Source: a virus. Taken from it: a stretch of DNA of 64,000 nt. The stretch lies in the IMG/VR virus record IMGVR_UViG_3300043392_000054, positions 64,001 to 128,000 of that record. One strand, given 5' to 3'. Made by a program: the position numbers and the translations under genes. Under the pieces are notes generated by a model. It saw only the letters and a list, made by a program, of their open reading frames with translations, did no database searches and was not told the origin of the DNA. Position 1 is the first letter of the stretch. Each line of letters begins with the position of its first letter. Below are positions 1 to 64,000 of this stretch, piece after piece.

Positions 1-154
1 AGATATGGGTAAATTATTAACCTATTTTAATAAGTACCAAGAAGAAAAAAATCAAGAAGAGACTGATAAAGAAGAAGCTGAAAAATCAAAAGAAGGAGGC
101 GAAACAGCTGATATCGGTGGTGGAGATGCAGAAGCTGATTTAGGTAAATTATAA
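1..154 (+). CDS. 3' end of a gene truncated by the window edge; probably portal protein (gp20-like) C-terminus
   Basis: Open frame from base 2 to TAA 152-154 (DMGKLLTYFNKYQEEKNQEETDKEEAEK...DLGKL*). The acidic tail and position upstream of the prohead protease match T4-like order; the product call is inference. Confidence 0.45.
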   Translation, partial: DMGKLLTYFNKYQEEKNQEETDKEEAEKSKEGGETADIGGGDAEADLGKL

Positions 155-181
155 TTTTTAAAAAAGTTATAATATTAAGAG

Positions 182-189
182 GATATATA
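182..189 (+). promoter_or_regulatory. putative late promoter box GATATATA
   Basis: Same octamer recurs upstream of structural genes (3760, 8922, 11331, 13889, 18591) and at 23881, 31295, 45226, 61929. Confidence 0.6.
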
Positions 190-212
190 ATCAAAATATA
201 GTATTAAAATAT

Positions 213-2063
213 ATGAATATGAACGCAAAGCTTTTAATTCTAGAAAGAAGCGGCAATACTTTATCATTTAAACAAGACAACGCTGGTGCTTATGTATTAG
301 AAGGAGTTTTTGGTGAAATCGATAAATTAAATCGTAATAATAGAATTTACACTGAAGATGAATACCTTCCACAGGTTGAAGCTCTTCAATCTAAAATCAA
401 TTCATCTAAATTATTAGGCGAATTAGACCACCCACAAAATTTTGACATTTCACTTAAAAACGTTTCTCATATTATTGAGGAATTAAGATATGATAAAGCT
501 AATAAGCAAATCTTAGGTAAGATTAGATTATTAGATACAGATGCAGGAAGACAGGCAAAAGCTTTAGTAGATGCAGGTGTTCCATTACATATTTCATCAA
601 GAGCAGCAGGTACAGTAGAATCAAATGGTAAAGTTAAAATCAAACAATTATTTACTTATGATTTAGTAGCTGACCCAGGTTTTGCTAACGCTGAATTAAA
701 AAGAGTTAATGAAGCTTTTGGTTTTGAAGAAGATTCAGACCTTTTAATTTATGAAATCAATCCAACAATTGAAAATACACAAACACAAATAAAAGAATCA
801 GAAAAAATGGAACAATCAAAATTCGTTAGCTCTGAAGACTTCAATAATTACTCAAAGTATTTAGCTGAAGAAATCAAAGCTCTTAAAGAGGCTCAAGCGA
901 AGGCAAATGACTCTGAGTCATTAAATACTCAAGTTGAGAACTTAAAGGAATATGCATCTTATTTAGCTGAAAAGGTAAATCAATCAATTGCTTATTCTGA
1001 ACACGTTGCTGAAAAAGCAGACCAAGGTATTCAATTTGCAGATACTTTAGCTGAAAAGTTAGAACAAGCTATTCAATACTCTGAGCATATTGCTGAAGGT
1101 ACTGAACAAATCAAAAACTACACAAACTATTTAGCTGAAGCATATAATGCAGGTGCAGCTACACATGAGAATGTAGTTAAGTACATGGAATACTTAAAAG
1201 AGAACTTACAAAAAGTTACTGAGTATGCTGAATACGTTGCTGAAACAGTTAACTCTAATCTATTAATGGAAGCTGATGATGTTATCGGTACACAAGCTGA
1301 TGATTTAGATGGTAAAACTAAAGATGTTTCAGGTGATATTGAATTTGATGATAAAGCAGTAGACCAATCAGCTCACGATGATTCTAAAGAATTAGAAAAG
1401 GATTTAAAAGGTGAAGATGATGCTGCAAAAGAAGTTGCTATCGATGGCGAAGCAGCTGATAAAGTTAAAACTCAAGCAGGTGAAAAAGCTGAAGAAGGCG
1501 AAGCTGGTAAAGAAGTAGTTGAATCAGTTGATAGAATGGAAGCATATAAGAATGAAATTTCTTCTAAGTTATCCGCTTTATTAGAATCAGCATCTGCAAA
1601 GCAGGTTGAAGAGCCACATTTCTTTAAATTTATTTCAGAAGCTAAGAAAGAAGAATTTAATGCTTTAACGACTGAAGAAAAAACAGCAGTAGCTGCAGCA
1701 GTAACTGGTAAAGGTTTCTTAACAGAATCTCAAATCTATGCATTATGGAACTCATCTTTAGCAGGCGCAGTAAATACAGAGAGCAACGAGCCTTACGTAT
1801 TATCAGCAATGCCTAAAGAATACAGAGAAACATACAATGCGTTATCTGAGTCAAAGAAGAATCAATTATTAGCTCAATCTAAGTATTTTAGATTAGAGAC
1901 AGAATATCAAGTAAGAAATTTCTGGCAAACAAGAGACCTGAGAGAATTTGCTCCAGTAATTGAAAGAGTAGAAATGATTAAAGAATCTACAGAAGAAGTT
2001 AAGCAATTACCATACAATATGGAAGGTGTAGCTGAAGCTTTAAATAAAAAGTTTAAAAAATAA
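213..2063 (+). CDS. gp21: prohead protease (gp21-like) fused to a coiled-coil/acidic scaffold-like region
   Basis: N-terminal LEGVF, NRNNRIY, LGELDHP, SSRAAG and YDLVADPGF motifs; directly upstream of major capsid. Confidence 0.9.
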   Translation: MNMNAKLLILERSGNTLSFKQDNAGAYVLEGVFGEIDKLNRNNRIYTEDEYLPQVEALQSKINSSKLLGELDHPQNFDISLKNVSHIIEELRYDKANKQILGKIRLLDTDAGRQAKALVDAGVPLHISSRAAGTVESNGKVKIKQLFTYDLVADPGFANAELKRVNEAFGFEEDSDLLIYEINPTIENTQTQIKESEKMEQSKFVSSEDFNNYSKYLAEEIKALKEAQAKANDSESLNTQVENLKEYASYLAEKVNQSIAYSEHVAEKADQGIQFADTLAEKLEQAIQYSEHIAEGTEQIKNYTNYLAEAYNAGAATHENVVKYMEYLKENLQKVTEYAEYVAETVNSNLLMEADDVIGTQADDLDGKTKDVSGDIEFDDKAVDQSAHDDSKELEKDLKGEDDAAKEVAIDGEAADKVKTQAGEKAEEGEAGKEVVESVDRMEAYKNEISSKLSALLESASAKQVEEPHFFKFISEAKKEEFNALTTEEKTAVAAAVTGKGFLTESQIYALWNSSLAGAVNTESNEPYVLSAMPKEYRETYNALSESKKNQLLAQSKYFRLETEYQVRNFWQTRDLREFAPVIERVEMIKESTEEVKQLPYNMEGVAEALNKKFKK

Positions 2064-2120
2064 GTTTTTTAAAAAAACACGTTTTTTAAGATAATATATA
2101 GTAAAAGATTAAAGTAATAA

Positions 2121-2178
2121 TCGACTCTTGGATAAGAAGCAAAAATCCTACAATGTCGAGTAGCTACAACATAGTAGC
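2121..2178 (+). promoter_or_regulatory. two hairpins in the 5' leader of the major capsid gene
   Basis: TCGAC 2121-25 pairs with GTCGA 2155-59 (inner GGAT/ATCC); GCTAC-AACATA-GTAGC at 2163-78; late-box variant AATATATA at 2093-2100. Confidence 0.4.
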
Positions 2179-2212
2179 AAAACAATAAACATAAAAAAAC
2201 ATTTTTAAAAAA

Positions 2213-3676
2213 ATGGCACAATTAATTAACGAAGCAGAAATCAGAGAAACATGGTCTCCGATTATCGAATCTGCAACTGGTATCACAGATGCTGGTAAAT
2301 TAGCATGGATGTCTGAGTATTGCCATAACCACAAGTTATACGAAGACGCAAACATTATGAGATTAGACCCAACTATGAACTTAAGAGGTATGGGTGCAGT
2401 TTCATTCCCTTCAGGATTTGGTTCTAACCCAACTGCAGTAGGTTCAGGTGACAAAGCTCCAACTTTATTACCATTAGCAATGCAAGTTGCTGCGCAAACT
2501 ATCGCATTAGACTTAGTTCCAGTTATTCCAATGGCTGGTCCAATGGGCTTATTATCTTACTTAGACTTCGTTTACGAAGGTGGTAGATTAGACAACGGTG
2601 TAGCTCCAACTTACGTTAAGGCTGCTGGTGTTGTTGGTGATATCGCTGCAGTTCCAGGTACTAACGGTGCTTACGAATATGCTGGTAAATCAAGAATTGA
2701 TGGTAAATCAATCTACAAAGTTGGTGCTATTGATGGTGCTAACGCAACTGTTGCTGAAGACTTAGAAGCTGCTGGTGCTACTGCTGGTTCAGTTGTTTTA
2801 GTTAAAGCATTAGAAGACCACTTACCAGGTTTCTCTGGAAAAGATTCTGAGAACGCTTACTCAAGAGAAGAAGGTGAAAGAACTCCAGATAAGTTAATGG
2901 GTCTTTCTTTATTCTCTAAGGCTGTTGAAGCTAAGACTATTCAAGTTGCTGCTGCAGTAACTAGAGAGCAAGTTCAAGACTTAAAGCAATTTGGTGTTGA
3001 CGCAGTTGCTCAAGTTGAAGCTGTTTTAGTTAACGAATTAACTCAAACTATCAACGACTTAATCATCAAGAACATCGATTCATTAGGTGCTTCTAACATC
3101 ACTAAGGCTGTTGCAGCTGGTGAAATCGCTTCAGGCGCATTAGATATTAAATTATACGGTGCTGCTGATTTCCAAGGTGGTAAGACTGAAGGTTCTGAGC
3201 ACAGAAAAATCTTAACAGGTATTTTAGCTGCTGCGAACTTAATCGCTAACAGAGGTAGAAGAGGTGCTGGTAACTTTGCGGTTGTAGGACCACAAACAGC
3301 TACAGCTTTACAATCAGTTGCTGGTTACGTACCAAACCCATTTGCTAACACAGTTTCTCAAGCTGCAGGTGCAATCTACCCAGTAGGTTCAATCGCAGGT
3401 GTTCAAGTTTACACTAACCCTAAGTGGAAGTGGAATAACTTAGACGTATTAGTTGGTAGAAAAGGTGACGGTAACGGTCCTGGTTTAGTGTTCATGCCAT
3501 ACTTAATGGCTGAATCAGTTCAAACTATCGCAGAAGGTACAATGGCTCCAAAGGTTGCTGTTAAGTCTAGATTTGCTTTAGTTGAAGCAGGTTTCCACCC
3601 AGAAACACAATACGTTAAGACTACTATCTCTGCAGTTGCAGGTTCATCATGGTCTAACTTAATTTCTTTATCTTAA
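2213..3676 (+). CDS. gp23: major capsid protein (T4 gp23-like)
   Basis: W.PI.E N-terminus, DLVPVIPMAGPMG, REQVQDLKQF-G-DA..E.VL.NEL, G.GNF.V, FMPY, KSRFAL motifs; strongly biased codon usage. Confidence 0.95.
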   Translation: MAQLINEAEIRETWSPIIESATGITDAGKLAWMSEYCHNHKLYEDANIMRLDPTMNLRGMGAVSFPSGFGSNPTAVGSGDKAPTLLPLAMQVAAQTIALDLVPVIPMAGPMGLLSYLDFVYEGGRLDNGVAPTYVKAAGVVGDIAAVPGTNGAYEYAGKSRIDGKSIYKVGAIDGANATVAEDLEAAGATAGSVVLVKALEDHLPGFSGKDSENAYSREEGERTPDKLMGLSLFSKAVEAKTIQVAAAVTREQVQDLKQFGVDAVAQVEAVLVNELTQTINDLIIKNIDSLGASNITKAVAAGEIASGALDIKLYGAADFQGGKTEGSEHRKILTGILAAANLIANRGRRGAGNFAVVGPQTATALQSVAGYVPNPFANTVSQAAGAIYPVGSIAGVQVYTNPKWKWNNLDVLVGRKGDGNGPGLVFMPYLMAESVQTIAEGTMAPKVAVKSRFALVEAGFHPETQYVKTTISAVAGSSWSNLISLS

Positions 3677-3711
3677 TTCTAAATCAAGAATTAGAAATAG
3701 TTTAATATTGC

Positions 3712-3747
3712 GAAAGGGCTCTCATTTTGGGAGCCCTTTCCTTTTTT
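3712..3747 (+). terminator. intrinsic terminator after major capsid
   Basis: GAAAGGGCTC / GAGCCCTTTC 10-bp stem followed by a T-tract. Confidence 0.85.
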
Positions 3748-3798
3748 ATAAAAGAGAAAGATATATAAAGAAACAGTTATTAATATAATACTCTAAAA

Positions 3799-4872
3799 AT
3801 GGAAAAAATTAACAATTTCGAAAACTGGTATAGTAAAATTGTAGAATCAATTTCAGTATCTAAAAAAGCTGCAGAAGCAAACGAAGATAATGCAGTACAA
3901 ACTGCAGATGTTACAAATGCTACAACTTCAGCAGAAACTTCAAAAGCTAATATAATTAGCGATGTCGATTCTATTATGAATACTCTTTCTCAATTATCTG
4001 TTCAAATTAAAGAATCTATTGATTCTATTGATTTATTTGAAAGCGAAGAGGTAGAAATTTTAGAAGAAGATGTAATTAATGAATTAACGGCTGGAGAAGC
4101 TGGTAGTAAATTAGCAGATTGGATTTTTTATGCCCCTAAATATAGAAATATGCAAAAGAAAATCAATAAGATGAAGCTTAATGCTTTAGATATTCAAATT
4201 GCAGTTGATAATTTAGGAGGTTCTGAACAAGAAAGAGCTAAAGCAGATGCATTAAGAGCTAAAAAATCAACATTATCTCAACAAATATCTGATTTACAAT
4301 CTGCTGTAAATGATAAAGCAAAAGAAAGAGGAGAATATATTCAAAAGGTATTAAGCTCTGAAAAGATTAAAGGTCAAATGGAATTAGTTAAACGTTCTTC
4401 TGGTCAAGAAGATGACCCATCTAAGAAAAAGAGTTTAGCAGATTCTATGAAAGAATTACAAGCTAGATTTCAAGAAGAGGAAGCTGCTATTGCTAAATTA
4501 AAAGATAAAGCTAAACAAGACGGCGCTAAAAAGGCAAACAAAGAAAATGTCGCAGATAAAAGAGCAAAGGAACAAGCTGAAGCCGATAAAGAGGCTGCAG
4601 ATAAAGCTAAAGAAAAGCCCGAAGCTAAAGAACCTAAGAAAAAAGAGAAACCATCAGCAAAAGAATCTTTATTTATTGCTGCAACTGAATTAGGTTTAAA
4701 TGAAATGGCAGCTGAAATTTCATCTAAGCAAGATTGGCAATTTGAAGACAACTCGGCATTATATGTTAAATATAATACAGAAATAGTTAAACAACGTTCT
4801 ATTAATAAATTAAATGAATCACGTCATCAAAATTTATCAATTGCAGATAAATTTAGAATGTTATTAGACTAA
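3799..4872 (+). CDS. hypothetical K/E/A-rich protein, possibly a head internal protein
   Basis: 357-aa ORF after late box 3760; coiled-coil, charged low-complexity C-half. Confidence 0.75.
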   Translation: MEKINNFENWYSKIVESISVSKKAAEANEDNAVQTADVTNATTSAETSKANIISDVDSIMNTLSQLSVQIKESIDSIDLFESEEVEILEEDVINELTAGEAGSKLADWIFYAPKYRNMQKKINKMKLNALDIQIAVDNLGGSEQERAKADALRAKKSTLSQQISDLQSAVNDKAKERGEYIQKVLSSEKIKGQMELVKRSSGQEDDPSKKKSLADSMKELQARFQEEEAAIAKLKDKAKQDGAKKANKENVADKRAKEQAEADKEAADKAKEKPEAKEPKKKEKPSAKESLFIAATELGLNEMAAEISSKQDWQFEDNSALYVKYNTEIVKQRSINKLNESRHQNLSIADKFRMLLD

Positions 4873-5400
4873 TTATTTTTTAGAATTCTTTTTAGCTAAT
4901 TTAAGGAACTCCTTTTGCTGTTGTAGAAGGAGTTCTTTGCATTTCTTGCGAAACTCAACCGATGATTTTAAAATACGGCTATCTACCATTGGAGCTTTTA
5001 ATACATCATGATATTCTGGATGAACAAAGTTTTCTAAACTAAAATCATCCATTCTAGCTCTAATAGGTTTTCCAGATATAGCACAAACCCAATCAATAGT
5101 TTGATAATTATCCAATAGCTCTTCTTTGTGGATTATTTCCCCAGTAGACCAATCATAGAATAATTTATTGAATACATTGTGAGACTTAAATGTATAGCTG
5201 TGTTGTTCAAATAAAATTTGAACGAATTGGTCATTTTTACATCTATCTCTAAGTAACGGAAAATCATTTAACAATCTTCTTTGTGCACGAGATAAAGTTG
5301 AAAGCCTAATACCAAAACGATTCATCGGGTATGGACCACCCGTTCTAATAATCTCTGGATATTTCTTTTTAATTGCCATATTATTATTTATCTGAAACAT
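4873..5400 (-). CDS. hypothetical protein; the only credible minus-strand gene
   Basis: Fills the gap between plus-strand genes exactly; stop abuts the convergent stop at 4872; alternative start ATG at 5379; contains CAISGKPI. Confidence 0.75.
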   Translation of the reverse strand: MFQINNNMAIKKKYPEIIRTGGPYPMNRFGIRLSTLSRAQRRLLNDFPLLRDRCKNDQFVQILFEQHSYTFKSHNVFNKLFYDWSTGEIIHKEELLDNYQTIDWVCAISGKPIRARMDDFSLENFVHPEYHDVLKAPMVDSRILKSSVEFRKKCKELLLQQQKEFLKLAKKNSKK

Positions 5401-5421
5401 TTTAAAGGTATCTTGTATAAT
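5393..5421 (+). promoter_or_regulatory. class II promoter TGAAAC-N17-TATAAT
   Basis: Same 17-nt spacing at 23837, 32445, 39058, 60076 and 62995. Confidence 0.65.
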
Positions 5422-5443
5422 TTAAATAACACAAATAATAAAC

Positions 5444-6394
5444 ATGGTTAACGCACTATTTACAGAAAAGTATCGTCCTAAAAATTTAGATGAATTAATT
5501 TTACCAGAAAGGGTAATGAATAAGTTTAAAAATGGTTTAACGCAAAATGTATTGTTTGCAGGTTCACCTGGAACAGGCAAAACATCAACTGCTAAAGCTA
5601 TTATTAATCAATTTGAATTACCATATTTGTATATCAATGCATCGCGAGACACTTCAGTGGATGTTATTAGAACTCAAATCACAGATTTTTGCTCTACCAT
5701 GTCAATCCTAGATGACCGTGATAAATTTAAAGTAGTTATACTAGATGAGGTCGATGGTGTGTCAGACCAGTTCTTTAAAGCTCTGAGAGCAACGATGGAA
5801 CAATTTGCTTCAAACTCTAGATTTATTGCTACCTGTAATTACATTAATAAGTTACCAGATGCTATTCTTTCTCGTTTTGAAGTCATTAATTTTGATTTTG
5901 ATAAGTCAGAAGAAACAGAATTGACCAAAAAATATATTAAGCGCGTATATGATATTTGTGGTAAAGAAGGCATGACTATCGAAAAGCCAGCTTTAGTTGA
6001 ATTTGTAAAAAGAAACTTTCCAGACTTACGTTCTACTTTAAGCAAATTACAGGGTTATAAATCGCAAGGCACCGTTAATATTGGAATTGATGATGTAAAA
6101 CGTTTCAATTCGGTCTATAAAGATGTCTTTGACCTAATTTTTAATGAAACAGACCCTGTTAAAAACTATAAACTTTTAGTTAGTGAATATTCAAATAGAG
6201 TCGATGATGTATTAGAAATGTTAGGGAGCGATTTCATTGAATATATTCAAGCTGAGAAACCAAATAATATTAAAAATATACCCCAAATTATAATTACAGT
6301 AGCAGAGCACCAAGCACAGAGAATTCACGTAATTGACCCAATCATTACAATGTTATCTTGCGTTTATCGTATACAAGAAATAGTTAGGTCTTAA
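5444..6394 (+). CDS. gp44: sliding clamp loader large subunit (gp44 / RFC-like AAA+)
   Basis: LFTEKYRPKNLDE, Walker A GSPGTGKTS, Walker B VILDEVDG, sensor AILSRF, FPDLR. Confidence 0.93.
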   Translation: MVNALFTEKYRPKNLDELILPERVMNKFKNGLTQNVLFAGSPGTGKTSTAKAIINQFELPYLYINASRDTSVDVIRTQITDFCSTMSILDDRDKFKVVILDEVDGVSDQFFKALRATMEQFASNSRFIATCNYINKLPDAILSRFEVINFDFDKSEETELTKKYIKRVYDICGKEGMTIEKPALVEFVKRNFPDLRSTLSKLQGYKSQGTVNIGIDDVKRFNSVYKDVFDLIFNETDPVKNYKLLVSEYSNRVDDVLEMLGSDFIEYIQAEKPNNIKNIPQIIITVAEHQAQRIHVIDPIITMLSCVYRIQEIVRS

Positions 6395-6407
6395 AAAAAA
6401 TAATAGT

Positions 6408-6450
6408 AAATATATTTTTACTTGTCATAAAAATTAGTTATATTTGTATA
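6408..6450 (+). promoter_or_regulatory. class I (Bacteroidota-type) promoter
   Basis: TTTTTACTTGTC upstream element and TATATTTG box at 6439-46. Confidence 0.6.
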
Positions 6451-6459
6451 ACAGATAAC

Positions 6460-7680
6460 ATGGAAGAAGATATGAAATTAGGAAAACATACATTACTTAT
6501 AGATGGAAATTATTTTATCTATAGCAGATTATTCGTAATGCCAAAACCCAATAAGGGTAAATTATTAGGAGATGAAAAAAGCAAAGGACAATTTCTTCGT
6601 AAATTGTGCATTGACTTTGCATCTGAAATTAGAAAAATGCAACCATTTTTAGATAAGATTGTTTTAACGATTGACTCTAAATCTTGGCGCAAAGACCTTT
6701 TTCCAGAAGCTGAATATAAAGGTACAAGAACTCAAGATGATACAGTTGAATGGGAATCAGTTTATCAGATTTATGAAGAATTTAAAACGGTATTAGCTAA
6801 AAGAGGTGTTATTGTACAACAGGTAAATGGCGCAGAAGCAGACGACTTGTTATTTGCTTGGTCTACTTATTTAAATGCTGCAGGCCAAAACTGCATTGTA
6901 TGGACTGGAGACCGTGACTTGATTCAATTAGTAGATTATTCAAAGGCAACTGATGGCTATACTTTATGGTATTATAACACTAAGAAAAGACTAATTGTAT
7001 TTGAAGGTTTTAATAAAATGATGGGTATGCCTATTGACGAATCTTCTGACAATGATGACTTATTATTTAATCTTGCAAGTAAAACAGCTCTTTTAGAAAA
7101 AGTAAGAGCTGATGTAAATGATTGGATTAAAAAGAATGGCATTGAAATTGAAGAAATCAATTGCGATAACTTTATTTTTCAAAAGATTTTAACAGGCGAT
7201 AAATCAGATAATATTAAATCAGTAGTTACTTGGTCAAAGGGTGGTAGAACCTACAATATTAGTCTTAAACAAGCTGATAAAATCTTAGAACAGTATTTAA
7301 AAGAAGAATCTGTCTTTACAATCGACCACATGTTTAATGAGTCTCAAGTTGACAAAATAGCAGATATAATTTATAGAGTTGTCGGTAATTCTACTAAATC
7401 TCAAATTAAAGCCAGATTTAATCAAAACCTAGATATAATGTTATTACACTATAACACTATTCCAGAAGCGATTCAATCTCAAATGCAAAAAGCTATTGAT
7501 ATTAGCATTGAAATTGAACCAGAATTAAATAGATTAACGCAATTAGAAAAGATTCTTGAGGGAAATCCATGGTTACAAGTTAAATCTGATGTACCTAGTC
7601 AATTTGACCCATTTGAAGGTCTAGAAGATAGTAATAGTTCAACACCATTAACAAAAAAATTAGATGGAGGCTTATTCTAA
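6460..7680 (+). CDS. rnh: 5'-3' exonuclease / RNase H (T4 rnh, Pol I N-terminal family)
   Basis: LLIDGN, SWRK...YKGTR, EADDLL, GDRDLIQL, LTGDKSDNI. Confidence 0.9.
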   Translation: MEEDMKLGKHTLLIDGNYFIYSRLFVMPKPNKGKLLGDEKSKGQFLRKLCIDFASEIRKMQPFLDKIVLTIDSKSWRKDLFPEAEYKGTRTQDDTVEWESVYQIYEEFKTVLAKRGVIVQQVNGAEADDLLFAWSTYLNAAGQNCIVWTGDRDLIQLVDYSKATDGYTLWYYNTKKRLIVFEGFNKMMGMPIDESSDNDDLLFNLASKTALLEKVRADVNDWIKKNGIEIEEINCDNFIFQKILTGDKSDNIKSVVTWSKGGRTYNISLKQADKILEQYLKEESVFTIDHMFNESQVDKIADIIYRVVGNSTKSQIKARFNQNLDIMLLHYNTIPEAIQSQMQKAIDISIEIEPELNRLTQLEKILEGNPWLQVKSDVPSQFDPFEGLEDSNSSTPLTKKLDGGLF

Positions 7681-7837
7681 ATCACTCGAAGATATCGAAA
7701 CAATCGATATGATACTAAATGAAGCTAATGCGTATAATCTAAGAGCAGAAGTTGAAGAATCTGCCCATAAATTAATAGCTGAAGGCATGACAGATGTAAA
7801 TGCGTATGAATGTGCATTTATGGATTGGATTAAATAA
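7664..7837 (+). CDS. small hypothetical protein (57 aa), not in the ORF track
   Basis: ATG 7664 to TAA 7837: MEAYSKSLEDIETIDMILNEANAYNLRAEVEESAHKLIAEGMTDVNAYECAFMDWIK; fills the gap. Confidence 0.65.
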   Translation: MEAYSKSLEDIETIDMILNEANAYNLRAEVEESAHKLIAEGMTDVNAYECAFMDWIK

Positions 7838-7843
7838 TAAGAT

Positions 7844-8269
7844 ATGTTAGACGAAACAAAATTATTTGACTTTATAAAGATTTTATTTACAAAGCCAAAG
7901 GATTATAAACAAATCAAAAATCATACAAAGAATCGTCATCAGTTTATGGTGAATAGATTTTTTGCTATTAAATTTCCAGCAAATGCGCAATTATTTAATC
8001 TTAACGGTATTAACGGTGCATCAGTCGTTGATTCATGGAGTTTAGTTGCACAAAGATTTACATCAGTTCCAACGTGGATTTATACTAAAACAAAAAAATC
8101 AGCAGCAGCTGAAAATAAAAGCGATTATATACCTAGTGAAGAGGTAATTGACCTTTTTATGCGTAAAAATGAAATAGGCAAAAGAGAATTTAAAGAGCTT
8201 AAGCAATTTGCTCCAGATAAACTTGAAGCTGAACTTAAAAAATTAGAAAAAGCAATTAAAGTTTACTAA
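7844..8269 (+). CDS. probable clamp loader small subunit (gp62-like)
   Basis: LFDFI...FMVNRF...W..TK pattern and size resemble gp62; close to gp44. Confidence 0.55.
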   Translation: MLDETKLFDFIKILFTKPKDYKQIKNHTKNRHQFMVNRFFAIKFPANAQLFNLNGINGASVVDSWSLVAQRFTSVPTWIYTKTKKSAAAENKSDYIPSEEVIDLFMRKNEIGKREFKELKQFAPDKLEAELKKLEKAIKVY

Positions 8270-8913
8270 TGGAATTTTCGACATTTAATTCAATCGATAT
8301 TATAGACATTGTTCTATATAAATATAATTATTACGATAATAGATTATGGACAGGTGCCAAGAATCAATTACGTTATATTGAAATTAATCCACAATCTATT
8401 TTAGTTTCTCCAGATGATGTAAAAAAACATTTAGAGGTTACATATCCAAATGAATTAAATAAATTTAAGGCTATTGGTTCTGAGTTTTTACATAAAGAGG
8501 CTAATTCAATCTATTTTATGAATAGATTTTTATATCAAATGCCTAAAATGAAATGGATTAAATTGACTTTAGATAAAAGTAAAAACTATTCTAGAGTTAT
8601 AGGAAATGAATCACAAACGTCTAAATCAATTAATTTTAGCTATAAAGTTTTACATGCAACTGTTAGGCTGTATGATATTTTTTCAGAAGAAGAATTATTA
8701 GCTTTAAATAAAATTTTATTAGAATTAGGTTTATTAGAACCTCATATTCCATATATGAGACACAGTCTAAATGAAATAGTAGACAAATTAGACAATTGGT
8801 TAAATTCAGCGGATGCTGATAATGAAATTGATGTTGTTGCTATTTTATTAGATATGATAGACCCTAAAATGCAAGGTGATAATCCAGAAATATTATTAGT
8901 AACAGACTATTAA
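8269..8913 (+). CDS. hypothetical protein
   Basis: 214-aa ORF coupled by TAATG overlap. Confidence 0.8.
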   Translation: MEFSTFNSIDIIDIVLYKYNYYDNRLWTGAKNQLRYIEINPQSILVSPDDVKKHLEVTYPNELNKFKAIGSEFLHKEANSIYFMNRFLYQMPKMKWIKLTLDKSKNYSRVIGNESQTSKSINFSYKVLHATVRLYDIFSEEELLALNKILLELGLLEPHIPYMRHSLNEIVDKLDNWLNSADADNEIDVVAILLDMIDPKMQGDNPEILLVTDY

Positions 8914-8951
8914 TTCTTTTAGATATATAAAAGAAAAGAGTTCTGTTCTCG

Positions 8952-9377
8952 GTGAATATTAAACAAATCATATCGGATTTTGGTAAAAGAGAATCTTTAG
9001 TATACATTACAGTATTATTATGGATAGCCTTTGGTATTTTTGGAGCTTATAAGCAGGCTAATTTTTCACATTTAGCCGCATATTTTGGTTCTTTAACTAC
9101 TTATGTTGCTACTTATATTTGGGCTGAATCAAAACGCCCAAGCGATAAAACTAGTGTATTTAAACCAGGTCCAAGTTCAAGAAGAGAAATAATGATATAT
9201 GTTATAGTTGTATTATGGGCTATAGCTGGTGTTATTGGTATAGAATTTGGTGCAAACATTAATGATTTAGCAATTTATTTCATGGCATTAACTGGATTTA
9301 TAGCGTCATGGATTGCAGGAGAAGTTTATACACCTCAGGATTCTTTAAAAGAATATCTAAATCCTAAAAAAGATTAA
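8952..9377 (+). CDS. four-TM membrane protein with internal duplication (holin candidate)
   Basis: Four hydrophobic segments in two similar halves; follows late box 8922; GTG start. Confidence 0.6.
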   Translation: MNIKQIISDFGKRESLVYITVLLWIAFGIFGAYKQANFSHLAAYFGSLTTYVATYIWAESKRPSDKTSVFKPGPSSRREIMIYVIVVLWAIAGVIGIEFGANINDLAIYFMALTGFIASWIAGEVYTPQDSLKEYLNPKKD

Positions 9378-9381
9378 AATT

Positions 9382-11322
9382 ATGGTTAGAGGTAGCACAG
9401 CTAATGAGTATGGAGATTATTTAATTGCATCTATTCAAGACCCGTATACTGACGTTGTACGAGTTTTAGATTGGCAAATATTAGCTGGACTTTCAGATTC
9501 TACAACAGTAGGAACTATTAGTTTAGTAAGAGGCAGTAAAATAGTTAATGGATTAGCAACTAACTTTTCTAATTTAAATAATGGTGATTTTATTATTGTA
9601 GGTAACTTAAAACTAGAGGTTGACCAAATAGTCGATACACATAAGTTATTGTTAGTTAATAATGCACCTACAACTGTAACTAATGTTCAATTTTTTAGAG
9701 AACAAAATGACTATAATAACTTTACATACGAGTTTAGATTTTCTAAAGATGGTAAAGTTTATAATGAATTTCATGAATTAAATAAGCAAAATGACTTTGG
9801 TGATATAATGTCAATGGAGTTTAATCCTAGAGAAAAATTATATCTAGACGTAAAAGCTGAGGTTAATATTATTCAACCTGGTAATTCAATAACTTTAATT
9901 GCAGTAACATATACATTAGAAAAAGATAATGGTATTGTTGATTCATGTCCTCAACTATGTTTAGATTGTACAGACCCATTCTTATACACAGGTTGTGCTA
10001 ATATTAGAGTTGATTGCGAATACGATAATCTTTTTAATCCTTATAATTTAAATAAGGCTCAACAGGTTTATTTACAAATGTCTAATTTAGTTAATGATAT
10101 ATTTGGACATAAGGTGACCTATTTTAAAACTGAGCCAGACCAAAGAACAAAAGATGTTATTTTAATGGAATACTCTCTATTTGATGTAGTAGACCAAAAA
10201 GACATTAAGATATTAGTGCCAGATAATGAATTCCCACAAGAGTCAACTATTTCCTATGATATGTTTGGTATGGATTTTGAAGAATTTGAGATTCATATCG
10301 TAAGAAAGGAATTTGAAACAGCATTTGGATATAAAGCGTATCCAAGAGCAAAGGACTATATGTATATTCCAATTATCAATAAAATGTATTCGGTTAGTTC
10401 AGTTGCCTTAGGTGACCGTTTTAATGCTGCTAAATCTTATTGGAAAGTTAAACTAACTAAATATAGTGATAATAATGCGATTGACCCAGATGGATTTGAT
10501 TTAGCTACTGACGAATTAATTACAGGTATTGATGAAATATTTGGTGCAGAAATTCAAGATGCGTATGACAAAGATACACATCCACAGCAATTTCAAACAG
10601 TTTCAACTGCATATAGAGATGGAATTAGAACATTTATGGAAAAGAACTTATCAATTGTAGATTATGACCTTAAAAATAGATGGACTGTTGTCTCTAAAAA
10701 TTATTATGATTTAACTAAAGTTGAAAGAGGTGAAGTAGCAATTGAATATGCTAAAATGAGTAAATTAAGCAATACTGAAAATTTTGCTATTACAGTATGG
10801 CTTCAACCTCAATTTCCAAATGGGTATGCTGCCGATGAATTTGTATTTGGTGACTATGATGGAATGCTAGGATTTAGAACTACTCTTTCTCCTCAAGAAT
10901 TTAAGGTTACTATTAATAATATTCAATATTCATTTACACATGGCCTTACATTCTCGACTTCAAAATGGTATGCATTTATCTTAAATGGTAGTAATGACTT
11001 TAAACAATTATCACTATACATATATTCATTAGACCCTGCTATTAATTTTAATAGACCTCAATTAGGAGATAATGACCTAGTATATGAGTTTAATGAAACT
11101 AAATCAGTTACGCAAGCATTTGTATGGGATTCTAATACACATTATAATATTAGAGGCGGTAAATTATTATTAACCAACTTAAGATTATTTAAGACTCCGA
11201 TTGAATTTGAACAGCATCACAATGTCTTAAATCAATATATGGTTAGAGATTCACAGCAAGCTCTTATTATTGATAATGCAATTCCTTCTATCGGATACCA
11301 GAAGTTCAAAAATGCTCGTTAA
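9382..11322 (+). CDS. neck protein gp14-like core with extra N- and C-terminal domains (C-terminal LamG-like)
   Basis: FGHKVTYF, FGMDFEEFEIHI...F...P.AKDYMYIPIINKMYSVSSV matches the gp14 pattern; FAITVWLQP...KWYAF suggests a concanavalin/LamG fold. Confidence 0.7.
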   Translation: MVRGSTANEYGDYLIASIQDPYTDVVRVLDWQILAGLSDSTTVGTISLVRGSKIVNGLATNFSNLNNGDFIIVGNLKLEVDQIVDTHKLLLVNNAPTTVTNVQFFREQNDYNNFTYEFRFSKDGKVYNEFHELNKQNDFGDIMSMEFNPREKLYLDVKAEVNIIQPGNSITLIAVTYTLEKDNGIVDSCPQLCLDCTDPFLYTGCANIRVDCEYDNLFNPYNLNKAQQVYLQMSNLVNDIFGHKVTYFKTEPDQRTKDVILMEYSLFDVVDQKDIKILVPDNEFPQESTISYDMFGMDFEEFEIHIVRKEFETAFGYKAYPRAKDYMYIPIINKMYSVSSVALGDRFNAAKSYWKVKLTKYSDNNAIDPDGFDLATDELITGIDEIFGAEIQDAYDKDTHPQQFQTVSTAYRDGIRTFMEKNLSIVDYDLKNRWTVVSKNYYDLTKVERGEVAIEYAKMSKLSNTENFAITVWLQPQFPNGYAADEFVFGDYDGMLGFRTTLSPQEFKVTINNIQYSFTHGLTFSTSKWYAFILNGSNDFKQLSLYIYSLDPAINFNRPQLGDNDLVYEFNETKSVTQAFVWDSNTHYNIRGGKLLLTNLRLFKTPIEFEQHHNVLNQYMVRDSQQALIIDNAIPSIGYQKFKNAR

Positions 11323-11360
11323 TTTTTGTTGATATATAATCTGAAATAATATTATATTAT

Positions 11361-12035
11361 ATGTCAGAAGAAAAGAAACGAACGATTAGCGAACAAGCTG
11401 ATGATATTCGAAAAGAATTAGATGAATTAATCGGTTTAGATGAAACCCCAATTTCAGATATTGCAATAAAAGACCCAGCTCTACCTTCAGTTAGAGATAG
11501 AGCACCTATTTCATTTACTAATATGAAAAGCGGTGCTACTGCAAAAGCTAAGAAGACAATTAATGCTTTAATGAAATTCTATCTAGATGCAGACATCATA
11601 GAAAAAGATGAATACATTGTAGCAAAAAGAGAAATTGATGAAATGACAATGTCTTCATTAGTATATCAATTACAAGCTGGAGAAGTTGCATTAACAAGAT
11701 TACTAGAAACTATCGATGACGGTGAATTAGCCCCAAGAATGTTTGAAGTACTTGCTACATTACAAAAATCAATGCTTGATATTATCAAATCTCAGACCAT
11801 GTATCTAATGGCAACTGAAGAATCTACTAAAAGAATAGCAAGAGACATTGAACTATACAGAAAAAATGTTGATAAGCAAGAGATTATTGAAGCGGGTGGT
11901 TCAACTGATAATGGAAATGTTCAACGTGGAACAAAAGATTTAATGAGATTAATTCAACAAGCTAAAAGCGTAAATACTGGAGAAGAATTTGAGGAAACAA
12001 CAGCTGAAGATGTTGAAATAAACGAAGAAGATTAA
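11361..12035 (+). CDS. terminase small subunit (gp16-like)
   Basis: PRMFEVLATLQKSMLDI resembles the gp16 PRAYEV..LIK motif; immediately upstream of large terminase. Confidence 0.75.
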   Translation: MSEEKKRTISEQADDIRKELDELIGLDETPISDIAIKDPALPSVRDRAPISFTNMKSGATAKAKKTINALMKFYLDADIIEKDEYIVAKREIDEMTMSSLVYQLQAGEVALTRLLETIDDGELAPRMFEVLATLQKSMLDIIKSQTMYLMATEESTKRIARDIELYRKNVDKQEIIEAGGSTDNGNVQRGTKDLMRLIQQAKSVNTGEEFEETTAEDVEINEED

Positions 12036-12037
12036 TT

Positions 12038-13867
12038 ATGGCAGAGAACGCAAGTGATAACGTTTGGATTCCCAAGGGTTCAGGTGAAGAATCTTCAACT
12101 ACTAAACTAGTTTGGTCTTCAAAAAACGTTAAGGATTATATAATAGCAATTGACAAGGGTTATAAACCTAATGTTAGTTCACCTTTTTATGAAGGTAAAC
12201 AACATTTACGTAAAGGTAATATTGTCTTTGAATATACAGATGCTGAAATTCAAGAAATAACAAGATGCGCAAATGATATTGTTTATTTTGCAGAAAAGTA
12301 TGCTGTAGTAATGACCGATGATGGTATAAAAAAGGTAAAACTTAGAGAATACCAAAAAACAATGTTAAAAAATCTACAGGATAATAGATTTAACATTGTT
12401 TTAGCATCAAGACAGATGGGTAAAACTGTAACATCTTCTATTTTCAATGCTTGGTTTATTACATTTAATTTTGATAAAAATACTCTGCTTTTAGCCAATA
12501 AAGCTGATTCAACAAAGGAAATTATTGATAAGGCTAAGGTTGTTATAGAACATTTACCTTTCTATATGAAACCTGGAATTATTAAGTATGACGTAATGAA
12601 CGTTAGGGCTGATAATGGTTGTCGTTTAGTGGGTCAATCAACCACTGCCAAAGCCGGTATCGGTTTTACTATTCATAATCTGTATCTTGATGAGTTTGCC
12701 CATATTCCACCAAATATCGTAGATGTATTCTATGAGAACGTTTATCCTACTCTTTCTTCTTCGAAGATTTCTCGTATCAATATTACATCAACTCCAAACG
12801 GATTTAATAAGTTCTATGAAATTTGGTCAGCTGCAGAAAAGGGTGATAACGCATATACACCATTAAGAATTGACTGGTGGCAACATCCAGACCGAGATGA
12901 TGCATGGTATCAAAGAGAACTTAGAAACTTAGGTTCTGAAGAGGCATTTAATAGACAGTACGGTAATGAATTCGTAAGTTCATCTACTCTATTATTATCA
13001 CCGGGCTCAATGGCTCAAATGAGAAAGAAAGCAAAGAAGTTTATTTACCATGAACTAGAAGAATTCGATAATATTCACATAGATGTAAAGGGCTTTTTAG
13101 GATTTCACCCTGGCTTTGATATAGAGAATGCTAGAAGTGAAGACCATAGATTTTTATTTTCAGTCGATATTGCTGAAGGAAATGGAGGAGATTATTCTGT
13201 AATTAATGTGTTTGAAATTGAACCAATGACTAAAAAGCACATTGATAATATTCAAAACCCAGGTGCGATGTATGATTTCTTTAGAATGAATCAAATTGCA
13301 GTGTTTAGGTCAAATGAGCACGTAATTGAAGACTTTGCAAAGATACTTTATACATTAGCATGTGAGGTCTTTAACCCTGAATCAGTTAAAATGATTATAG
13401 AATTTAACACGTATGGTTCTATCTTAATGAAATATTTACAAACCGTATTTCCTCAAAGAAATGAATTTGAAGATGATATGGTTTTAAGATTTAAGCATAG
13501 ACACGATAGCAAAGGTTTAAATTTTGGAATTAGACTTAAAGCTGATAATAAATCAGTATTTTGTCAAAACTTTAAAAAATTAATAGAACAAAATAGACTA
13601 TTTATTAATGAAGTAGAAACAGTTAATGAAGCATCTCTTTTTGGTACTCTTAAAAATGGAAGTTATGGAGCTCAAATGGGTCACGACGATACAGTTATGA
13701 CAGCTATTTGTGCAACTGAATTTTATAGTACAACTGATTATGCAGATTACGTTGAAGAATTACTAGATATTATAGATGAAGACTTACATGATTATATGGA
13801 ATCTGTTTTATACAGAGATAATGATAGCCAAGGAGACTTACAATATGATATTTATGACCTAGTATAA
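12038..13867 (+). CDS. gp17: terminase large subunit
   Basis: LREYQ, SRQMGKT, LYLDEFAH, ITSTPNG, VDIAEGNGGDYS, HDDTVM; no intein evident. Confidence 0.96.
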   Translation: MAENASDNVWIPKGSGEESSTTKLVWSSKNVKDYIIAIDKGYKPNVSSPFYEGKQHLRKGNIVFEYTDAEIQEITRCANDIVYFAEKYAVVMTDDGIKKVKLREYQKTMLKNLQDNRFNIVLASRQMGKTVTSSIFNAWFITFNFDKNTLLLANKADSTKEIIDKAKVVIEHLPFYMKPGIIKYDVMNVRADNGCRLVGQSTTAKAGIGFTIHNLYLDEFAHIPPNIVDVFYENVYPTLSSSKISRINITSTPNGFNKFYEIWSAAEKGDNAYTPLRIDWWQHPDRDDAWYQRELRNLGSEEAFNRQYGNEFVSSSTLLLSPGSMAQMRKKAKKFIYHELEEFDNIHIDVKGFLGFHPGFDIENARSEDHRFLFSVDIAEGNGGDYSVINVFEIEPMTKKHIDNIQNPGAMYDFFRMNQIAVFRSNEHVIEDFAKILYTLACEVFNPESVKMIIEFNTYGSILMKYLQTVFPQRNEFEDDMVLRFKHRHDSKGLNFGIRLKADNKSVFCQNFKKLIEQNRLFINEVETVNEASLFGTLKNGSYGAQMGHDDTVMTAICATEFYSTTDYADYVEELLDIIDEDLHDYMESVLYRDNDSQGDLQYDIYDLV

Positions 13868-13925
13868 TATAATTTCATAATAAGCATAGATATATAGAAT
13901 ATAAAAAAAATAATACTCAAAAATT

Positions 13926-16526
13926 ATGGCACTTAGTCCTCAATTAGCGAACTTTAAAAGCTCAGGTGTGTACAGATTAGAATTTGATAAATCTATCACA
14001 ACTAGCTTTAATACGCAAACACTTAGACTGGTAGTTGGTCACTCTAAAAAGGGTCCTTACAATACTCCAGTACTTTGCCAAACTGCAGAAGAATTTAATG
14101 CAGTGTTTGGTTCAATTGATTTAAATTTAGAGAAAAAAGGTATGTTCTTTCACAGATCGGCATTAGCTGCTTTAGGAAGAGGTGCTATTTTAGCTCTAAA
14201 CTTAGCAAATATCGACGAAGATGATACAGTTTCATACCAATCATTAGTAACTAATGGTTCAAAAGATTCTATTTCTGCTAACTCTGGTTCAAAAGAATAT
14301 TCAAGCATTTTTAATGTTGATAAATTTTGGTTCCCAGAAGATAAAGAAGTTATCAATTCAATCGGAGCTGATTCTGATAGAATTTTAAATTTAGTTAATA
14401 TTAAGCAAGAACCTATTACGGTTATCGTAAGAAAGGCACAAGATGTTGCTCAATTTGATATTTCTGCAAGAGAATGGTATGGTCAAGGTAATGTACCAGC
14501 ATTCTTAAATGATTTTGATTACTTATCAGATTTCATGGTAGATGTATTTGTATTTAAAGGAGAATTTGATGCAGCTACATTAGATACAGACCCAGTTTAC
14601 GGTGCATATTTCACTGCTGATGGTTTAATCAAGGCTAAATTAAATGAATTTGCAAACTTAAGACAAGTTTCTTTAATTGCAAAATATACAGGTTCAGTAA
14701 TTCCAGGTTTTAAAGACTTAGAAGGTAGAAACTTATACATTGAAACTGCAATTAATCAAGAAGCAAGAAGAACAGGTTTATTCTGCGCAATTAACGAAGA
14801 TGCTGTAACTGATATTACAGGTACTAAAGTTGATTTCATTGGTCACAACTATGATGATAACCAAGATTACAACTTATTATCTTACAAAGCAACTCAAACA
14901 GTTAACGACCTTTCTATTGTTTTACCAGCAGCGGCTAATAACGGTGGAGATGCAGTAATTACAAGTTTACACACTACTTCTGTTGCAAATGATACATTAC
15001 ATATTGAAAACTTAGATTTAACTGGTACTATTACAACTGGTCAATTATTCTTAAGTGCATCTACTCCAGGTGAATATGTTCAAATTACACACGTTGAATA
15101 TACAGCTGGTGTATTTATTGTAACTGCAAACGGAGCAATTGCTTCATCATACGCAGGTATTGATACTACTTCTGCAGCATCAAGCTTACCATATTTTACT
15201 TTATCAGCTTCTAAATTTGTTCATTACTTCATGACAGCTGGAGCGGTTCAAGGTACTTATGCTAATATCGGTGGTGGTCAATTTACAATGACATTTGATA
15301 TGACTGGTCATACTTCAACTGCAATCAACTTCCCAATTAAAAAGGGTAACTTTGTTAATGCGGCTGCAGCTGGAAGAGTTGCAAGAGTTAAAAGAGTTCA
15401 AGAAACAATTAACGGAAATGTTCATACATTTACAGTAACATGTGACCAACCAGTTGCAGATACTTGGGCATACCACTTTGTTCTTTCTTTTGAAGAAGCA
15501 TCTTCAGTTTATAAGACTTTTGTTTTAGGAAAAGCATCAGTTGGTGAAAAATCTATCTCAGGTGTTCTTTCTCAATTATCAGGTACTAATTTATTTAATG
15601 CTTTAATTGATAAAGATTTAATCGATTACAGATATATCGTAGATACGTTTGGTTCATTAGAAAATGGTGGAATTTTAAATAAGAGAGAATTATCATTCTT
15701 AGCACACGAAAGACAAAATGCTTCTGCAATCTTAAATGCTCCAATGATTAAAGATTTCAAAGCATCTACTAATCCATCTTTCAAAGATGCAAGCGGTGCA
15801 TTCCAAACTGAATACGTTGCTTCAGGTGGTAATTTAGATATGAATCCAAATGCTCTTTATTCTTTACCTTCTATTAATGACGGTGCAAACTTCGCATTCT
15901 ATTATGGTCCAGGTTTAGTAGTAAGAGAAAATGGTAAGGACGTTATTGTTCCTCCAGCTGCTTACGTATCTAATAACTATGTTGATAAATTCTTTAACGC
16001 TTTACCATGGTCAATCGTTGCAGGTCCAAGAAGAGGAGTTGTTTCAGGTGCTAATGTAGTTGGTGTTGAATATCCATTTGCAAAAGCGGATAGAGATATT
16101 TTAGAACCATTTGGTATTAACCCAATCGTATTCCAAAGAGGTGCAGGTTTAACTATCACTGGTAATAAAACAGCTCAACAATCTATTCAATCAGCTTTAT
16201 CTTCAGCTCACGTAAGAGAAGTATTAATCTACATTGAAGAAGGTTTAGCTAAAATCTTAAAGAACTACGTATTTGAATTTAATACAGCTCAAACAAGATT
16301 AGAGATTAAAACTTTAGCAGATTCATTTATGAATTCATTAAAGGCAGATGGCGGTGTTTACGACTTTAAAAACGTAATGGACCAAACTAATAATACAAAT
16401 GATGTAATTGATAATAACATCGGTATTTTAGATACATTTGTTGAACCAGTTAAAGGTTTAGAAATTGTAGTACAGAGAACAACAGTATTAAATACTGGAG
16501 AAATTCAAACTGGAAACTTTTCTTAA
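13926..16526 (+). CDS. gp18: tail sheath protein
   Basis: SSGVYRLEFD, KGPYNTP N-terminus; VPPAAYV, PWSIVAGPRRG, GINPI, TGNKT, VFEFN, FVEPVK C-terminus. Confidence 0.95.
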   Translation: MALSPQLANFKSSGVYRLEFDKSITTSFNTQTLRLVVGHSKKGPYNTPVLCQTAEEFNAVFGSIDLNLEKKGMFFHRSALAALGRGAILALNLANIDEDDTVSYQSLVTNGSKDSISANSGSKEYSSIFNVDKFWFPEDKEVINSIGADSDRILNLVNIKQEPITVIVRKAQDVAQFDISAREWYGQGNVPAFLNDFDYLSDFMVDVFVFKGEFDAATLDTDPVYGAYFTADGLIKAKLNEFANLRQVSLIAKYTGSVIPGFKDLEGRNLYIETAINQEARRTGLFCAINEDAVTDITGTKVDFIGHNYDDNQDYNLLSYKATQTVNDLSIVLPAAANNGGDAVITSLHTTSVANDTLHIENLDLTGTITTGQLFLSASTPGEYVQITHVEYTAGVFIVTANGAIASSYAGIDTTSAASSLPYFTLSASKFVHYFMTAGAVQGTYANIGGGQFTMTFDMTGHTSTAINFPIKKGNFVNAAAAGRVARVKRVQETINGNVHTFTVTCDQPVADTWAYHFVLSFEEASSVYKTFVLGKASVGEKSISGVLSQLSGTNLFNALIDKDLIDYRYIVDTFGSLENGGILNKRELSFLAHERQNASAILNAPMIKDFKASTNPSFKDASGAFQTEYVASGGNLDMNPNALYSLPSINDGANFAFYYGPGLVVRENGKDVIVPPAAYVSNNYVDKFFNALPWSIVAGPRRGVVSGANVVGVEYPFAKADRDILEPFGINPIVFQRGAGLTITGNKTAQQSIQSALSSAHVREVLIYIEEGLAKILKNYVFEFNTAQTRLEIKTLADSFMNSLKADGGVYDFKNVMDQTNNTNDVIDNNIGILDTFVEPVKGLEIVVQRTTVLNTGEIQTGNFS

Positions 16527-16556
16527 TAAATAGATAAAAAATAAAACACATACAAA

Positions 16557-17111
16557 ATGGCTTTACCACATTATTCACAAGACCAGACTTCTAAGAAGGG
16601 TATGCAGTACGAACCGGTACAGGCAAACCTATTTGAAGTGACAATCTTACCTCCTGCTGGTGTTGCTGGTTCTTCTTTATTATTACAACACGTTAACAAG
16701 ATTAGCGGTTTAAATCTTTACAAAGAAATTTCAGCAGTTGAACAAAAATATAAATTCTCTAAAAGAACTTTCGCTGGCATGCCAGATGAAACAACTTTAG
16801 ATGTTGCTATTGAGTTCTCATTAAACTTAAATGATTCTAATCAAGCTTATCTTTATAAGACTCTTAGAGCATGGTATAACAAGCAATATGACCCACAAAC
16901 AGGTGTTATGGGTCTTAAAAAGGATTACACTGGAACTATCGTAGTTGTTCAATATAACAGAGCAGGTGATATTTACAGAACAATCACTTTAGAAGATTGC
17001 TTTATCACTTCAGGTTTACCTTTCACAGAAGAGTTAAACTATGAGACAACTGATGCTCAATTATTAGAAGTTACTTGGAAAGTAAATACTTTCAAAGAAG
17101 TTTTAGCTTAA
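16557..17111 (+). CDS. gp19: tail tube protein
   Basis: EP..ANLFEV, KYKFS.R.FAG.P, LRAW...YDP.TG, DY.GTI.V.QY; follows sheath. Confidence 0.88.
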   Translation: MALPHYSQDQTSKKGMQYEPVQANLFEVTILPPAGVAGSSLLLQHVNKISGLNLYKEISAVEQKYKFSKRTFAGMPDETTLDVAIEFSLNLNDSNQAYLYKTLRAWYNKQYDPQTGVMGLKKDYTGTIVVVQYNRAGDIYRTITLEDCFITSGLPFTEELNYETTDAQLLEVTWKVNTFKEVLA

Positions 17112-17124
17112 TTTTAAATTTATA

Positions 17125-17160
17125 AAAAAAGAGGGTGAATATTTTCATCCTCTCTTTTTG
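17125..17160 (+). terminator. intrinsic terminator after tail tube
   Basis: GAGGGTGAA / TTCATCCTC stem flanked by A- and T-tracts. Confidence 0.75.
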
Positions 17161-17201
17161 TCACAAATATATATAATATATTATTAATATAATCATAACA
17201 A

Positions 17202-17429
17202 ATGTCGAACGTAGATAAATTAACCAAAAAACTCCAAGTACTTTTAAGTGAAGAAGAAGTTTTTATATTGAATAGAATTATCTTAAATGATGCTCTAGAA
17301 AATCAAGAAAGACCAATCTCAATTTCAGCCTTTATAAGAGAATTAATTAGAAAGGAAATCGAAAGTCGTCCAGAAGGAGATAAAACCTGGAGTAGTGATA
17401 GAATTAATCAACTTAAATCAAAGAAATAA
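17202..17429 (+). CDS. ribbon-helix-helix (CopG-like) DNA-binding protein
   Basis: KKLQVLLSEEE strand followed by ISISAFIRELIRKEI helix. Confidence 0.6.
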   Translation: MSNVDKLTKKLQVLLSEEEVFILNRIILNDALENQERPISISAFIRELIRKEIESRPEGDKTWSSDRINQLKSKK

Positions 17430-18373
17430 TGAATCAAGAAGAAAATCAAAATTTAGAGGAACAATACAAAAACATTGTAAATATGACAGAAGCTCAAAAT
17501 GAAGCACCTTTAAATTTAGGTAAGGTTGACATGTCAAAACATTCAACACAAAAGGCAGCAGACCCAGATACAGTTCTGGGATATTACACAATTGATATGG
17601 AAAATTTACCATCAGGTGGTAGATTTTATTCAGCCGATTCTGTAATATCGATTCGTTCAGCAAAAGTTGCTGAAATTAGACATTTTTCAACAGTTGACGA
17701 TAGCAACTTAATTGATATAGAAGAAAAATTAAACTATATCGTTAAATCATGTATTCGTTTTACTAGTAAATCTAAAGTTCTTTCTTATAAAGACATTTTA
17801 GAAGAAGACAGAGTTTTCTTATTACTTTCAATCAGAGACTTAACTTTTCCAGAGCCAGAAAACAAATTAACAGTTACTGCTAAAACAAAAGATGGCGAAG
17901 AGTTTGAGGCTGAAATTGCATCGAAGTATTTTCAATTATCAAGAATTCCTGATGATATTCAAAAATATTATGATGACAATACAAGAAGATTTGAAATTCA
18001 AACTAAATCCTTTGGTACAATTACAATGTGTCCACCAACTATTGGTGTTATGGAGGTTATTACTGACTATATTAGAGTTAGACAAACTGAAAGAAAACCA
18101 TGGGACCAATCATTCTTACAGATTTTACCCTATATTCAAAAAGATTGGAGAGGTTTTAATGAAGCTGCAATTTTTAAAGGTGAAGTTGAATTCCAAGCTT
18201 GGAATGAAAGAAAGTATATGTTAGTTTATAAGTTAGCTGAACAGATGAAAATTGGTGTACAACCTGAAATGTTAGTACAACACGAGGATGAGGAGGTACT
18301 CGTTCCTATCAGCTTTCGTGACGGAATCAAATCTCTTTTCATTATTCAAGATTTCTCTTCAGAACTTCTTTAA
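17429..18373 (+). CDS. baseplate hub / tail assembly chaperone (gp26-like)
   Basis: LPSGGRFY...IRSAKVAE, DILEEDRVFLLLSIR; lies between tube and tape measure; ends CTT CTT TAA. Confidence 0.7.
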   Translation: MNQEENQNLEEQYKNIVNMTEAQNEAPLNLGKVDMSKHSTQKAADPDTVLGYYTIDMENLPSGGRFYSADSVISIRSAKVAEIRHFSTVDDSNLIDIEEKLNYIVKSCIRFTSKSKVLSYKDILEEDRVFLLLSIRDLTFPEPENKLTVTAKTKDGEEFEAEIASKYFQLSRIPDDIQKYYDDNTRRFEIQTKSFGTITMCPPTIGVMEVITDYIRVRQTERKPWDQSFLQILPYIQKDWRGFNEAAIFKGEVEFQAWNERKYMLVYKLAEQMKIGVQPEMLVQHEDEEVLVPISFRDGIKSLFIIQDFSSELL

Positions 18374-18587
18374 GACTAAGTTTTATATGATGTATCACTT
18401 GAAGTTACAACCTTCAGAAATTGATGCATTTGATTATTACGAATACCATTATTATATTAAAGATATGACAGAGGTATTAAAGAAACAAAAGGAGAATCAA
18501 GATAGTGAACAGCAACAACAGCCGAGCACTAAAATGCCAACCTTTAAGCAACCAAGCTTTAAAATGCCATCGATGCCTAAAAGATAG
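18288..18587 (+). CDS. gp51-like baseplate hub assembly protein, probably the frameshift extension of the preceding gene
   Basis: SLQNFFKTKFYMMYHLKLQPSEID...EYHYYI resembles gp51 LENYYKTNFALMQHHKYSLTE; similarity starts upstream of the ATGs at 18387/18390, inside the overlap. Confidence 0.65.
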   Translation: MRRYSFLSAFVTESNLFSLFKISLQNFFKTKFYMMYHLKLQPSEIDAFDYYEYHYYIKDMTEVLKKQKENQDSEQQQQPSTKMPTFKQPSFKMPSMPKR

Positions 18588-18618
18588 ATGGATATATACA
18601 AAAAAGAAATAGATTATT

Positions 18619-21396
18619 TTGAGTATTTTTAGAAGCCCTTTCGAAAAGCTTAGTTTAGAAAATCAACAAGAAATAGCAGATGCTGTCTGGATTACCGCAG
18701 AGTCGGTAATGCCAGGCGGTGCGCTATTTAATAAGGTTGATGAATTAATTAGGGCTGTAAAAAAACAATCTTCTGCAAGTAGTAAAGAAAGTTCATCAGG
18801 TTCTATGGGTTCTGCCATTATGATGAAACTTTTTGGTGGAAAGGCTATGTCAGCAATAGGAAAGGGTTTACAATTAATTGTAAAAGCTCTTAATTCTTTA
18901 AAAGGAACTGCTGAAGAAACTAAAGCTAAAATGGAGGCTATTGTAATTGGAGTAGATGCAATTGCAAAAATAGGTCCATCAATTCTTAAATTTGCGGGTT
19001 ATATGGCATTAGCAGCACCTTTATTAATCATAGGTGCTATTACTTCCCCTTTATTTGCACTTAGTGTATATTTAATTACAAAAGCTATTCAATTTGGAAC
19101 TAAGCCTTTAGCTGATGAAAAAACAAAGTTAGCTCTTGAAGGATTAAAAGATGTTGCAATAGCAATTTTAGCTTTAGGTGTTGCAATGGTTTTAGCTGTA
19201 CCATTATATGGATATGGTATTAAATCTCTTCCATATATAGCATTAACGTTAGTAGTTTTAGGAGGAGCATTTTTTGTATTAGATAAATTAGGAATTGCAG
19301 ATTCAATTAAGAAGGTTTCAATTGGTCTTATGTTTGCATCGGCCGCAATTGTAACTCTTTCGTTAGGTCTATTCTTTGCCTCTATGATTTTAGATGCTAT
19401 TCCAGATAAATGGACTACTTTATTTCAAGTTGCTGGAATAGTTTTAGCAGTTGGATTAATATTTTTTATTGTTGGTAAAGGAGCGGCTTCAATTATACAA
19501 GGCGCAATAGCAATGACTCTTGCCGTAATTCCAATTGCATTATTAGGATTATCTATTGGTTTATTCTCGGCAATGGTACCTCCAACTGAAGAAGGTTGGA
19601 TTATGTTAGCTCAAGTGGGCGCTGCATTATTAGGCATTGGAGCTTTAATGGCACTTGCAGGTACAGTAGCACCATTTATTTTAGCTGGTGCTGTTGCAAT
19701 GGGAGTAGCAGGATTAGCTCTTTTATTTATTGCAGGTGGAGTTGCAGCATTTGCTCAATTATTTAAAACAGGTGGATTAGAAAATTTATTAGCTGATTCA
19801 GGTCACGTAACTGATTCCTTTTTAGGCTTTGGCGGTGGTAGAATGATGTCCAAAATGGAATACTTTATGTATTCATTAGCTAATTCATTCTTATTAAATC
19901 CATTAGCTATTGCATCTATGTATGCTTCTGCTCCAGCTATGATTTTAGTAGGTCTTTCTTTATTAAGTGTTGCAAAGGGTATTGAAGCTTTTCAAAGACT
20001 TAAAATAAATTATGACGTTTTACCAAATCAAATAGAAAAAGTTACGACTGTTTTAGCTAATACATTTGGTAAAATTGGTTCTAAATTCCCAGGCGGTAGA
20101 AATTTCTTATCGTTTGTTGGCCTTGGCTCTCAATCTGCTGTAGCAGACGGTATAGATGCCGTATTAGGAATGGGTAATGCTTTAGGTTCTATTGCTGAAG
20201 GTTTAGTAGCAATGGCATCTTTAAAATTCCCGATTTATCAAGGCACTAAAATTGTTGGTTATAAAACTATGACTAGTGATACCTTTACTAAAGTATCAGT
20301 AAATGCAAGCATGATAACCAATGTATTAGCTGATGTATTTGGAGAAATTGGAAGAAAGTATCCAGGTGGTAGAAACTTATTTGGTCTGGGTTCAGGTCAA
20401 TCTGACGTTGTTGATGGAGTTAATGCTGTTACAGGTATGGGAGATGCTGTAGCTGAAATAGCGAAAGGTGCTCAATTAATGGCAGACCTAAAATTCCCAG
20501 TTTATGATAGTAACGGGAAAATTGTAAGCTATCATTCTTTAGATGCAAATGCTTTACAAAGAATCAAAACTAATACTCAAAGTTTAGCATTGGGCTTTAC
20601 AGCAGTGTTCGGTTCTATTGGTAAAAGCCCAGATGCTGAAGATAGTTGGGGTTGGTTTGGTAAATCTAATATTGAAAGAGGTATTTCATTAGTAGAAGAT
20701 TTTTCAAACCCTATTCATAAATTAGTTCAAACTGCAACTTTAATTGTTTCTAATAAATTAGACCCTGCAGCTTTAAAATCTAAAATTACAGGTATAATAG
20801 ATGCATTTACAACAGCTTATGCTAAAGTTGGAACTGCCAAAGAAGTAGATGCAGGTTTAGTATCGTTAACAGGTTTATTAGCTGATAATTTAAAGAGAGT
20901 AAGTGATAATGCAAATGGCTTTAGTAGATTTGTTGACAGTTATGGTAGATATGTAAATCACTTTGTTAAATTTAAAGATACTGTAAATCAATTCGATAAA
21001 GAGAATTTAAAATTAACAAATGAATTATTCCAAGGTTTAACATATTTAACTAAGACCGATGACGCTATCGAAAAAATGGGAGAACAATTAGTTTCTGCTA
21101 TTGATAAATTAGCAACAATGATTGAAGAAGCCAAAACAACAATTACAGCTTCTGGTGAAAAGCAAGCCGGCGTTATGGAAACAGTTGGAAATGCTGTTAC
21201 AACTGGTATGAATACTGTTAAAGGAGCATTAGGCGTAACACCTGATACTCCAGCCACAAAAGACCCTAAAGCAAAAGACCCTAAGGGAGCAACACCTGCC
21301 GCAAGTACAAATGTTGATGGATTAATTGCTTCAATGAATGAATTAATTGCAAGATTAGATAGTTCTGCAAATCCTATTAGAGTTAGACAAGTTTAA
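18619..21396 (+). CDS. tape measure protein
   Basis: 925 aa, A/G/L-rich with a long hydrophobic stretch and ~90-aa repeats; follows the chaperones; late box at 18591. Confidence 0.8.
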   Translation: MSIFRSPFEKLSLENQQEIADAVWITAESVMPGGALFNKVDELIRAVKKQSSASSKESSSGSMGSAIMMKLFGGKAMSAIGKGLQLIVKALNSLKGTAEETKAKMEAIVIGVDAIAKIGPSILKFAGYMALAAPLLIIGAITSPLFALSVYLITKAIQFGTKPLADEKTKLALEGLKDVAIAILALGVAMVLAVPLYGYGIKSLPYIALTLVVLGGAFFVLDKLGIADSIKKVSIGLMFASAAIVTLSLGLFFASMILDAIPDKWTTLFQVAGIVLAVGLIFFIVGKGAASIIQGAIAMTLAVIPIALLGLSIGLFSAMVPPTEEGWIMLAQVGAALLGIGALMALAGTVAPFILAGAVAMGVAGLALLFIAGGVAAFAQLFKTGGLENLLADSGHVTDSFLGFGGGRMMSKMEYFMYSLANSFLLNPLAIASMYASAPAMILVGLSLLSVAKGIEAFQRLKINYDVLPNQIEKVTTVLANTFGKIGSKFPGGRNFLSFVGLGSQSAVADGIDAVLGMGNALGSIAEGLVAMASLKFPIYQGTKIVGYKTMTSDTFTKVSVNASMITNVLADVFGEIGRKYPGGRNLFGLGSGQSDVVDGVNAVTGMGDAVAEIAKGAQLMADLKFPVYDSNGKIVSYHSLDANALQRIKTNTQSLALGFTAVFGSIGKSPDAEDSWGWFGKSNIERGISLVEDFSNPIHKLVQTATLIVSNKLDPAALKSKITGIIDAFTTAYAKVGTAKEVDAGLVSLTGLLADNLKRVSDNANGFSRFVDSYGRYVNHFVKFKDTVNQFDKENLKLTNELFQGLTYLTKTDDAIEKMGEQLVSAIDKLATMIEEAKTTITASGEKQAGVMETVGNAVTTGMNTVKGALGVTPDTPATKDPKAKDPKGATPAASTNVDGLIASMNELIARLDSSANPIRVRQV
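20041..20700 (+). repeat. three ~90-91-aa repeats within the tape measure gene
   Basis: FG(K/E/S)IG units start at 20068, 20341 and 20611; the first two share PGGRN...QS.V.DG..AV.GMG.A...IA.G...MA.LKFP.Y. Confidence 0.8.
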
Positions 21397-21407
21397 ATCA
21401 GCTATAT

Positions 21408-22349
21408 ATGAAAGGCGTTCATGTTAATTGGACTCGGCCATTTTTTGAAAGACATCGTTTAAGAGGTCATGGTTTCAAAATACAAAGAGAGTTACAGGAT
21501 TCATATACTCAACCAACTTATCAAATTCTTTATACTATTTTATCAATATTAAGATGGAAACAATTTAACGGGCCCATTAAATTATACACTGACACAATAG
21601 GTTTACAATTCTATAAATCTATTGGAATTGATAAACTATATGATGAAATCAATACCGAGATTTTAGATAATTACACTGAAATTGATGCTGCTCATTTTTG
21701 GACTTCAGGCAAAATTCATTGTCTACAATTTGAAACTGAACCGTTTACATTTTTAGACCAAGATTTTATAGTTAGAGGTAAAATACCAAGTCATTCAACT
21801 GATATTGCTATAGGCCATTGGGAAATACCTAGAGGTTATTATTATTTTACAAGAGAACAATTTGATAGAGAAGTAAGTCATTATAAACTACCGGATGATT
21901 ATAATCCTAACGCATGGATTCCTAATACTTCGTTTATGCAAATTAATAATATAGAAGTTATTAAGAATTATGTTGAAGAACATAAAAAGATGGTAAGTAC
22001 TAATGAAGATGTACCCGAATGGTTTTGGTTGCTAACTGACCAGGGTGTATTAGGTCATACTATAAGACATTTTAATTATTCCGTAGATTCTTTAACAGAT
22101 AAAATATTTTTAAGCGACTCAGACTATGGGAATGAATCCACGAGAGCACAAGGCCTTTCAGAGGCTTGGTATTATCCAATGAATGCTAATTTAGACAAAG
22201 ATTCTTTAGAATGGGAGCATGTTTGGTTAGCAAAAGTAGTCTATGGTTTAAATCCTGATTTTTTAGCACAAGATATAAAAAGATTTAGAGATGAAATTTG
22301 GCATGTGTTTCCAGAACATCGAGAATTGTTGCTGATAAATAACTTATGA
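21408..22349 (+). CDS. glycosyltransferase-like protein (DUF6734-like, GT-A DxD)
   Basis: IKLYTD...WTSGKI...EPFTFLDQDF pattern. Confidence 0.55.
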   Translation: MKGVHVNWTRPFFERHRLRGHGFKIQRELQDSYTQPTYQILYTILSILRWKQFNGPIKLYTDTIGLQFYKSIGIDKLYDEINTEILDNYTEIDAAHFWTSGKIHCLQFETEPFTFLDQDFIVRGKIPSHSTDIAIGHWEIPRGYYYFTREQFDREVSHYKLPDDYNPNAWIPNTSFMQINNIEVIKNYVEEHKKMVSTNEDVPEWFWLLTDQGVLGHTIRHFNYSVDSLTDKIFLSDSDYGNESTRAQGLSEAWYYPMNANLDKDSLEWEHVWLAKVVYGLNPDFLAQDIKRFRDEIWHVFPEHRELLLINNL

Positions 22350-23122
22350 TACCTATAATTAGAGTGTTTTGGGGTTCTCAAGAATCTATATGGAATGAAG
22401 TACCATTAAATCCTTTATTTGACGAAGAACTAGTTATAGTTTGGGGCATTGAAAATGAGGATAGATTCAAATCAATGGGCTATAAAACATATTTAATGGC
22501 TAGAACTGAAAGTGAACCTGAATTTAGTACTATTTGGGACCATTTTGCTCATAAGTTAATGGCTCTTAAAGTCGCTGAAGACCTATATGAAGAGTATTTG
22601 TTTTTAGATTGGGATGTACAAATAGTTAAACCATTAGATTTTCATTTTTGGAATTTAATTAAAAATGGAAAAGCAGTTCAATGTCCTTTATATGCTTATC
22701 CACTAAATTATGAAAAATCAGTTATTAATTTAATAGATTCTACACCTGAAAAAAATTGGGACCCTAATTTAAAACCCTGGTTACGTAAACAGATTCAAAC
22801 CTTAAATTTATATCATTGGAGTTTAGATAATTTATTAGTAGTGCCTAATTTTTGTTTCTTTTATTCAAGAAGGTCTGAGATTATGAATAATTTACTCCAC
22901 ATATATAAAAAATTAGAAATTAAAACTTGTATTGAAGAGTTTTCATTTTTAGTTTGGGCTAATTGTAATATGGATGAATATATTTTAAAATATGAACCAT
23001 CAGTTATAGATGGTCGACCAGATGAATATAGTCATTTTGATATACAATCTAACGTGTCTAAGCAGATTAATCAATACACTAGAAAATTTATTAATAAAGA
23101 TATTTACTTAAAGCATATATAA
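22346..23122 (+). CDS. GT-A fold glycosyltransferase-like protein
   Basis: IIRVFWG, HKLMAL...YLFLDWDV (DxD). Confidence 0.55.
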   Translation: MIPIIRVFWGSQESIWNEVPLNPLFDEELVIVWGIENEDRFKSMGYKTYLMARTESEPEFSTIWDHFAHKLMALKVAEDLYEEYLFLDWDVQIVKPLDFHFWNLIKNGKAVQCPLYAYPLNYEKSVINLIDSTPEKNWDPNLKPWLRKQIQTLNLYHWSLDNLLVVPNFCFFYSRRSEIMNNLLHIYKKLEIKTCIEEFSFLVWANCNMDEYILKYEPSVIDGRPDEYSHFDIQSNVSKQINQYTRKFINKDIYLKHI

Positions 23123-23833
23123 ATGTATTTTAAAAAACCATTAATAGATACGGATACTCCAGATATTAAATATTTGGCTCCAATTCCAGTTTATCAACAT
23201 CAGTTTGAAGATGATGAGTTCCATAAGAGGGTTTATGATTTTGGATTTAATTATCTAGATGAAAAACAACGTTTAATGGGACAAGAATTACCAGGTCAAT
23301 TTGATACTGAAAGACAAGAAAACTTTCAGGTTTGGTATGACCGACAAGATGAATGGGTTGAAGAAAATGAATTACAACCAATTGGTAGTAGATTTTGGAC
23401 ACCGCCTAATGATTTTCTAGAGGTTGATAACCCAGATGTTAAAATAATTAGGGATAGAATTGAACAAGGTTATTTATACCTAATAGAATCTTTAGGCTAT
23501 ACACACAATTCAAAACCAATAATCACTGAAAGCTGGATGCAATACTATGACCCATATAGTGGTCGTGGTCACAATGCACATAATCATTGCAGATGGAGCC
23601 CTGATGAGGCAAAACCAATGATGTTTTCTGGTGGCTATTATTTATCAGATGGTCAACCTATTAAAGACCATCCGTATTCTGGAGTTTTTGCATTTCATAT
23701 TAGAGGTATGAAACACTTTATAAGACCTAAAAGAGGTATGCTAATTATTTGGCCTTATGATATTGTGCATTCGGTAGAACCATTTTATGGAGCCGAGCAT
23801 AGATGTGTAATAAATTTTAATATTCAAATATAA
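23123..23833 (+). CDS. 2OG-Fe(II) oxygenase
   Basis: ESW, HNAHNH, FSGGYYL, PKRGMLIIWP..IVHSVEP, R.VINFN. Confidence 0.8.
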   Translation: MYFKKPLIDTDTPDIKYLAPIPVYQHQFEDDEFHKRVYDFGFNYLDEKQRLMGQELPGQFDTERQENFQVWYDRQDEWVEENELQPIGSRFWTPPNDFLEVDNPDVKIIRDRIEQGYLYLIESLGYTHNSKPIITESWMQYYDPYSGRGHNAHNHCRWSPDEAKPMMFSGGYYLSDGQPIKDHPYSGVFAFHIRGMKHFIRPKRGMLIIWPYDIVHSVEPFYGAEHRCVINFNIQI

Positions 23834-23836
23834 TTT

Positions 23837-23865
23837 TGAAACAAAATAGTTTATCCTGGTATAAT
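23837..23865 (+). promoter_or_regulatory. class II promoter upstream of tRNA-Ser
   Basis: TGAAAC 23837-42, 17 nt, TATAAT 23860-65; late box GATATATA at 23881. Confidence 0.65.
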
Positions 23866-23906
23866 TAAAGTAATTAATCAGATATATAGATTAGTTACTT
23901 AAACTA

Positions 23907-23991
23907 GGAGAGTTGGCAGAGCGGTCGAACGCGTCGGTCTTGAAAACCGAAGACTGTAACAGGTCCGGGGGTTCGAATCCCTCACTCTCCT
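23907..23991 (+). tRNA. tRNA-Ser(TGA), no encoded CCA
   Basis: GGAGAGT/ACTCTCC acceptor, TCGGT-CTTGAAA-ACCGA anticodon arm, long variable arm, GTTCGAATC T-loop. Confidence 0.95.
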
Positions 23992-23992
23992 C

Positions 23993-24021
23993 AGGACTTA
24001 ATGAAAATTAAGTCCTTTTTT
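23993..24021 (+). terminator. intrinsic terminator after tRNA-Ser
   Basis: AGGACTTAAT-GAAA-ATTAAGTCCT perfect stem plus T-tract. Confidence 0.85.
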
Positions 24022-24063
24022 ATTTAAAGTGGTGCCACACTTAAAAGAGGTCCTGAGTCAATA

Positions 24064-24924
24064 ATGGCTTTAGAATTGTTGCAAAGCAATAAAAGGATTT
24101 TAATAAAACAAATAAGCACTATGAGTACAAATAAACCAAGCGCACATATTGCGCTTAACAACAATCGTCTTAAGGCGTATGCCGATGTCATCTATCTTAA
24201 AGATGGCGATGAGTTTCAAATCGAACTCTTTAATCCTTGTCAAGTCTCAGTACTTGCAAAAATTTACATCAACGATAATCTAATTTCTACATCTGGTATG
24301 TTAATCAGACCAGGCCAAAGATATTTTTTAGAGCGTTATATTGATGATAATAAAAAATTTAAGTTCAATACTTATACCGTAGATTCGGGTACTACACCTG
24401 AAGTTTTAGAATCAATTAAGAAAAATGGTTCAATTCGCGTTGATTTTTATAGAGAATATGTTCCTACTCCAATTTTTGACTATAAAAATATTTGGCAAAC
24501 TGGTACAGCAGCTCCAATTAATATCTTTAAATCAAACGATATAAATTATAGTTATTATAATTCTATAAATTATGATTCTGTAAAGAGTTCCGGCACCTTA
24601 ACTTCATCTACATACAATTCAGTTAATACCTCTAATACAAGTGGTATTAATACTAAAATTATTGGTAATGGATTTCATGTTGATAATGTTGAAAAATCAG
24701 TAGAAACTGGTAGAATTGAAGGTGGGTCAAAATCATCTCAAACATTTAGTACAATTAAATCTGATTTTGAACAAATTGCATGTGCAACTTCAGAATGGAA
24801 AATTTTACCAGATTCTCATCGTCCAATTGAGGTTAAGGAGATTAGAAATTATTGTTCTAATTGTGGAACCAGAATGAAGAAACAAAGTTGGAAGTTTTGC
24901 CCTAATTGTGGTGAAAAATTATAA
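24064..24924 (+). CDS. hypothetical protein with C-terminal double CxxC zinc ribbon
   Basis: YCSNCG...FCPNCG; likely start ATG 24121. Confidence 0.8.
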   Translation: MALELLQSNKRILIKQISTMSTNKPSAHIALNNNRLKAYADVIYLKDGDEFQIELFNPCQVSVLAKIYINDNLISTSGMLIRPGQRYFLERYIDDNKKFKFNTYTVDSGTTPEVLESIKKNGSIRVDFYREYVPTPIFDYKNIWQTGTAAPINIFKSNDINYSYYNSINYDSVKSSGTLTSSTYNSVNTSNTSGINTKIIGNGFHVDNVEKSVETGRIEGGSKSSQTFSTIKSDFEQIACATSEWKILPDSHRPIEVKEIRNYCSNCGTRMKKQSWKFCPNCGEKL

Positions 24925-24933
24925 TAAATAATA

Positions 24934-25521
24934 GTGATGGCACCACTTAAATTTATTCTACTCTCTTCTTTTTTATTTTTAGGACTCAATTTCCCAGATA
25001 CTGTATTAGTTAAAAATGATGTTTATTCAATTGAATATTCTGAAAAGCTAGAACAACCTGTTAATATTGAATATACCGTAGATTGTTCTCATGCATCGGG
25101 TATAATTTATTCTAGATTTGGTATGAACTTTTATACTGAAAAAGGAATTAAAACATCTGATGATAATGATTACAAAAGTAATATTTGGGATAGAGGTCAC
25201 ATGGCACCAGCTGCAGATTTTAGCTGTGATTTAGATAAATTAAAGAAAACGTTTTCATATGTTAATTGTGCATTACAACATAAAGACCTAAATAGAGGAG
25301 CATGGAAAGACTTAGAAGAATATGAAAGAGAACTTGCATTTAAGTCTATAGTAAGTATTAAGATACAAGTAGAATTTAATCAAAGTAAAACATTAAGCAC
25401 AGGAGCAACTATTCCATCAGGATTTACAAAAACTATTTTCATAAACGGTAAATTTTACCAATCTTATTATTTTCCAAATAGCAAACCCATTCAATCTTTT
25501 GAAAAATATTTAGTAAAATAA
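24934..25521 (+). CDS. DNA/RNA non-specific endonuclease (NucA-like) with signal peptide
   Basis: WDRGHMAPAADF, TFSYVNCALQHKDLNRGAWKDLE, IPSGFTK; hydrophobic N-terminus. Confidence 0.92.
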   Translation: MMAPLKFILLSSFLFLGLNFPDTVLVKNDVYSIEYSEKLEQPVNIEYTVDCSHASGIIYSRFGMNFYTEKGIKTSDDNDYKSNIWDRGHMAPAADFSCDLDKLKKTFSYVNCALQHKDLNRGAWKDLEEYERELAFKSIVSIKIQVEFNQSKTLSTGATIPSGFTKTIFINGKFYQSYYFPNSKPIQSFEKYLVK

Positions 25522-25523
25522 TT

Positions 25524-25570
25524 GCTCAAATATTTTTTATTGTCTAGGTTTTTTAGTAGATTTACAGTAT
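25524..25570 (+). promoter_or_regulatory. class I promoter
   Basis: AAATATTTTTTATTGTC...TAGATTTACAGTAT. Confidence 0.7.
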
Positions 25571-25594
25571 ACTAATAATTAAACCAACAATATT

Positions 25595-25936
25595 ATGTCA
25601 ATTAAAGCACGTTTACTTGGATTAAAAGAGGTTACTTCGCAAACTCAAGCTAATAATGGTACAGTTTGTTATTATGACCCTATCACAAAATGTGATTACA
25701 TAAGCTATGAAAGCGGTTATGTTCGTCGTAAATATTCTGCTAAACATTGGAGAACTGGTAGAACTATCTTTACAATGTATCAATTAAATAAAACTCGTAC
25801 AGTACAACGTGAATTAAGTTGGATTCCAGGTAAACTAGTTGATTGCACTGAGCGTATTTTGGAAATGGATGCAGATAAACGCATGGATATTATTTGTCGA
25901 GCAGCTGTAAATTATCGTAAACACCTTAGTAAATAA
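25595..25936 (+). CDS. hypothetical protein
   Basis: 113-aa ORF behind class I promoter. Confidence 0.8.
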   Translation: MSIKARLLGLKEVTSQTQANNGTVCYYDPITKCDYISYESGYVRRKYSAKHWRTGRTIFTMYQLNKTRTVQRELSWIPGKLVDCTERILEMDADKRMDIICRAAVNYRKHLSK

Positions 25937-25940
25937 TAAG

Positions 25941-26279
25941 ATGGATATTTTTGAAATACCACAAGAGAATCCACATGGCTTTTTTGCAATGCTAACCTTA
26001 AACAATACAACATATGTTTGTCCAGGTTGGCACAAAGTTCCATTAGGCACAAAGCGCGAACAGATTAAGTTAATTAATTTAAATCCAACTCCAATTCAAA
26101 CAGTAAAACCAACATCTTTACAAAAAGTTTTTAAGGTAGAAGGTTCTAAACAAGGTGTAATATATGATGTTAAAGTTTTTAATGGTAATTGGACTTGTAA
26201 TTGTCCAGCTTCTAAATGGAGTAGAAGTGAATGCAAGCACATTAGAAAATTAAAAGAATCTGAAAAAATAAACGCTTAA
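25941..26279 (+). CDS. SWIM-type zinc finger protein
   Basis: WTCNCPA...CKHI. Confidence 0.75.
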   Translation: MDIFEIPQENPHGFFAMLTLNNTTYVCPGWHKVPLGTKREQIKLINLNPTPIQTVKPTSLQKVFKVEGSKQGVIYDVKVFNGNWTCNCPASKWSRSECKHIRKLKESEKINA

Positions 26280-26320
26280 ATATTTTTTATTGTCAGAAAA
26301 ATTGATTAGATTTACAGTAT
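26278..26320 (+). promoter_or_regulatory. class I promoter
   Basis: AAATATTTTTTATTGTC...TAGATTTACAGTAT, ends identical to the 25524 copy. Confidence 0.7.
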
Positions 26321-26332
26321 AACAAAAAAGAT

Positions 26333-26551
26333 ATGAAAAACACAATCGTAACCTTATTAGACAAAAAAGAAGAACTTGAACATTCTTTAGCAGAAACACG
26401 CAAATTCTTAGAAGAAGGCGGTTTTAAATTATTTGCAGTATTTAATGGCACTCTAGTTAAAACTATTGATATGATGTCTCAAGACTTAGAGAAAATCAAT
26501 GAAGAATTAAGAGAAGCTATACAAGATGTAGACACTTACGAATGTATCTAA
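26333..26551 (+). CDS. hypothetical coiled-coil protein
   Basis: 72-aa ORF behind promoter. Confidence 0.7.
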   Translation: MKNTIVTLLDKKEELEHSLAETRKFLEEGGFKLFAVFNGTLVKTIDMMSQDLEKINEELREAIQDVDTYECI

Positions 26552-26556
26552 AAAAT

Positions 26557-27384
26557 ATGAAATTTTTAATTATACCAATTTCATTTATCCTATTTAATTG
26601 CACTGTTCCAGAAGCGATTGAAACTAATCCAGTTGTAGAAACAAAACCTGCAACTGGCATTAATTATTCAACAGCTACGCTTAATGGTGCTTTAATAGAT
26701 GAGGGCTGTATGTGCTCTGCGATTAATAGAGGTTTTGTTTATTCTGAGAGTAAAAAAGACCTATTAAATGGAACTTTAGTTAATGCTGGTAACGGTAATA
26801 AAGGTCCTATTTCCTTTAAGTTAGAAAATCTTAAAAAGGATACCAAGTATTATTTCAATACTTATGCTATTAATTCAACTGGAAAAATTTACGGTATAAT
26901 CGATAGTTTTATTACAAAACCTAAAATAATTGATAGCTTAATTATTAAACCGGGAGCATCTTGGGAATATAAGCTAGTTACGCCAGAAACTGGTTGGACT
27001 ATGGCTTATGGTACTTGGCCTAAAGGTAATGCACCATTTGGAAATCTTAAATCAACAAACCCAAGCGATTCATCATTTTTATTTAGTTATAATACTCTAT
27101 GGCCAGCTAAAAAAGTCTTATATGTTAGAAATAAAGTAGATTTAACTGAATATGACTTAAAGAGCATTAGATTTAGCATAGCTGTTGATAATGGTTACGA
27201 GTTAATTGTAAATGGCAAACTTGTCTCTAAAAAATACGCAAATTTCTATACTTATAGATGGGAGTATAGTGAAATCATACCTTCTTCATTCTTAAAAGAC
27301 GGAGAAAATATAATAGCCATAATCTTAACAGACGATGGAGGATACACTGCATTTGATATGCAATTAACTGGAAAAGCCCGATGA
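26557..27384 (+). CDS. lipoprotein with FN3-like and galactose-binding-like domains
   Basis: MKFLIIPISFILFNC lipobox (start moved from 26542); ATLNG...RGFVYS...LKKDTKYYFNTYAINSTG; AVDNG..L.VNGK, LKDGENIIAI. Confidence 0.65.
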   Translation: MKFLIIPISFILFNCTVPEAIETNPVVETKPATGINYSTATLNGALIDEGCMCSAINRGFVYSESKKDLLNGTLVNAGNGNKGPISFKLENLKKDTKYYFNTYAINSTGKIYGIIDSFITKPKIIDSLIIKPGASWEYKLVTPETGWTMAYGTWPKGNAPFGNLKSTNPSDSSFLFSYNTLWPAKKVLYVRNKVDLTEYDLKSIRFSIAVDNGYELIVNGKLVSKKYANFYTYRWEYSEIIPSSFLKDGENIIAIILTDDGGYTAFDMQLTGKAR

Positions 27385-28118
27385 GATACTTACTAATCTT
27401 ACTATTAATTTCGCAGGTTTCATATAGTAAACCGAAACATTATTCTAGAATAGTAACAACGCCTAGATTTGCAATATTTAGAGCTGACCCTTATTTTAGA
27501 AGATTCACGCCAATTAAATCCTTTTCAATACAAACTGGAGGTTCTGGTTATTTTGGAGACATTGCACCATTTAAAGTATATGGCACCACTGCTCTTAAAT
27601 CAGTTAGACCAAATTTAGGTGTAGAATATGCCCATAAGTTTAAAAAGAACTTAAGCTATAGAATCAATTTAAATTGGATTCAAATCTCATCAAGTGATAA
27701 GTATTATGATTCTTGTTCATCGTATACTGCTAACTTTATAAGAGGTGCTAGTTTTACAACAAATATGTTAGAATATACAACAGCATTTCAGTATGATATG
27801 CCAATTGGTAAATTTACACCTTATGTTTTTGCTGGCTTTGGTGGTTTTATTTATAATAGACCTGAAGATAAACAATTAGATGCATCTCTTTCTGTACCAG
27901 TCGGAGCTGGCATTAAAACTAAGTTAAGCGACCATTTTGATATTGGTGCAGAATTAAATTATAGATATACATCAACTGATAAATTAGATGGCATAACTGA
28001 TGATGCAAAATATACAGGACCAAAGATTCCAAGCATTATGATTGGTCCAGATTTATTCTATACCCTTCAAATCAAATTAACTTATCATTTTTTAGTTGAT
28101 ACTAATTGTCCACGTTAA
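27381..28118 (+). CDS. outer-membrane beta-barrel protein (DUF6089/PorG-like)
   Basis: Signal peptide; GGSGYFGDI; PYVFAGFG, SVPVGAGIK, IGAELNYRYT.TD.LDG, LTYHF. Confidence 0.7.
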   Translation: MRYLLILLLISQVSYSKPKHYSRIVTTPRFAIFRADPYFRRFTPIKSFSIQTGGSGYFGDIAPFKVYGTTALKSVRPNLGVEYAHKFKKNLSYRINLNWIQISSSDKYYDSCSSYTANFIRGASFTTNMLEYTTAFQYDMPIGKFTPYVFAGFGGFIYNRPEDKQLDASLSVPVGAGIKTKLSDHFDIGAELNYRYTSTDKLDGITDDAKYTGPKIPSIMIGPDLFYTLQIKLTYHFLVDTNCPR

Positions 28119-28135
28119 ATTAAACAAATATAAAT

Positions 28136-28369
28136 ATGAACAAAAATCTTTTTAAAGGACTTCTTTTTATATTAGGAAGCTTACTATTAATTTCAGTTTA
28201 TTATGTTGCTTCATCGAAAAAACAGTATCCAATTCATGTTGATGGTCAAACTGAATATCGTCGTTATGAATACGATTGCGATAGCATTGTAGGAAATTAT
28301 GCATATCGCGATGGTGTAAAATTAAAATTGGCTGGCAAAACTGAACATTTTTTCAATGAAGAAAAATAA
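28136..28369 (+). CDS. hypothetical membrane-anchored protein
   Basis: N-terminal TM segment. Confidence 0.7.
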   Translation: MNKNLFKGLLFILGSLLLISVYYVASSKKQYPIHVDGQTEYRRYEYDCDSIVGNYAYRDGVKLKLAGKTEHFFNEEK

Positions 28370-28380
28370 TTGAAAAATAA

Positions 28381-28430
28381 AGGCTTAAAAATTTTGGGTT
28401 GTCATCTTTTTTTAGTAGATTTACAGTATA
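28381..28430 (+). promoter_or_regulatory. class I promoter
   Basis: TTGTC...TAGATTTACAGTAT. Confidence 0.65.
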
Positions 28431-28449
28431 TCAATAACGAATACTAATT

Positions 28450-28689
28450 ATGATGACATTGAATCCACAAGCTGAAATGGTTTACTTACGTTCTGGTAAT
28501 GCCTATGTTGATTATACTAATCGCGTTCTTCATTTAATTACAGTTGATTCTGAGTTTAATGAAGTTATTAACTCAGTACCCTTTGACCAAGTAAATAGCA
28601 GCATATTTTTTGATTTGTCGGAAGAAGATTATAACATTCTTTATGCTGCATGTTGGGACCTTCCTCTTGAAGAAAAATCAAGTTTATAA
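28450..28689 (+). CDS. hypothetical protein
   Basis: 79-aa ORF behind promoter. Confidence 0.7.
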   Translation: MMTLNPQAEMVYLRSGNAYVDYTNRVLHLITVDSEFNEVINSVPFDQVNSSIFFDLSEEDYNILYAACWDLPLEEKSSL

Positions 28690-28706
28690 AATTAAATTCA
28701 AATATA

Positions 28707-29441
28707 ATGCCACAAATATTTAAAGTAGGAGGTTGCGTAAGAGATAAGTTACTTGGAATAGAATCTAAGGACATTGATTTTACATTTGTCTTAGATGATG
28801 AAAGAACTGTTGAAGAGGGTTTTGAAATCATGAAAGATTGGTTAGATGACCATGATTTTACTATCTTTTTAAGCACTCCAGAATGTTTTACAATCAGAGC
28901 TAAGTTTCCATCAGGCCACAAAAATGAAGGCATGGTAGCTGACTTTGTGTTAGCCAGAAAGGAAGTTGGCTACGAAGAAGGAACTCGCAGACCTATTTTA
29001 GAAATTGGAACCTTAGAAGATGATTTAATTCGTCGAGATTTTACGGTTAATGCAATCGCAGAAAACGAAGACGGCATGCTAATCGACCCATTTGGTGGAG
29101 GTCAAGATATTATTGATGGAGTTTTAAGAACACCAATGGACCCAATGGTCACTTTAATGGATGACCCATTACGAATCTTACGAGCTTTTAGATTCTCATT
29201 AACTAAGAACTTCTTAATGGATGAGAAATTACAAGCTGCTATTTCACAGCGAGAAGCATGGGACAAAATGAAATTGGTAGTTAGTCAAGAGCGCATTAGA
29301 GAAGAACTCACTAAATGTTTTAAGCATGATACAATTTCTACCCTAGGCATGTTATTTGTAATTGAAGAACAGATTCCTGGAGTTGTTGCTGATATTTTAC
29401 TTGCAAATGGATTGTGGTTGAAACCAACTACAGAATTATAG
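28707..29441 (+). CDS. cca: class II tRNA nucleotidyltransferase (CCA-adding / poly(A) polymerase family), short form
   Basis: VGGCVRD, DIDF, RRDFTVNAIA, DPFGG, DDPLRILRAFRF, ERIREEL; no HD or tail domain. Confidence 0.9.
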   Translation: MPQIFKVGGCVRDKLLGIESKDIDFTFVLDDERTVEEGFEIMKDWLDDHDFTIFLSTPECFTIRAKFPSGHKNEGMVADFVLARKEVGYEEGTRRPILEIGTLEDDLIRRDFTVNAIAENEDGMLIDPFGGGQDIIDGVLRTPMDPMVTLMDDPLRILRAFRFSLTKNFLMDEKLQAAISQREAWDKMKLVVSQERIREELTKCFKHDTISTLGMLFVIEEQIPGVVADILLANGLWLKPTTEL

Positions 29442-29454
29442 ATATAAATATAAT

Positions 29455-29574
29455 ATGGAAACAATCATTTTTTTATTTTTAACAGCAACCGTTATTTCTC
29501 TTATTGCAATTGCATGGGACAATAAAATTAATCACAACCCAAACGAAGAAGAAACAGAAGATAACACATATTAA
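29455..29574 (+). CDS. small membrane protein (39 aa), not in the ORF track
   Basis: METIIFLFLTATVISLIAIAWDNK... Confidence 0.5.
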   Translation: METIIFLFLTATVISLIAIAWDNKINHNPNEEETEDNTY

Positions 29575-29584
29575 ATTTTAACAA

Positions 29585-29932
29585 ATGCAAGACGAATCAA
29601 TCCGACCATGGGGTCATTATGAAATTTTATCAGAATCATCTCATAGTAAAGTAAAACAAATTACAGTTAAACCAGGTAAAAGACTTTCATATCAATATCA
29701 TCATCATAGGTCTGAGATTTGGATTATTGTTTCAGGTAGTGGAATTTTTACCCTAGATGGACAAACTTCAATGGTTATTGTAGGAGATACATTACGTATA
29801 CCAGTAGAAGCAAGGCATCGAATAGAAAACAATAGTCAAGACCAGGATTTAATATTCATAGAAGTTCAACGAGGAACCTATTTTGGAGAAGATGACATCA
29901 TTAGAATTGAAGATGATTTTGATAGAAAATAA
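29585..29932 (+). CDS. cupin, mannose-6-phosphate isomerase type II C-terminal family
   Basis: RPWGHYE, VKQITVKPG.RLSYQYHHHRSE.W, HRIEN, IEVQRGTYFGEDDI.R.EDDF. Confidence 0.9.
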   Translation: MQDESIRPWGHYEILSESSHSKVKQITVKPGKRLSYQYHHHRSEIWIIVSGSGIFTLDGQTSMVIVGDTLRIPVEARHRIENNSQDQDLIFIEVQRGTYFGEDDIIRIEDDFDRK

Positions 29933-29950
29933 TTTTAAAATTTATTGAAA

Positions 29951-29996
29951 AAAAAGCCCAAATATTTTTTTATTTGGGCTTTTTTTTGTAGATTTG
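29951..29996 (+). promoter_or_regulatory. class I promoter embedded in a terminator-like hairpin
   Basis: AAAAAGCCCAAATA-TTTTTT-TATTTGGGCTTTTT, then TAGATTTG at 29989-96. Confidence 0.75.
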
Positions 29997-30032
29997 TATT
30001 GTAATTAAATAACAACTTAAAAAAATACAATT

Positions 30033-30410
30033 ATGGGATGTTTTAGCTTTATTTGCAAAGAGAGTGGTTTACCAGTTGCTTCAGATTCTTTTTCTGGCGA
30101 CGCTGTTCGTATGTACTTATTGGTAAATGGTAAAGTAGTTGAAGAGATGCGAGGTCATTATGATTCATATGGTAGAGTGTTTAAATCCGATTTTGATACA
30201 TCATTTGAATGGAAAATGGATTGGGACAAAGCAGTTGACTTAATGTTTGATGAAGATAAAAGTAATGGTATGGCTGTTGTTTTAGAAAAATACTTTAACG
30301 GTAATATACCAACTACTCGTAGTGAAAGCGACCGAAACCAAGGTTGGGGGAATCCAAATGGTGGACAAGCTAAAATTAGCGAACCTGTTCATATTGTTTA
30401 TGAATATTGA
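30033..30410 (+). CDS. hypothetical protein
   Basis: MGCFSFIC...G.YD.YG. Confidence 0.8.
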   Translation: MGCFSFICKESGLPVASDSFSGDAVRMYLLVNGKVVEEMRGHYDSYGRVFKSDFDTSFEWKMDWDKAVDLMFDEDKSNGMAVVLEKYFNGNIPTTRSESDRNQGWGNPNGGQAKISEPVHIVYEY

Positions 30411-30499
30411 AACCTTTTCTTAAAGGGTAAATATAACTAAGGTCTTTTCCCGGTTGAAAGGTTATCTTTAAAGGGGACTTATAATTAAAAAAATCATAT

Positions 30500-31303
30500 A
30501 TGCCAGAATTAGCAGAATTAATACTAACGGCCGATTATATTAATGAGATTGCAAAAGACAAAGTCTTTTATGCTATAGTAAAAAATCCAGTGCACAAAGG
30601 CTTAGACATTTCACAAGATATACAAGCTCCTTTTACTATTAAAGCTAAAAGCAGAGGAAAAGAATTAAAGCTTGAACTTAATTCACTTCCAGATTCTAAT
30701 TTATATATTTCTGCTAATTTAATGATGACAATGGGTATGGCTGGTCATTTTAAATGGGTTAAAAATGGATTTGTAGAGAAGCACGCTCATCTTATATTTA
30801 AATCGGATGAAGGTTCTTTAGCCTTTGTGGATGTTAGACGGTTTGGTAAATGGAAATGGGGATATTGGGGAGAAGACCGAGGGCCAGACCCAATTAATGA
30901 CTTTCAAAACTTTGTCAGAAATATTAAAAACAATCTTCATAAAAGGGATTTTGATAAGCCTATTTGTGAAGTCTTAATGAATCAAAAATACTTTAATGGT
31001 ATTGGTAACTATTTAAGAGCTGAAATCTTATACAGGACTGATATTAATCCATTTATGTCAGCTAGACAAGCATTACAATTAGCTCCTGAAATTTATAAGC
31101 TATGTAAATGGGCACCGATGCAAGCCTATAATTTAGGAGGAGGTCAATTAAAAGATTGGCAAAATCCATTCGGTCCATATAAAGAAATGATGAAAAGCTG
31201 GGATGAATTTATGATTTGCTATGGAAATAAAAATATGGCAAAGGTCGAAGACCGAAACGGTAGAACTTTCTGGTATGACCCTAAATGGAAGACTGATATA
31301 TAA
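30500..31303 (+). CDS. Fpg/Nei-family DNA glycosylase/AP lyase, NEIL1-like (zincless finger)
   Basis: N-terminal MPE, SRGKEL, GMAG, FVDVRRFG, PICEVLMNQKYFNGIGNYLRAEILY, DRNGRTFW. Confidence 0.92.
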   Translation: MPELAELILTADYINEIAKDKVFYAIVKNPVHKGLDISQDIQAPFTIKAKSRGKELKLELNSLPDSNLYISANLMMTMGMAGHFKWVKNGFVEKHAHLIFKSDEGSLAFVDVRRFGKWKWGYWGEDRGPDPINDFQNFVRNIKNNLHKRDFDKPICEVLMNQKYFNGIGNYLRAEILYRTDINPFMSARQALQLAPEIYKLCKWAPMQAYNLGGGQLKDWQNPFGPYKEMMKSWDEFMICYGNKNMAKVEDRNGRTFWYDPKWKTDI

Positions 31304-31319
31304 AATATAAATTTGTAAA

Positions 31320-31766
31320 ATGGTTATTAAACTAAATTCTGGAGAAGAGTGCAACCTATCTTTCTCTAATAACTGTGTCAAACTCACAAATTGGTCTAGC
31401 AGAAATTTATTTGCAGAGTGGTATAAAAATGGTGAATTTTATGGTAGCATGCCAGTCAATGGTCATACTTGGGCTGCAATGCCATTTGACTCAATTGATG
31501 AGTGGAAAATTGATATAGTTGGCGAATATTCATTTACAAATTCTTTACAAGGTAAAAATGTTTTAATTAATGCTACGTTAGAATCAAATGATGCAATAGA
31601 AAAACTAAATCAATTCTGTAAAGATGCATATATAAAACATAAGTGTCATATTTACGTATACACTAAAATGAGTCATCTATTAAATTTAAAATCTGAATAT
31701 TTTCAAACTCTTAGACTAAATAATCAAATTGAAATAATGAGTTTAGGTTTAAATAAAACTTTTTAA
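31320..31766 (+). CDS. hypothetical protein
   Basis: 148-aa ORF after late box 31295. Confidence 0.7.
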   Translation: MVIKLNSGEECNLSFSNNCVKLTNWSSRNLFAEWYKNGEFYGSMPVNGHTWAAMPFDSIDEWKIDIVGEYSFTNSLQGKNVLINATLESNDAIEKLNQFCKDAYIKHKCHIYVYTKMSHLLNLKSEYFQTLRLNNQIEIMSLGLNKTF

Positions 31767-31767
31767 T

Positions 31768-32442
31768 ATGGACAATTTAGTACAGATTTATGATAATTTT
31801 ATACCTGTAGATTATTGTAATAGAATTATTGCAGAGTTTGAATTAGACCCTAATATAATGGAAGGTGTATCAGGTGTTGGAGTTAATCATAATATCAAAA
31901 AGTCAACTGATTTAATGATAGCTTCTAGATTGCATTCTCCTGTATGGAATGAAATTTATCAATATATTAATGAAGCTCTTTTACACGCATGCGTTGATTA
32001 TGTTGGTAAATTTCCAATGATTTCTAGAACAGCTAAACATGAAACAGAATTATCCTTAATTAGAACTGTTAATGCAAAAATGGCGAATATTTCAAATTCA
32101 AAGCCACATATGCAAATGCAACGATATATCGGCGGAGAAGGATTTTATGCTTGGCATAGAGAAAATTATACAGATAATCCAACTATGTCGAAGCGTGAAA
32201 TGTTTTACATCATTTATTTGAATGATGTTGAAGAATCTGGAGAAACAGAGTTTTTATTTAATCCAATGAAAGTTAAACCTAAAGCTGGCAGTATTATTTT
32301 AGCTCCTGCTTTTTGGACTCATACACATAGAGGAAATCCATTATCTGACCCTAATGCTAGAAAATATATTATTACAGGTTGGTTAGAATTTACAGAAAAT
32401 GTAAATGTTAATTATGATTTTTTAGAAGATTATACTATATAA
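31768..32442 (+). CDS. 2OG-Fe(II) oxygenase (prolyl-4-hydroxylase-like)
   Basis: KKSTD, MQRY, WHREN, IIYLND...GETEF, PAFWTHTHRG, KYIITGW. Confidence 0.88.
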   Translation: MDNLVQIYDNFIPVDYCNRIIAEFELDPNIMEGVSGVGVNHNIKKSTDLMIASRLHSPVWNEIYQYINEALLHACVDYVGKFPMISRTAKHETELSLIRTVNAKMANISNSKPHMQMQRYIGGEGFYAWHRENYTDNPTMSKREMFYIIYLNDVEESGETEFLFNPMKVKPKAGSIILAPAFWTHTHRGNPLSDPNARKYIITGWLEFTENVNVNYDFLEDYTI

Positions 32443-32444
32443 AA

Positions 32445-32473
32445 AGAAACTTTTTTACAAACTTTAATATAAT
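32445..32473 (+). promoter_or_regulatory. class II promoter
   Basis: AGAAAC-N17-TATAAT. Confidence 0.55.
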
Positions 32474-32505
32474 TTATTCAATTTATACATTTAAATTCAA
32501 ATAAA

Positions 32506-33078
32506 ATGGCTAAGAAAAGCACAAAAACAGAAAAGCAACAAGTTACGTTGCAAGATTTACAAAATTTACGAACAGAATTAGAGAAAGAGGCAGCAGAAAA
32601 ACAAGTTGAATTAGCTAAACGTACTTATGAAATCGATTTTGAAAACATTTCAAACGTAACACGTACATTAGCTCATTTAAATAAAGATGTTAATTGGTCT
32701 ACAAAGAATGCAGCTTTATTAGTATCTTTAAGTGATGCTTTATGGGATGAGCAAGCTCGTTTAAAGGCAGAAGATTCTAAAACTAGTGCAGTTGTTTCTT
32801 TAAAGCAAGTAGACGTTAATACTTTGTACCAATCTCTTTTATCTGTACAAAGCACTGGAATCGAATCAGCTAGAAACTATGTTAAGTTATTAACTAATAT
32901 CGGTGCACAGATTACGCAAGCAATGCAAGCAATGGCAACTGCAAATCAAGAAATTCAATCAATCCACGTTGAATTAGCAGAATTAGACCAACGTATTGAC
33001 CAAGAAACTGGTACTAATACTGAGGAATCTCAAGCAGAATCAACATTAGAAGCTGTAACAAATGAAACTATCCAGTAA
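32506..33078 (+). CDS. hypothetical coiled-coil protein
   Basis: 190 aa, helical heptads. Confidence 0.8.
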   Translation: MAKKSTKTEKQQVTLQDLQNLRTELEKEAAEKQVELAKRTYEIDFENISNVTRTLAHLNKDVNWSTKNAALLVSLSDALWDEQARLKAEDSKTSAVVSLKQVDVNTLYQSLLSVQSTGIESARNYVKLLTNIGAQITQAMQAMATANQEIQSIHVELAELDQRIDQETGTNTEESQAESTLEAVTNETIQ

Positions 33079-33598
33079 ATCTAAAAGTAGATTAGAATTA
33101 TTAGACATGATTGCAGAGGGCATTTCAAGCCCTGATGTATTCAACGTCATTAATTACAAATCTCAATCAGAGGATAAGATTAAGCAATTTGTATATCCTC
33201 ATTTAGTTGATGCTTTAACCGAATGGGTAATGCAAAAGAAAGATTTTAGTAGAGCCTTAGCAAAAGAAAAAGCTAAGGCCATGCTAAAATGGGAGGGTAA
33301 TGTAAACACTACAATTAATCATACTCATTTTATGGGTACGGCCAATAGACCTGATATGATTGTAGAAACAAATGACCTTAAAATTGCAATTGAATTTAAA
33401 AGAGGGACAGCAGGTTCAGATTTACGTTCAGGTTTTGGTCAATGTATGATTTACTCTACTATCTATGATTTTGTGTTATACATGTTTATTGATACCACGT
33501 CAGATTCTAAAATAGCTAGAGCTTCTAATGGAATTGCAGAACAAAATTTCTTAGAAGATTTATGGAATAATTTTAATATTAAATTCGTCATCGTTTAA
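33062..33598 (+). CDS. PD-(D/E)xK nuclease-like protein
   Basis: RPDMIV...AIEFK...GQCMIY. Confidence 0.6.
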   Translation: MKLSSKSKSRLELLDMIAEGISSPDVFNVINYKSQSEDKIKQFVYPHLVDALTEWVMQKKDFSRALAKEKAKAMLKWEGNVNTTINHTHFMGTANRPDMIVETNDLKIAIEFKRGTAGSDLRSGFGQCMIYSTIYDFVLYMFIDTTSDSKIARASNGIAEQNFLEDLWNNFNIKFVIV

Positions 33599-34119
33599 TG
33601 AAGATATTTTTTACAGGTAATTTACAGTTTGGTCGACCAAGCGCAATCAAACAATTTAAGCGTCCATTTGAGGATGTTAATCACATGAATCAGGTTCTAG
33701 TTGAAAATTGGAATAAAACAATTACAGATGAAGATATTGTATATGTTTTAGGTAATTTTGCATGGGACCCAACTACAGCTGAAGAGATGTTAGGCAAATT
33801 AAATGGCACTATTGTAATTGTACCTGGAGAAATTGATGAACCTATAATCGAATTAAATGATAAGGATTTAATGCCAGAAAATAGTGCGTTAATAGAAAGC
33901 ATATTTAGTTCATACGAAGATGGCTTAACTGTTTCATATTGGCCTTTAATGGAATGGCCACACAAATCAAAGGGTCATTATTCTTTCTTTGGTTTTCCAA
34001 GTGCTAAATATAAAACAGACCATAAGAAAAAAATGGTTAATATGGCATGTGATTTCTGGGGTTATAAACCACAATCTTTAGATTCTATTTTAGATTTATT
34101 TAAAGATATTGAATCTTAA
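33598..34119 (+). CDS. calcineurin-like phosphoesterase homolog lacking metal ligands
   Basis: Family scaffold present (FFTGNLQFG, MNQ.L..NWN, YVLGNF, VPGEID, SYWP..EW) but catalytic D/H/N residues are replaced. Confidence 0.75.
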   Translation: MKIFFTGNLQFGRPSAIKQFKRPFEDVNHMNQVLVENWNKTITDEDIVYVLGNFAWDPTTAEEMLGKLNGTIVIVPGEIDEPIIELNDKDLMPENSALIESIFSSYEDGLTVSYWPLMEWPHKSKGHYSFFGFPSAKYKTDHKKKMVNMACDFWGYKPQSLDSILDLFKDIES

Positions 34120-34685
34120 TGGTAGGCAGAAAAGAAATTCCTTATTTCTTACAAAGAACTGATTTAGTAGGAGTCGAGATTGGAGTACAACATGGTGTTT
34201 TTAGCATGTATTTACTCGAATCTGGACTCTTTAAAAAATTATATTCAATTGACCCATATCCAGTAAAAATTCCTGGTGTTTTTCAAAATGGAGAACAATA
34301 CTATTGCAATGATTCAAATGAAACATATGAGATAGCTGTACAAAATCTATCTCAATATGAGGAATCGGAGTTGATTAGAAAATATTCTAATGTAGCAGTC
34401 TTTGATTTTAAAGATGCTTCATTAGATTTTATTTTTATAGATGGTGACCACACTTATGAAGGTGTAATGAATGACCTTACTTTATGGTGGCCTAAATTAA
34501 AAGTTGGAGGCATTATGTCAGGTCATGATTACTGGGATATGGAAATGGATTGTGGTGATAATATTATTTCTACATTTAAGGTAAAATCAGCAGTGGATGA
34601 TTTTGCCAAAGAACACAATATAAAGGTACAAACTGTCAAAGAGGAATCTTTGGAAGATTGGTATAGCTGGTTTTTTTTAAAATAA
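34119..34685 (+). CDS. class I SAM-dependent methyltransferase (Methyltransf_24-like)
   Basis: VEIGVQHG.FS, LYSIDP, LDFIFIDGDHTYE, LKVGGIMSGHDY. Confidence 0.88.
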   Translation: MVGRKEIPYFLQRTDLVGVEIGVQHGVFSMYLLESGLFKKLYSIDPYPVKIPGVFQNGEQYYCNDSNETYEIAVQNLSQYEESELIRKYSNVAVFDFKDASLDFIFIDGDHTYEGVMNDLTLWWPKLKVGGIMSGHDYWDMEMDCGDNIISTFKVKSAVDDFAKEHNIKVQTVKEESLEDWYSWFFLK

Positions 34686-34702
34686 TTTAAAAAAATATAC
34701 TG

Positions 34703-34745
34703 CAATATTTTTTATTGTCAAATATTTTTGTTAGATTTACATCAT
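34703..34745 (+). promoter_or_regulatory. class I promoter driving the sigma factor
   Basis: AATATTTTTTATTGTC...TAGATTTA at 34732-39. Confidence 0.7.
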
Positions 34746-34776
34746 AATAATTAACAATACAACTTAATCCAATTTT

Positions 34777-35385
34777 ATGCAATTAACTTATAGAGAATTA
34801 ACAGAAAACTATTTAGCATCTCGTTCTGAAAAAGACTTTACTGCTCTTTATCGAAAAGTTAAACCAGGTTTACGTTCTTATATTTATAAAATTATCAAAG
34901 ACCAAGAGGCAACTGAAGATGTTTTAGTTAACACTCTTGCAAAAATGTGGACCAAAATTGAACAATATGACCCACAATATCAAATCACAACATGGTTATA
35001 TCGTATTGCATTTAATGAATGTATTGGTTTTATTAATGACCGAAACAAGAAAACTTCTTTAAATAAATTATCTGAATTTGGAATTGAAGTTGAAGACGGT
35101 GGTTTAATTAGAGAAGAATTGTCTATTCTATTAGAAGATGCTGAAGCTAAGACAGAACAAGACTTTTTAGATGAAGACTTGGAATTAGAATTACAGTATA
35201 CTAATTGCTTAAAAGCTATTCAAGACCTTAAACCCATCTACAAAGAAATTGTTATAGATAGATTAATCCATAATATGAAGTATGAGGATATTGCAGAGAA
35301 ATATGATTTACCTTTGCAAACTATTAAGAATCGTATTCTTCGTGGAAAAAGAATTATTGCTGAACAAATTGAAAACAAGGATTAA
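34777..35385 (+). CDS. ECF-type (sigma-24-like) RNA polymerase sigma factor
   Basis: Region 2: F..LY, EDV...T..K.W..I..YD, TWLYRIA.N; region 4: I..L.P.YKE, Y.DIAE...L.TIK.RI.RG. Confidence 0.9.
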   Translation: MQLTYRELTENYLASRSEKDFTALYRKVKPGLRSYIYKIIKDQEATEDVLVNTLAKMWTKIEQYDPQYQITTWLYRIAFNECIGFINDRNKKTSLNKLSEFGIEVEDGGLIREELSILLEDAEAKTEQDFLDEDLELELQYTNCLKAIQDLKPIYKEIVIDRLIHNMKYEDIAEKYDLPLQTIKNRILRGKRIIAEQIENKD

Positions 35386-35603
35386 TGGCATCTTATCCTG
35401 ATGTATTGATAATTTATAAAGCTTCTAAAACAAGTAAAAAATATCAATTAAAGATATTTGAAAATACTCACGTTGATACGATTTTAGAAACTATAAAAAG
35501 GAAACCTCTAATTCCTAAAGAATGGCAATTAGAGGTTATTTCAGTTGGAACTAGTGACGCTAATGTGCTAGCTTTAAAAAAGAAATACAATATTAAAAAA
35601 TGA
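35385..35603 (+). CDS. hypothetical protein
   Basis: 72-aa coupled ORF. Confidence 0.7.
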   Translation: MASYPDVLIIYKASKTSKKYQLKIFENTHVDTILETIKRKPLIPKEWQLEVISVGTSDANVLALKKKYNIKK

Positions 35604-36505
35604 AGACAATTTGGGTTCTTGAAAACATCCGAAAAGACTTTGACTTCTATCAGCGATTTAATCTATTAAATCTAATAGCATCAACTGCTTTATGGAGAAA
35701 ATGGCATCCTAATGATACGACTGAATTATATTGCGATTTAGGAACTTATCAGCTTTTAAATTACTTTCAAGTTTTAGACCTATGGGATAAAGTTGACTAT
35801 TCTATTTTAAGCAAAGAATCTAAAATAGATAAAAATTGCATGTGGGCCGCATCTAAATTAGAAGTTTTAACCACAATACAAGAACCTGTGACAATGGCTG
35901 ACAATGATTGGTTAGCTTTTGGAAATTTTGATGATATTAGAACTTTATCAGATGTTGTTTATTCACATGATGAAAACGGAGATGATTACTATTTAGCAGA
36001 CCATGAATGGTATTTAACTGATTTAAAATATACTCCTATTAAAGAAACTCTTTTTCCTACAACACAACAAGCTGCAAATGTTTCATTTTTAACCTTTAAC
36101 AATACCGATATTCTTTCAAAATATGCTAATATGTCAGTAGACTTAATGACAGAATGGACGGAAATGGGTATTAAAGACAATAGACTTATTATTTATGCTG
36201 AACAAAAACTATTAAAGCAAATGCTAATGAAAAATAATATTAGTCATTCTCCTTTAATTAAAGATATTTGGCATTGCAAAGAAAATAAATGGTCAACTGA
36301 CTTTAATGAATCTGGAATTTGGAATTCTACTGAAATCTGGAGTAAATTTAAACATTATGGACCAGATAAAAGAAAGTATAAAGATAATGAGCCTGGATTT
36401 GAGTATGAAAGAGAAGTTAGATTTTTATACAATGCAATAGGTTCTAGCAAAAGAGTTGATGTAGAACTACTTAAAAATAAAATAAAAGTAATACCAAATG
36501 TCTAG
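35600..36505 (+). CDS. glycosyltransferase-like protein (DUF6734-like), paralog of 21408..22349
   Basis: TELYCD...MWAASKL...EPVTMADND. Confidence 0.55.
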   Translation: MKTIWVLENIRKDFDFYQRFNLLNLIASTALWRKWHPNDTTELYCDLGTYQLLNYFQVLDLWDKVDYSILSKESKIDKNCMWAASKLEVLTTIQEPVTMADNDWLAFGNFDDIRTLSDVVYSHDENGDDYYLADHEWYLTDLKYTPIKETLFPTTQQAANVSFLTFNNTDILSKYANMSVDLMTEWTEMGIKDNRLIIYAEQKLLKQMLMKNNISHSPLIKDIWHCKENKWSTDFNESGIWNSTEIWSKFKHYGPDKRKYKDNEPGFEYEREVRFLYNAIGSSKRVDVELLKNKIKVIPNV

Positions 36506-37463
36506 CAAATATAACAATCCTAAATTTTGGGTAGCAGAGCAAATAGGATTTGATAATTGGCCAAAACCAAAGGAACCTATTAAAAATACAGGTGATAAAC
36601 CACTAGCAGTTGTCTATCAAACTTGGAGTACTGAAGCGTATTTACCATATATGTACCATTCTATTTTATCTCAGTTGATGTACACTGATATTTTAGAAAA
36701 GTGCGATGTTTACATTTTTGTTGATGAAGAAAGATATGAATATACTAGTTGGTTATTTAAAGATTTAATTGATTCTAGTTCAATTATCAAAGTATCAAGA
36801 ATGATGGCAGTTAAATATATGGTGACATGTCATCCTGTATTACATAAATATAAAGCAGTTTCAGTTTGTGATTCAGATATGTTTTTTTATAGTGAATCAA
36901 AATTAGATTTCTATCAAAAGATTGAGGATAAATTTGAAACAAGCAATGATATTCTAATGATTGAGGATAATTTACCAGCTAAGAAAATATTTTGGGAGCG
37001 TCATAGAGACCTAAATAATAGAGTAAAGGCTGAAGATTATCTTGATTTTTTTGTAGAAAATACCGGGATTTATAAGGAACAATTAGAAGATTGGATAAAT
37101 TCAAATCCTTGGTACTTAAGCCCTTTATTTGTTTATAACCCTAAAACATATATCAATCCAAGATATTATAAGTATGCTATTAATTGTGCATATAACGAAT
37201 TTTATTGTGATGAAACAGTGTGGATGGTTTGGGCTAAAGCTAGAATGATAGATTTTAAACCAGTTCATAAAGAAATAAAAGACACGGATGTTGTAGTAGA
37301 TTTTGTTCACACTAAATTAAAGGATTATCTTAAATATAGAGTTGACAATAATTTAGGTTTAACTCTAATTCATCCATTATGTGGAGACCAAAGGATTAAT
37401 CCAGTTTGTGCAGAATTATTATTTAAAATACAAAAAGATTTTAGAGTATATTCTTTATCATAA
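36498..37463 (+). CDS. GT-A-like protein
   Basis: CDSDMFF DxD motif; N-terminus paralogous to the next gene. Confidence 0.5.
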   Translation: MSSKYNNPKFWVAEQIGFDNWPKPKEPIKNTGDKPLAVVYQTWSTEAYLPYMYHSILSQLMYTDILEKCDVYIFVDEERYEYTSWLFKDLIDSSSIIKVSRMMAVKYMVTCHPVLHKYKAVSVCDSDMFFYSESKLDFYQKIEDKFETSNDILMIEDNLPAKKIFWERHRDLNNRVKAEDYLDFFVENTGIYKEQLEDWINSNPWYLSPLFVYNPKTYINPRYYKYAINCAYNEFYCDETVWMVWAKARMIDFKPVHKEIKDTDVVVDFVHTKLKDYLKYRVDNNLGLTLIHPLCGDQRINPVCAELLFKIQKDFRVYSLS

Positions 37464-39085
37464 TGGAATTAAAAAAATATACGTATAGTAAATTTTGGTT
37501 AGCAGAGCAATTTGATTTTGATAAATTACCCGTTTCTCATAATCTCATAAAGAATACTGGTAAATCAGTTGCAATTACATATCATTTATGGAATACAGAG
37601 GCATATATGCCTTATATCTATTATTCTATTTTATCACAATTAGCATATACTGATGCTAGTAAAGAAGCAGACATATATCTTTTTGTTCAAGAAGAATTTT
37701 ATGACTATACGGTATACGTATTTAGAAATCTTCTAGATAAAAACTGTATAATTAAAGTAAGCCGTGAGGAGGCACAAAAAGATAATACTCTTGCAAATTC
37801 TATTTTACAAAATTATGAAGTTGTAATAAGTTGTGATGCAGATTTATTTTTTAAATCAAATGATAACTTTAATAGTTTTGAATTCTATAGAAGATTAAAA
37901 AAATACTATGAAAACTATGAAGGTATTATAGTAGATGAAATTCACGAAGAATTACTAAAGTTACCTATATTTATTTATAAACCAAATCGTAATATAGCAT
38001 GGCCAGCCTCATGGCCACCTAAAAGAGGTATGAGCATAATATATTTAGATGTATTTGATTCAGAACTAAAATTTTCAAAGCTTCTTATAAAAGGAAATGA
38101 ATTTAATACAGATAATTTAAATGTATTAAAGCAGATAGAAAGGGATTTTAAAATTAAAAGAAATAAGGAAAATACAAATTTAGTTGTTTCTAGAAGTTGG
38201 AGAGAATTTAAAGAACAACAGTTTGTAGCTATATGTGAACTAGTAAATAAATTTGAAGATTATAAACTAGATATTCATATTAACATAAATTTAGAAATAG
38301 ACCAAGTCTTGTTAAAGAAACTTGATAATTATTTATTAGAATCTGGTCATGTTTTGACTATTTATACTGATAATGAATTAGACCAATATGCATTAAAAAA
38401 TGGAGCAACCCAATCACATTTAGCTAAGTTTAAAGAATGGGGTTGGATTTATCATTTGTTATTATACCATAAATTATATTATGAATTTGGTGTAAATTAT
38501 CTGTTAACATACGATGATGATATTTTCTTTAATGAAAAACCAATTGGTGAATTATTGTATCTTGTAAATAATCAGGTTCCTTTTGCATGCGCTGACCAAT
38601 ATGCAGATTCAGATAAATGTATGATGGGTAAATTATGCGTTTTATTTGGAGCAGAAATCAATGATGAGTATTACGCAAATACATCTGCTTTATATTCTAC
38701 TAACTCTGGCTTAATGGGGCTTGATAATACTATGTTTAGTAAATTTGAAACCGGAGATAATTTTAGAAAGATGCTAGACCTGTTTGAATATAGAAAATGG
38801 GACCATAAAACTATGTCAAATTTAGGTTATGATGATTATAAAATACTTCTACAAGAACAGTCTTTTTTGGGCATCTTAAACAGAGTTTTTAGTAATAGAA
38901 CGCATAGAATCTTAGATGAACATGATGAATATATTATTTCATCAGACTTAGAACAAATTAGAAAATCAAAAGTCGAACATTATGTGAGTGTCTCTAAATA
39001 TAGTGATGAATACTCACAAAAATTACAAAACAAATTAATAGAATACACAAATAAAATTGAAACTTTATTAAATCAATTGGTATAA
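37463..39085 (+). CDS. two-domain GT-A-like protein
   Basis: CDADLFF and TYDDDIFF motifs, NSGLMG, QEQSFLG. Confidence 0.55.
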   Translation: MELKKYTYSKFWLAEQFDFDKLPVSHNLIKNTGKSVAITYHLWNTEAYMPYIYYSILSQLAYTDASKEADIYLFVQEEFYDYTVYVFRNLLDKNCIIKVSREEAQKDNTLANSILQNYEVVISCDADLFFKSNDNFNSFEFYRRLKKYYENYEGIIVDEIHEELLKLPIFIYKPNRNIAWPASWPPKRGMSIIYLDVFDSELKFSKLLIKGNEFNTDNLNVLKQIERDFKIKRNKENTNLVVSRSWREFKEQQFVAICELVNKFEDYKLDIHININLEIDQVLLKKLDNYLLESGHVLTIYTDNELDQYALKNGATQSHLAKFKEWGWIYHLLLYHKLYYEFGVNYLLTYDDDIFFNEKPIGELLYLVNNQVPFACADQYADSDKCMMGKLCVLFGAEINDEYYANTSALYSTNSGLMGLDNTMFSKFETGDNFRKMLDLFEYRKWDHKTMSNLGYDDYKILLQEQSFLGILNRVFSNRTHRILDEHDEYIISSDLEQIRKSKVEHYVSVSKYSDEYSQKLQNKLIEYTNKIETLLNQLV

Positions 39086-39086
39086 T
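39058..39086 (+). promoter_or_regulatory. class II promoter upstream of the DUF2828 gene
   Basis: TGAAAC-N17-TATAAT. Confidence 0.65.
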
Positions 39087-39109
39087 TTAAGAATTTAATC
39101 AATATCAAC

Positions 39110-40552
39110 ATGAATTTCGTAGACGCTTTAAGACAAGAAAATATGACAACCGAGAATGGTATGACTACTAACTCAACGTCACTAAACGCATGTGTTGACA
39201 TGTTCTTTAATATTGGGGCGATGCGAGCTTTAGATAAACAACGTTTAATTGCAGAATTTTCTAAAGCATTTAATGAAGATTCAACAAGAGCATTAAAGAT
39301 TCTTTTTTGGGCTCGTGATGTTAGAGGTGGTGCTGGAGAACGTCAAATCTTTCGTGATATTATTCAATACATGGCTGAAAATCATACATCGGCTCTACAA
39401 AATAACATTCAATATATTCCATTATATGGTCGTTGGGACGACTTATTAAGTTTAGTTGGTACTCGTCTTGAAAAACAAGCATTTGAATTTATTCAAATGG
39501 GTCTTAGTGCTAAAGATGGACTTGCAGCTAAATGGATGCCACGTAAAGGCCAAATTGCTGAAAAATTACGTAAGTTTATGGGCATGTCTCCAAAACAATA
39601 TCGTAAAACATTAGTTAATTTAACTAATGTAGTTGAAACTAAAATGTGTGCAAAAGAATGGGATGCAATCGATTTCGGTAAGATTCCTTCGTTAGCATCA
39701 GCACGTTATCAAAAAGCTTTCGGTAGAAATGCTTATGAAAAATATTCACAATACATTCAATCCTTACAAAAAGGAGAGGCTAAAATTAATGCAGGTGCAG
39801 TATATCCTTATGATGTAGTTAAGTCTTTAAATCATGGAAACTGGGAAGTTGCAAATGAGCAATGGAAAGCTCTACCAAATTGGATGGAAGGCTCGAACGA
39901 AATGTTATTACCATTGGTGGACGTTTCTGGTTCAATGTCAACTTCAGCTGGTGGAAATCCAAATGTGACTTGTATGGATGTTGCAATCTCTTTAGGTCTT
40001 TACATTTCTGAAAAGAATGAAGGTCCTTTTAAAGATGCGTTTATTACATTCTCTGCTAATCCTGAATTACAAGTATTAAGTGGCTCATTAAAGGAACGCT
40101 ACACACAGATGAAAGGTGCCGACTGGGGCATGAACACAAATCTTGAGGCAGCCTTTAAACTGATTTTAAATCAGGCCACTCGTCATTCATTATCTCAAGA
40201 AGATATGCCAAGCAAACTCTTAATCTTATCAGATATGGAATTTGACGAAGCTACAAGTGCTCGAGGAGGTTGGTTTGCTCCAAATGAAGAAAATGTTAAT
40301 TGGAATCCAACTGCACAGCAAATGATTGAACAAATGTATGCAGACGCAGGTTATGCAATGCCTCAAATTGTATACTGGAACATTCAATCCAGAAATGGTG
40401 GTGTGCCAGTTGCATTTGACAAAGAGGGAACTGCTTTAGTATCAGGATTCTCTCCAGCAATTATGACCTCTTTAATTAAAGGTGAAATTACTTCAGCTCA
40501 ACAAATAATGGATACAACCATTATGAGTGAGAGATACGCAAATATTGGTTAA
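39110..40552 (+). CDS. DUF2828-family TROVE/Ro-like protein with vWA domain
   Basis: TENG, FWARDVRGGAGER, YGRWDDL, AKWMPRK, MIDAS DVSGSM, GMNTNL, SDMEFD, WNI, LVSGFSP. Confidence 0.88.
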   Translation: MNFVDALRQENMTTENGMTTNSTSLNACVDMFFNIGAMRALDKQRLIAEFSKAFNEDSTRALKILFWARDVRGGAGERQIFRDIIQYMAENHTSALQNNIQYIPLYGRWDDLLSLVGTRLEKQAFEFIQMGLSAKDGLAAKWMPRKGQIAEKLRKFMGMSPKQYRKTLVNLTNVVETKMCAKEWDAIDFGKIPSLASARYQKAFGRNAYEKYSQYIQSLQKGEAKINAGAVYPYDVVKSLNHGNWEVANEQWKALPNWMEGSNEMLLPLVDVSGSMSTSAGGNPNVTCMDVAISLGLYISEKNEGPFKDAFITFSANPELQVLSGSLKERYTQMKGADWGMNTNLEAAFKLILNQATRHSLSQEDMPSKLLILSDMEFDEATSARGGWFAPNEENVNWNPTAQQMIEQMYADAGYAMPQIVYWNIQSRNGGVPVAFDKEGTALVSGFSPAIMTSLIKGEITSAQQIMDTTIMSERYANIG

Positions 40553-40565
40553 TATATAAAAATAT

Positions 40566-40617
40566 TGGTTCCTTACAGCAAATTATAAAACTATATGGCT
40601 TAGAAAAGGGGAACCAG
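40566..40617 (+). ncRNA. putative small RNA unit 1 (stem + TACAGCAA)
   Basis: TGGTTCC 40566-72 pairs with GGAACCA 40610-16; TTACAGCAA follows the 5' strand; late-like box AATATATA at 40551. Confidence 0.6.
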
Positions 40618-40618
40618 A

Positions 40619-40870
40619 TGGAACGATACAGCAAAAAGTATCTAAATTCTATGATCAGGTTGGGAACTAGTGTGGAGCGCAAGCGATGAAGCACCCCGAC
40701 GAGACCCGGAGAATAGTGCCCTGGTTTAAAACTAAAAGTCACGTCATCAACTTCTCATTGTAGGTGAAGAAGCCCAAAACCGTCGAAGTATAGTAGACCG
40801 TTGAAGCAGAAGCCGAAGATGTAAAAAGAGATATAGCTGCCGAGCTGAATAAAGACGAACTTCGTTCCAG
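40619..40870 (+). ncRNA. putative RNA unit 2 (same frame as unit 1, with ~228-nt structured insert)
   Basis: TGGAACG 40619-25 pairs with CGTTCCA 40863-69; ATACAGCAA follows the 5' strand; non-coding, GC-enriched, several hairpins. Confidence 0.6.
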
Positions 40871-40878
40871 TTAAATTT

Positions 40879-40922
40879 AATCCTGAAAAAAACTTTGAAA
40901 AAAGTTGCTTCAGGATTTTTTT
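40879..40922 (+). terminator. terminator closing the RNA locus, overlapping the next class I promoter
   Basis: AATCCTGAA / TTCAGGATT stem plus T-tract; TATATTTA box at 40940-47. Confidence 0.75.
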
Positions 40923-40969
40923 ATGTCGAATCTTTTTAGTATATTTACAGTATACTAATAAACAAAGAC

Positions 40970-41428
40970 ATGGAAAAATTAACTTACATCAAAACATCTG
41001 AAGCTATTGAAGGTTATGCTGATTCTTTAATTGCTAAAAATGAGTACAATGATTGTGTTGTTAGAGCTTTTGCTTCATCAATTGAAATGCCGTATGAAAA
41101 AGCACATGCTTTTGTTACAAAAACGTTTAAAAGAAAACCTAAAAAAGGAGTTCCAACATTTCCTTTAATAAACTGGTTAAAAGAAAATTATCAAATTATT
41201 GGAGATAAAAGAACCACTTTTAGTAAATATGAATCTCCGTGTACCTATTATAAAGAACGTAGATTTCAAATGAGTGTTGGTAAATTTGCAAAATTACATC
41301 CAGTTGGAAATTATTTCTTATTAGTTAGCGGCCATGCTTTTACAATTAAAGATGGTTGTGTAATTGGAAATGTTGCAGATGCAATGAAACCCAGAACTAT
41401 TGTACAATTTGCATTTAAAATAAAATAA
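40970..41428 (+). CDS. hypothetical protein, possibly papain-like (Cys/His)
   Basis: NDCVVRAFA...GHAFTIKDG. Confidence 0.7.
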   Translation: MEKLTYIKTSEAIEGYADSLIAKNEYNDCVVRAFASSIEMPYEKAHAFVTKTFKRKPKKGVPTFPLINWLKENYQIIGDKRTTFSKYESPCTYYKERRFQMSVGKFAKLHPVGNYFLLVSGHAFTIKDGCVIGNVADAMKPRTIVQFAFKIK

Positions 41429-41432
41429 CAAA

Positions 41433-42173
41433 ATGAAAATAGTTACAATCTCAGATACACATAATTCTCATTATGCTTTACGCGGAGAATTTGAATTACC
41501 AGATGGAGACTTATTAATCCATGCTGGTGATTTTACTATGTATGGTTATAAGCATGAAGTAGAAAGCTTTTTTTCATTCTTAAAAAAACAAGTTCATAAA
41601 TATAAATACGGGATTGTGTTTATTGCAGGCAATCATGACCGTTCATTTGACCCTAAATATTTTAAGGAATATGAAGACCATGACCTATTTTCAAAACATA
41701 TAGAGCCAGATAAACCTTATTGGTTACAGAATTTAATAAAAGGACTTCCAGATAATATACATTATTTAGAGAATTCATCTATTGAAATTAATGGTGTTAA
41801 TATTTGGGGCTCTCCTATTACACCTTGGTTTTTTGGAGACCGTTGGGCTTTTAATTCGCATCGCCATGAAATTGAAAAGTATTGGGAAACTATACCGAAT
41901 AACACTGATATAATAGTAACTCATGGTCCTTGTTTTGGTAAATTAGACCGAGTTAAAGATGGTCTTAATGTTGGTTGTGAAGCTTTGCTAGAACGAGTAG
42001 AAGAAATACAGCCAGTGTTGCATATTTCTGGCCATATTCATGAGGGTTATGGAAGTTCTAGAAATGAAACAACTGATTTTATTAATGCTAGTTTTTTAGA
42101 TGAAAGATATTTTAATAAACACACAGCTATTACATATGAAATTTACGGACCTAATTCAGACTATATAAAATAA
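41433..42173 (+). CDS. metallophosphoesterase (calcineurin-like)
   Basis: ISDTHN, HAGDFT, AGNHD, THGP, GHIHE. Confidence 0.92.
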   Translation: MKIVTISDTHNSHYALRGEFELPDGDLLIHAGDFTMYGYKHEVESFFSFLKKQVHKYKYGIVFIAGNHDRSFDPKYFKEYEDHDLFSKHIEPDKPYWLQNLIKGLPDNIHYLENSSIEINGVNIWGSPITPWFFGDRWAFNSHRHEIEKYWETIPNNTDIIVTHGPCFGKLDRVKDGLNVGCEALLERVEEIQPVLHISGHIHEGYGSSRNETTDFINASFLDERYFNKHTAITYEIYGPNSDYIK

Positions 42174-42892
42174 TGAAAGATATTGCAATTTGTTTATTGG
42201 CATTTAAGGCACCAACAAGAGATATGAATGTCTTGGAAACAGAAGCCGATAATTTTTATCTTGAATCTGCAAAAAGACTAATCAAAAGAATCAATAAACA
42301 TTCGACTGCAGGTGTTTGTTTAATGACAAATATACCTTCTTATTTTCAAGATGTAGAAGTTGACATGTTAGTCGAAACTGAAGATGTTACAGCATATACT
42401 GATAAAATCAAAATATGTGAATATGCTTTATATGAATATAAAACAGCATTATATGTAGATTCTGACTGTAGATTTTTTATTGATATGATACCCGAACTAG
42501 ACTGGGAGCCTGGCTTTCATTCAGTTGGTGGTTGGTTTACTAATAATGATACAGCAGATTCTATTAAGTCTATTAGTTATTTTAAGTCAATTAGAGATTA
42601 TTGTGAATTAACAGGTCTTAATTTCGATAAAGCTCCATTGATTAATGAAAGGATGTTTGCAATTACGGGTCGTAAAGAACATAAAGCTTTTTTTGAATTG
42701 TATAAAGAATTAGCAGAAATTACAAAAGCAAATGATATGCAATTAGGTAATTATCCTATTGGCCGAGGGGAGGGTTTAGCAATGGGCCTTTCTATTCTTA
42801 ATTCTAAAATTAAATGGAATGATAAAAGTGATTCTATCATGAAATTGTATTCAACTTTAAGACATAATCCACAAAATGATGAAAATAAGTAG
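42173..42892 (+). CDS. GT-A-like glycosyltransferase
   Basis: DKIK...ALYVDSDC (DxD), GEG.AMG. Confidence 0.55.
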   Translation: MKDIAICLLAFKAPTRDMNVLETEADNFYLESAKRLIKRINKHSTAGVCLMTNIPSYFQDVEVDMLVETEDVTAYTDKIKICEYALYEYKTALYVDSDCRFFIDMIPELDWEPGFHSVGGWFTNNDTADSIKSISYFKSIRDYCELTGLNFDKAPLINERMFAITGRKEHKAFFELYKELAEITKANDMQLGNYPIGRGEGLAMGLSILNSKIKWNDKSDSIMKLYSTLRHNPQNDENK

Positions 42893-42898
42893 TCATTA

Positions 42899-42938
42899 AT
42901 TTTTTTATTTCAAGAATTATAGTTATATTTGCTTATCA
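42899..42938 (+). repeat. 40-bp class I promoter, exact copy of 45107..45146
   Basis: ATTTTTTTATTTCAAGAATTATAGTTATATTTGCTTATCA at both sites. Confidence 0.9.
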
Positions 42939-42951
42939 AACAAAATAAAAG

Positions 42952-43800
42952 ATGATAAAATTAGACTTAGTAAACGCAGAAAAATCCGAGATTAAATATA
43001 AAATTAGTCAATTTCCGGATGGACAACAAACTATCGACCTAACGGAATGGAGCGCAATTGAGAGATATACTGACGTAATTCGTATTCATACACGCTTAAG
43101 TTCGTTTAAAGACGTTGAACTTTTAATTTGTGCAACACAAGCACTTCGTAATTTCACAGACCGTCCTATTACCCTATATGCACCTTATTTTTTAGGTTCA
43201 CGTTCAGACCGTAGATTTCAAAAAGGCGGAGTTAATTACTTAAAGCAGGTGATTTGTCCAATTATTAACTCATTGAATTTCGCAGAGGTTGCAGTATTAG
43301 ACCCACATTCAGACGTATTAGAAGCATGTTTAAATAATTATATAAAAGTTCCTAATCATATTATGGTTAAACATGCTCTAAAGGATATTAACGTAGATAA
43401 AAGTCAAATTTGTCTAGTAAGTCCTGATGCTGGAGCCTATAAGAAAATCTTTGATGTTGCAAAAGAATTTGGCATTGAGAAAATTATCACCGCTAATAAA
43501 GTACGTGACATGAAAACCGGAGAGATTCTTCAAACAGAAATTCCAACCCTGGACCAACACAATGATATTAAATATATTGTCATTGACGATATTTGTGATG
43601 GCGGCAGAACTTTTGTAGAATTAGCAAATGCAATCAAATGGGGTAGACCGAGCGCTCAAATTTATTTAGTCGTAACTCATGGCATTTTTAGTGCTGGATA
43701 TACTAAACTAGAAGAGTGTTTTGAAAGCATTTATACCACCAATTCTTACAAAGACATTGAAGGTGCTTCCGATAAAGTAAAACAATTTAATGTATTTTAA
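42952..43800 (+). CDS. prs: ribose-phosphate pyrophosphokinase-like protein (candidate ADPR-PP synthetase)
   Basis: FPDGQ, PYF.GSRSDR, LDPHSD, VSPDAGA.KK, K.RD..TG.I, IDDICDGGRTF, VTHGIFS. Confidence 0.9.
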   Translation: MIKLDLVNAEKSEIKYKISQFPDGQQTIDLTEWSAIERYTDVIRIHTRLSSFKDVELLICATQALRNFTDRPITLYAPYFLGSRSDRRFQKGGVNYLKQVICPIINSLNFAEVAVLDPHSDVLEACLNNYIKVPNHIMVKHALKDINVDKSQICLVSPDAGAYKKIFDVAKEFGIEKIITANKVRDMKTGEILQTEIPTLDQHNDIKYIVIDDICDGGRTFVELANAIKWGRPSAQIYLVVTHGIFSAGYTKLEECFESIYTTNSYKDIEGASDKVKQFNVF

Positions 43801-43817
43801 TATAAAATATAAAAACA

Positions 43818-44117
43818 ATGAGACGAACTGGTAAAACAACAAGAATTGCAAATTATGCAATTGACCAACTTCTAAGTTGTGGCAATGTAGTAGTTGCAGA
43901 CCACTCTGCGTTTGAAACGAATTATCCAGCCCATCCACAAGAACATTTAATTAATATGGTACTTGAAATTTGGGATAAATGTTACGCTAAAATATCACCA
44001 AATATTGAAGTAGATGTTAAAATGCATGCACTTCGGGATTTTGATAAATTTATAAGAGTTATTCATTTTAGTTTAAAACATAAAGAACCAATTACTGGCT
44101 CAGAACCTACGTTATGA
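43818..44117 (+). CDS. hypothetical protein with N-terminal P-loop-like motif
   Basis: RRTGKTT. Confidence 0.7.
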   Translation: MRRTGKTTRIANYAIDQLLSCGNVVVADHSAFETNYPAHPQEHLINMVLEIWDKCYAKISPNIEVDVKMHALRDFDKFIRVIHFSLKHKEPITGSEPTL

Positions 44118-44635
44118 AATCAATAGAAATTAGTGATGAAATGTATGATAAGCTCATTACACTTGCAACGGAAATGACAACGCAAGACCCAAGAGCTACG
44201 AGAATGCCATATCTTTTTCAAATCAGAGATTGGAAACGTGTTTATGATTGGGATTTAAATGGAAATACAACATGTTGGGTAGATACCAATGGTGATTTTT
44301 GTGTTGTAGAAACTTTAGAAGATTTAAAAGATTATTTAGAAAGATATGGCATTATTCCACCTGAAAATCTAGAAGAATTATGGGAAGATAGTTATAATAT
44401 GCAAGATTGGATTGAAGAGAACTGTGAAGATTTACAAGAATGTTCATATTCAATGGAACCAGTTTATATAAATTCATTCTTAACAGCGAAGGCAGCGCAA
44501 GCACATTTAGATTTAAATGATTATCATTATCATAAAGACGCTGATGTCTATTTGAATCATGCTTGGAGAAATCCAGAAGCAGAATTAGTTTCAGAATTTT
44601 TATGTAGTTTAGTTAATAAAAAAATGCACACTTAA
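44114..44635 (+). CDS. hypothetical protein
   Basis: 173-aa coupled ORF. Confidence 0.8.
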   Translation: MKSIEISDEMYDKLITLATEMTTQDPRATRMPYLFQIRDWKRVYDWDLNGNTTCWVDTNGDFCVVETLEDLKDYLERYGIIPPENLEELWEDSYNMQDWIEENCEDLQECSYSMEPVYINSFLTAKAAQAHLDLNDYHYHKDADVYLNHAWRNPEAELVSEFLCSLVNKKMHT

Positions 44636-44649
44636 AAAAATAAAAAAAG

Positions 44650-44925
44650 ATGGCAATAGGACCAGAACAATTACGTGAAAATTTCATGAAAGAAGTTAAT
44701 GAGTTTGAAGAAATAATAGATTCAAAATTGTTAAAATCTAAATTACAAGGTAAAATCATGATTGATGCTCCAAATGGAATGACAGCATCGCACTTTATAA
44801 TTTTAAAGGACAGATATTTAAAGGCAGGTTGGGATGTGGTTAAACAAGAATTTGGAAACCAGAGAGACCCATGTAATTTAATTGTATTTGGACTAAACTT
44901 TTTCGAGGAAAATGGCACACGCTAA
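44650..44925 (+). CDS. hypothetical protein
   Basis: 91-aa ORF. Confidence 0.75.
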   Translation: MAIGPEQLRENFMKEVNEFEEIIDSKLLKSKLQGKIMIDAPNGMTASHFIILKDRYLKAGWDVVKQEFGNQRDPCNLIVFGLNFFEENGTR

Positions 44926-45100
44926 ACTTCACATGATTTGTGGCAACTGTGGTCAAAATGACATGTTTGACTATCACATTTCTACGGAAATCGATGATGA
45001 CACTGATGAGGAATATCAAGTAGTTTATATCGGTTGCAATAACTGTAATACCCTACACGTCTTAGATGATAACGCAGAATTAATTAAAGAAAATAATTAG
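44912..45100 (+). CDS. small zinc-ribbon protein
   Basis: CGNC...CNNC. Confidence 0.75.
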   Translation: MAHAKLHMICGNCGQNDMFDYHISTEIDDDTDEEYQVVYIGCNNCNTLHVLDDNAELIKENN

Positions 45101-45106
45101 TCAAAT

Positions 45107-45146
45107 ATTTTTTTATTTCAAGAATTATAGTTATATTTGCTTATCA
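45107..45146 (+). repeat. 40-bp class I promoter, exact copy of 42899..42938
   Basis: Exact direct repeat; precedes the NAMPT 5' stub. Confidence 0.9.
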
Positions 45147-45160
45147 TAAAAACATAAGAT

Positions 45161-45226
45161 ATGAATCCTTTATTTTTAACAGATGGTTACATTATCAGAA
45201 GGATACAAAACCTAACAATAAATTAG
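45161..45226 (+). pseudogene. orphaned 5' stub of the NAMPT-like gene
   Basis: Encodes MNPLFLTDGY, identical to residues 6-15 of the 45990 gene, then diverges and stops at TAG 45224-26. Confidence 0.8.
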
Positions 45227-46034
45227 ATATATAAATAAAAACAAATCTTTATGAATTTTTATATTTATAAAATTACTAATTTGATTAATGATAAGATTTA
45301 TATTGGTAAAAGAAAAACTAATAAACTTATCGCAGAAGACGATTATTTTGGTTCTGGCGTGTTAATATTGAAAGCCATTGAAAAATATAAATTAGAGAAT
45401 TTTAAAAAGGAAATATTAGAAGAATGCACTGAAGAATCAATTAATGATAGAGAAATTTATTGGATTAATGTTTATAATTCAAATGACTTAAATGCTGGTT
45501 ATAACATATCTAGCGGCGGTGATGGTGGAGATTTAATATCTAATCATCCAAACCGAGAGGAAATTAGAGAAAGAATAAACAATTCTCTTAAAAATAGAGA
45601 ATTTACAGAAGAGCATAGAAAAAAATTATCAGAATCTAAACAAGGTGGTAAAAATCCAATGTATGGTACAAATCTTACTGAAGAAGAAAAAATACATTTA
45701 AGCACTTTGATAAAAGGTAGAAAAATGTCAAATCAATTTAAAGAAAATGTTTCTAAAGGTAAAAAAGGAGTTAAATTCACAGAAGAACATAAAGCTAATC
45801 TATCTAAGAATCATGCAGATTTTAAAGGTTATAAGCACTCTGAACAAAGTAAAGCAAATATGAGTGCAGCCAAAAAAGGAGCTATTTTAAATAAACCACA
45901 TGAATGTAAAAATTGTGGAAGATTTATATCAAGTATTCATAATTTAAACAAACACTATAATAAATGTATAACTATTAAAAATAAATAAAATGAGTACAAT
46001 ATCAATGAATCCATTATTTCTTACAGACGGTTAT
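45192..46034 (+). mobile_element. homing endonuclease cassette in the 5' end of the NAMPT-like gene, carrying a recoded replacement start; boundaries approximate
   Basis: Stub upstream, own late box at 45226, GIY-YIG ORF, then a synonymous copy of MNPLFLTDGY at 46005-34. Confidence 0.6.
45251..45988 (+). CDS. GIY-YIG homing endonuclease with NUMOD3-like repeats
   Basis: FYIYKITNLIN.KIYIGK, YFGSG, REIYWI, GYNI..GG.GG; FTEEHRKKLSES.QG.KNPMYG and FTEEHKANLS repeats; C-terminal CxxC. Confidence 0.92.
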   Translation: MNFYIYKITNLINDKIYIGKRKTNKLIAEDDYFGSGVLILKAIEKYKLENFKKEILEECTEESINDREIYWINVYNSNDLNAGYNISSGGDGGDLISNHPNREEIRERINNSLKNREFTEEHRKKLSESKQGGKNPMYGTNLTEEEKIHLSTLIKGRKMSNQFKENVSKGKKGVKFTEEHKANLSKNHADFKGYKHSEQSKANMSAAKKGAILNKPHECKNCGRFISSIHNLNKHYNKCITIKNK

Positions 46035-47516
46035 AAATGTGGACATAGAGAACAATATCCTAAAGGAACCACTTTAGTTTATTCAAACTTCACACCTCGC
46101 AGTAACAAGTATGCTCCGAAAGGATGTGAACAGGTAGTTTCATTTGGACAGCAAATGGTTGTACAACAAATTCACGAAGCATTTCAAAATGAATTCTTTA
46201 GTAAACCAAAAGATGAAGTTTGTGGTGAAATGAAACGCGAGTTATCATTGTACTTAGGTACTGATTATGATGTATCACATTTTGAAGCTCTACACGACCT
46301 AGGTTACTTACCTATCAATGTTAAAGCAATTGAAGAGGGAACATTAGTACCAATCAAAGTACCGGTATTAACAATTTACAATACACATCCTGATTTCTAT
46401 TGGGTAACAAATTACTTAGAGACAATTATCTCTAATTTGTTATGGAAGCCAATGACGTCAGCTACAATCGCTCACACATACAGAAAAATATTGACTAAAT
46501 GGCAAGAAAAAACAGATGCTGAACGCGGATGGTTTATTGATTGGCAAGGACATGACTTCTCAATGCGTGGTATGGATTCAGTTGACGCTGTTATTAGCTC
46601 AGGATTAGGTCACTTAACATCATTTAGTGGAACTGATTCATTACCTACATTGTATGGTGCTAGAAAATACTATGGAGAAACTGGATTTGTAGGTGGTAGT
46701 GTTAATGCAACTGAGCATAGTGTAATGTGCGCTGGTGGTTCTGACGATGAGGTAGGTACATTCAGACGTTTAATTGAAACATATCCAACCGGTATTTTAT
46801 CAATTGTATCAGATACATGGGACTTATGGAAAGTTTGCACTGAGCACGTAGCTACTCTTAAAGAAGAGATTTTAGCACGTGATGGTAAATTGGTTATTCG
46901 TCCTGATTCAGGCGACCCTGTAGATATTCTATGTGGAGAACCAATTATATCTCGTGATTATAGAGATGTTGTTGAAAACGCACAATTAGATTTAACACAT
47001 CCGAAATATAAAGGAGTTATCGAATTACTTTGGGATGTATTTGGTGGAACAATCAACGAACAAGGTTACAAAGTATTAGATTCTCATATTGGAGCCATTT
47101 ATGGTGACTCAATTACAATCGACAGGGCCGATGAAATTTGTAAGCGATTAGAAGCAAAAGGTTTCGCATCTACAAACGTTGTATTAGGTATTGGTTCATT
47201 CACATATCAATTTAATACTCGTGACACATTTGGTTTCGCAATGAAAGCAACCTATGTTGAGGTAAATAAACCTAAATTTAATGGTGATTTTAATCCTGAA
47301 GGTAGAGAAATCTTCAAAGACCCAATCACAGATGATGGAACTAAAAAATCAGCAACTGGGTTATTATTTGTCGGGAGAAATGATAATCTGGACATTGCTT
47401 TATATGATAGAGTAGATTGGTTATCTGAAAGTATGGGATTACTTCAACCCATTTACAAAGATGGTGAATTCTATAACGAAACAACATTAACTCAAATTCG
47501 TGAACGCTTAAAGTAA
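45990..47516 (+). CDS. nadV: nicotinamide phosphoribosyltransferase-like protein (candidate Namat)
   Basis: LTDGYK.GH..QYP, YSNFTPR, HDFSMRG, H.TSF.GTD, ATEHSVMC, SIVSDTWD, IRPDSGDP, IYGDSI, RDTFGFAMKAT, KKSA.G. Confidence 0.95.
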   Translation: MSTISMNPLFLTDGYKCGHREQYPKGTTLVYSNFTPRSNKYAPKGCEQVVSFGQQMVVQQIHEAFQNEFFSKPKDEVCGEMKRELSLYLGTDYDVSHFEALHDLGYLPINVKAIEEGTLVPIKVPVLTIYNTHPDFYWVTNYLETIISNLLWKPMTSATIAHTYRKILTKWQEKTDAERGWFIDWQGHDFSMRGMDSVDAVISSGLGHLTSFSGTDSLPTLYGARKYYGETGFVGGSVNATEHSVMCAGGSDDEVGTFRRLIETYPTGILSIVSDTWDLWKVCTEHVATLKEEILARDGKLVIRPDSGDPVDILCGEPIISRDYRDVVENAQLDLTHPKYKGVIELLWDVFGGTINEQGYKVLDSHIGAIYGDSITIDRADEICKRLEAKGFASTNVVLGIGSFTYQFNTRDTFGFAMKATYVEVNKPKFNGDFNPEGREIFKDPITDDGTKKSATGLLFVGRNDNLDIALYDRVDWLSESMGLLQPIYKDGEFYNETTLTQIRERLK

Positions 47517-47522
47517 GCATAA

Positions 47523-48161
47523 ATGAAAGTAATATTCCTAGATATAGACGGGGTGATGAATTCCAGGGTCTTTTATGAACAGAGACATCGCCAGAGATGG
47601 AGAAAACCAATCACTTGGTGGTGGGATTTAAAGAGCCTATTTAGAAAAATATTTGGAATCAAATCCAACGGAGTTTCTATGGCAGATTATAAAACGCCTA
47701 GAGACTTTTACACCTTTGATTATCAATTTGAAAGATTGGCAGAGGAAACTTGCCCTCAAAAGTGGAGATGGTTAAGTAGATGGTGTAATGAAACCGGCAC
47801 AAAGATTTGTATCTCATCGGTTTGGAAAAATCATTTTGCTGAGAACGTTTACGTATCAGCTCCTGAACGATGGGAAAAGGCCCTGGTAAGACTTGGCTTC
47901 AAGTCCGGAACCTATGTAGGAATTACAGGTGAGAGAAGAACCTTAAGAGGTGAAGAGATTCAAGAGTGGTTGGATGTGCATCCTGAAGTCGAAGACTATG
48001 CAATCCTAGATGATGATTCAGATATGCTGACAGAACAATTTGCAAAGTTTTATCATTCAGACCCTTGGTTCGGCCTAACGCCGAACCACTTATATAGAAT
48101 TGAAAGACAATTTAGCAAACTAAACAATTACGAACATCTTAATATAACCAGAAAAAAATGA
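47523..48161 (+). CDS. HAD-family phosphatase (RNA-repair 'Swiss army knife' type)
   Basis: FLDIDGVMN, ISSVWK, RGEEIQEWL, YAILDDDSD. Confidence 0.85.
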   Translation: MKVIFLDIDGVMNSRVFYEQRHRQRWRKPITWWWDLKSLFRKIFGIKSNGVSMADYKTPRDFYTFDYQFERLAEETCPQKWRWLSRWCNETGTKICISSVWKNHFAENVYVSAPERWEKALVRLGFKSGTYVGITGERRTLRGEEIQEWLDVHPEVEDYAILDDDSDMLTEQFAKFYHSDPWFGLTPNHLYRIERQFSKLNNYEHLNITRKK

Positions 48162-48754
48162 AAGTAATATTTTTAGACCACGATGGTGTGATTTGCCTCT
48201 CTAGCGAATGGGGCACTCGTCACAAGAAGCAGGAGGCCGCACGTAGAAAATTGAGTCAATCAGTCATGGCATTACCAGTTCTGGCTAGATACGATGACTT
48301 TAATAAGGAGGCGATTCAGGTCCTGAACGAGATTCTGGAAGAGACCGGAGCTGAGATCGTAGTTAGCTCAGATTGGAAGCGATGGGCGGATGTCGAGGAG
48401 ATGGGAGAATACTACTTATCACAGGGCATTATTAAGAAGCCGATTGACTTTACACCTTACTGTTCAGATTTACAGCGAGAGGGTAGAATTCCAGACTATG
48501 ATAATTTCAAGTGGAATCGAAGTGAAGATTTAGAACAAGAGAGACACTTTGAAATCTTAGACTGGTTAAGCCGACATCCGGAGGTGACTCATTGGGTTGC
48601 GGTCGATGACTTACACATGGGCATTCATGTTGAGAATAGCAGTTACGGACCGTTTGACAGGGACTGGGGTCTTCAAAACTTTGTCTGGACACCTCAAAAT
48701 AATGAAGGCATCAAACAACCCGGAGTAAAAGAAAAAATATTGAATTTTTTATAA
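48158..48754 (+). CDS. HAD-family phosphatase paralog
   Basis: FLDHDGVIC, VVSSDWK, EI..WL, WVAVDDL. Confidence 0.85.
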   Translation: MKVIFLDHDGVICLSSEWGTRHKKQEAARRKLSQSVMALPVLARYDDFNKEAIQVLNEILEETGAEIVVSSDWKRWADVEEMGEYYLSQGIIKKPIDFTPYCSDLQREGRIPDYDNFKWNRSEDLEQERHFEILDWLSRHPEVTHWVAVDDLHMGIHVENSSYGPFDRDWGLQNFVWTPQNNEGIKQPGVKEKILNFL

Positions 48755-48761
48755 AATAATT

Positions 48762-48810
48762 AGCCCGAATATTTTTTTATTTGGGCTTTTTTAGTTATAT
48801 TTACAGTATA
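48762..48810 (+). promoter_or_regulatory. class I promoter in a terminator-like hairpin
   Basis: AGCCCGAATA / TATTTGGGCT stem, T-tract, TATATTTACAGTAT. Confidence 0.75.
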
Positions 48811-48825
48811 CTAATAAACAAAGTT

Positions 48826-49083
48826 ATGGAATTTTATCTTGGATTCGAACAAACACCAAAACGTAAATACGTTAAACGCGAAAAGTTAATTAAAGGTTCA
48901 CCTAAATACAAATTAATCAAAGAATATCCCGGTTCTAAACCATTGGGTACAATATTTGTACATGTTGAAGGTCATTTATGTTATGGAACGGAATATACAC
49001 CCGGTTTATATGAATACAATACAATGTGGGAACCTGAGTATTTTGCAAATTGGGTAGGTGAATATTATAAAATAATTAAATAA
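48826..49083 (+). CDS. hypothetical protein
   Basis: ATG 48826; the track start 48781 lies inside the promoter. Confidence 0.75.
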   Translation: MEFYLGFEQTPKRKYVKREKLIKGSPKYKLIKEYPGSKPLGTIFVHVEGHLCYGTEYTPGLYEYNTMWEPEYFANWVGEYYKIIK

Positions 49084-49090
49084 TAAAGTC

Positions 49091-49264
49091 ATGATAGAAT
49101 ACTTTGAATACTACCAATTACATTTAACAGACGGAAAAATTATTACAGGTCTAACTGAAGAGGAAGCCAAAATTCGTAGAGAATCTGGTTTATCTCCTGA
49201 AGAATTTCTAGTAGGACCTTATACTGGAATGAGAAATAAAGAAGATGAAAAAGAACAAGCCTAA
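49091..49264 (+). CDS. small hypothetical protein (57 aa), not in the ORF track
   Basis: MIEYFEYYQLHLTDGKIITGLTEEEAKIRRESG... Confidence 0.55.
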   Translation: MIEYFEYYQLHLTDGKIITGLTEEEAKIRRESGLSPEEFLVGPYTGMRNKEDEKEQA

Positions 49265-49391
49265 TCCAAAATTAAATGGCCTTACTGACCGACACGTTGC
49301 GCAAATCATTAGACGTAAGATGATTCAAAAAGACCACGGCGATAAGAACAAGTATAATAGAAAAGACAAATCATGGAAAAAACAGCAATGA
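49245..49391 (+). CDS. small basic protein (48 aa), not in the ORF track
   Basis: MKKNKPNPKLNGLTDRHVAQIIRRKMIQKDHGDKNKYNRKDKSWKKQQ. Confidence 0.55.
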   Translation: MKKNKPNPKLNGLTDRHVAQIIRRKMIQKDHGDKNKYNRKDKSWKKQQ

Positions 49392-49612
49392 TGCAAATGT
49401 TGGAGTGGGTAAGAAAAACCTTTCCAATGGACTTAGATACACCAAGAATGATTGAAGAAAAAATTGAATCATTATTAAAGGTGGAGAAAGAGCAGATAAT
49501 GAATGCTTGGGATAAAGGAGATTGCTGTATCGACTTACCTAATGGAGATTGGGAGCAAAAATATAAATCTGCAGAAGAATATTACAACAAAATTTACGGC
49601 AATGATAAATAA
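49373..49612 (+). CDS. hypothetical protein
   Basis: EKEQI..AW..G...AEEYYN. Confidence 0.75.
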   Translation: MEKTAMMQMLEWVRKTFPMDLDTPRMIEEKIESLLKVEKEQIMNAWDKGDCCIDLPNGDWEQKYKSAEEYYNKIYGNDK

Positions 49613-50201
49613 TCTAGAGCTTATTAAGCCCCTTTTAAACTTCGATAATGAAGGTGACTTCTATATGCTGTATATCTTTAAGCGTAAGAAAGACCAACCC
49701 GAAGGAGAACGCGACAATCACCAGTCAGTAAGAACTATTAAGACTTACTGTATTGATAGCGTTGAATACTTAGAGAAGAGATATGATGAGATTCAGCAAC
49801 TCTGTGAAATGTTTAAGGCCAGAGCATACATCCATATTCAGAAACAGAATCACAAGGATGTCGCGATGAATATGATTACCGAGATTGTTAATCGTATTCA
49901 ATCAGGTCAAATTAATCAAAAACACGTATTTGATTCCGTAGTTGGTCAAATTAAAACTCAAGAGAAGAGATGGATTGCGGATATTGATACTAAAGAAAAT
50001 GGAATTGAAAATCTAATCAGTAATGAAATCTATCAATTAAGACCTGTTGGTCCAAAGGTAGAAGCTATTATTCCAACTAAGAGTGGTTTTCATCTAATCA
50101 CTAAAAGATTTGATGTACAGGAGTTTAAGAAGCAATACCCCGACATTGACATACAAAAGAAGAACCCAACGGTTTTGTATATTCCACAATCGTTGATGTA
50201 A
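49602..50201 (+). CDS. hypothetical protein with AEP/primase-like motifs
   Basis: Start moved to ATG 49602 (MINNLELIK); WIADID and TKSGFHLI. Confidence 0.65.
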   Translation: MINNLELIKPLLNFDNEGDFYMLYIFKRKKDQPEGERDNHQSVRTIKTYCIDSVEYLEKRYDEIQQLCEMFKARAYIHIQKQNHKDVAMNMITEIVNRIQSGQINQKHVFDSVVGQIKTQEKRWIADIDTKENGIENLISNEIYQLRPVGPKVEAIIPTKSGFHLITKRFDVQEFKKQYPDIDIQKKNPTVLYIPQSLM

Positions 50202-50209
50202 AAAAATAT

Positions 50210-50749
50210 ATGGAAACAAGTATAATTTTTATAGACATTGATGGACCTTTAGCCTGGGCGACTTGGAATGAAGGTCGAGTTACGTTGCGAGAGGATACTC
50301 AATTTGAATTTAGGATACCATACCCATGGGTTAAAGAGGATTGTAAAGCATTACAAGAAATATGTGATGAAACTGATGCATCTTTAGTAATTAGTTCAGA
50401 TTGGAAAAAACATTATAGCATCATTCAATTAAGACATATATTCCGACATTATGGCATTACAGCACCTATTATAGACATAACTACTCATCAAGTTCTATGG
50501 AAAAAACTAAGTAGATGTTCTATTGATTGGGAAAGAGCTGCTGAAATCAAGAAATGGGCAAAAGACAACAAAGTTTCTAATTGGATTGCAATCGATGACC
50601 TAAATTTAGCAAAAGAATTTAAATGGTTAGGGATTCCGCAATGGAGACATATTAGAGTTGACGGTGATTTTGGTCACGGTGGTAGATTAAGAGATAAAGT
50701 TGATGAATGTATTAAAAAACTAAACAAAAAACAAAATGAAAGTAATTAA
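50210..50749 (+). CDS. HAD-family phosphatase paralog
   Basis: FIDIDGPL, VISSDWK, RAAEI..W, WIAIDDL. Confidence 0.85.
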   Translation: METSIIFIDIDGPLAWATWNEGRVTLREDTQFEFRIPYPWVKEDCKALQEICDETDASLVISSDWKKHYSIIQLRHIFRHYGITAPIIDITTHQVLWKKLSRCSIDWERAAEIKKWAKDNKVSNWIAIDDLNLAKEFKWLGIPQWRHIRVDGDFGHGGRLRDKVDECIKKLNKKQNESN

Positions 50750-50999
50750 AATCTTTGCAATTCTTACTGTTGTATTGTTATCTTCATGTGGCGAGAGTAA
50801 ACCAAATGTTAAACGCGTGTATAAGTATAAAGTCGGAGATGTAGTTTCATTGAAACCAGATGGACAACGAGCTACAATAATGGCACGCTACAATGTTAGT
50901 GATTATTATGACTATGTTGTAAAATATTATGTCGCAGACGATGAAAGATACTCCGAAGATTTAATTAAAGAGTTTGAAATTTTTAATAAGGTACAATAA
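50736..50999 (+). CDS. small lipoprotein
   Basis: LLSSC lipobox; YKVGDVV.LK. Confidence 0.75.
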   Translation: MKVIKIFAILTVVLLSSCGESKPNVKRVYKYKVGDVVSLKPDGQRATIMARYNVSDYYDYVVKYYVADDERYSEDLIKEFEIFNKVQ

Positions 51000-51002
51000 G
51001 AT

Positions 51003-51887
51003 ATGAGTTTAATTCCTGATTTTGATGAAGGTAAATATGTTCCGTTTAATAGAACGGATGATATTCATTTTAAACAGGTCTTTGAAGGAATTCCCAAGTC
51101 CATCATGAAATTCAATAAGGATAAATTCTTGATGGATTTAATTGATGACGATGATAGTGACTTGGGTAAAATTGAAGGAGAGGCAAAAGCCCGTGGGGGT
51201 GGATATGCAAAAAATCTAAGGTACTCTATTTACAATCCGAAACAGGCTAAATTTATCATAGAATATTTCACAGAACCGGGTTATACAATATTAGACCCAT
51301 TTTCTGGCCGTGGAACCAGAATGATGACCTCTTTGTATTTAAGTAGAAATTACAGAGGATATGATACTTCATCTGAAACTATTAAACTAAATCAAGACTT
51401 ATTAGAAAAAAAGAAGGGACTTTTAAATTCTAATTTTAAATGTGACTTAATTCATGGAGATGGAACTAAACTTTTGTATGAAGAATTAAATTCAGTCGAT
51501 GCAGTTTTCAGTTGTCCTCCATATTATGAGATTGAGCAATATTCTGGAGAAGAAGGCGATATTAGTATGCTTAAACCAGATGCGTTTGACCAGCAAATAG
51601 AAAGTATGTTTGAAAATCTTTATACGGTTATTAAGACTTCAAACTATGCAGATAAAAAATATCATCCGGTTATATTTACAGTTGGTACAATTAGAAGAGG
51701 CAAAGAAGGCGTGGTAGATATGGATTTTAAATTTCAGCAAGCAGCATATAAAGCTGGCTTTGTTTTATATGATAAATTGTTTACTGAAAATAATACACCG
51801 GGTGCAGGTTTTACATTTAGAAGAAACTACCAATGCGGATTTTTAACTAAATCTCATGAAACTACTCTGGTTTTTATGAAATTTTAA
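51003..51887 (+). CDS. amino-DNA methyltransferase (N6-A/N4-C)
   Basis: ILDPFSGRGT, FSCPPYY. Confidence 0.85.
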   Translation: MSLIPDFDEGKYVPFNRTDDIHFKQVFEGIPKSIMKFNKDKFLMDLIDDDDSDLGKIEGEAKARGGGYAKNLRYSIYNPKQAKFIIEYFTEPGYTILDPFSGRGTRMMTSLYLSRNYRGYDTSSETIKLNQDLLEKKKGLLNSNFKCDLIHGDGTKLLYEELNSVDAVFSCPPYYEIEQYSGEEGDISMLKPDAFDQQIESMFENLYTVIKTSNYADKKYHPVIFTVGTIRRGKEGVVDMDFKFQQAAYKAGFVLYDKLFTENNTPGAGFTFRRNYQCGFLTKSHETTLVFMKF

Positions 51888-51904
51888 TTTATATTTAAGA
51901 ATAA

Positions 51905-51955
51905 TTAGTTAAAAGTTTTTTTATTCTCAAATCTTTTAGTTATATTTACAGTATA
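51905..51955 (+). promoter_or_regulatory. class I promoter
   Basis: TTTTTTTATTCTC...TATATTTACAGTAT. Confidence 0.65.
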
Positions 51956-51982
51956 ATAATAAGAAACAATAATAACAAGAAA

Positions 51983-52249
51983 ATGATAAAAGGAGATAAT
52001 ATGTCAAACGCCCAATCTTGGGAACTTGAGATTGTGTGTAAAAATAAAAAATACCTTGATGCAGTTGTATCGGCAGTATTGAAGCGCGGTCTGATTAGTT
52101 TTGAAGTTGAAATTGTTGAGTTTTTTACTAATCATGATGGGTCAATTGATGGCAGGTATCTTGTTTTGATGTGGAGTAGTTGGTTTAATAATTTATCACC
52201 ATTAGCCGCTGATTTACAAAAAATAGAAGAAGAATTAGATGATTTTTAA
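51983..52249 (+). CDS. hypothetical protein
   Basis: 88-aa ORF behind promoter. Confidence 0.7.
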   Translation: MIKGDNMSNAQSWELEIVCKNKKYLDAVVSAVLKRGLISFEVEIVEFFTNHDGSIDGRYLVLMWSSWFNNLSPLAADLQKIEEELDDF

Positions 52250-52269
52250 AATATCTAAACAACAAAAAA

Positions 52270-52521
52270 ATGACTAAAAATGAAAAAAGAGCTGCACTAC
52301 GTGTGTTTGCCGGATTACTATCAATAAGTGTGTTCGTAGTTGGATTGGTTTGGTTTCCGTATTTAACGATGGGACTAGTCTTAATTTTAAGTTTACTATT
52401 TATGATTCTTAAAGTTTATGTAGACATTGTAAATTCTTTAGATGCAGAAGATGCAGAAGATGCAAAAAAAGAATGGCAGGATCGTAAGCTCCGAGAAATA
52501 AAAAATGACATGTTATCATAA
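52270..52521 (+). CDS. two-TM membrane protein
   Basis: Two hydrophobic segments. Confidence 0.75.
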   Translation: MTKNEKRAALRVFAGLLSISVFVVGLVWFPYLTMGLVLILSLLFMILKVYVDIVNSLDAEDAEDAKKEWQDRKLREIKNDMLS

Positions 52522-52532
52522 CAACAAGACAA

Positions 52533-52772
52533 ATGACATACGAAGAAGCGGAAGAAATATCATTACGAGTAAAGTGGAAAACAGCCACATGTGGAGAAGG
52601 TGAACAATGTTGGTGCAGAAAGATTGTACCAGAAGTACCTATACTCTTTAAAAAAACAGAAACATCTGATGAAGATGAGTTTATAATAGTAGGTCCAGCC
52701 GAAATGCCTAAAGAATTAGCTGAACACTTTGTTAGATTACATAATAATTGGATAGATGGTGATGGCAATTAA
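52533..52772 (+). CDS. hypothetical protein
   Basis: 79-aa ORF with CxxGxxCWC. Confidence 0.75.
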   Translation: MTYEEAEEISLRVKWKTATCGEGEQCWCRKIVPEVPILFKKTETSDEDEFIIVGPAEMPKELAEHFVRLHNNWIDGDGN

Positions 52773-52786
52773 ACAGCAATAAGACA

Positions 52787-53101
52787 ATGACAAAGATTAA
52801 AACGTGGAAATCAATATTCTTCCATCAGATGGATGAATACCCAACTTGGAAGAACATTAAAGACATTCAATTTGAGGATGATGATAGAATCAGAGTCTCA
52901 TACGAAGAACCATATCATTACGAAAATGAGTCATCCAATGGTGGGTGGGTTATTGAAGTGGAAAGAGAAATGGAGGAAACTGATGAGGAGTATGAAAAGA
53001 GAATGAAAAGAATAAAGTCGGATGAGGAATGGCAAAAGAAACGAAATTATGAAACCTATCTTAAGTTGAAAAAACAATTTGAAAATGATTTAACAGATTA
53101 A
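52787..53101 (+). CDS. hypothetical protein
   Basis: 104 aa; ETDEEYEKR. Confidence 0.75.
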   Translation: MTKIKTWKSIFFHQMDEYPTWKNIKDIQFEDDDRIRVSYEEPYHYENESSNGGWVIEVEREMEETDEEYEKRMKRIKSDEEWQKKRNYETYLKLKKQFENDLTD

Positions 53102-53118
53102 CGGTAAACAATAAGACA

Positions 53119-54204
53119 ATGGAAAGAAAATTAGCAAGCATTCAAAAAGTAGCCAGTATTAGACCGATTGAAGGAGCTGATGCCATCGAGGTGGCTCGTA
53201 TCAATAACTGGGATGTTGTAGTTAAAAAAGGAGAGTACAAACCCGGCTATCTATGTGTTTACTGTGAGATTGACTCCTTCTTACCAATCAAAGAGGAGTT
53301 TGAATTCTTACGTAAAAGTTCTTATAAGAAGATGGCAGACCGTGAAGGTTTCCGTTTAAGAACTATTAAATTAAGAGGTCAAATAAGTCAAGGTCTTTTA
53401 TTACCTCTTTCAGTTTTAGAAGGAGAAGATGAGATGAAAATTGGCACATGTACACAGGAGCATGGTATATTGCAACTAGGACCCTATGATGACGCTTTAG
53501 TTATTGAAGAAGGTGTAGATGTGACAGATTTATTAGATATTGTTAAGTATGAAGCTCCAATCCCGGCCGAGTTAAGTGGTAAAGTTAAGGGTAATTTTCC
53601 ATCCTTTTTGAGAAAAACCGATGAGGAGCGGGTCCAAAACTTAAGTAAAGAATATCAAAAATGGGTTGCAGAAGAATTAAATTTTTATGTGACTGAGAAG
53701 TTAGATGGCAGTTCAGCTACTTTTTATTTAAATGATGGTCAGTTTGGAGTTTGCTCTAGAAACTTAGACCTATTAGAGACTGAAGACAACACATTTTGGA
53801 GAGTGGCCAGAGAAATGAAAATTGAGGAGAAGTTAAGAGCCAATGATAACCATAATATGGCTATACAAGGAGAGCTGATTGGTGAAGGTATCCAAGGCAA
53901 TCCTTATAAAATCAAAGGGCAGACAGTTAAGTTCTTTAATGCCTTTGATATTGATAGACAGGAGTATTATGGCTTACCGATATTCCTGGCTCTTTTCAGA
54001 CACCAGTTTCAATTAGACACAGTACCAATCTTGACTAATTTAACAATGAAGTTACCAGAAACTATCGACGAATGCTTAGCCTACGCTGATGCTAAGTCAG
54101 TATTGAATCCCGAGTTTGACCGAGAAGGAGTTGTGTTTAGAACAATGAATCGTAAGATTAGCTTTAAGGCTATCTCAAATAAATTTTTAATGAACGAAAA
54201 ATAA
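53119..54204 (+). CDS. RNA ligase, Rnl2 / DRB0094-like, with N-terminal OB-fold
   Basis: RKLASIQ...IEGAD.IE, L.T.KLRGQISQGL, TDEERVQN, TEKLDGSS, QGELIG.GIQGN, REGVV, FKAISN.FL. Confidence 0.92.
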   Translation: MERKLASIQKVASIRPIEGADAIEVARINNWDVVVKKGEYKPGYLCVYCEIDSFLPIKEEFEFLRKSSYKKMADREGFRLRTIKLRGQISQGLLLPLSVLEGEDEMKIGTCTQEHGILQLGPYDDALVIEEGVDVTDLLDIVKYEAPIPAELSGKVKGNFPSFLRKTDEERVQNLSKEYQKWVAEELNFYVTEKLDGSSATFYLNDGQFGVCSRNLDLLETEDNTFWRVAREMKIEEKLRANDNHNMAIQGELIGEGIQGNPYKIKGQTVKFFNAFDIDRQEYYGLPIFLALFRHQFQLDTVPILTNLTMKLPETIDECLAYADAKSVLNPEFDREGVVFRTMNRKISFKAISNKFLMNEK

Positions 54205-54473
54205 TGAATCTACTATCCCGATTTAAGAGCTCAGAGAATCCTCGCTACAAAATAGTTGAGTGTAAGAAAATAAATCATTTTGGTGAAGTCACTGACCGTA
54301 AATACCTTGTCTTGGAGAGAAAATGGCGTATTATTTATGTTTATTTTCAAATGACAGATAGCTATCATTACCCTGCACTTTTTGACACTTTAAAGCAAGC
54401 AGAAGAATACTTAGCAAAAGTATTGACGCCTGAGCCAAATATAGTTGCAACTGTAATTAAAGAAATTTTATAG
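54204..54473 (+). CDS. hypothetical protein
   Basis: Coupled 89-aa ORF. Confidence 0.7.
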   Translation: MNLLSRFKSSENPRYKIVECKKINHFGEVTDRKYLVLERKWRIIYVYFQMTDSYHYPALFDTLKQAEEYLAKVLTPEPNIVATVIKEIL

Positions 54474-54476
54474 AAA

Positions 54477-55193
54477 ATGAAACTAGGAGAATTTATCAAG
54501 AGCTTTAGCCATAACAATATGATTAGGTTACACTATGAAATGGAAAGTGGAACTAAATGCGTATTAGGAGATTGGGATAATGTGTCAATGGACCATGAGA
54601 TTCTAAAAGGCAAAGGTAAGAATCGACATTATATTAATAACGAGGTCTTAGGATTAGTCGGTATTAATTTCCAAGGTTCATCTACTCATTATCCTGAAGC
54701 AATTAATATTGTTATTGAATATTTAGAAAATCAACCAATCGTCGATGAGGTAGTTGATGGACTTGATATAATGTTTAATGAGATTGAAATTTCGACAAAC
54801 AAACAATTAGAACAGTTAAAGGCTCATCTTGAAAGTCCAGAGGGCAAGGCTTCACTTAGCAAATGGGCTAAGAAGTATGCAAATGAGATGGAAGTTAAAG
54901 ATAGATGGGTTGAAAAGATTAAAAAGTATTATGGTGACAATATTGACCTTTTAATCGAAAAGTTAATGGACAAATATTATTCTAAAGAGTATACTGATAG
55001 AGAACATAAAATGAATGTAGAACCAAGAGAACCTCTCTTATGGCTACTTCGAGATTATGCTGCAACGTATGGTGAAGAGTGCGAGGATGAAAAGTACTTT
55101 AATGATTTTACAGCAGAAGCTTATTATATAGGTTCCTACGTTATTCAGCTCATGATAGGTCAAGGCTCATGCATTAGAATTGATGAAAAATAA
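54477..55193 (+). CDS. hypothetical protein, possibly a two-domain fusion
   Basis: 238-aa ORF. Confidence 0.75.
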   Translation: MKLGEFIKSFSHNNMIRLHYEMESGTKCVLGDWDNVSMDHEILKGKGKNRHYINNEVLGLVGINFQGSSTHYPEAINIVIEYLENQPIVDEVVDGLDIMFNEIEISTNKQLEQLKAHLESPEGKASLSKWAKKYANEMEVKDRWVEKIKKYYGDNIDLLIEKLMDKYYSKEYTDREHKMNVEPREPLLWLLRDYAATYGEECEDEKYFNDFTAEAYYIGSYVIQLMIGQGSCIRIDEK

Positions 55194-55194
55194 T

Positions 55195-55240
55195 TAGCCC
55201 TAAATTTTTTTATGTCGTACTTTTTTTGTAGATTTGTATT
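55195..55240 (+). promoter_or_regulatory. class I promoter
   Basis: AGCCCTAAATTTTTTTATGTC...TAGATTTG at 55229-36. Confidence 0.7.
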
Positions 55241-55260
55241 ATAATTAAAACAAACACATT

Positions 55261-55443
55261 ATGAGCATTTTTTCAAAAAGAATAGAAGATTTAAAATCAC
55301 GAGGATTTAGAGAAACTAAAGTAGGAATGACAAATGATAAATACGCTTTCCTATGGTATCAAATAGATACAGATGAAATATCTGATAGCGAATGGGAGGA
55401 TTACCTCTTGAAATTAACTAACACTCAAACAAAATCAATATGA
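55261..55443 (+). CDS. hypothetical protein
   Basis: 60-aa ORF behind promoter. Confidence 0.65.
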   Translation: MSIFSKRIEDLKSRGFRETKVGMTNDKYAFLWYQIDTDEISDSEWEDYLLKLTNTQTKSI

Positions 55444-55721
55444 AAAAATTATTAGCAGTATGGATTGTAGCATTAACAATCATGACGCTTATTTATGGTT
55501 GCACTGAAAATCAGAGCGCTAGAAATTATGGTGGAACAGAAACAGTTCAGCTAGAAAAAGGAGTTCGCGTAGTAAACGTTACTTGGAAAGGCGATGAGCA
55601 GCTTGGTTCTTTATGGATTCTCACTAAAAAGGACACTACTACTAAGCCTACTACATATTCATTCAAAGAGAAATCAAATTTTGGTGTAATGGAAGGCACC
55701 GTAATTATTATAGAAAAATAA
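55440..55721 (+). CDS. small lipoprotein
   Basis: LIYGC lipobox; ARNYGG...VNVTWK...LWILT. Confidence 0.75.
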   Translation: MKKLLAVWIVALTIMTLIYGCTENQSARNYGGTETVQLEKGVRVVNVTWKGDEQLGSLWILTKKDTTTKPTTYSFKEKSNFGVMEGTVIIIEK

Positions 55722-55745
55722 TTTTAAAATTTATTAAAAATAATT

Positions 55746-55790
55746 AGCCCGATATTTTTTAATGTCGGGTTTTTTGTTTATATTTGTATT
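55746..55790 (+). promoter_or_regulatory. class I promoter in a hairpin
   Basis: AGCCCGATA / TGTCGGGTT stem, TATATTTG at 55779-86. Confidence 0.75.
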
Positions 55791-55814
55791 GTAATTAAAA
55801 CAAATAAACAAATC

Positions 55815-56726
55815 ATGGAAAATTCAATCAAAGTAGGTTACGATTCCCAAACTGGTTTTTATACATTTAAAAACACGTATAATGCAACAGCAGAAATGAA
55901 CGGCAAGTCTCTTACAGACCCATTGAAAGGTTTTAGAAGTGGAGAACTTGTAGTAACTTCTGAGAAACCAGAAACTATTACATATAAAACGTCTGGCCGT
56001 AAATTAATCGGTTATGACAATATTGAAGATTTAACTACTATTTCCGTAGAGAAATATAAAGAACTTGAAGCTAAAATTAAATTAACTAGAGAATGGGATG
56101 AAGATTCTGAAGAATTTACATACTCTAATTTAGAAGATGAGGTTTTTGCTTTAAGATTTGCAAGAACTTACAAACCTATTTATGAAAATGTTGAAGAAGT
56201 TCATAATTTAGAAATTGAGTTTATTGAATATCCTGTAAGTGCTTACAAATGTATTATTCCATTGTATTCTCTAGATGCAAATAATGTATTTGAAACAAAA
56301 TGTAAATATGTGCCTAATAATATTGAAATGTTTTTTGATATTTGTGCCTCATTTGGTATTGATAAAGGCAGAATTGATTTACCTAATCATTCTGGTTTAA
56401 GATTTGTTAAAATCGACGATAAATTTGTAGCAGGTATGGAAGATCATGAAAGGACTTTTGCACCAACAATTATTGATACTTATGAAGGATGTATTACTAG
56501 AATGGAATCTACTCGTAAAAAATTAGAAGATATAGTTAGTTTTCATGTTGCTAAACAATCTCAAAAGATTGTAGACACATCGACTATTGGGTATCTTTTA
56601 ACTCAATTAAAATCTGTGCAAAACTCAATTTCTAGTTTAGAAGTTAAACAAAAAGAATATAATTCACAGAGAGCCATTTTAAATAGAGTTGGAGAATTAA
56701 TTAATACTTATAAAGAACAAGCATAA
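55815..56726 (+). CDS. hypothetical protein
   Basis: 303-aa ORF behind promoter. Confidence 0.8.
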   Translation: MENSIKVGYDSQTGFYTFKNTYNATAEMNGKSLTDPLKGFRSGELVVTSEKPETITYKTSGRKLIGYDNIEDLTTISVEKYKELEAKIKLTREWDEDSEEFTYSNLEDEVFALRFARTYKPIYENVEEVHNLEIEFIEYPVSAYKCIIPLYSLDANNVFETKCKYVPNNIEMFFDICASFGIDKGRIDLPNHSGLRFVKIDDKFVAGMEDHERTFAPTIIDTYEGCITRMESTRKKLEDIVSFHVAKQSQKIVDTSTIGYLLTQLKSVQNSISSLEVKQKEYNSQRAILNRVGELINTYKEQA

Positions 56727-56779
56727 TTTTAAAACTGTGTCAGAATCTGCAATTAAAAAAAATAGAAAAATAAAACATC

Positions 56780-56820
56780 GATTATTTTTTATTGTCAGAT
56801 AAATGTGTTATATTTACATA
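56780..56820 (+). promoter_or_regulatory. class I promoter
   Basis: TATTTTTTATTGTC...TATATTTA at 56809-16. Confidence 0.7.
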
Positions 56821-56841
56821 TCTAATTAAAACAACCAAGTT

Positions 56842-57498
56842 ATGAAAATTGTAGTAAATCCAGGTCAACGAGTATTCTTTACTTCAGATACCCATTATAA
56901 TCACAGTAATATTTGCAGAGGTGTTTCTAACTGGGAGGGAAATAGAGAAAACCGAACTCGTGATTATGATACGTTGAATCAAATGAATATTGACCTTATT
57001 GATAATATCAATATGCTAGTAATGGAGGATGATATTTTGATTCACTTAGGAGATTGGTCTTTTGGAGGTTTTGAATCAATTACTGAATTTAGAAATCAAT
57101 TGAATTGTAAAAATATTCACCTTTTTTTGGGCAATCATGACCATCATATTTTAAATAATAAAGATAATGTACGCGACTTATTCTCTTCGGTTAATGAGCA
57201 ACGAATGGTAACTATTGTGATGCCTCCATCAATAAAGAACGGTCCATCTGAGAAACATAGATTTGTTTTAAGTCATTATCCAATTGCTTCTTGGCAAAAT
57301 ATGGGAGAGGGCGTAATGCACTTGCATGGTCATATTCACACTCCGCATGAATTTAAAATTGGACCAGGTAGAATGATGGATGTTGGAATTGATGGAAATC
57401 CAGATTTTCAACCATACACAATTCAACAAGTTTTGAAACTAATTGCTAATAGACCTATAAAATCTTTATTACAACATCAGCTTGACCATCATGAATAA
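56842..57498 (+). CDS. metallophosphoesterase (calcineurin-like, intact)
   Basis: FTSDTHYNH, HLGDW, GNHDH, SHYP, HGHIH. Confidence 0.92.
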   Translation: MKIVVNPGQRVFFTSDTHYNHSNICRGVSNWEGNRENRTRDYDTLNQMNIDLIDNINMLVMEDDILIHLGDWSFGGFESITEFRNQLNCKNIHLFLGNHDHHILNNKDNVRDLFSSVNEQRMVTIVMPPSIKNGPSEKHRFVLSHYPIASWQNMGEGVMHLHGHIHTPHEFKIGPGRMMDVGIDGNPDFQPYTIQQVLKLIANRPIKSLLQHQLDHHE

Positions 57499-57973
57499 AG
57501 AATCTAAGCGAACTGTTTCAAAACAAAAACAGGTCAAAGAAAAAACTTCTGAAGTGTTAAAACAATTTAATGAGCATCTTAACGATGAAGAATTAAAAAG
57601 AAATTATGATGGTTTTATAAAAACAAAAAGTATTATTGAAGTAAGAGTTGAAAGGTATATTACACAAATAAATTCTTTACAAGATAATATTAATAAGCAT
57701 AGAAACTGTATCATAGATACTCTTAAATTGGGTTATACAGATATTTCGTATCTTATTGGAGGTTTATCTCAATTGGAATCTGATTTAGAAAGAGTAAATG
57801 AGGACTTGTTTAAATCAAAGACAGAATTAGATAAAATTAATAGCAATATAGAACGTTATGAAGAATTATCTGAAAGAACTAAATTAACTTATTTTAAATT
57901 ATTATCTAATTCAGGCGATATTAAAGGAACTTGGTTAGAATTTAAAGAACAATACAAAGATAAAATATTTTAA
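57482..57973 (+). CDS. hypothetical coiled-coil protein
   Basis: 163 aa. Confidence 0.75.
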   Translation: MTIMNKESKRTVSKQKQVKEKTSEVLKQFNEHLNDEELKRNYDGFIKTKSIIEVRVERYITQINSLQDNINKHRNCIIDTLKLGYTDISYLIGGLSQLESDLERVNEDLFKSKTELDKINSNIERYEELSERTKLTYFKLLSNSGDIKGTWLEFKEQYKDKIF

Positions 57974-57977
57974 AATA

Positions 57978-58361
57978 ATGAAAGAGTTAATATTATTGAG
58001 AGGGTTACCTGGTAGCGGTAAATCAACGTTTGCTGATTTAATCGGTGGTTTTCGTTGTGAAGCTGATATGTTTTTTATGGAAGATGGAGAATATAAGTTT
58101 GATGTTAATCGTCTTAAAGAAGCACATCTTTGGTGTAAAAAGGAATGTGAATCATTTATGGTTAGAGAAAAACCAAAGGTAATAGTATCCAATACATTTA
58201 CTCAAGAATGGGAAATGGAGGATTATTACAAATTGGCAAAAAAATATGGCTATAAAGTAACATCACTTATTGTTGAAAATAGACATGATGGTAAAAGTAT
58301 TCATAGTGTTCCAGATGCAACATTAGGTAATATGAGAAATCGTTTTGAAATTAAACTATGA
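57978..58361 (+). CDS. P-loop kinase (polynucleotide kinase N-domain / AAA_33-like)
   Basis: LILLRGLPGSGKST, AH.WC, VSNTF, HSVP. Confidence 0.85.
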   Translation: MKELILLRGLPGSGKSTFADLIGGFRCEADMFFMEDGEYKFDVNRLKEAHLWCKKECESFMVREKPKVIVSNTFTQEWEMEDYYKLAKKYGYKVTSLIVENRHDGKSIHSVPDATLGNMRNRFEIKL

Positions 58362-58543
58362 AAAGCTTATTTGATTTAGAAAGTACTCCTAAAACTGAAG
58401 TAGAGTGGGATAAAGTATTAGACCATTGGATGGTAGATACTGGAATAAAAGACCCGAAAGATGATAACTTCAATACCCCACCACAAATAGTAAAGTTAGC
58501 AATTTGGTTAGAAGAAAGATATACAAAGCCCTTTAAAAAATGA
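58358..58543 (+). CDS. hypothetical protein
   Basis: Coupled 61-aa ORF. Confidence 0.65.
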   Translation: MKSLFDLESTPKTEVEWDKVLDHWMVDTGIKDPKDDNFNTPPQIVKLAIWLEERYTKPFKK

Positions 58544-58776
58544 TAAAAAAGATATTTCTATTAGCATTAACGATTGGTCTTTTTTCTATGGGTTATAGAA
58601 GTTTAAAAAAAGAACAATGTTCAGTTGCTCGTAAATTTGAAATAGAAAATAATGGTAAATTAGAAAAACACTTTTTAGTTAAATTTACAGATGGAACTAT
58701 TCAAGATGAAATAGTTTCAGATGTAGTTTATAGAAATATAAAAGAATTAGATTTTTATTATGCAATTAAACAATAA
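58540..58776 (+). CDS. hypothetical membrane-anchored protein
   Basis: N-terminal hydrophobic segment. Confidence 0.7.
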   Translation: MIKKIFLLALTIGLFSMGYRSLKKEQCSVARKFEIENNGKLEKHFLVKFTDGTIQDEIVSDVVYRNIKELDFYYAIKQ

Positions 58777-58954
58777 TATTATGTACGTAACAATTTTAAA
58801 TTTTGAAAGCGGTAAAATTGATGTCTTAGAAATACCAATGTCAAATGCAGGTGATTCGGCTGAATTGTATATCGAAGAAACTTTAAACTATTCTCTTAGT
58901 AACTGTGATTGGATGATGACTGCTGAAAAACCAGAACTTAATTTTTTAAATTAA
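58760..58954 (+). CDS. hypothetical protein
   Basis: 64-aa ORF. Confidence 0.65.
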   Translation: MQLNNNIMYVTILNFESGKIDVLEIPMSNAGDSAELYIEETLNYSLSNCDWMMTAEKPELNFLN

Positions 58955-58957
58955 AGT

Positions 58958-59000
58958 TCCAAATATTTTTTTATATCAATTATTTTAGTTATATTTGTAT
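58958..59000 (+). promoter_or_regulatory. class I promoter directly abutting the ligase ATG
   Basis: AAATATTTTTTTATATC...TATATTTG at 58990-97; ATG at 59001. Confidence 0.6.
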
Positions 59001-60098
59001 ATGAAAATTAATCTACAAATACTAGAGCAATATGTGTCTGAAGGATATGTGACTAAGCAAGTCCACCCAAAATATCCATTAGCCATATATAATTATACGC
59101 AATCAACTCAATATGAAAAAAATTGGGATGAAATTACATTGTCTTGTAGAGGATTAATTATGGATACTGAAACTGGAGAAATTGTAGCTCGTTCTTTTCC
59201 AAAGTTTTTTAATTTAGAAGAGCTTGATGATAAAACTAAAGTATCGCTATTGTCAAATCATAGAGTATCTGTTCAAGAAAAAATAGATGGGTCTTTAGGA
59301 ATCATTTTTAATTATAAAGGTGAATGGATTCTTTGTACTAAAGGTTCATTTACATCAGAACAATCAATTAGAGGAACACAAATTTTAACTAAAAAATATG
59401 ACCTTAAAAAGTTTAACCCGGCTGTTTCGTATATCTGTGAAATCATTTATCCGGAAAATCGTATTGTTTGCGATTATCAGGACGCAGAAACACTTGTTTT
59501 TCTTACAGCATTTATTGACAATGTTGAATTAGAAGAGGATATAGTTCAAGAAGTTTTTCTAGAATCAGGTATAGAATTAGAGGATACTATTTATGATACA
59601 GCGTACCTTGAAGAAATTAACTTTGATTTATTATCAAGTCTTAAAGCTCAAAATAGTAAGGGTGAAGAGGGCTACGTATTAAGATTTTTACCTTCTAATT
59701 ATAGAATCAAAATTAAGTTTAGCGATTATATTGCATTACATAGGATAATGACGCAGTGCTCTTCTTATGACATCTGGGAGAACTTGTCTAAATTCAATAA
59801 AGTACCAGATGAATTATTAGATAATGTACCAGATGAGTTCTATGATTGGATTAGAGCTGAAGAAATTAGTATTCTATCAAATTTTGCACACATATATGCT
59901 TTACATGCTGCGTGCTTAACTAATTTAAATCTGTCAAAAACTTTACCAAGAGCTGAAGTTGCTAAAGCAATTACATCCGTAAATCAACACAAAATTAGTC
60001 ATAAGATTTTATTTGCAATGTATGATGGTAAATTAGTTCATGATATGATTTGGCCATTAGTAAAACCAGCGTATAGTAAACCTTTTAGTAAATTTTAA
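59001..60098 (+). CDS. RNA ligase, T4 Rnl1-like
   Basis: IYNY, CRGLI, ARSFPKFFN, EKIDGSLG, TKGSF, EIIYPEN, EGYV, IK.KF..Y; start moved from TTG 58995. Confidence 0.92.
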   Translation: MKINLQILEQYVSEGYVTKQVHPKYPLAIYNYTQSTQYEKNWDEITLSCRGLIMDTETGEIVARSFPKFFNLEELDDKTKVSLLSNHRVSVQEKIDGSLGIIFNYKGEWILCTKGSFTSEQSIRGTQILTKKYDLKKFNPAVSYICEIIYPENRIVCDYQDAETLVFLTAFIDNVELEEDIVQEVFLESGIELEDTIYDTAYLEEINFDLLSSLKAQNSKGEEGYVLRFLPSNYRIKIKFSDYIALHRIMTQCSSYDIWENLSKFNKVPDELLDNVPDEFYDWIRAEEISILSNFAHIYALHAACLTNLNLSKTLPRAEVAKAITSVNQHKISHKILFAMYDGKLVHDMIWPLVKPAYSKPFSKF

Positions 60099-60104
60099 TA
60101 TAAT
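60076..60104 (+). promoter_or_regulatory. class II promoter variant
   Basis: GTAAAC-N17-TATAAT. Confidence 0.5.
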
Positions 60105-60119
60105 AAGAAAAATATTATT

Positions 60120-60662
60120 ATGGCAAAGATTGAAGAAATGCTTTCTGTGATTAAGGATTTAACATCTGACGTAACTATTCCCGGTTTAGATGTTGATACT
60201 GTTGTACCCGCAATGGTTGAAGCTAGATTTAAGAATGAATTGGGTATGATTGAAGATGCTAAACAAAAAGAGGCAGAAACTAAAAAAATGATTGAGTACT
60301 ATAAAACACAAGGTCGTGTTGAAGTAGAAACTCAAATTGCTACTATAAAAATGGGTTACAAAACAGTAAAATCTCAAGTAATTCAAATTACAGCAGCAGC
60401 AAAAACAGCAGTTGCTAGTAATTTAATTCCACCTGTGATTTCAGTACCTCCAGCTGTACCAAATCCTGCTTATGTTTTGGTTGAAAACGCAACAAAGGTT
60501 AGTAATTTTATTTCAATGATTGAAGGAGCTTTAGCTAAATTTGGAGAGATGTTATTAGCAGCTGTTAAAATTGCATTTGAAATTCCAGATATGATTATGG
60601 ATTTATTGAAGACTTTACTAGACCTTAAAAAGACAGTGACTGCAATTCCTGTACCAGCATAA
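60120..60662 (+). CDS. hypothetical protein
   Basis: 180 aa, Pro-rich and amphipathic C-half. Confidence 0.75.
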   Translation: MAKIEEMLSVIKDLTSDVTIPGLDVDTVVPAMVEARFKNELGMIEDAKQKEAETKKMIEYYKTQGRVEVETQIATIKMGYKTVKSQVIQITAAAKTAVASNLIPPVISVPPAVPNPAYVLVENATKVSNFISMIEGALAKFGEMLLAAVKIAFEIPDMIMDLLKTLLDLKKTVTAIPVPA

Positions 60663-61231
60663 TGGAACATTTTTACGAAAGTATTGGAGAAAATTGGTTT
60701 AACTATCAAGACGTTTATAAAAAAATGGTTGAGATAGCTAAACCAAATTCTCATTTTGTAGAAGTAGGTAGTTGGAAGGGTAGAAGTGCAGCTTTTATGG
60801 CAGTTGAAATCATAAACTCCATTAAAAAAATACAATTCGACTGTGTAGATACATGGGAAGGTTCAATTGAGCATACTGAAAATAATAGTGTAGTTAATAG
60901 AACTCTATATGACGAATTTCTATTCAATATTGAACCAGTTTCAAATGTTATTAAACCTATTCAAAAGCTTTCTCTAGAGGCTGCTCAAGATTATGCAGAC
61001 CAAAGTTTAGATTTTGTATTTATAGATGCTTCACATGAATATGAAGATGTTTTAAATGATATAAAGGCTTGGATGCCTAAAATAAAATCTGGTGGATGGA
61101 TTGCAGGTCATGATTATGTAGAAGGCAGAAAATATTGGGAAGGTGTATATGATGCTGTAAATGAATACTTTAAAGAAATTCCCTTTCAAACAATGAGCCA
61201 TTGTGATGCATGGCTTTATCAAAAACCATAA
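60662..61231 (+). CDS. class I SAM-dependent methyltransferase (Methyltransf_24-like)
   Basis: VEVGSWKGRS, VDTW.GS.EH, LDFVFIDASHEYE, GGWIAGHDY. Confidence 0.9.
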   Translation: MEHFYESIGENWFNYQDVYKKMVEIAKPNSHFVEVGSWKGRSAAFMAVEIINSIKKIQFDCVDTWEGSIEHTENNSVVNRTLYDEFLFNIEPVSNVIKPIQKLSLEAAQDYADQSLDFVFIDASHEYEDVLNDIKAWMPKIKSGGWIAGHDYVEGRKYWEGVYDAVNEYFKEIPFQTMSHCDAWLYQKP

Positions 61232-61410
61232 TGGAAATCATTTTTTTTATTTTAATTATCATAGTGCCGATTCTAATTTGGAATTGGGTGAAAGCCATAT
61301 TCACAAAATGGATATGGAATGAAACTCTTCCAAAAATGACAAATCATGTAAATAAAATAAGTACAAAACAGGCTTTTGTTATCAATGTGTTAAAAAATAA
61401 AAAAAAGTAA
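61231..61410 (+). CDS. small membrane protein
   Basis: ATG 61231 by TAATG overlap; hydrophobic N-terminus. Confidence 0.6.
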   Translation: MEIIFFILIIIVPILIWNWVKAIFTKWIWNETLPKMTNHVNKISTKQAFVINVLKNKKK

Positions 61411-61519
61411 AATATAATGTTAACCAATAAACTACTTATTGTACTTTTTTGATAATGTGTCAATTTTACAATATTAAAATAGTTATATATTGTATACACA
61501 ACATAAACAACAAAGCGGC

Positions 61520-61927
61520 ATGAAAAAGCAGATTATTTTTTTAACATTATCATTATCATTATTAGTAGTTTTATCTACAATTTTAGGATTTCACACAGTA
61601 AAACACTTAAATAGTACACATACAAAAACAGATACTCAAAATGAAATTTCAGTGTCTTCTACTATTGCAAACAAAACTGAAAATATTTCATCTACCAAAA
61701 AGATAAAACAATATAGAAAGGATAAAATAGAAACAGAAGTAAAAGCGGAAGAGATACAACAAATTTATTATACAGGACCTTCTTTATTTGAATTAGCAAA
61801 TGAATTAAATGTTCAAATTGGAAACATAGAAGAACCAATTAATACAGATATTCCGGTTCAACAGGATAATAGCAATATATTAAGTTTAGCAGAATTAATA
61901 GGATTATACGGCATTAAATCATTTTAA
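61520..61927 (+). CDS. hypothetical membrane-anchored protein
   Basis: ATG 61520 (MKKQIIFLTL...). Confidence 0.7.
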   Translation: MKKQIIFLTLSLSLLVVLSTILGFHTVKHLNSTHTKTDTQNEISVSSTIANKTENISSTKKIKQYRKDKIETEVKAEEIQQIYYTGPSLFELANELNVQIGNIEEPINTDIPVQQDNSNILSLAELIGLYGIKSF

Positions 61928-61963
61928 GGATATATAAGTTAATAACAATATATCCAATTACTT

Positions 61964-62626
61964 ATGGAAACCAAATCAAACTCAAAAATCTATCTCTGGT
62001 TAGCTATTGCGATATTAGCAATATTATTAGGCATTGAAAAATGTAATAAATCAGAGGAATCAGTTGCTCAAAATCAAGTGGCATTAGAAGCTAAACCAGC
62101 TAAAGTAGATACTATTTTGATTGAAGTTCCATCTAAGCCAAAAATTGTTTATATTACTAAATATAAAATTATTCCAAACGATAAGAGTAAATCGATTGAC
62201 ACAGCAAATAAAATTGTTGAGGTACCAGTTAAGGTAGATAGTTCTTTATTATTATCTAAATATTATGGTAGAAATTACCAAATTATCGAGACGACATTAG
62301 ACCCAGGTTATACTTCAATCGTAACTATTGACGCTATTTCAAGAAATAAAATCATTGCAAGAAGAACATATCTTAGAACATTTAAGAAAAGACCAAATTA
62401 TGTCAGTGTTTATCTTGTAGCTCCAGAAAAACCTAAGACTAGAGAATGGTATGTAGGTGGAGGAACTTCTGTTAGCAAATATGGTTTCAACACAATGCAT
62501 GGTTCTGTCCTGTTAAAGAACAAACATGATGAAATTTATCAATTAAGCGCAGGTATCACTAACACTTCACCATTAGGAGTATATGAGCCTTTTGTTGGTG
62601 CATCAATTTTATTTAAAGTAAAATAG
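61964..62626 (+). CDS. membrane-anchored protein with beta-rich C-terminus
   Basis: N-terminal TM; late box at 61929. Confidence 0.75.
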   Translation: METKSNSKIYLWLAIAILAILLGIEKCNKSEESVAQNQVALEAKPAKVDTILIEVPSKPKIVYITKYKIIPNDKSKSIDTANKIVEVPVKVDSSLLLSKYYGRNYQIIETTLDPGYTSIVTIDAISRNKIIARRTYLRTFKKRPNYVSVYLVAPEKPKTREWYVGGGTSVSKYGFNTMHGSVLLKNKHDEIYQLSAGITNTSPLGVYEPFVGASILFKVK

Positions 62627-62630
62627 TCTT

Positions 62631-62670
62631 AGATTTTTATTTGTCAGATTTTTTAATTATATTTACATAT
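62631..62670 (+). promoter_or_regulatory. class I promoter
   Basis: TTTTTATTTGTC...TATATTTA at 62658-65. Confidence 0.65.
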
Positions 62671-62690
62671 AGTTAAAGGATAAATATACA

Positions 62691-62990
62691 ATGAATTTAG
62701 AAAAACAAATACTTGCCTATAAAGCAGCTGCTGAAAATTATACTAAAGAAAATTTAGCGCATTGCCTAGGTAAAAATGTTGAAATCAATCAAGAAGAATA
62801 TCAATATATCGTCGATATTACAATGTCTATTTTAATGACTAGAGATGATATCGGTTATTCAGGCGGTCATTTTGCAAAAGCAATTGTAAATGATGATAAT
62901 GCCGGTATATTAGAGCACGGAGATGCAGTGTGTATAAAAGCCCTTAATTTTTTTATTACAGCTAATAAATGGTGTGCAGTTTCTTATTAA
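62691..62990 (+). CDS. hypothetical protein
   Basis: 99 aa; GGHFA.AIV.D. Confidence 0.75.
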   Translation: MNLEKQILAYKAAAENYTKENLAHCLGKNVEINQEEYQYIVDITMSILMTRDDIGYSGGHFAKAIVNDDNAGILEHGDAVCIKALNFFITANKWCAVSY

Positions 62991-62994
62991 TTTT

Positions 62995-63028
62995 TGAAAC
63001 AATGCTAATTTAATAAGTATAATATATA
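62995..63028 (+). promoter_or_regulatory. class II promoter overlapping a late-like box, upstream of the tRNA pair
   Basis: TGAAAC-N17-TATAAT (63018-23); AATATATA at 63021-28. Confidence 0.65.
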
Positions 63029-63061
63029 CAAAAAGAGTTAAAGAAAAGACTTTAATTTTTT

Positions 63062-63144
63062 GCTTCGGTGGTGGAATAGGTAGACACGCAAGACTTAAAA
63101 TCTTGTTCCTGTAAGGAGTGCCGGTTCGATTCCGGCCCGAAGTA
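63062..63144 (+). tRNA. tRNA-Leu(TAA), no encoded CCA
   Basis: GCTTCGG/CCGAAGT acceptor, CAAGA-CTTAAAA-TCTTG, long variable arm, GGTTCGATTCC. Confidence 0.95.
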
Positions 63145-63145
63145 C

Positions 63146-63255
63146 AATGTAACGACTTAGAAATAAGTGACGGAACAGACGCTAAGTATGAAATGGAAAC
63201 GTTTGAAGCTCGTATAAAGAAGCGGATTCGACACAAACCGTACAGACGTTACATT
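63146..63255 (+). ncRNA. putative structured RNA between the two tRNAs
   Basis: 9-bp terminal stem AATGTAACG/CGTTACATT, ACTTA-GAAA-TAAGT hairpin, ACGG/CCGT. Confidence 0.45.
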
Positions 63256-63269
63256 AATTTTTAAAATCC

Positions 63270-63341
63270 GGCCCTATAATTAAACGGATATAATGCGTCC
63301 CTTCTAAGGATGACTTGGGAGTTCGATTCTCTCTGGGGCTA
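63270..63341 (+). tRNA. tRNA-Arg(TCT), no encoded CCA
   Basis: GGCCCTA/TGGGGCT acceptor, CGTCC-CTTCTAA-GGATG, GTTCGATTC. Confidence 0.9.
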
Positions 63342-63342
63342 C

Positions 63343-63373
63343 AAAGCTCTATCATTAATGGTAGAGCTTTTTT
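63343..63373 (+). terminator. intrinsic terminator after tRNA-Arg
   Basis: AAAGCTCTATCA / TGGTAGAGCTTT stem plus T-tract. Confidence 0.8.
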
Positions 63374-63390
63374 AATTTACCAAGTATTGT

Positions 63391-63753
63391 ATGCAACTGT
63401 TAGCTACTAAAATTGTTAAAAAAATGGACCTTGGCTCTAACGGAAACCTATTCGGCGGAGAATTACTGGCATGGGTCGATGAAGCGGTTGCAGCATACGC
63501 AATGTTAATTCTTCAAAATAGGGAAATGGTAACTCTTAGTATTGATTCCCTTAAATTCGAAAGAGAAGTAAAAGAAGGTGCATTACTTCAAATTAATGCT
63601 GGTTTAATCAAAACAGGTACAACATCTGCAACCTTTGAAGTAGTTGTAAATACTTATGATGTAGTAGATAGTTCAATAGAAAGAGTCTTCAAAACTAATA
63701 TGACATTTGTCAGAGTCATCAATGGAAAACCCCATCCAATTAAGAAAACTTAA
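63391..63753 (+). CDS. HotDog-fold acyl-CoA thioesterase (YciA-like)
   Basis: DLGSNGNLFGGELLAWVDEA, VTLSI..L.F...V..G, F.T.MTFV. Confidence 0.8.
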   Translation: MQLLATKIVKKMDLGSNGNLFGGELLAWVDEAVAAYAMLILQNREMVTLSIDSLKFEREVKEGALLQINAGLIKTGTTSATFEVVVNTYDVVDSSIERVFKTNMTFVRVINGKPHPIKKT

Positions 63754-63757
63754 AGAC

Positions 63758-63844
63758 ATGAAAGATAAAATTAAAGCGATAATAGCATTTATTATAGGAT
63801 TTGTTTCCTTTCAATTATTATTTCATTTAGTGATTTTAAAATAA
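63758..63844 (+). CDS. tiny membrane peptide (28 aa), not in the ORF track
   Basis: [28 protein letters not shown]. Confidence 0.45.
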
Positions 63845-63845
63845 T

Positions 63846-64000
63846 ATGAATAACATAGATAAACAATACCAAGCATTATTACAAGATATTTTAGATAACG
63901 GTGTAGAAAAATCAGACCGAACAGGTACAGGAACAATTTCAGTTTTTGGTAGACAGATTCGCCATAAAATGAGTGAAGGATTTCCATTATTAACCACAAA
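63846..64000 (+). CDS. thyA: thymidylate synthase, 5' part (runs off the window)
   Basis: [36 protein letters not shown]. Confidence 0.95.

Follow-up and report, generated by a model that had tools for sequence, protein, structure and literature searches.

To sit harmlessly in a gene, homing endonucleases are generally taken to require one of three settings: an intron, an intein, or an intergenic position between conserved neighbours. The locus described here raises the question of how such a gene can occupy the coding start of another gene and leave that gene functional. It comes from a freshwater phage with a genome of 182.8 kb, of which a stretch of 64,000 nucleotides (the window, whose numbering is used throughout) was analysed, and it consists of an endonuclease gene inserted ten codons into a NAMPT/Namat-like gene of NAD salvage. 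Judging from comparison with related loci, it is very probably an intronless homing cassette formed around a free-standing GIY-YIG endonuclease, with a predicted homing site in the first ∼20 codons of the NAMPT/Namat gene.

Organisation of the locus

Our reading of the window confirms to the base the layout given in a first-pass annotation of this DNA, in which the endonuclease interrupts the 5′ coding region of NAMPT, only a stub remains of the native start, and the inserted DNA supplies a replacement start for an otherwise intact gene. The features of the locus (45103–47516) are all on the plus strand. A promoter-like element in segment 45103–45160, which belonged to the original NAMPT of the resident genome, ends ∼16 nt before the stub ATG. 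At least seven copies of this element occur in the genome, each 20–35 nt before an ATG; one of them (42881–42953), 89–91% identical, precedes a Prs-like gene, and the element at 45103–45160 is 98% identical to the promoter directly before NAMPT in an endonuclease-free relative, L123.

The fresh stub that follows (45161–45191) corresponds to the resident NAMPT start and comprises the ATG at 45161, codons 2–10 and one further base. Its ten codons (45161–45190) encode MNPLFLTDGY, after which the frame runs through 11 more, unrelated codons to a TAG at 45224–45226. The stub is of the common endonuclease-free allele type, with one mismatch in 30 coding bases relative to the L123 gene start, and homology with L123 stops at 45191.

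Adjoining it is an older, decayed stub (45192–45212) that forms the left end of the mobile cassette and was overlooked in the first-pass annotation. It reads LSEGYKT, from LTDGYKT, and 14 of its 16 core bases match the NAMPT consensus. Homologues are found at the same cassette position in L089, L106, L107, L108, L111, L114 and L119. This second stub points to serial invasion of the site, and the pair may be a record of at least two successive events.

The endonuclease ORF is bounded by spacers of 60 nt on its 5′ side and 1 nt on its 3′ side. The NAMPT gene proper opens at 45990, one base past the endonuclease stop, with a five-codon extension, MSTIS (45990–46004), which carries the new start codon and is part of the cassette; the same ten residues as in the fresh stub then follow from 46005. 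The two 30-nt copies differ at five bases in four codons, all of them silent. Five random substitutions in this 30-mer would spare the peptide with P ∼1.6e-4, an improbability which argues that both copies have evolved as coding sequence, and each resembles natural alleles of a different lineage. Misassembly does not account for the arrangement: an independent DNA run yielded a contig (X2; 45463–47051, with no X2 contig over 45206–45339) that spans the endonuclease–NAMPT junction, and the same layout is present in several independent assemblies of related phages.

Comparison with endonuclease-free relatives

Relatives that lack the endonuclease had been predicted to have an uninterrupted gene start, and this is what is found. 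About 75 related loci begin MNPL[FL]LTDGYK right after a promoter-like box, and promoter, ATG and native start are likewise contiguous in L123, the window's nearest endonuclease-free relative, which was found in a metagenome scan. The flanks of L123 are 95.9%, 91.2%, 98.1% and 90.9% identical to those of the window, whereas its NAMPT is only 78.2% identical, indicating that the endonuclease came together with a foreign NAMPT allele. The imported piece in this genome appears to be the whole NAMPT gene, not only its start, and the silent differences between the 30-nt copies are best read as ordinary divergence of a resident and an imported allele rather than as recoding in place.

A second comparison is provided by L108, which carries the endonuclease, and L045 and L044, which do not. 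They are 95–98% identical upstream, and the 37-nt stub of L108 is identical to the L045 gene start; the functional copy in L108, on the other hand, shows 18 differences from L045/L044 in its first 57 nt compared with 30–36 in the next 300 (p 7e-5 to 5e-4). Presence/absence polymorphism among close relatives, with a foreign tract beside the gene, is thus seen in both comparisons, as would be expected of intronless homing.

The close relatives came from IMG/VR and metagenomes. Megablast of the region against the phage collection gave no match, and the best tblastn matches there are at most 52% identical. The window's promoter–stub junction, sought among viral contigs by exact words, likewise gave no match, and the donor lineage of the imported NAMPT was not found in these searches.

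The NAMPT-family gene

The imported allele (45990–47516) encodes an intact, Namat-like member of the NAMPT family of 508 aa, with matches to Pfam NAPRTase and NAMPT_N (PF04095 at 2e-34 and PF18127 at 7.9e-7, both over their cut-offs) and to PHROG 448 (2.9e-193). Its closest solved relative is SPbetaL1 Namat (9W5W/9W5X; E 6e-158, 530 bits), compared with ∼1e-56 and ∼195 bits for canonical NAMPTs. In the segment aligned with the helix that carries the aromatic 'selectivity clamp' residues of Namat, as named in PMC12774641, the Phe is kept and a second Phe occupies the position of Namat Tyr396, a pattern from which substrate preference is not readable. The Prs-like ORF (42952–43800), which sits behind the same type of promoter as NAMPT, is by position a candidate Adps partner; its Pfam scores are under the curated cut-offs (23.7 against 27 bits and 22.3 against 26.3), and L001, L111 and L119 likewise have syntenic Prs-like genes.

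Extensions homologous to MSTIS are found in six further cassettes (L089, L106, L107, L108, L111 and L114), and in all six the native Met codon has become Leu or Ile, so that the upstream ATG must be the start there.

The most divergent tract of the imported gene is formed by codons 1–16 (46005–46052), which we take as the putative homing-site region; the site would lie next to the codons of the active-site TDGYK motif. Just 3′ of the duplicated part, the window NAMPT has CGHREQ where the consensus is TGHHQQ, amino acid changes that the first-pass annotation had passed over. In an RNA-library (X7) contig from a relative, 95% identical, homology with the window ends exactly at 46053 and the 5′ continuation is of native type, GYKTGHHQ. 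Against the cassette of L106 the window shows only 3 differences in the first 57 nt and 60 in the next 300. Codons 12–17 are non-consensus in 6/6 endonuclease-linked alleles compared with 16/65 endonuclease-free ones (p=5e-4, in a test that ignores shared ancestry). The surrounding block is nearly invariant apart from a local hot spot at codon 15, and the near-identical L115 and L116 differ at exactly codons 12–17.

The endonuclease and its upstream box

The endonuclease gene (45251–45988) encodes 245 aa, with an I-TevI-like catalytic domain, NUMOD3 repeats and a C-terminal C2H2-like zinc finger. It matches PHROG 314 'homing endonuclease' (6.7e-44), PHROG 5123 'GIY-YIG motif' (1.5e-9) and Pfam NUMOD3 (3.2e-12). 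The Pfam GIY-YIG model (PF01541) is covered over positions 2–78 at 14.4 bits, short of its cut-off of 22.6 and with no match at E≤0.001; many homologues in the same search do carry PF01541. The motifs YIYK and KIYIGKR are present, and residues Y6, Y17, G19, E68 and N85 are invariant across 30 homologues. The domain aligns to I-TevI residues 4–93, with the ERE Glu and the GYNI Asn both matched. Residues 1–90 of the AlphaFold model have pLDDT ∼87–96, and the top three Foldseek matches are all the I-TevI catalytic domain (1mk0, 1ln0; E 2e-5 to 4e-4, TM 0.70–0.72 on target), with 1mk0 at E 2e-5 and TM 0.72. The ORF is intact in all cassette lineages compared. Among the GIY-YIG genes of this genome, the one at NAMPT is the only case with a stub.

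A conserved A/T box, GATATATAAA (45226–45239; 10-mer 45226–45235), lies 15 nt before the endonuclease ATG and is a candidate promoter. It is conserved in all stub-carrying cassettes, and 6/7 genome copies of the 10-mer lie 15–29 nt before a gene start on the same strand; PHROG searches gave no functional class for the genes behind it. The first-pass annotation had called this a late box. The box itself is borne out, but the late label is not supported: a T4-type late promoter was considered and rejected, as the T4 late consensus, TATAAATA, lies near gene starts in only 3/44 copies and is not a general promoter in this genome.

Recurrence in related lineages

The same layout is seen in about ten related phage lineages. 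Close homologues of the endonuclease (50–70% identity) for which the context was fetched all lie directly 5′ of NAMPT (L089, L106, L107, L108–110, L111–113, L114, L115/116 and L117/118), and that of L119 (45% identity) is upstream of NAMPT in divergent orientation. The NAMPT-linked endonucleases form one clade with support 100/100, and the genes upstream of the endonuclease–NAMPT unit differ in every lineage.

The stubs are seen in various states: intact in the window, L108 and L111, decayed in L089 and L107, and 5′-truncated in L106 and L114. The old stubs all share one end point, position 1 of codon 13, and in different backbones the left junctions are all no more than 3 codons apart. No stub is recognisable in L115/116 or L117/118; a stub must therefore be dispensable for persistence of the element. 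In L001 a stub and an extended start are present with no endonuclease gene, separated by a 41-nt spacer. We considered this spacer as an endonuclease remnant and dropped the idea, its alignment to the cassette being no better than that of shuffled sequence. An apparent stub before L060/L068 was also rejected, being the C-terminus of the upstream gene. L106 carries a second endonuclease insertion, at which Rfam detects no intron.

A model for the spread of the cassette

We propose that the enzyme would cut endonuclease-free NAMPT alleles and that an endonuclease-carrying genome would then serve as the template for repair of the break. On the right side, repair would use NAMPT homology, with a copied donor tract of variable length, between ∼50 nt and the entire gene. 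To the left, where no upstream gene is shared, the join would have to form inside the resident 5′ end, either in the old stub of the cassette or illegitimately, and the resident promoter with the first 10–13 codons would remain as a stub. The gene would keep its function because a complete 5′ end arrives with the cassette, and with it a new start codon 1–12 nt past the endonuclease stop. The resident target would be destroyed in the process, and the imported copy, which departs from the consensus at the presumed site, may resist cleavage; it is the places where the sequences diverge that suggest both cutting at this site and such resistance, and the junction positions are likewise indirect evidence of cutting. 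NAMPT would presumably be expressed by read-through or coupling, and no terminator-like site was found between the promoter and NAMPT. In the window lineage, the segment from 45192 to ∼47520, containing the old stub, the endonuclease and the whole foreign NAMPT, would have taken the place of the resident gene in an L123-like phage. Because L123 differs over the whole NAMPT gene, endonuclease-initiated repair cannot be told apart, in this genome, from ordinary recombination that swapped the whole gene and carried the endonuclease along as a passenger.

Across the lineages, a passenger or defunct endonuclease is nevertheless improbable. If the module spread by ordinary homologous recombination and the stubs were scars of illegitimate recombination unrelated to cleavage, the swap of the whole NAMPT in the window lineage, the sub-threshold Pfam GIY-YIG score and the endonuclease-less stub of L001 would all find an explanation. 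Random recombination would not, however, lead one to expect an intact ORF with invariant motif residues in at least ten diverged lineages, left junctions within 3 codons in different backbones, or divergence clustered at codons 1–19. A still smaller probability attaches to a duplication of the resident 30 nt in place, followed by silent recoding under selection for cleavage resistance. The first-pass annotation had described a synonymously recoded start, and the part of this that stands is that all the differences are silent; they also fall where endonuclease-linked alleles deviate. Recoding on the spot does not stand: the stub is 1/30 from L123 while the whole downstream gene is at 78% and the flanks at 91–98%, the first 27 nt of the functional copy have only 1–2 differences from the cassette alleles of L106 and L111, and L108 repeats the same pattern against L045. 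An interrupted gene start would in itself also fit an interruption removed from RNA or protein, whether through a group I/II intron, through an intein or by ribosomes bypassing it between stub and gene body, but the probability of this is minute. No Rfam family matches at E≤10, the non-coding flanks of 60 nt and 1 nt are too short to hold an intron core, the frame of the stub runs into stops, the downstream gene is complete and has a start of its own, and in the six related cassettes that have lost the native Met only the new ATG can start the gene. DNA and RNA contigs of four runs contain no joint that skips the endonuclease gene, the RNA run X7 contributing one relative's NAMPT contig only; contigs do not reveal starts, and this result has no bearing on transcription or splicing, or on whether those samples also hold endonuclease-free variants. 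The anatomy and the empty Rfam search uphold the first-pass description of a free-standing GIY-YIG gene that sits in no intron or intein; the ORF has a start and a stop codon of its own.

To the preferred explanation, intronless homing by cleavage and repair, a further element may be added, which we put forward tentatively: the stub could be useful to the cassette as a portable left homology arm and possibly, beside the endonuclease promoter, as an operator for self-repression. I-TevI represses itself, and in the operator model the enzyme would bind half of its own site. With such an arm the endonuclease would be flanked by target sequence on both sides, like an intron. Eight cassettes, with endonucleases of only 45–70% identity, have the old stub at the same position; its 16-nt core is 74% identical pairwise, compared with 46–56% for the adjoining gene at silent or third-codon sites. 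The resident-type sequence of L108 ends exactly at the end of the old stub, as for a crossover within it, and the upstream genes differ in every lineage. Gene fragments in HEG-islands have also been proposed as recombination substrates by Barth et al. (PMC10055350). Against this, the core is only 16 nt long and was picked for looking similar, an ascertainment bias; the stub is absent from L115/116 and L117/118; and the window and L111 gained a second stub rather than recombining within the old one. If the stub does act as a homology arm, homing would be possible into any phage with the target gene irrespective of its upstream neighbours, up to an entire counter-defence (Namat-like) allele would be dragged between unrelated backbones, and nested stubs would be a readable record of successive invasions.

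Implications

This locus, the about ten lineages that share its layout and the two pairs of empty and filled sites suggest a fourth route to harmless residence in phages, in which the endonuclease enters a coding start and brings its own replacement start, or up to the whole gene. Such a route would explain how these elements move between phages of different gene order, and would be a concrete source of mosaicism and of amino acid diversification next to the active-site motif of an enzyme. The gene carried around by this selfish nuclease is likely to function in NAD reconstitution, as a counter-defence. For annotation, such cassettes could be recognised by a short orphan ORF in which the start of the next gene but one is repeated, and the family is a source of a natural GIY-YIG enzyme whose candidate target, ∼30 bp, is well bracketed.

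Comparison with known systems

The endonuclease resembles I-TevI in its catalytic fold and motifs and in its modular construction, which includes a zinc finger and NUMOD3-type helices, as well as in a target that would lie in a conserved, functionally critical coding segment. The sequence similarity is weak (E 0.007), and a C2H2-like finger ends the DNA-binding part where I-TevI has a helix-turn-helix. I-TevI is the endonuclease of the T4 td intron, in which splicing makes the insertion silent.

The system also resembles the free-standing endonucleases of T4-like phages. As with these, a GIY-YIG enzyme outside any intron or intein targets (here putatively) a neighbouring conserved gene, and there is presence/absence polymorphism, a promoter of its own (here a candidate) and break repair with co-conversion of the flanks (here putative). 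The T4 seg and mob genes, however, are intergenic or divide a gene into two pieces that both function (nrdA, gene 60/39, gene 43), whereas the present gene lies inside a coding start with a replacement start. It is flanked on either side by NAMPT sequence, and homing would therefore be independent of the upstream neighbour. A review of 'intronless homing' in T4-like phages, covering SegF, SegG, SegE and MobE, mentions no duplication of the target 5′ end (PMC2988022). Our literature searches, which had incomplete coverage, found no NAMPT-targeting endonuclease and no 5′-end duplication by a phage homing endonuclease.

Replacement of a gene terminus is known from the mORFs of fungal mitochondria, in atp6 of Allomyces macrogynus and in atp6, atp9, cox2 and nad3 of Glomus (PMC3630166). 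There too an endonuclease ORF lies in a coding region with no intron, a foreign gene end arrives along with it and becomes the expressed end, and the native end is kept as a duplicate that matches endonuclease-free relatives, with largely silent differences between the copies (PMC3630166). The corresponding relationship is seen here at a 5′ terminus, with a displaced copy that matches endonuclease-free relatives (in the window, 1/30 different from L123; in L108, identical to L045 over 37 nt) and a divergent functional copy. In the fungal cases, by contrast, it is the 3′ end that is replaced, often with in-frame fusion to the endonuclease, in mitochondria and mostly by LAGLIDADG enzymes (PMC3630166); the phage cassette has a GIY-YIG enzyme, a new start codon, separation from the promoter, nested stubs and up to a whole imported gene.

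In the HEG-islands of ICP1-like vibriophages, homing endonuclease genes similarly travel with essential or useful cargo, and small ORFs that are fragments of this cargo lie alongside and have been proposed as recombination substrates for later homing (Barth et al., PMC10055350). The fragments are mentioned there in passing, with no defined junction or replacement start, and the enzymes (T5orf172, HNH) and cargo are different (PMC10055350). The closest parallels to the NAMPT cassette are the 3′-end-replacing mobile ORFs of fungal mitochondria and the gene fragments of the phage HEG-islands.

Organisation of the NAMPT locus

The window spans bases 64001–128000 of an IMG/VR virus record that is 182.8 kb long, with 31% G+C. 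At the locus, a promoter-like element (about 45103–45160, + strand) lies 5' of an ATG at 45161 (+), which opens a ten-codon stub encoding the native start of NAMPT, an NAD-salvage-type enzyme; after these ten codons the frame stays open for 11 unrelated codons and closes with a TAG at 45224–45226. An endonuclease ORF of 245 aa follows (45251–45988, +), and one base past its stop a NAMPT-family ORF of 508 aa opens at 45990 (+), with five extra codons, after which the ten residues of the stub recur from 46005. Over these 30 nt the stub and the functional copy show five base differences, spread over four codons and all silent. Because five random substitutions in the 30-nt copy would leave the peptide unchanged only about once per 6000 trials, both copies have evolved as coding sequence. 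The first-pass annotation had described this repeat with its silent changes, and re-reading the sequence bore out its coordinates and every other detail. No intron was found at the locus in an Rfam search at E≤10, and the stretch from the promoter to NAMPT has no terminator-like site.

At least seven near-identical promoter-like elements of about 45 nt, each 20–35 nt before an ATG, occur at genome positions 49561, 106899, 109100, 122960, 143314, 163847 and 175584 (these include window 42899, 45100 and 58960). Each has a T-run followed by a TAGTTATATTTG-like box, which fits the TAnnTTTG type known from Bacteroidota; no Shine-Dalgarno sequences are evident. The 10-mer GATATATAAA is a second candidate promoter class, six of its seven copies lying 15–29 nt ahead of a same-strand gene start (window 3760, 31295 and 45226; genome 30012, 161243 and 180308). 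No function is known for the genes that follow it.

The 245-aa ORF hits PHROG 314 ('homing endonuclease', 6.7e-44) as well as Pfam NUMOD3; its Pfam GIY-YIG score is 14.4 bits, under the cut-off. The GIY-YIG motif residues are invariant across 30 homologues, the sequence alignment with I-TevI spans the whole catalytic domain, and the top three matches to the predicted structure (N-terminal domain pLDDT about 87–96) are all the I-TevI catalytic domain; the C-terminal end resembles a C2H2 zinc finger. It is the sole GIY-YIG gene in the 182.8-kb genome. Outside the window (genome 161921–162691), a 256-aa ORF rich in Cys pairs matches NUMOD3 weakly and could be another endonuclease-like gene, different from the first.

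Relatives with and without the endonuclease

In about 75 IMG/VR loci with NAMPT 73–84% identical, the native MNPL[FL]LTDGYK start stands directly behind a promoter-like box, the contiguous arrangement that the first-pass annotation had expected of endonuclease-free relatives. The same holds for the metagenome contig L123, which represents the window's own lineage lacking the insertion. Through the promoter and gene start it matches the window as far as 45191, the 30 coding bases differing at one position, and it then reads on into the consensus TGHHQQ. Because the flanks of L123 are 95.9%, 91.2%, 98.1% and 90.9% identical to those of the window whereas its NAMPT is only 78% identical, with the differences spread fairly evenly over the gene, the segment from 45192 to about 47520 is foreign to the L123-like backbone. 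Of the resident locus, only the promoter and 31 nt of the gene survive. An RNA-library contig 95% identical to the window NAMPT body loses homology exactly at 46053 and is native-type 5' of that point, a sign that the donor's history includes an earlier and shorter replacement, of the first ∼16 codons. L123 also carries two small ORFs that are absent from the window, one on each side of NAMPT (1501–1881, 126 aa, bounded by a 19-nt repeat; 3458–3631, 57 aa); their sites correspond to window 45100 and 47517–47522.

A second pair gives the same contrast. The endonuclease-bearing locus L108 is 95–98% identical upstream to the endonuclease-free loci L045 and L044, and its 37-nt stub is identical to the L045 gene start. 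Between its functional copy and L045 there are 18 differences in the first 57 nt, compared with 30–36 in the next 300. L045 has consensus codons 13–19 and so cannot have arisen from an L108-like genome by deletion; the endonuclease gene was thus gained in L108. Compared with L045, a relative 94–98% identical to L108, the 566-aa NAMPT of L108 carries an insertion of about 70 residues and is strongly diverged in its middle third (L108:4181–4448).

A database search recovered a subfamily of full-length endonuclease homologues at 60–70% identity. In every context fetched (L089, L106, L107, L108–110, L111–113, L114, L115/116 and L117/118) the gene lies immediately 5' of NAMPT, with different upstream genes in each. 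A homologue of 45% identity, in L119, lies upstream of NAMPT in divergent orientation. These endonuclease genes form one clade with 100/100 support. In six related cassettes NAMPT opens with a homologous five-codon extension, and the native Met codon after it has become Leu or Ile, so that the new ATG must be the start.

The NAMPT-start stub upstream of the endonuclease gene exists in several states. It is single and intact in L108, intact with an older decayed copy in the window (45192–45212) and L111, decayed at full length in L089 and L107, and 5'-truncated in L106 and L114. In L119 (Logan SRR24908253 contig, 1–1173) a decayed old stub and box accompany an endonuclease that stands between NAMPT and a Prs gene; these two genes are on the opposite strand, and the cassette is inverted with respect to its target. 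Every old stub ends at one and the same base, the first position of codon 13, and a conserved GATATATAAA-type box lies 3' of them. Stubs are absent from L117/118 and from L115/116; the latter nest next to L089 in the tree and look like the result of a deletion between two ATGAATT starts. In the IMG/VR locus L001 (IMGVR_UViG_3300032288_004603, 3913–4010) a 22-codon NAMPT-start stub, itself of the extended MR-I type, lies 13 nt upstream of a complete NAMPT whose start is also extended, without an intervening endonuclease gene; such a locus could have arisen by deletion of the endonuclease or through repair, and the spacer is uninformative.

Inferred homing site and proposed mechanism

The left junctions fall after codon 10 in the window, after codon 12 in L111 and L001, and within codon 13 in L108 and all old stubs, and the most diverged NAMPT tract ends at codons 16–19. 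Codons 12–17 are non-consensus in six of six endonuclease-linked alleles tested and in 16 of 65 others (p = 5e-4, in a test that ignores shared ancestry), and the near-identical contigs L115 and L116 differ exactly at these codons. We infer that the homing site lies within codons ∼10–19.

These comparisons are best read as intronless homing in which the left join falls within the 5' end of the target itself. Repair on the right would copy donor NAMPT over a variable length. On the left, because no upstream gene is shared, repair would end in one of two ways: within the cassette's old stub, which would leave one clean stub (the L108 case), or by an illegitimate join, with an added stub as the outcome (the window and L111). 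A role for the old stub as homology arm or operator would fit its core conservation of 0.74, against 0.46–0.56 at silent sites of the adjacent gene, for a region that is short and was picked by eye. Recoding of a duplicated start in place is contradicted by L123 and L045, and an intron, intein or bypass finds no support. Were the endonuclease a mere passenger, the clustering of junctions within three codons, in different backbones, would be left unexplained. Intronless homing with a replacement start, as the first-pass annotation had proposed, is largely upheld; its 'recoded start', however, is an imported allele, and in this genome the import comprises the whole NAMPT gene.

The target gene and its neighbour

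The 508-aa product has NAPRTase and NAMPT_N domains and is far nearer to Namat, the enzyme of phage SPbetaL1 (9W5W/9W5X, E 6e-158), than to canonical NAMPTs. In the N-terminal region, the insertion point is set among about 40 residues that are nearly invariant. Since in Namat the nicotinamide ring is held by the Asp and Tyr of an N-terminal TDxYK motif (PMC12774641), the stub and insertion point lie right at the codons for an active-site motif. A Prs-like gene (42952–43800), whose Pfam matches are under their cut-offs, lies 2 kb upstream of the Namat-like gene (45990–47516) behind a near-identical promoter, and the pair is also syntenic in L001, L111 and L119. It fits a candidate NARP1 (Adps plus Namat) NAD-reconstitution pair.

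In L106 (NCBI metagenome contig JACCDV010222794.1, 3238–5726), which has the upstream cassette too, NAMPT is in two ORFs of 272 aa and at least 297 aa. The break comes directly after the catalytic-His motif and is caused by another endonuclease-like gene, of 265 aa and NUMOD3/zinc-finger type, which is read from the opposite strand; an Rfam search found no intron there, and it looks like a 'genes-in-pieces' NAMPT. Within the phage collection, NAMPT of Bacillus phages Kirov, Izhevsk, Skywalker, Chewbecca, MrDarsey and KLEB27-3 and of a Kolpuevirus is matched in two pieces whose span exceeds the gene by about 230 nt, suggestive of introns, and in Rhodococcus phage Weasels2 an annotated HNH endonuclease lies beneath the NAMPT match. 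Mobile elements may have a hot spot in NAMPT/Namat.

Comparison with known systems

The comparative evidence documents the cassette well. The literature searched, of incomplete coverage, held no NAMPT/Namat-targeting endonuclease and no 5'-end replacement in a phage. The T4 seg and mob genes likewise spread by intronless homing, and sit between genes or split them; the T4 review does not mention terminal duplication (PMC2988022). Barth et al. described cargo-gene fragments in phage HEG-islands and suggested that they are recombination substrates (PMC10055350). In fungal mitochondrial mORFs a foreign copy replaces the 3' end of a gene and the native end stays as a duplicate (PMC3630166), the mirror image of the window cassette, in which the 5' end is replaced.
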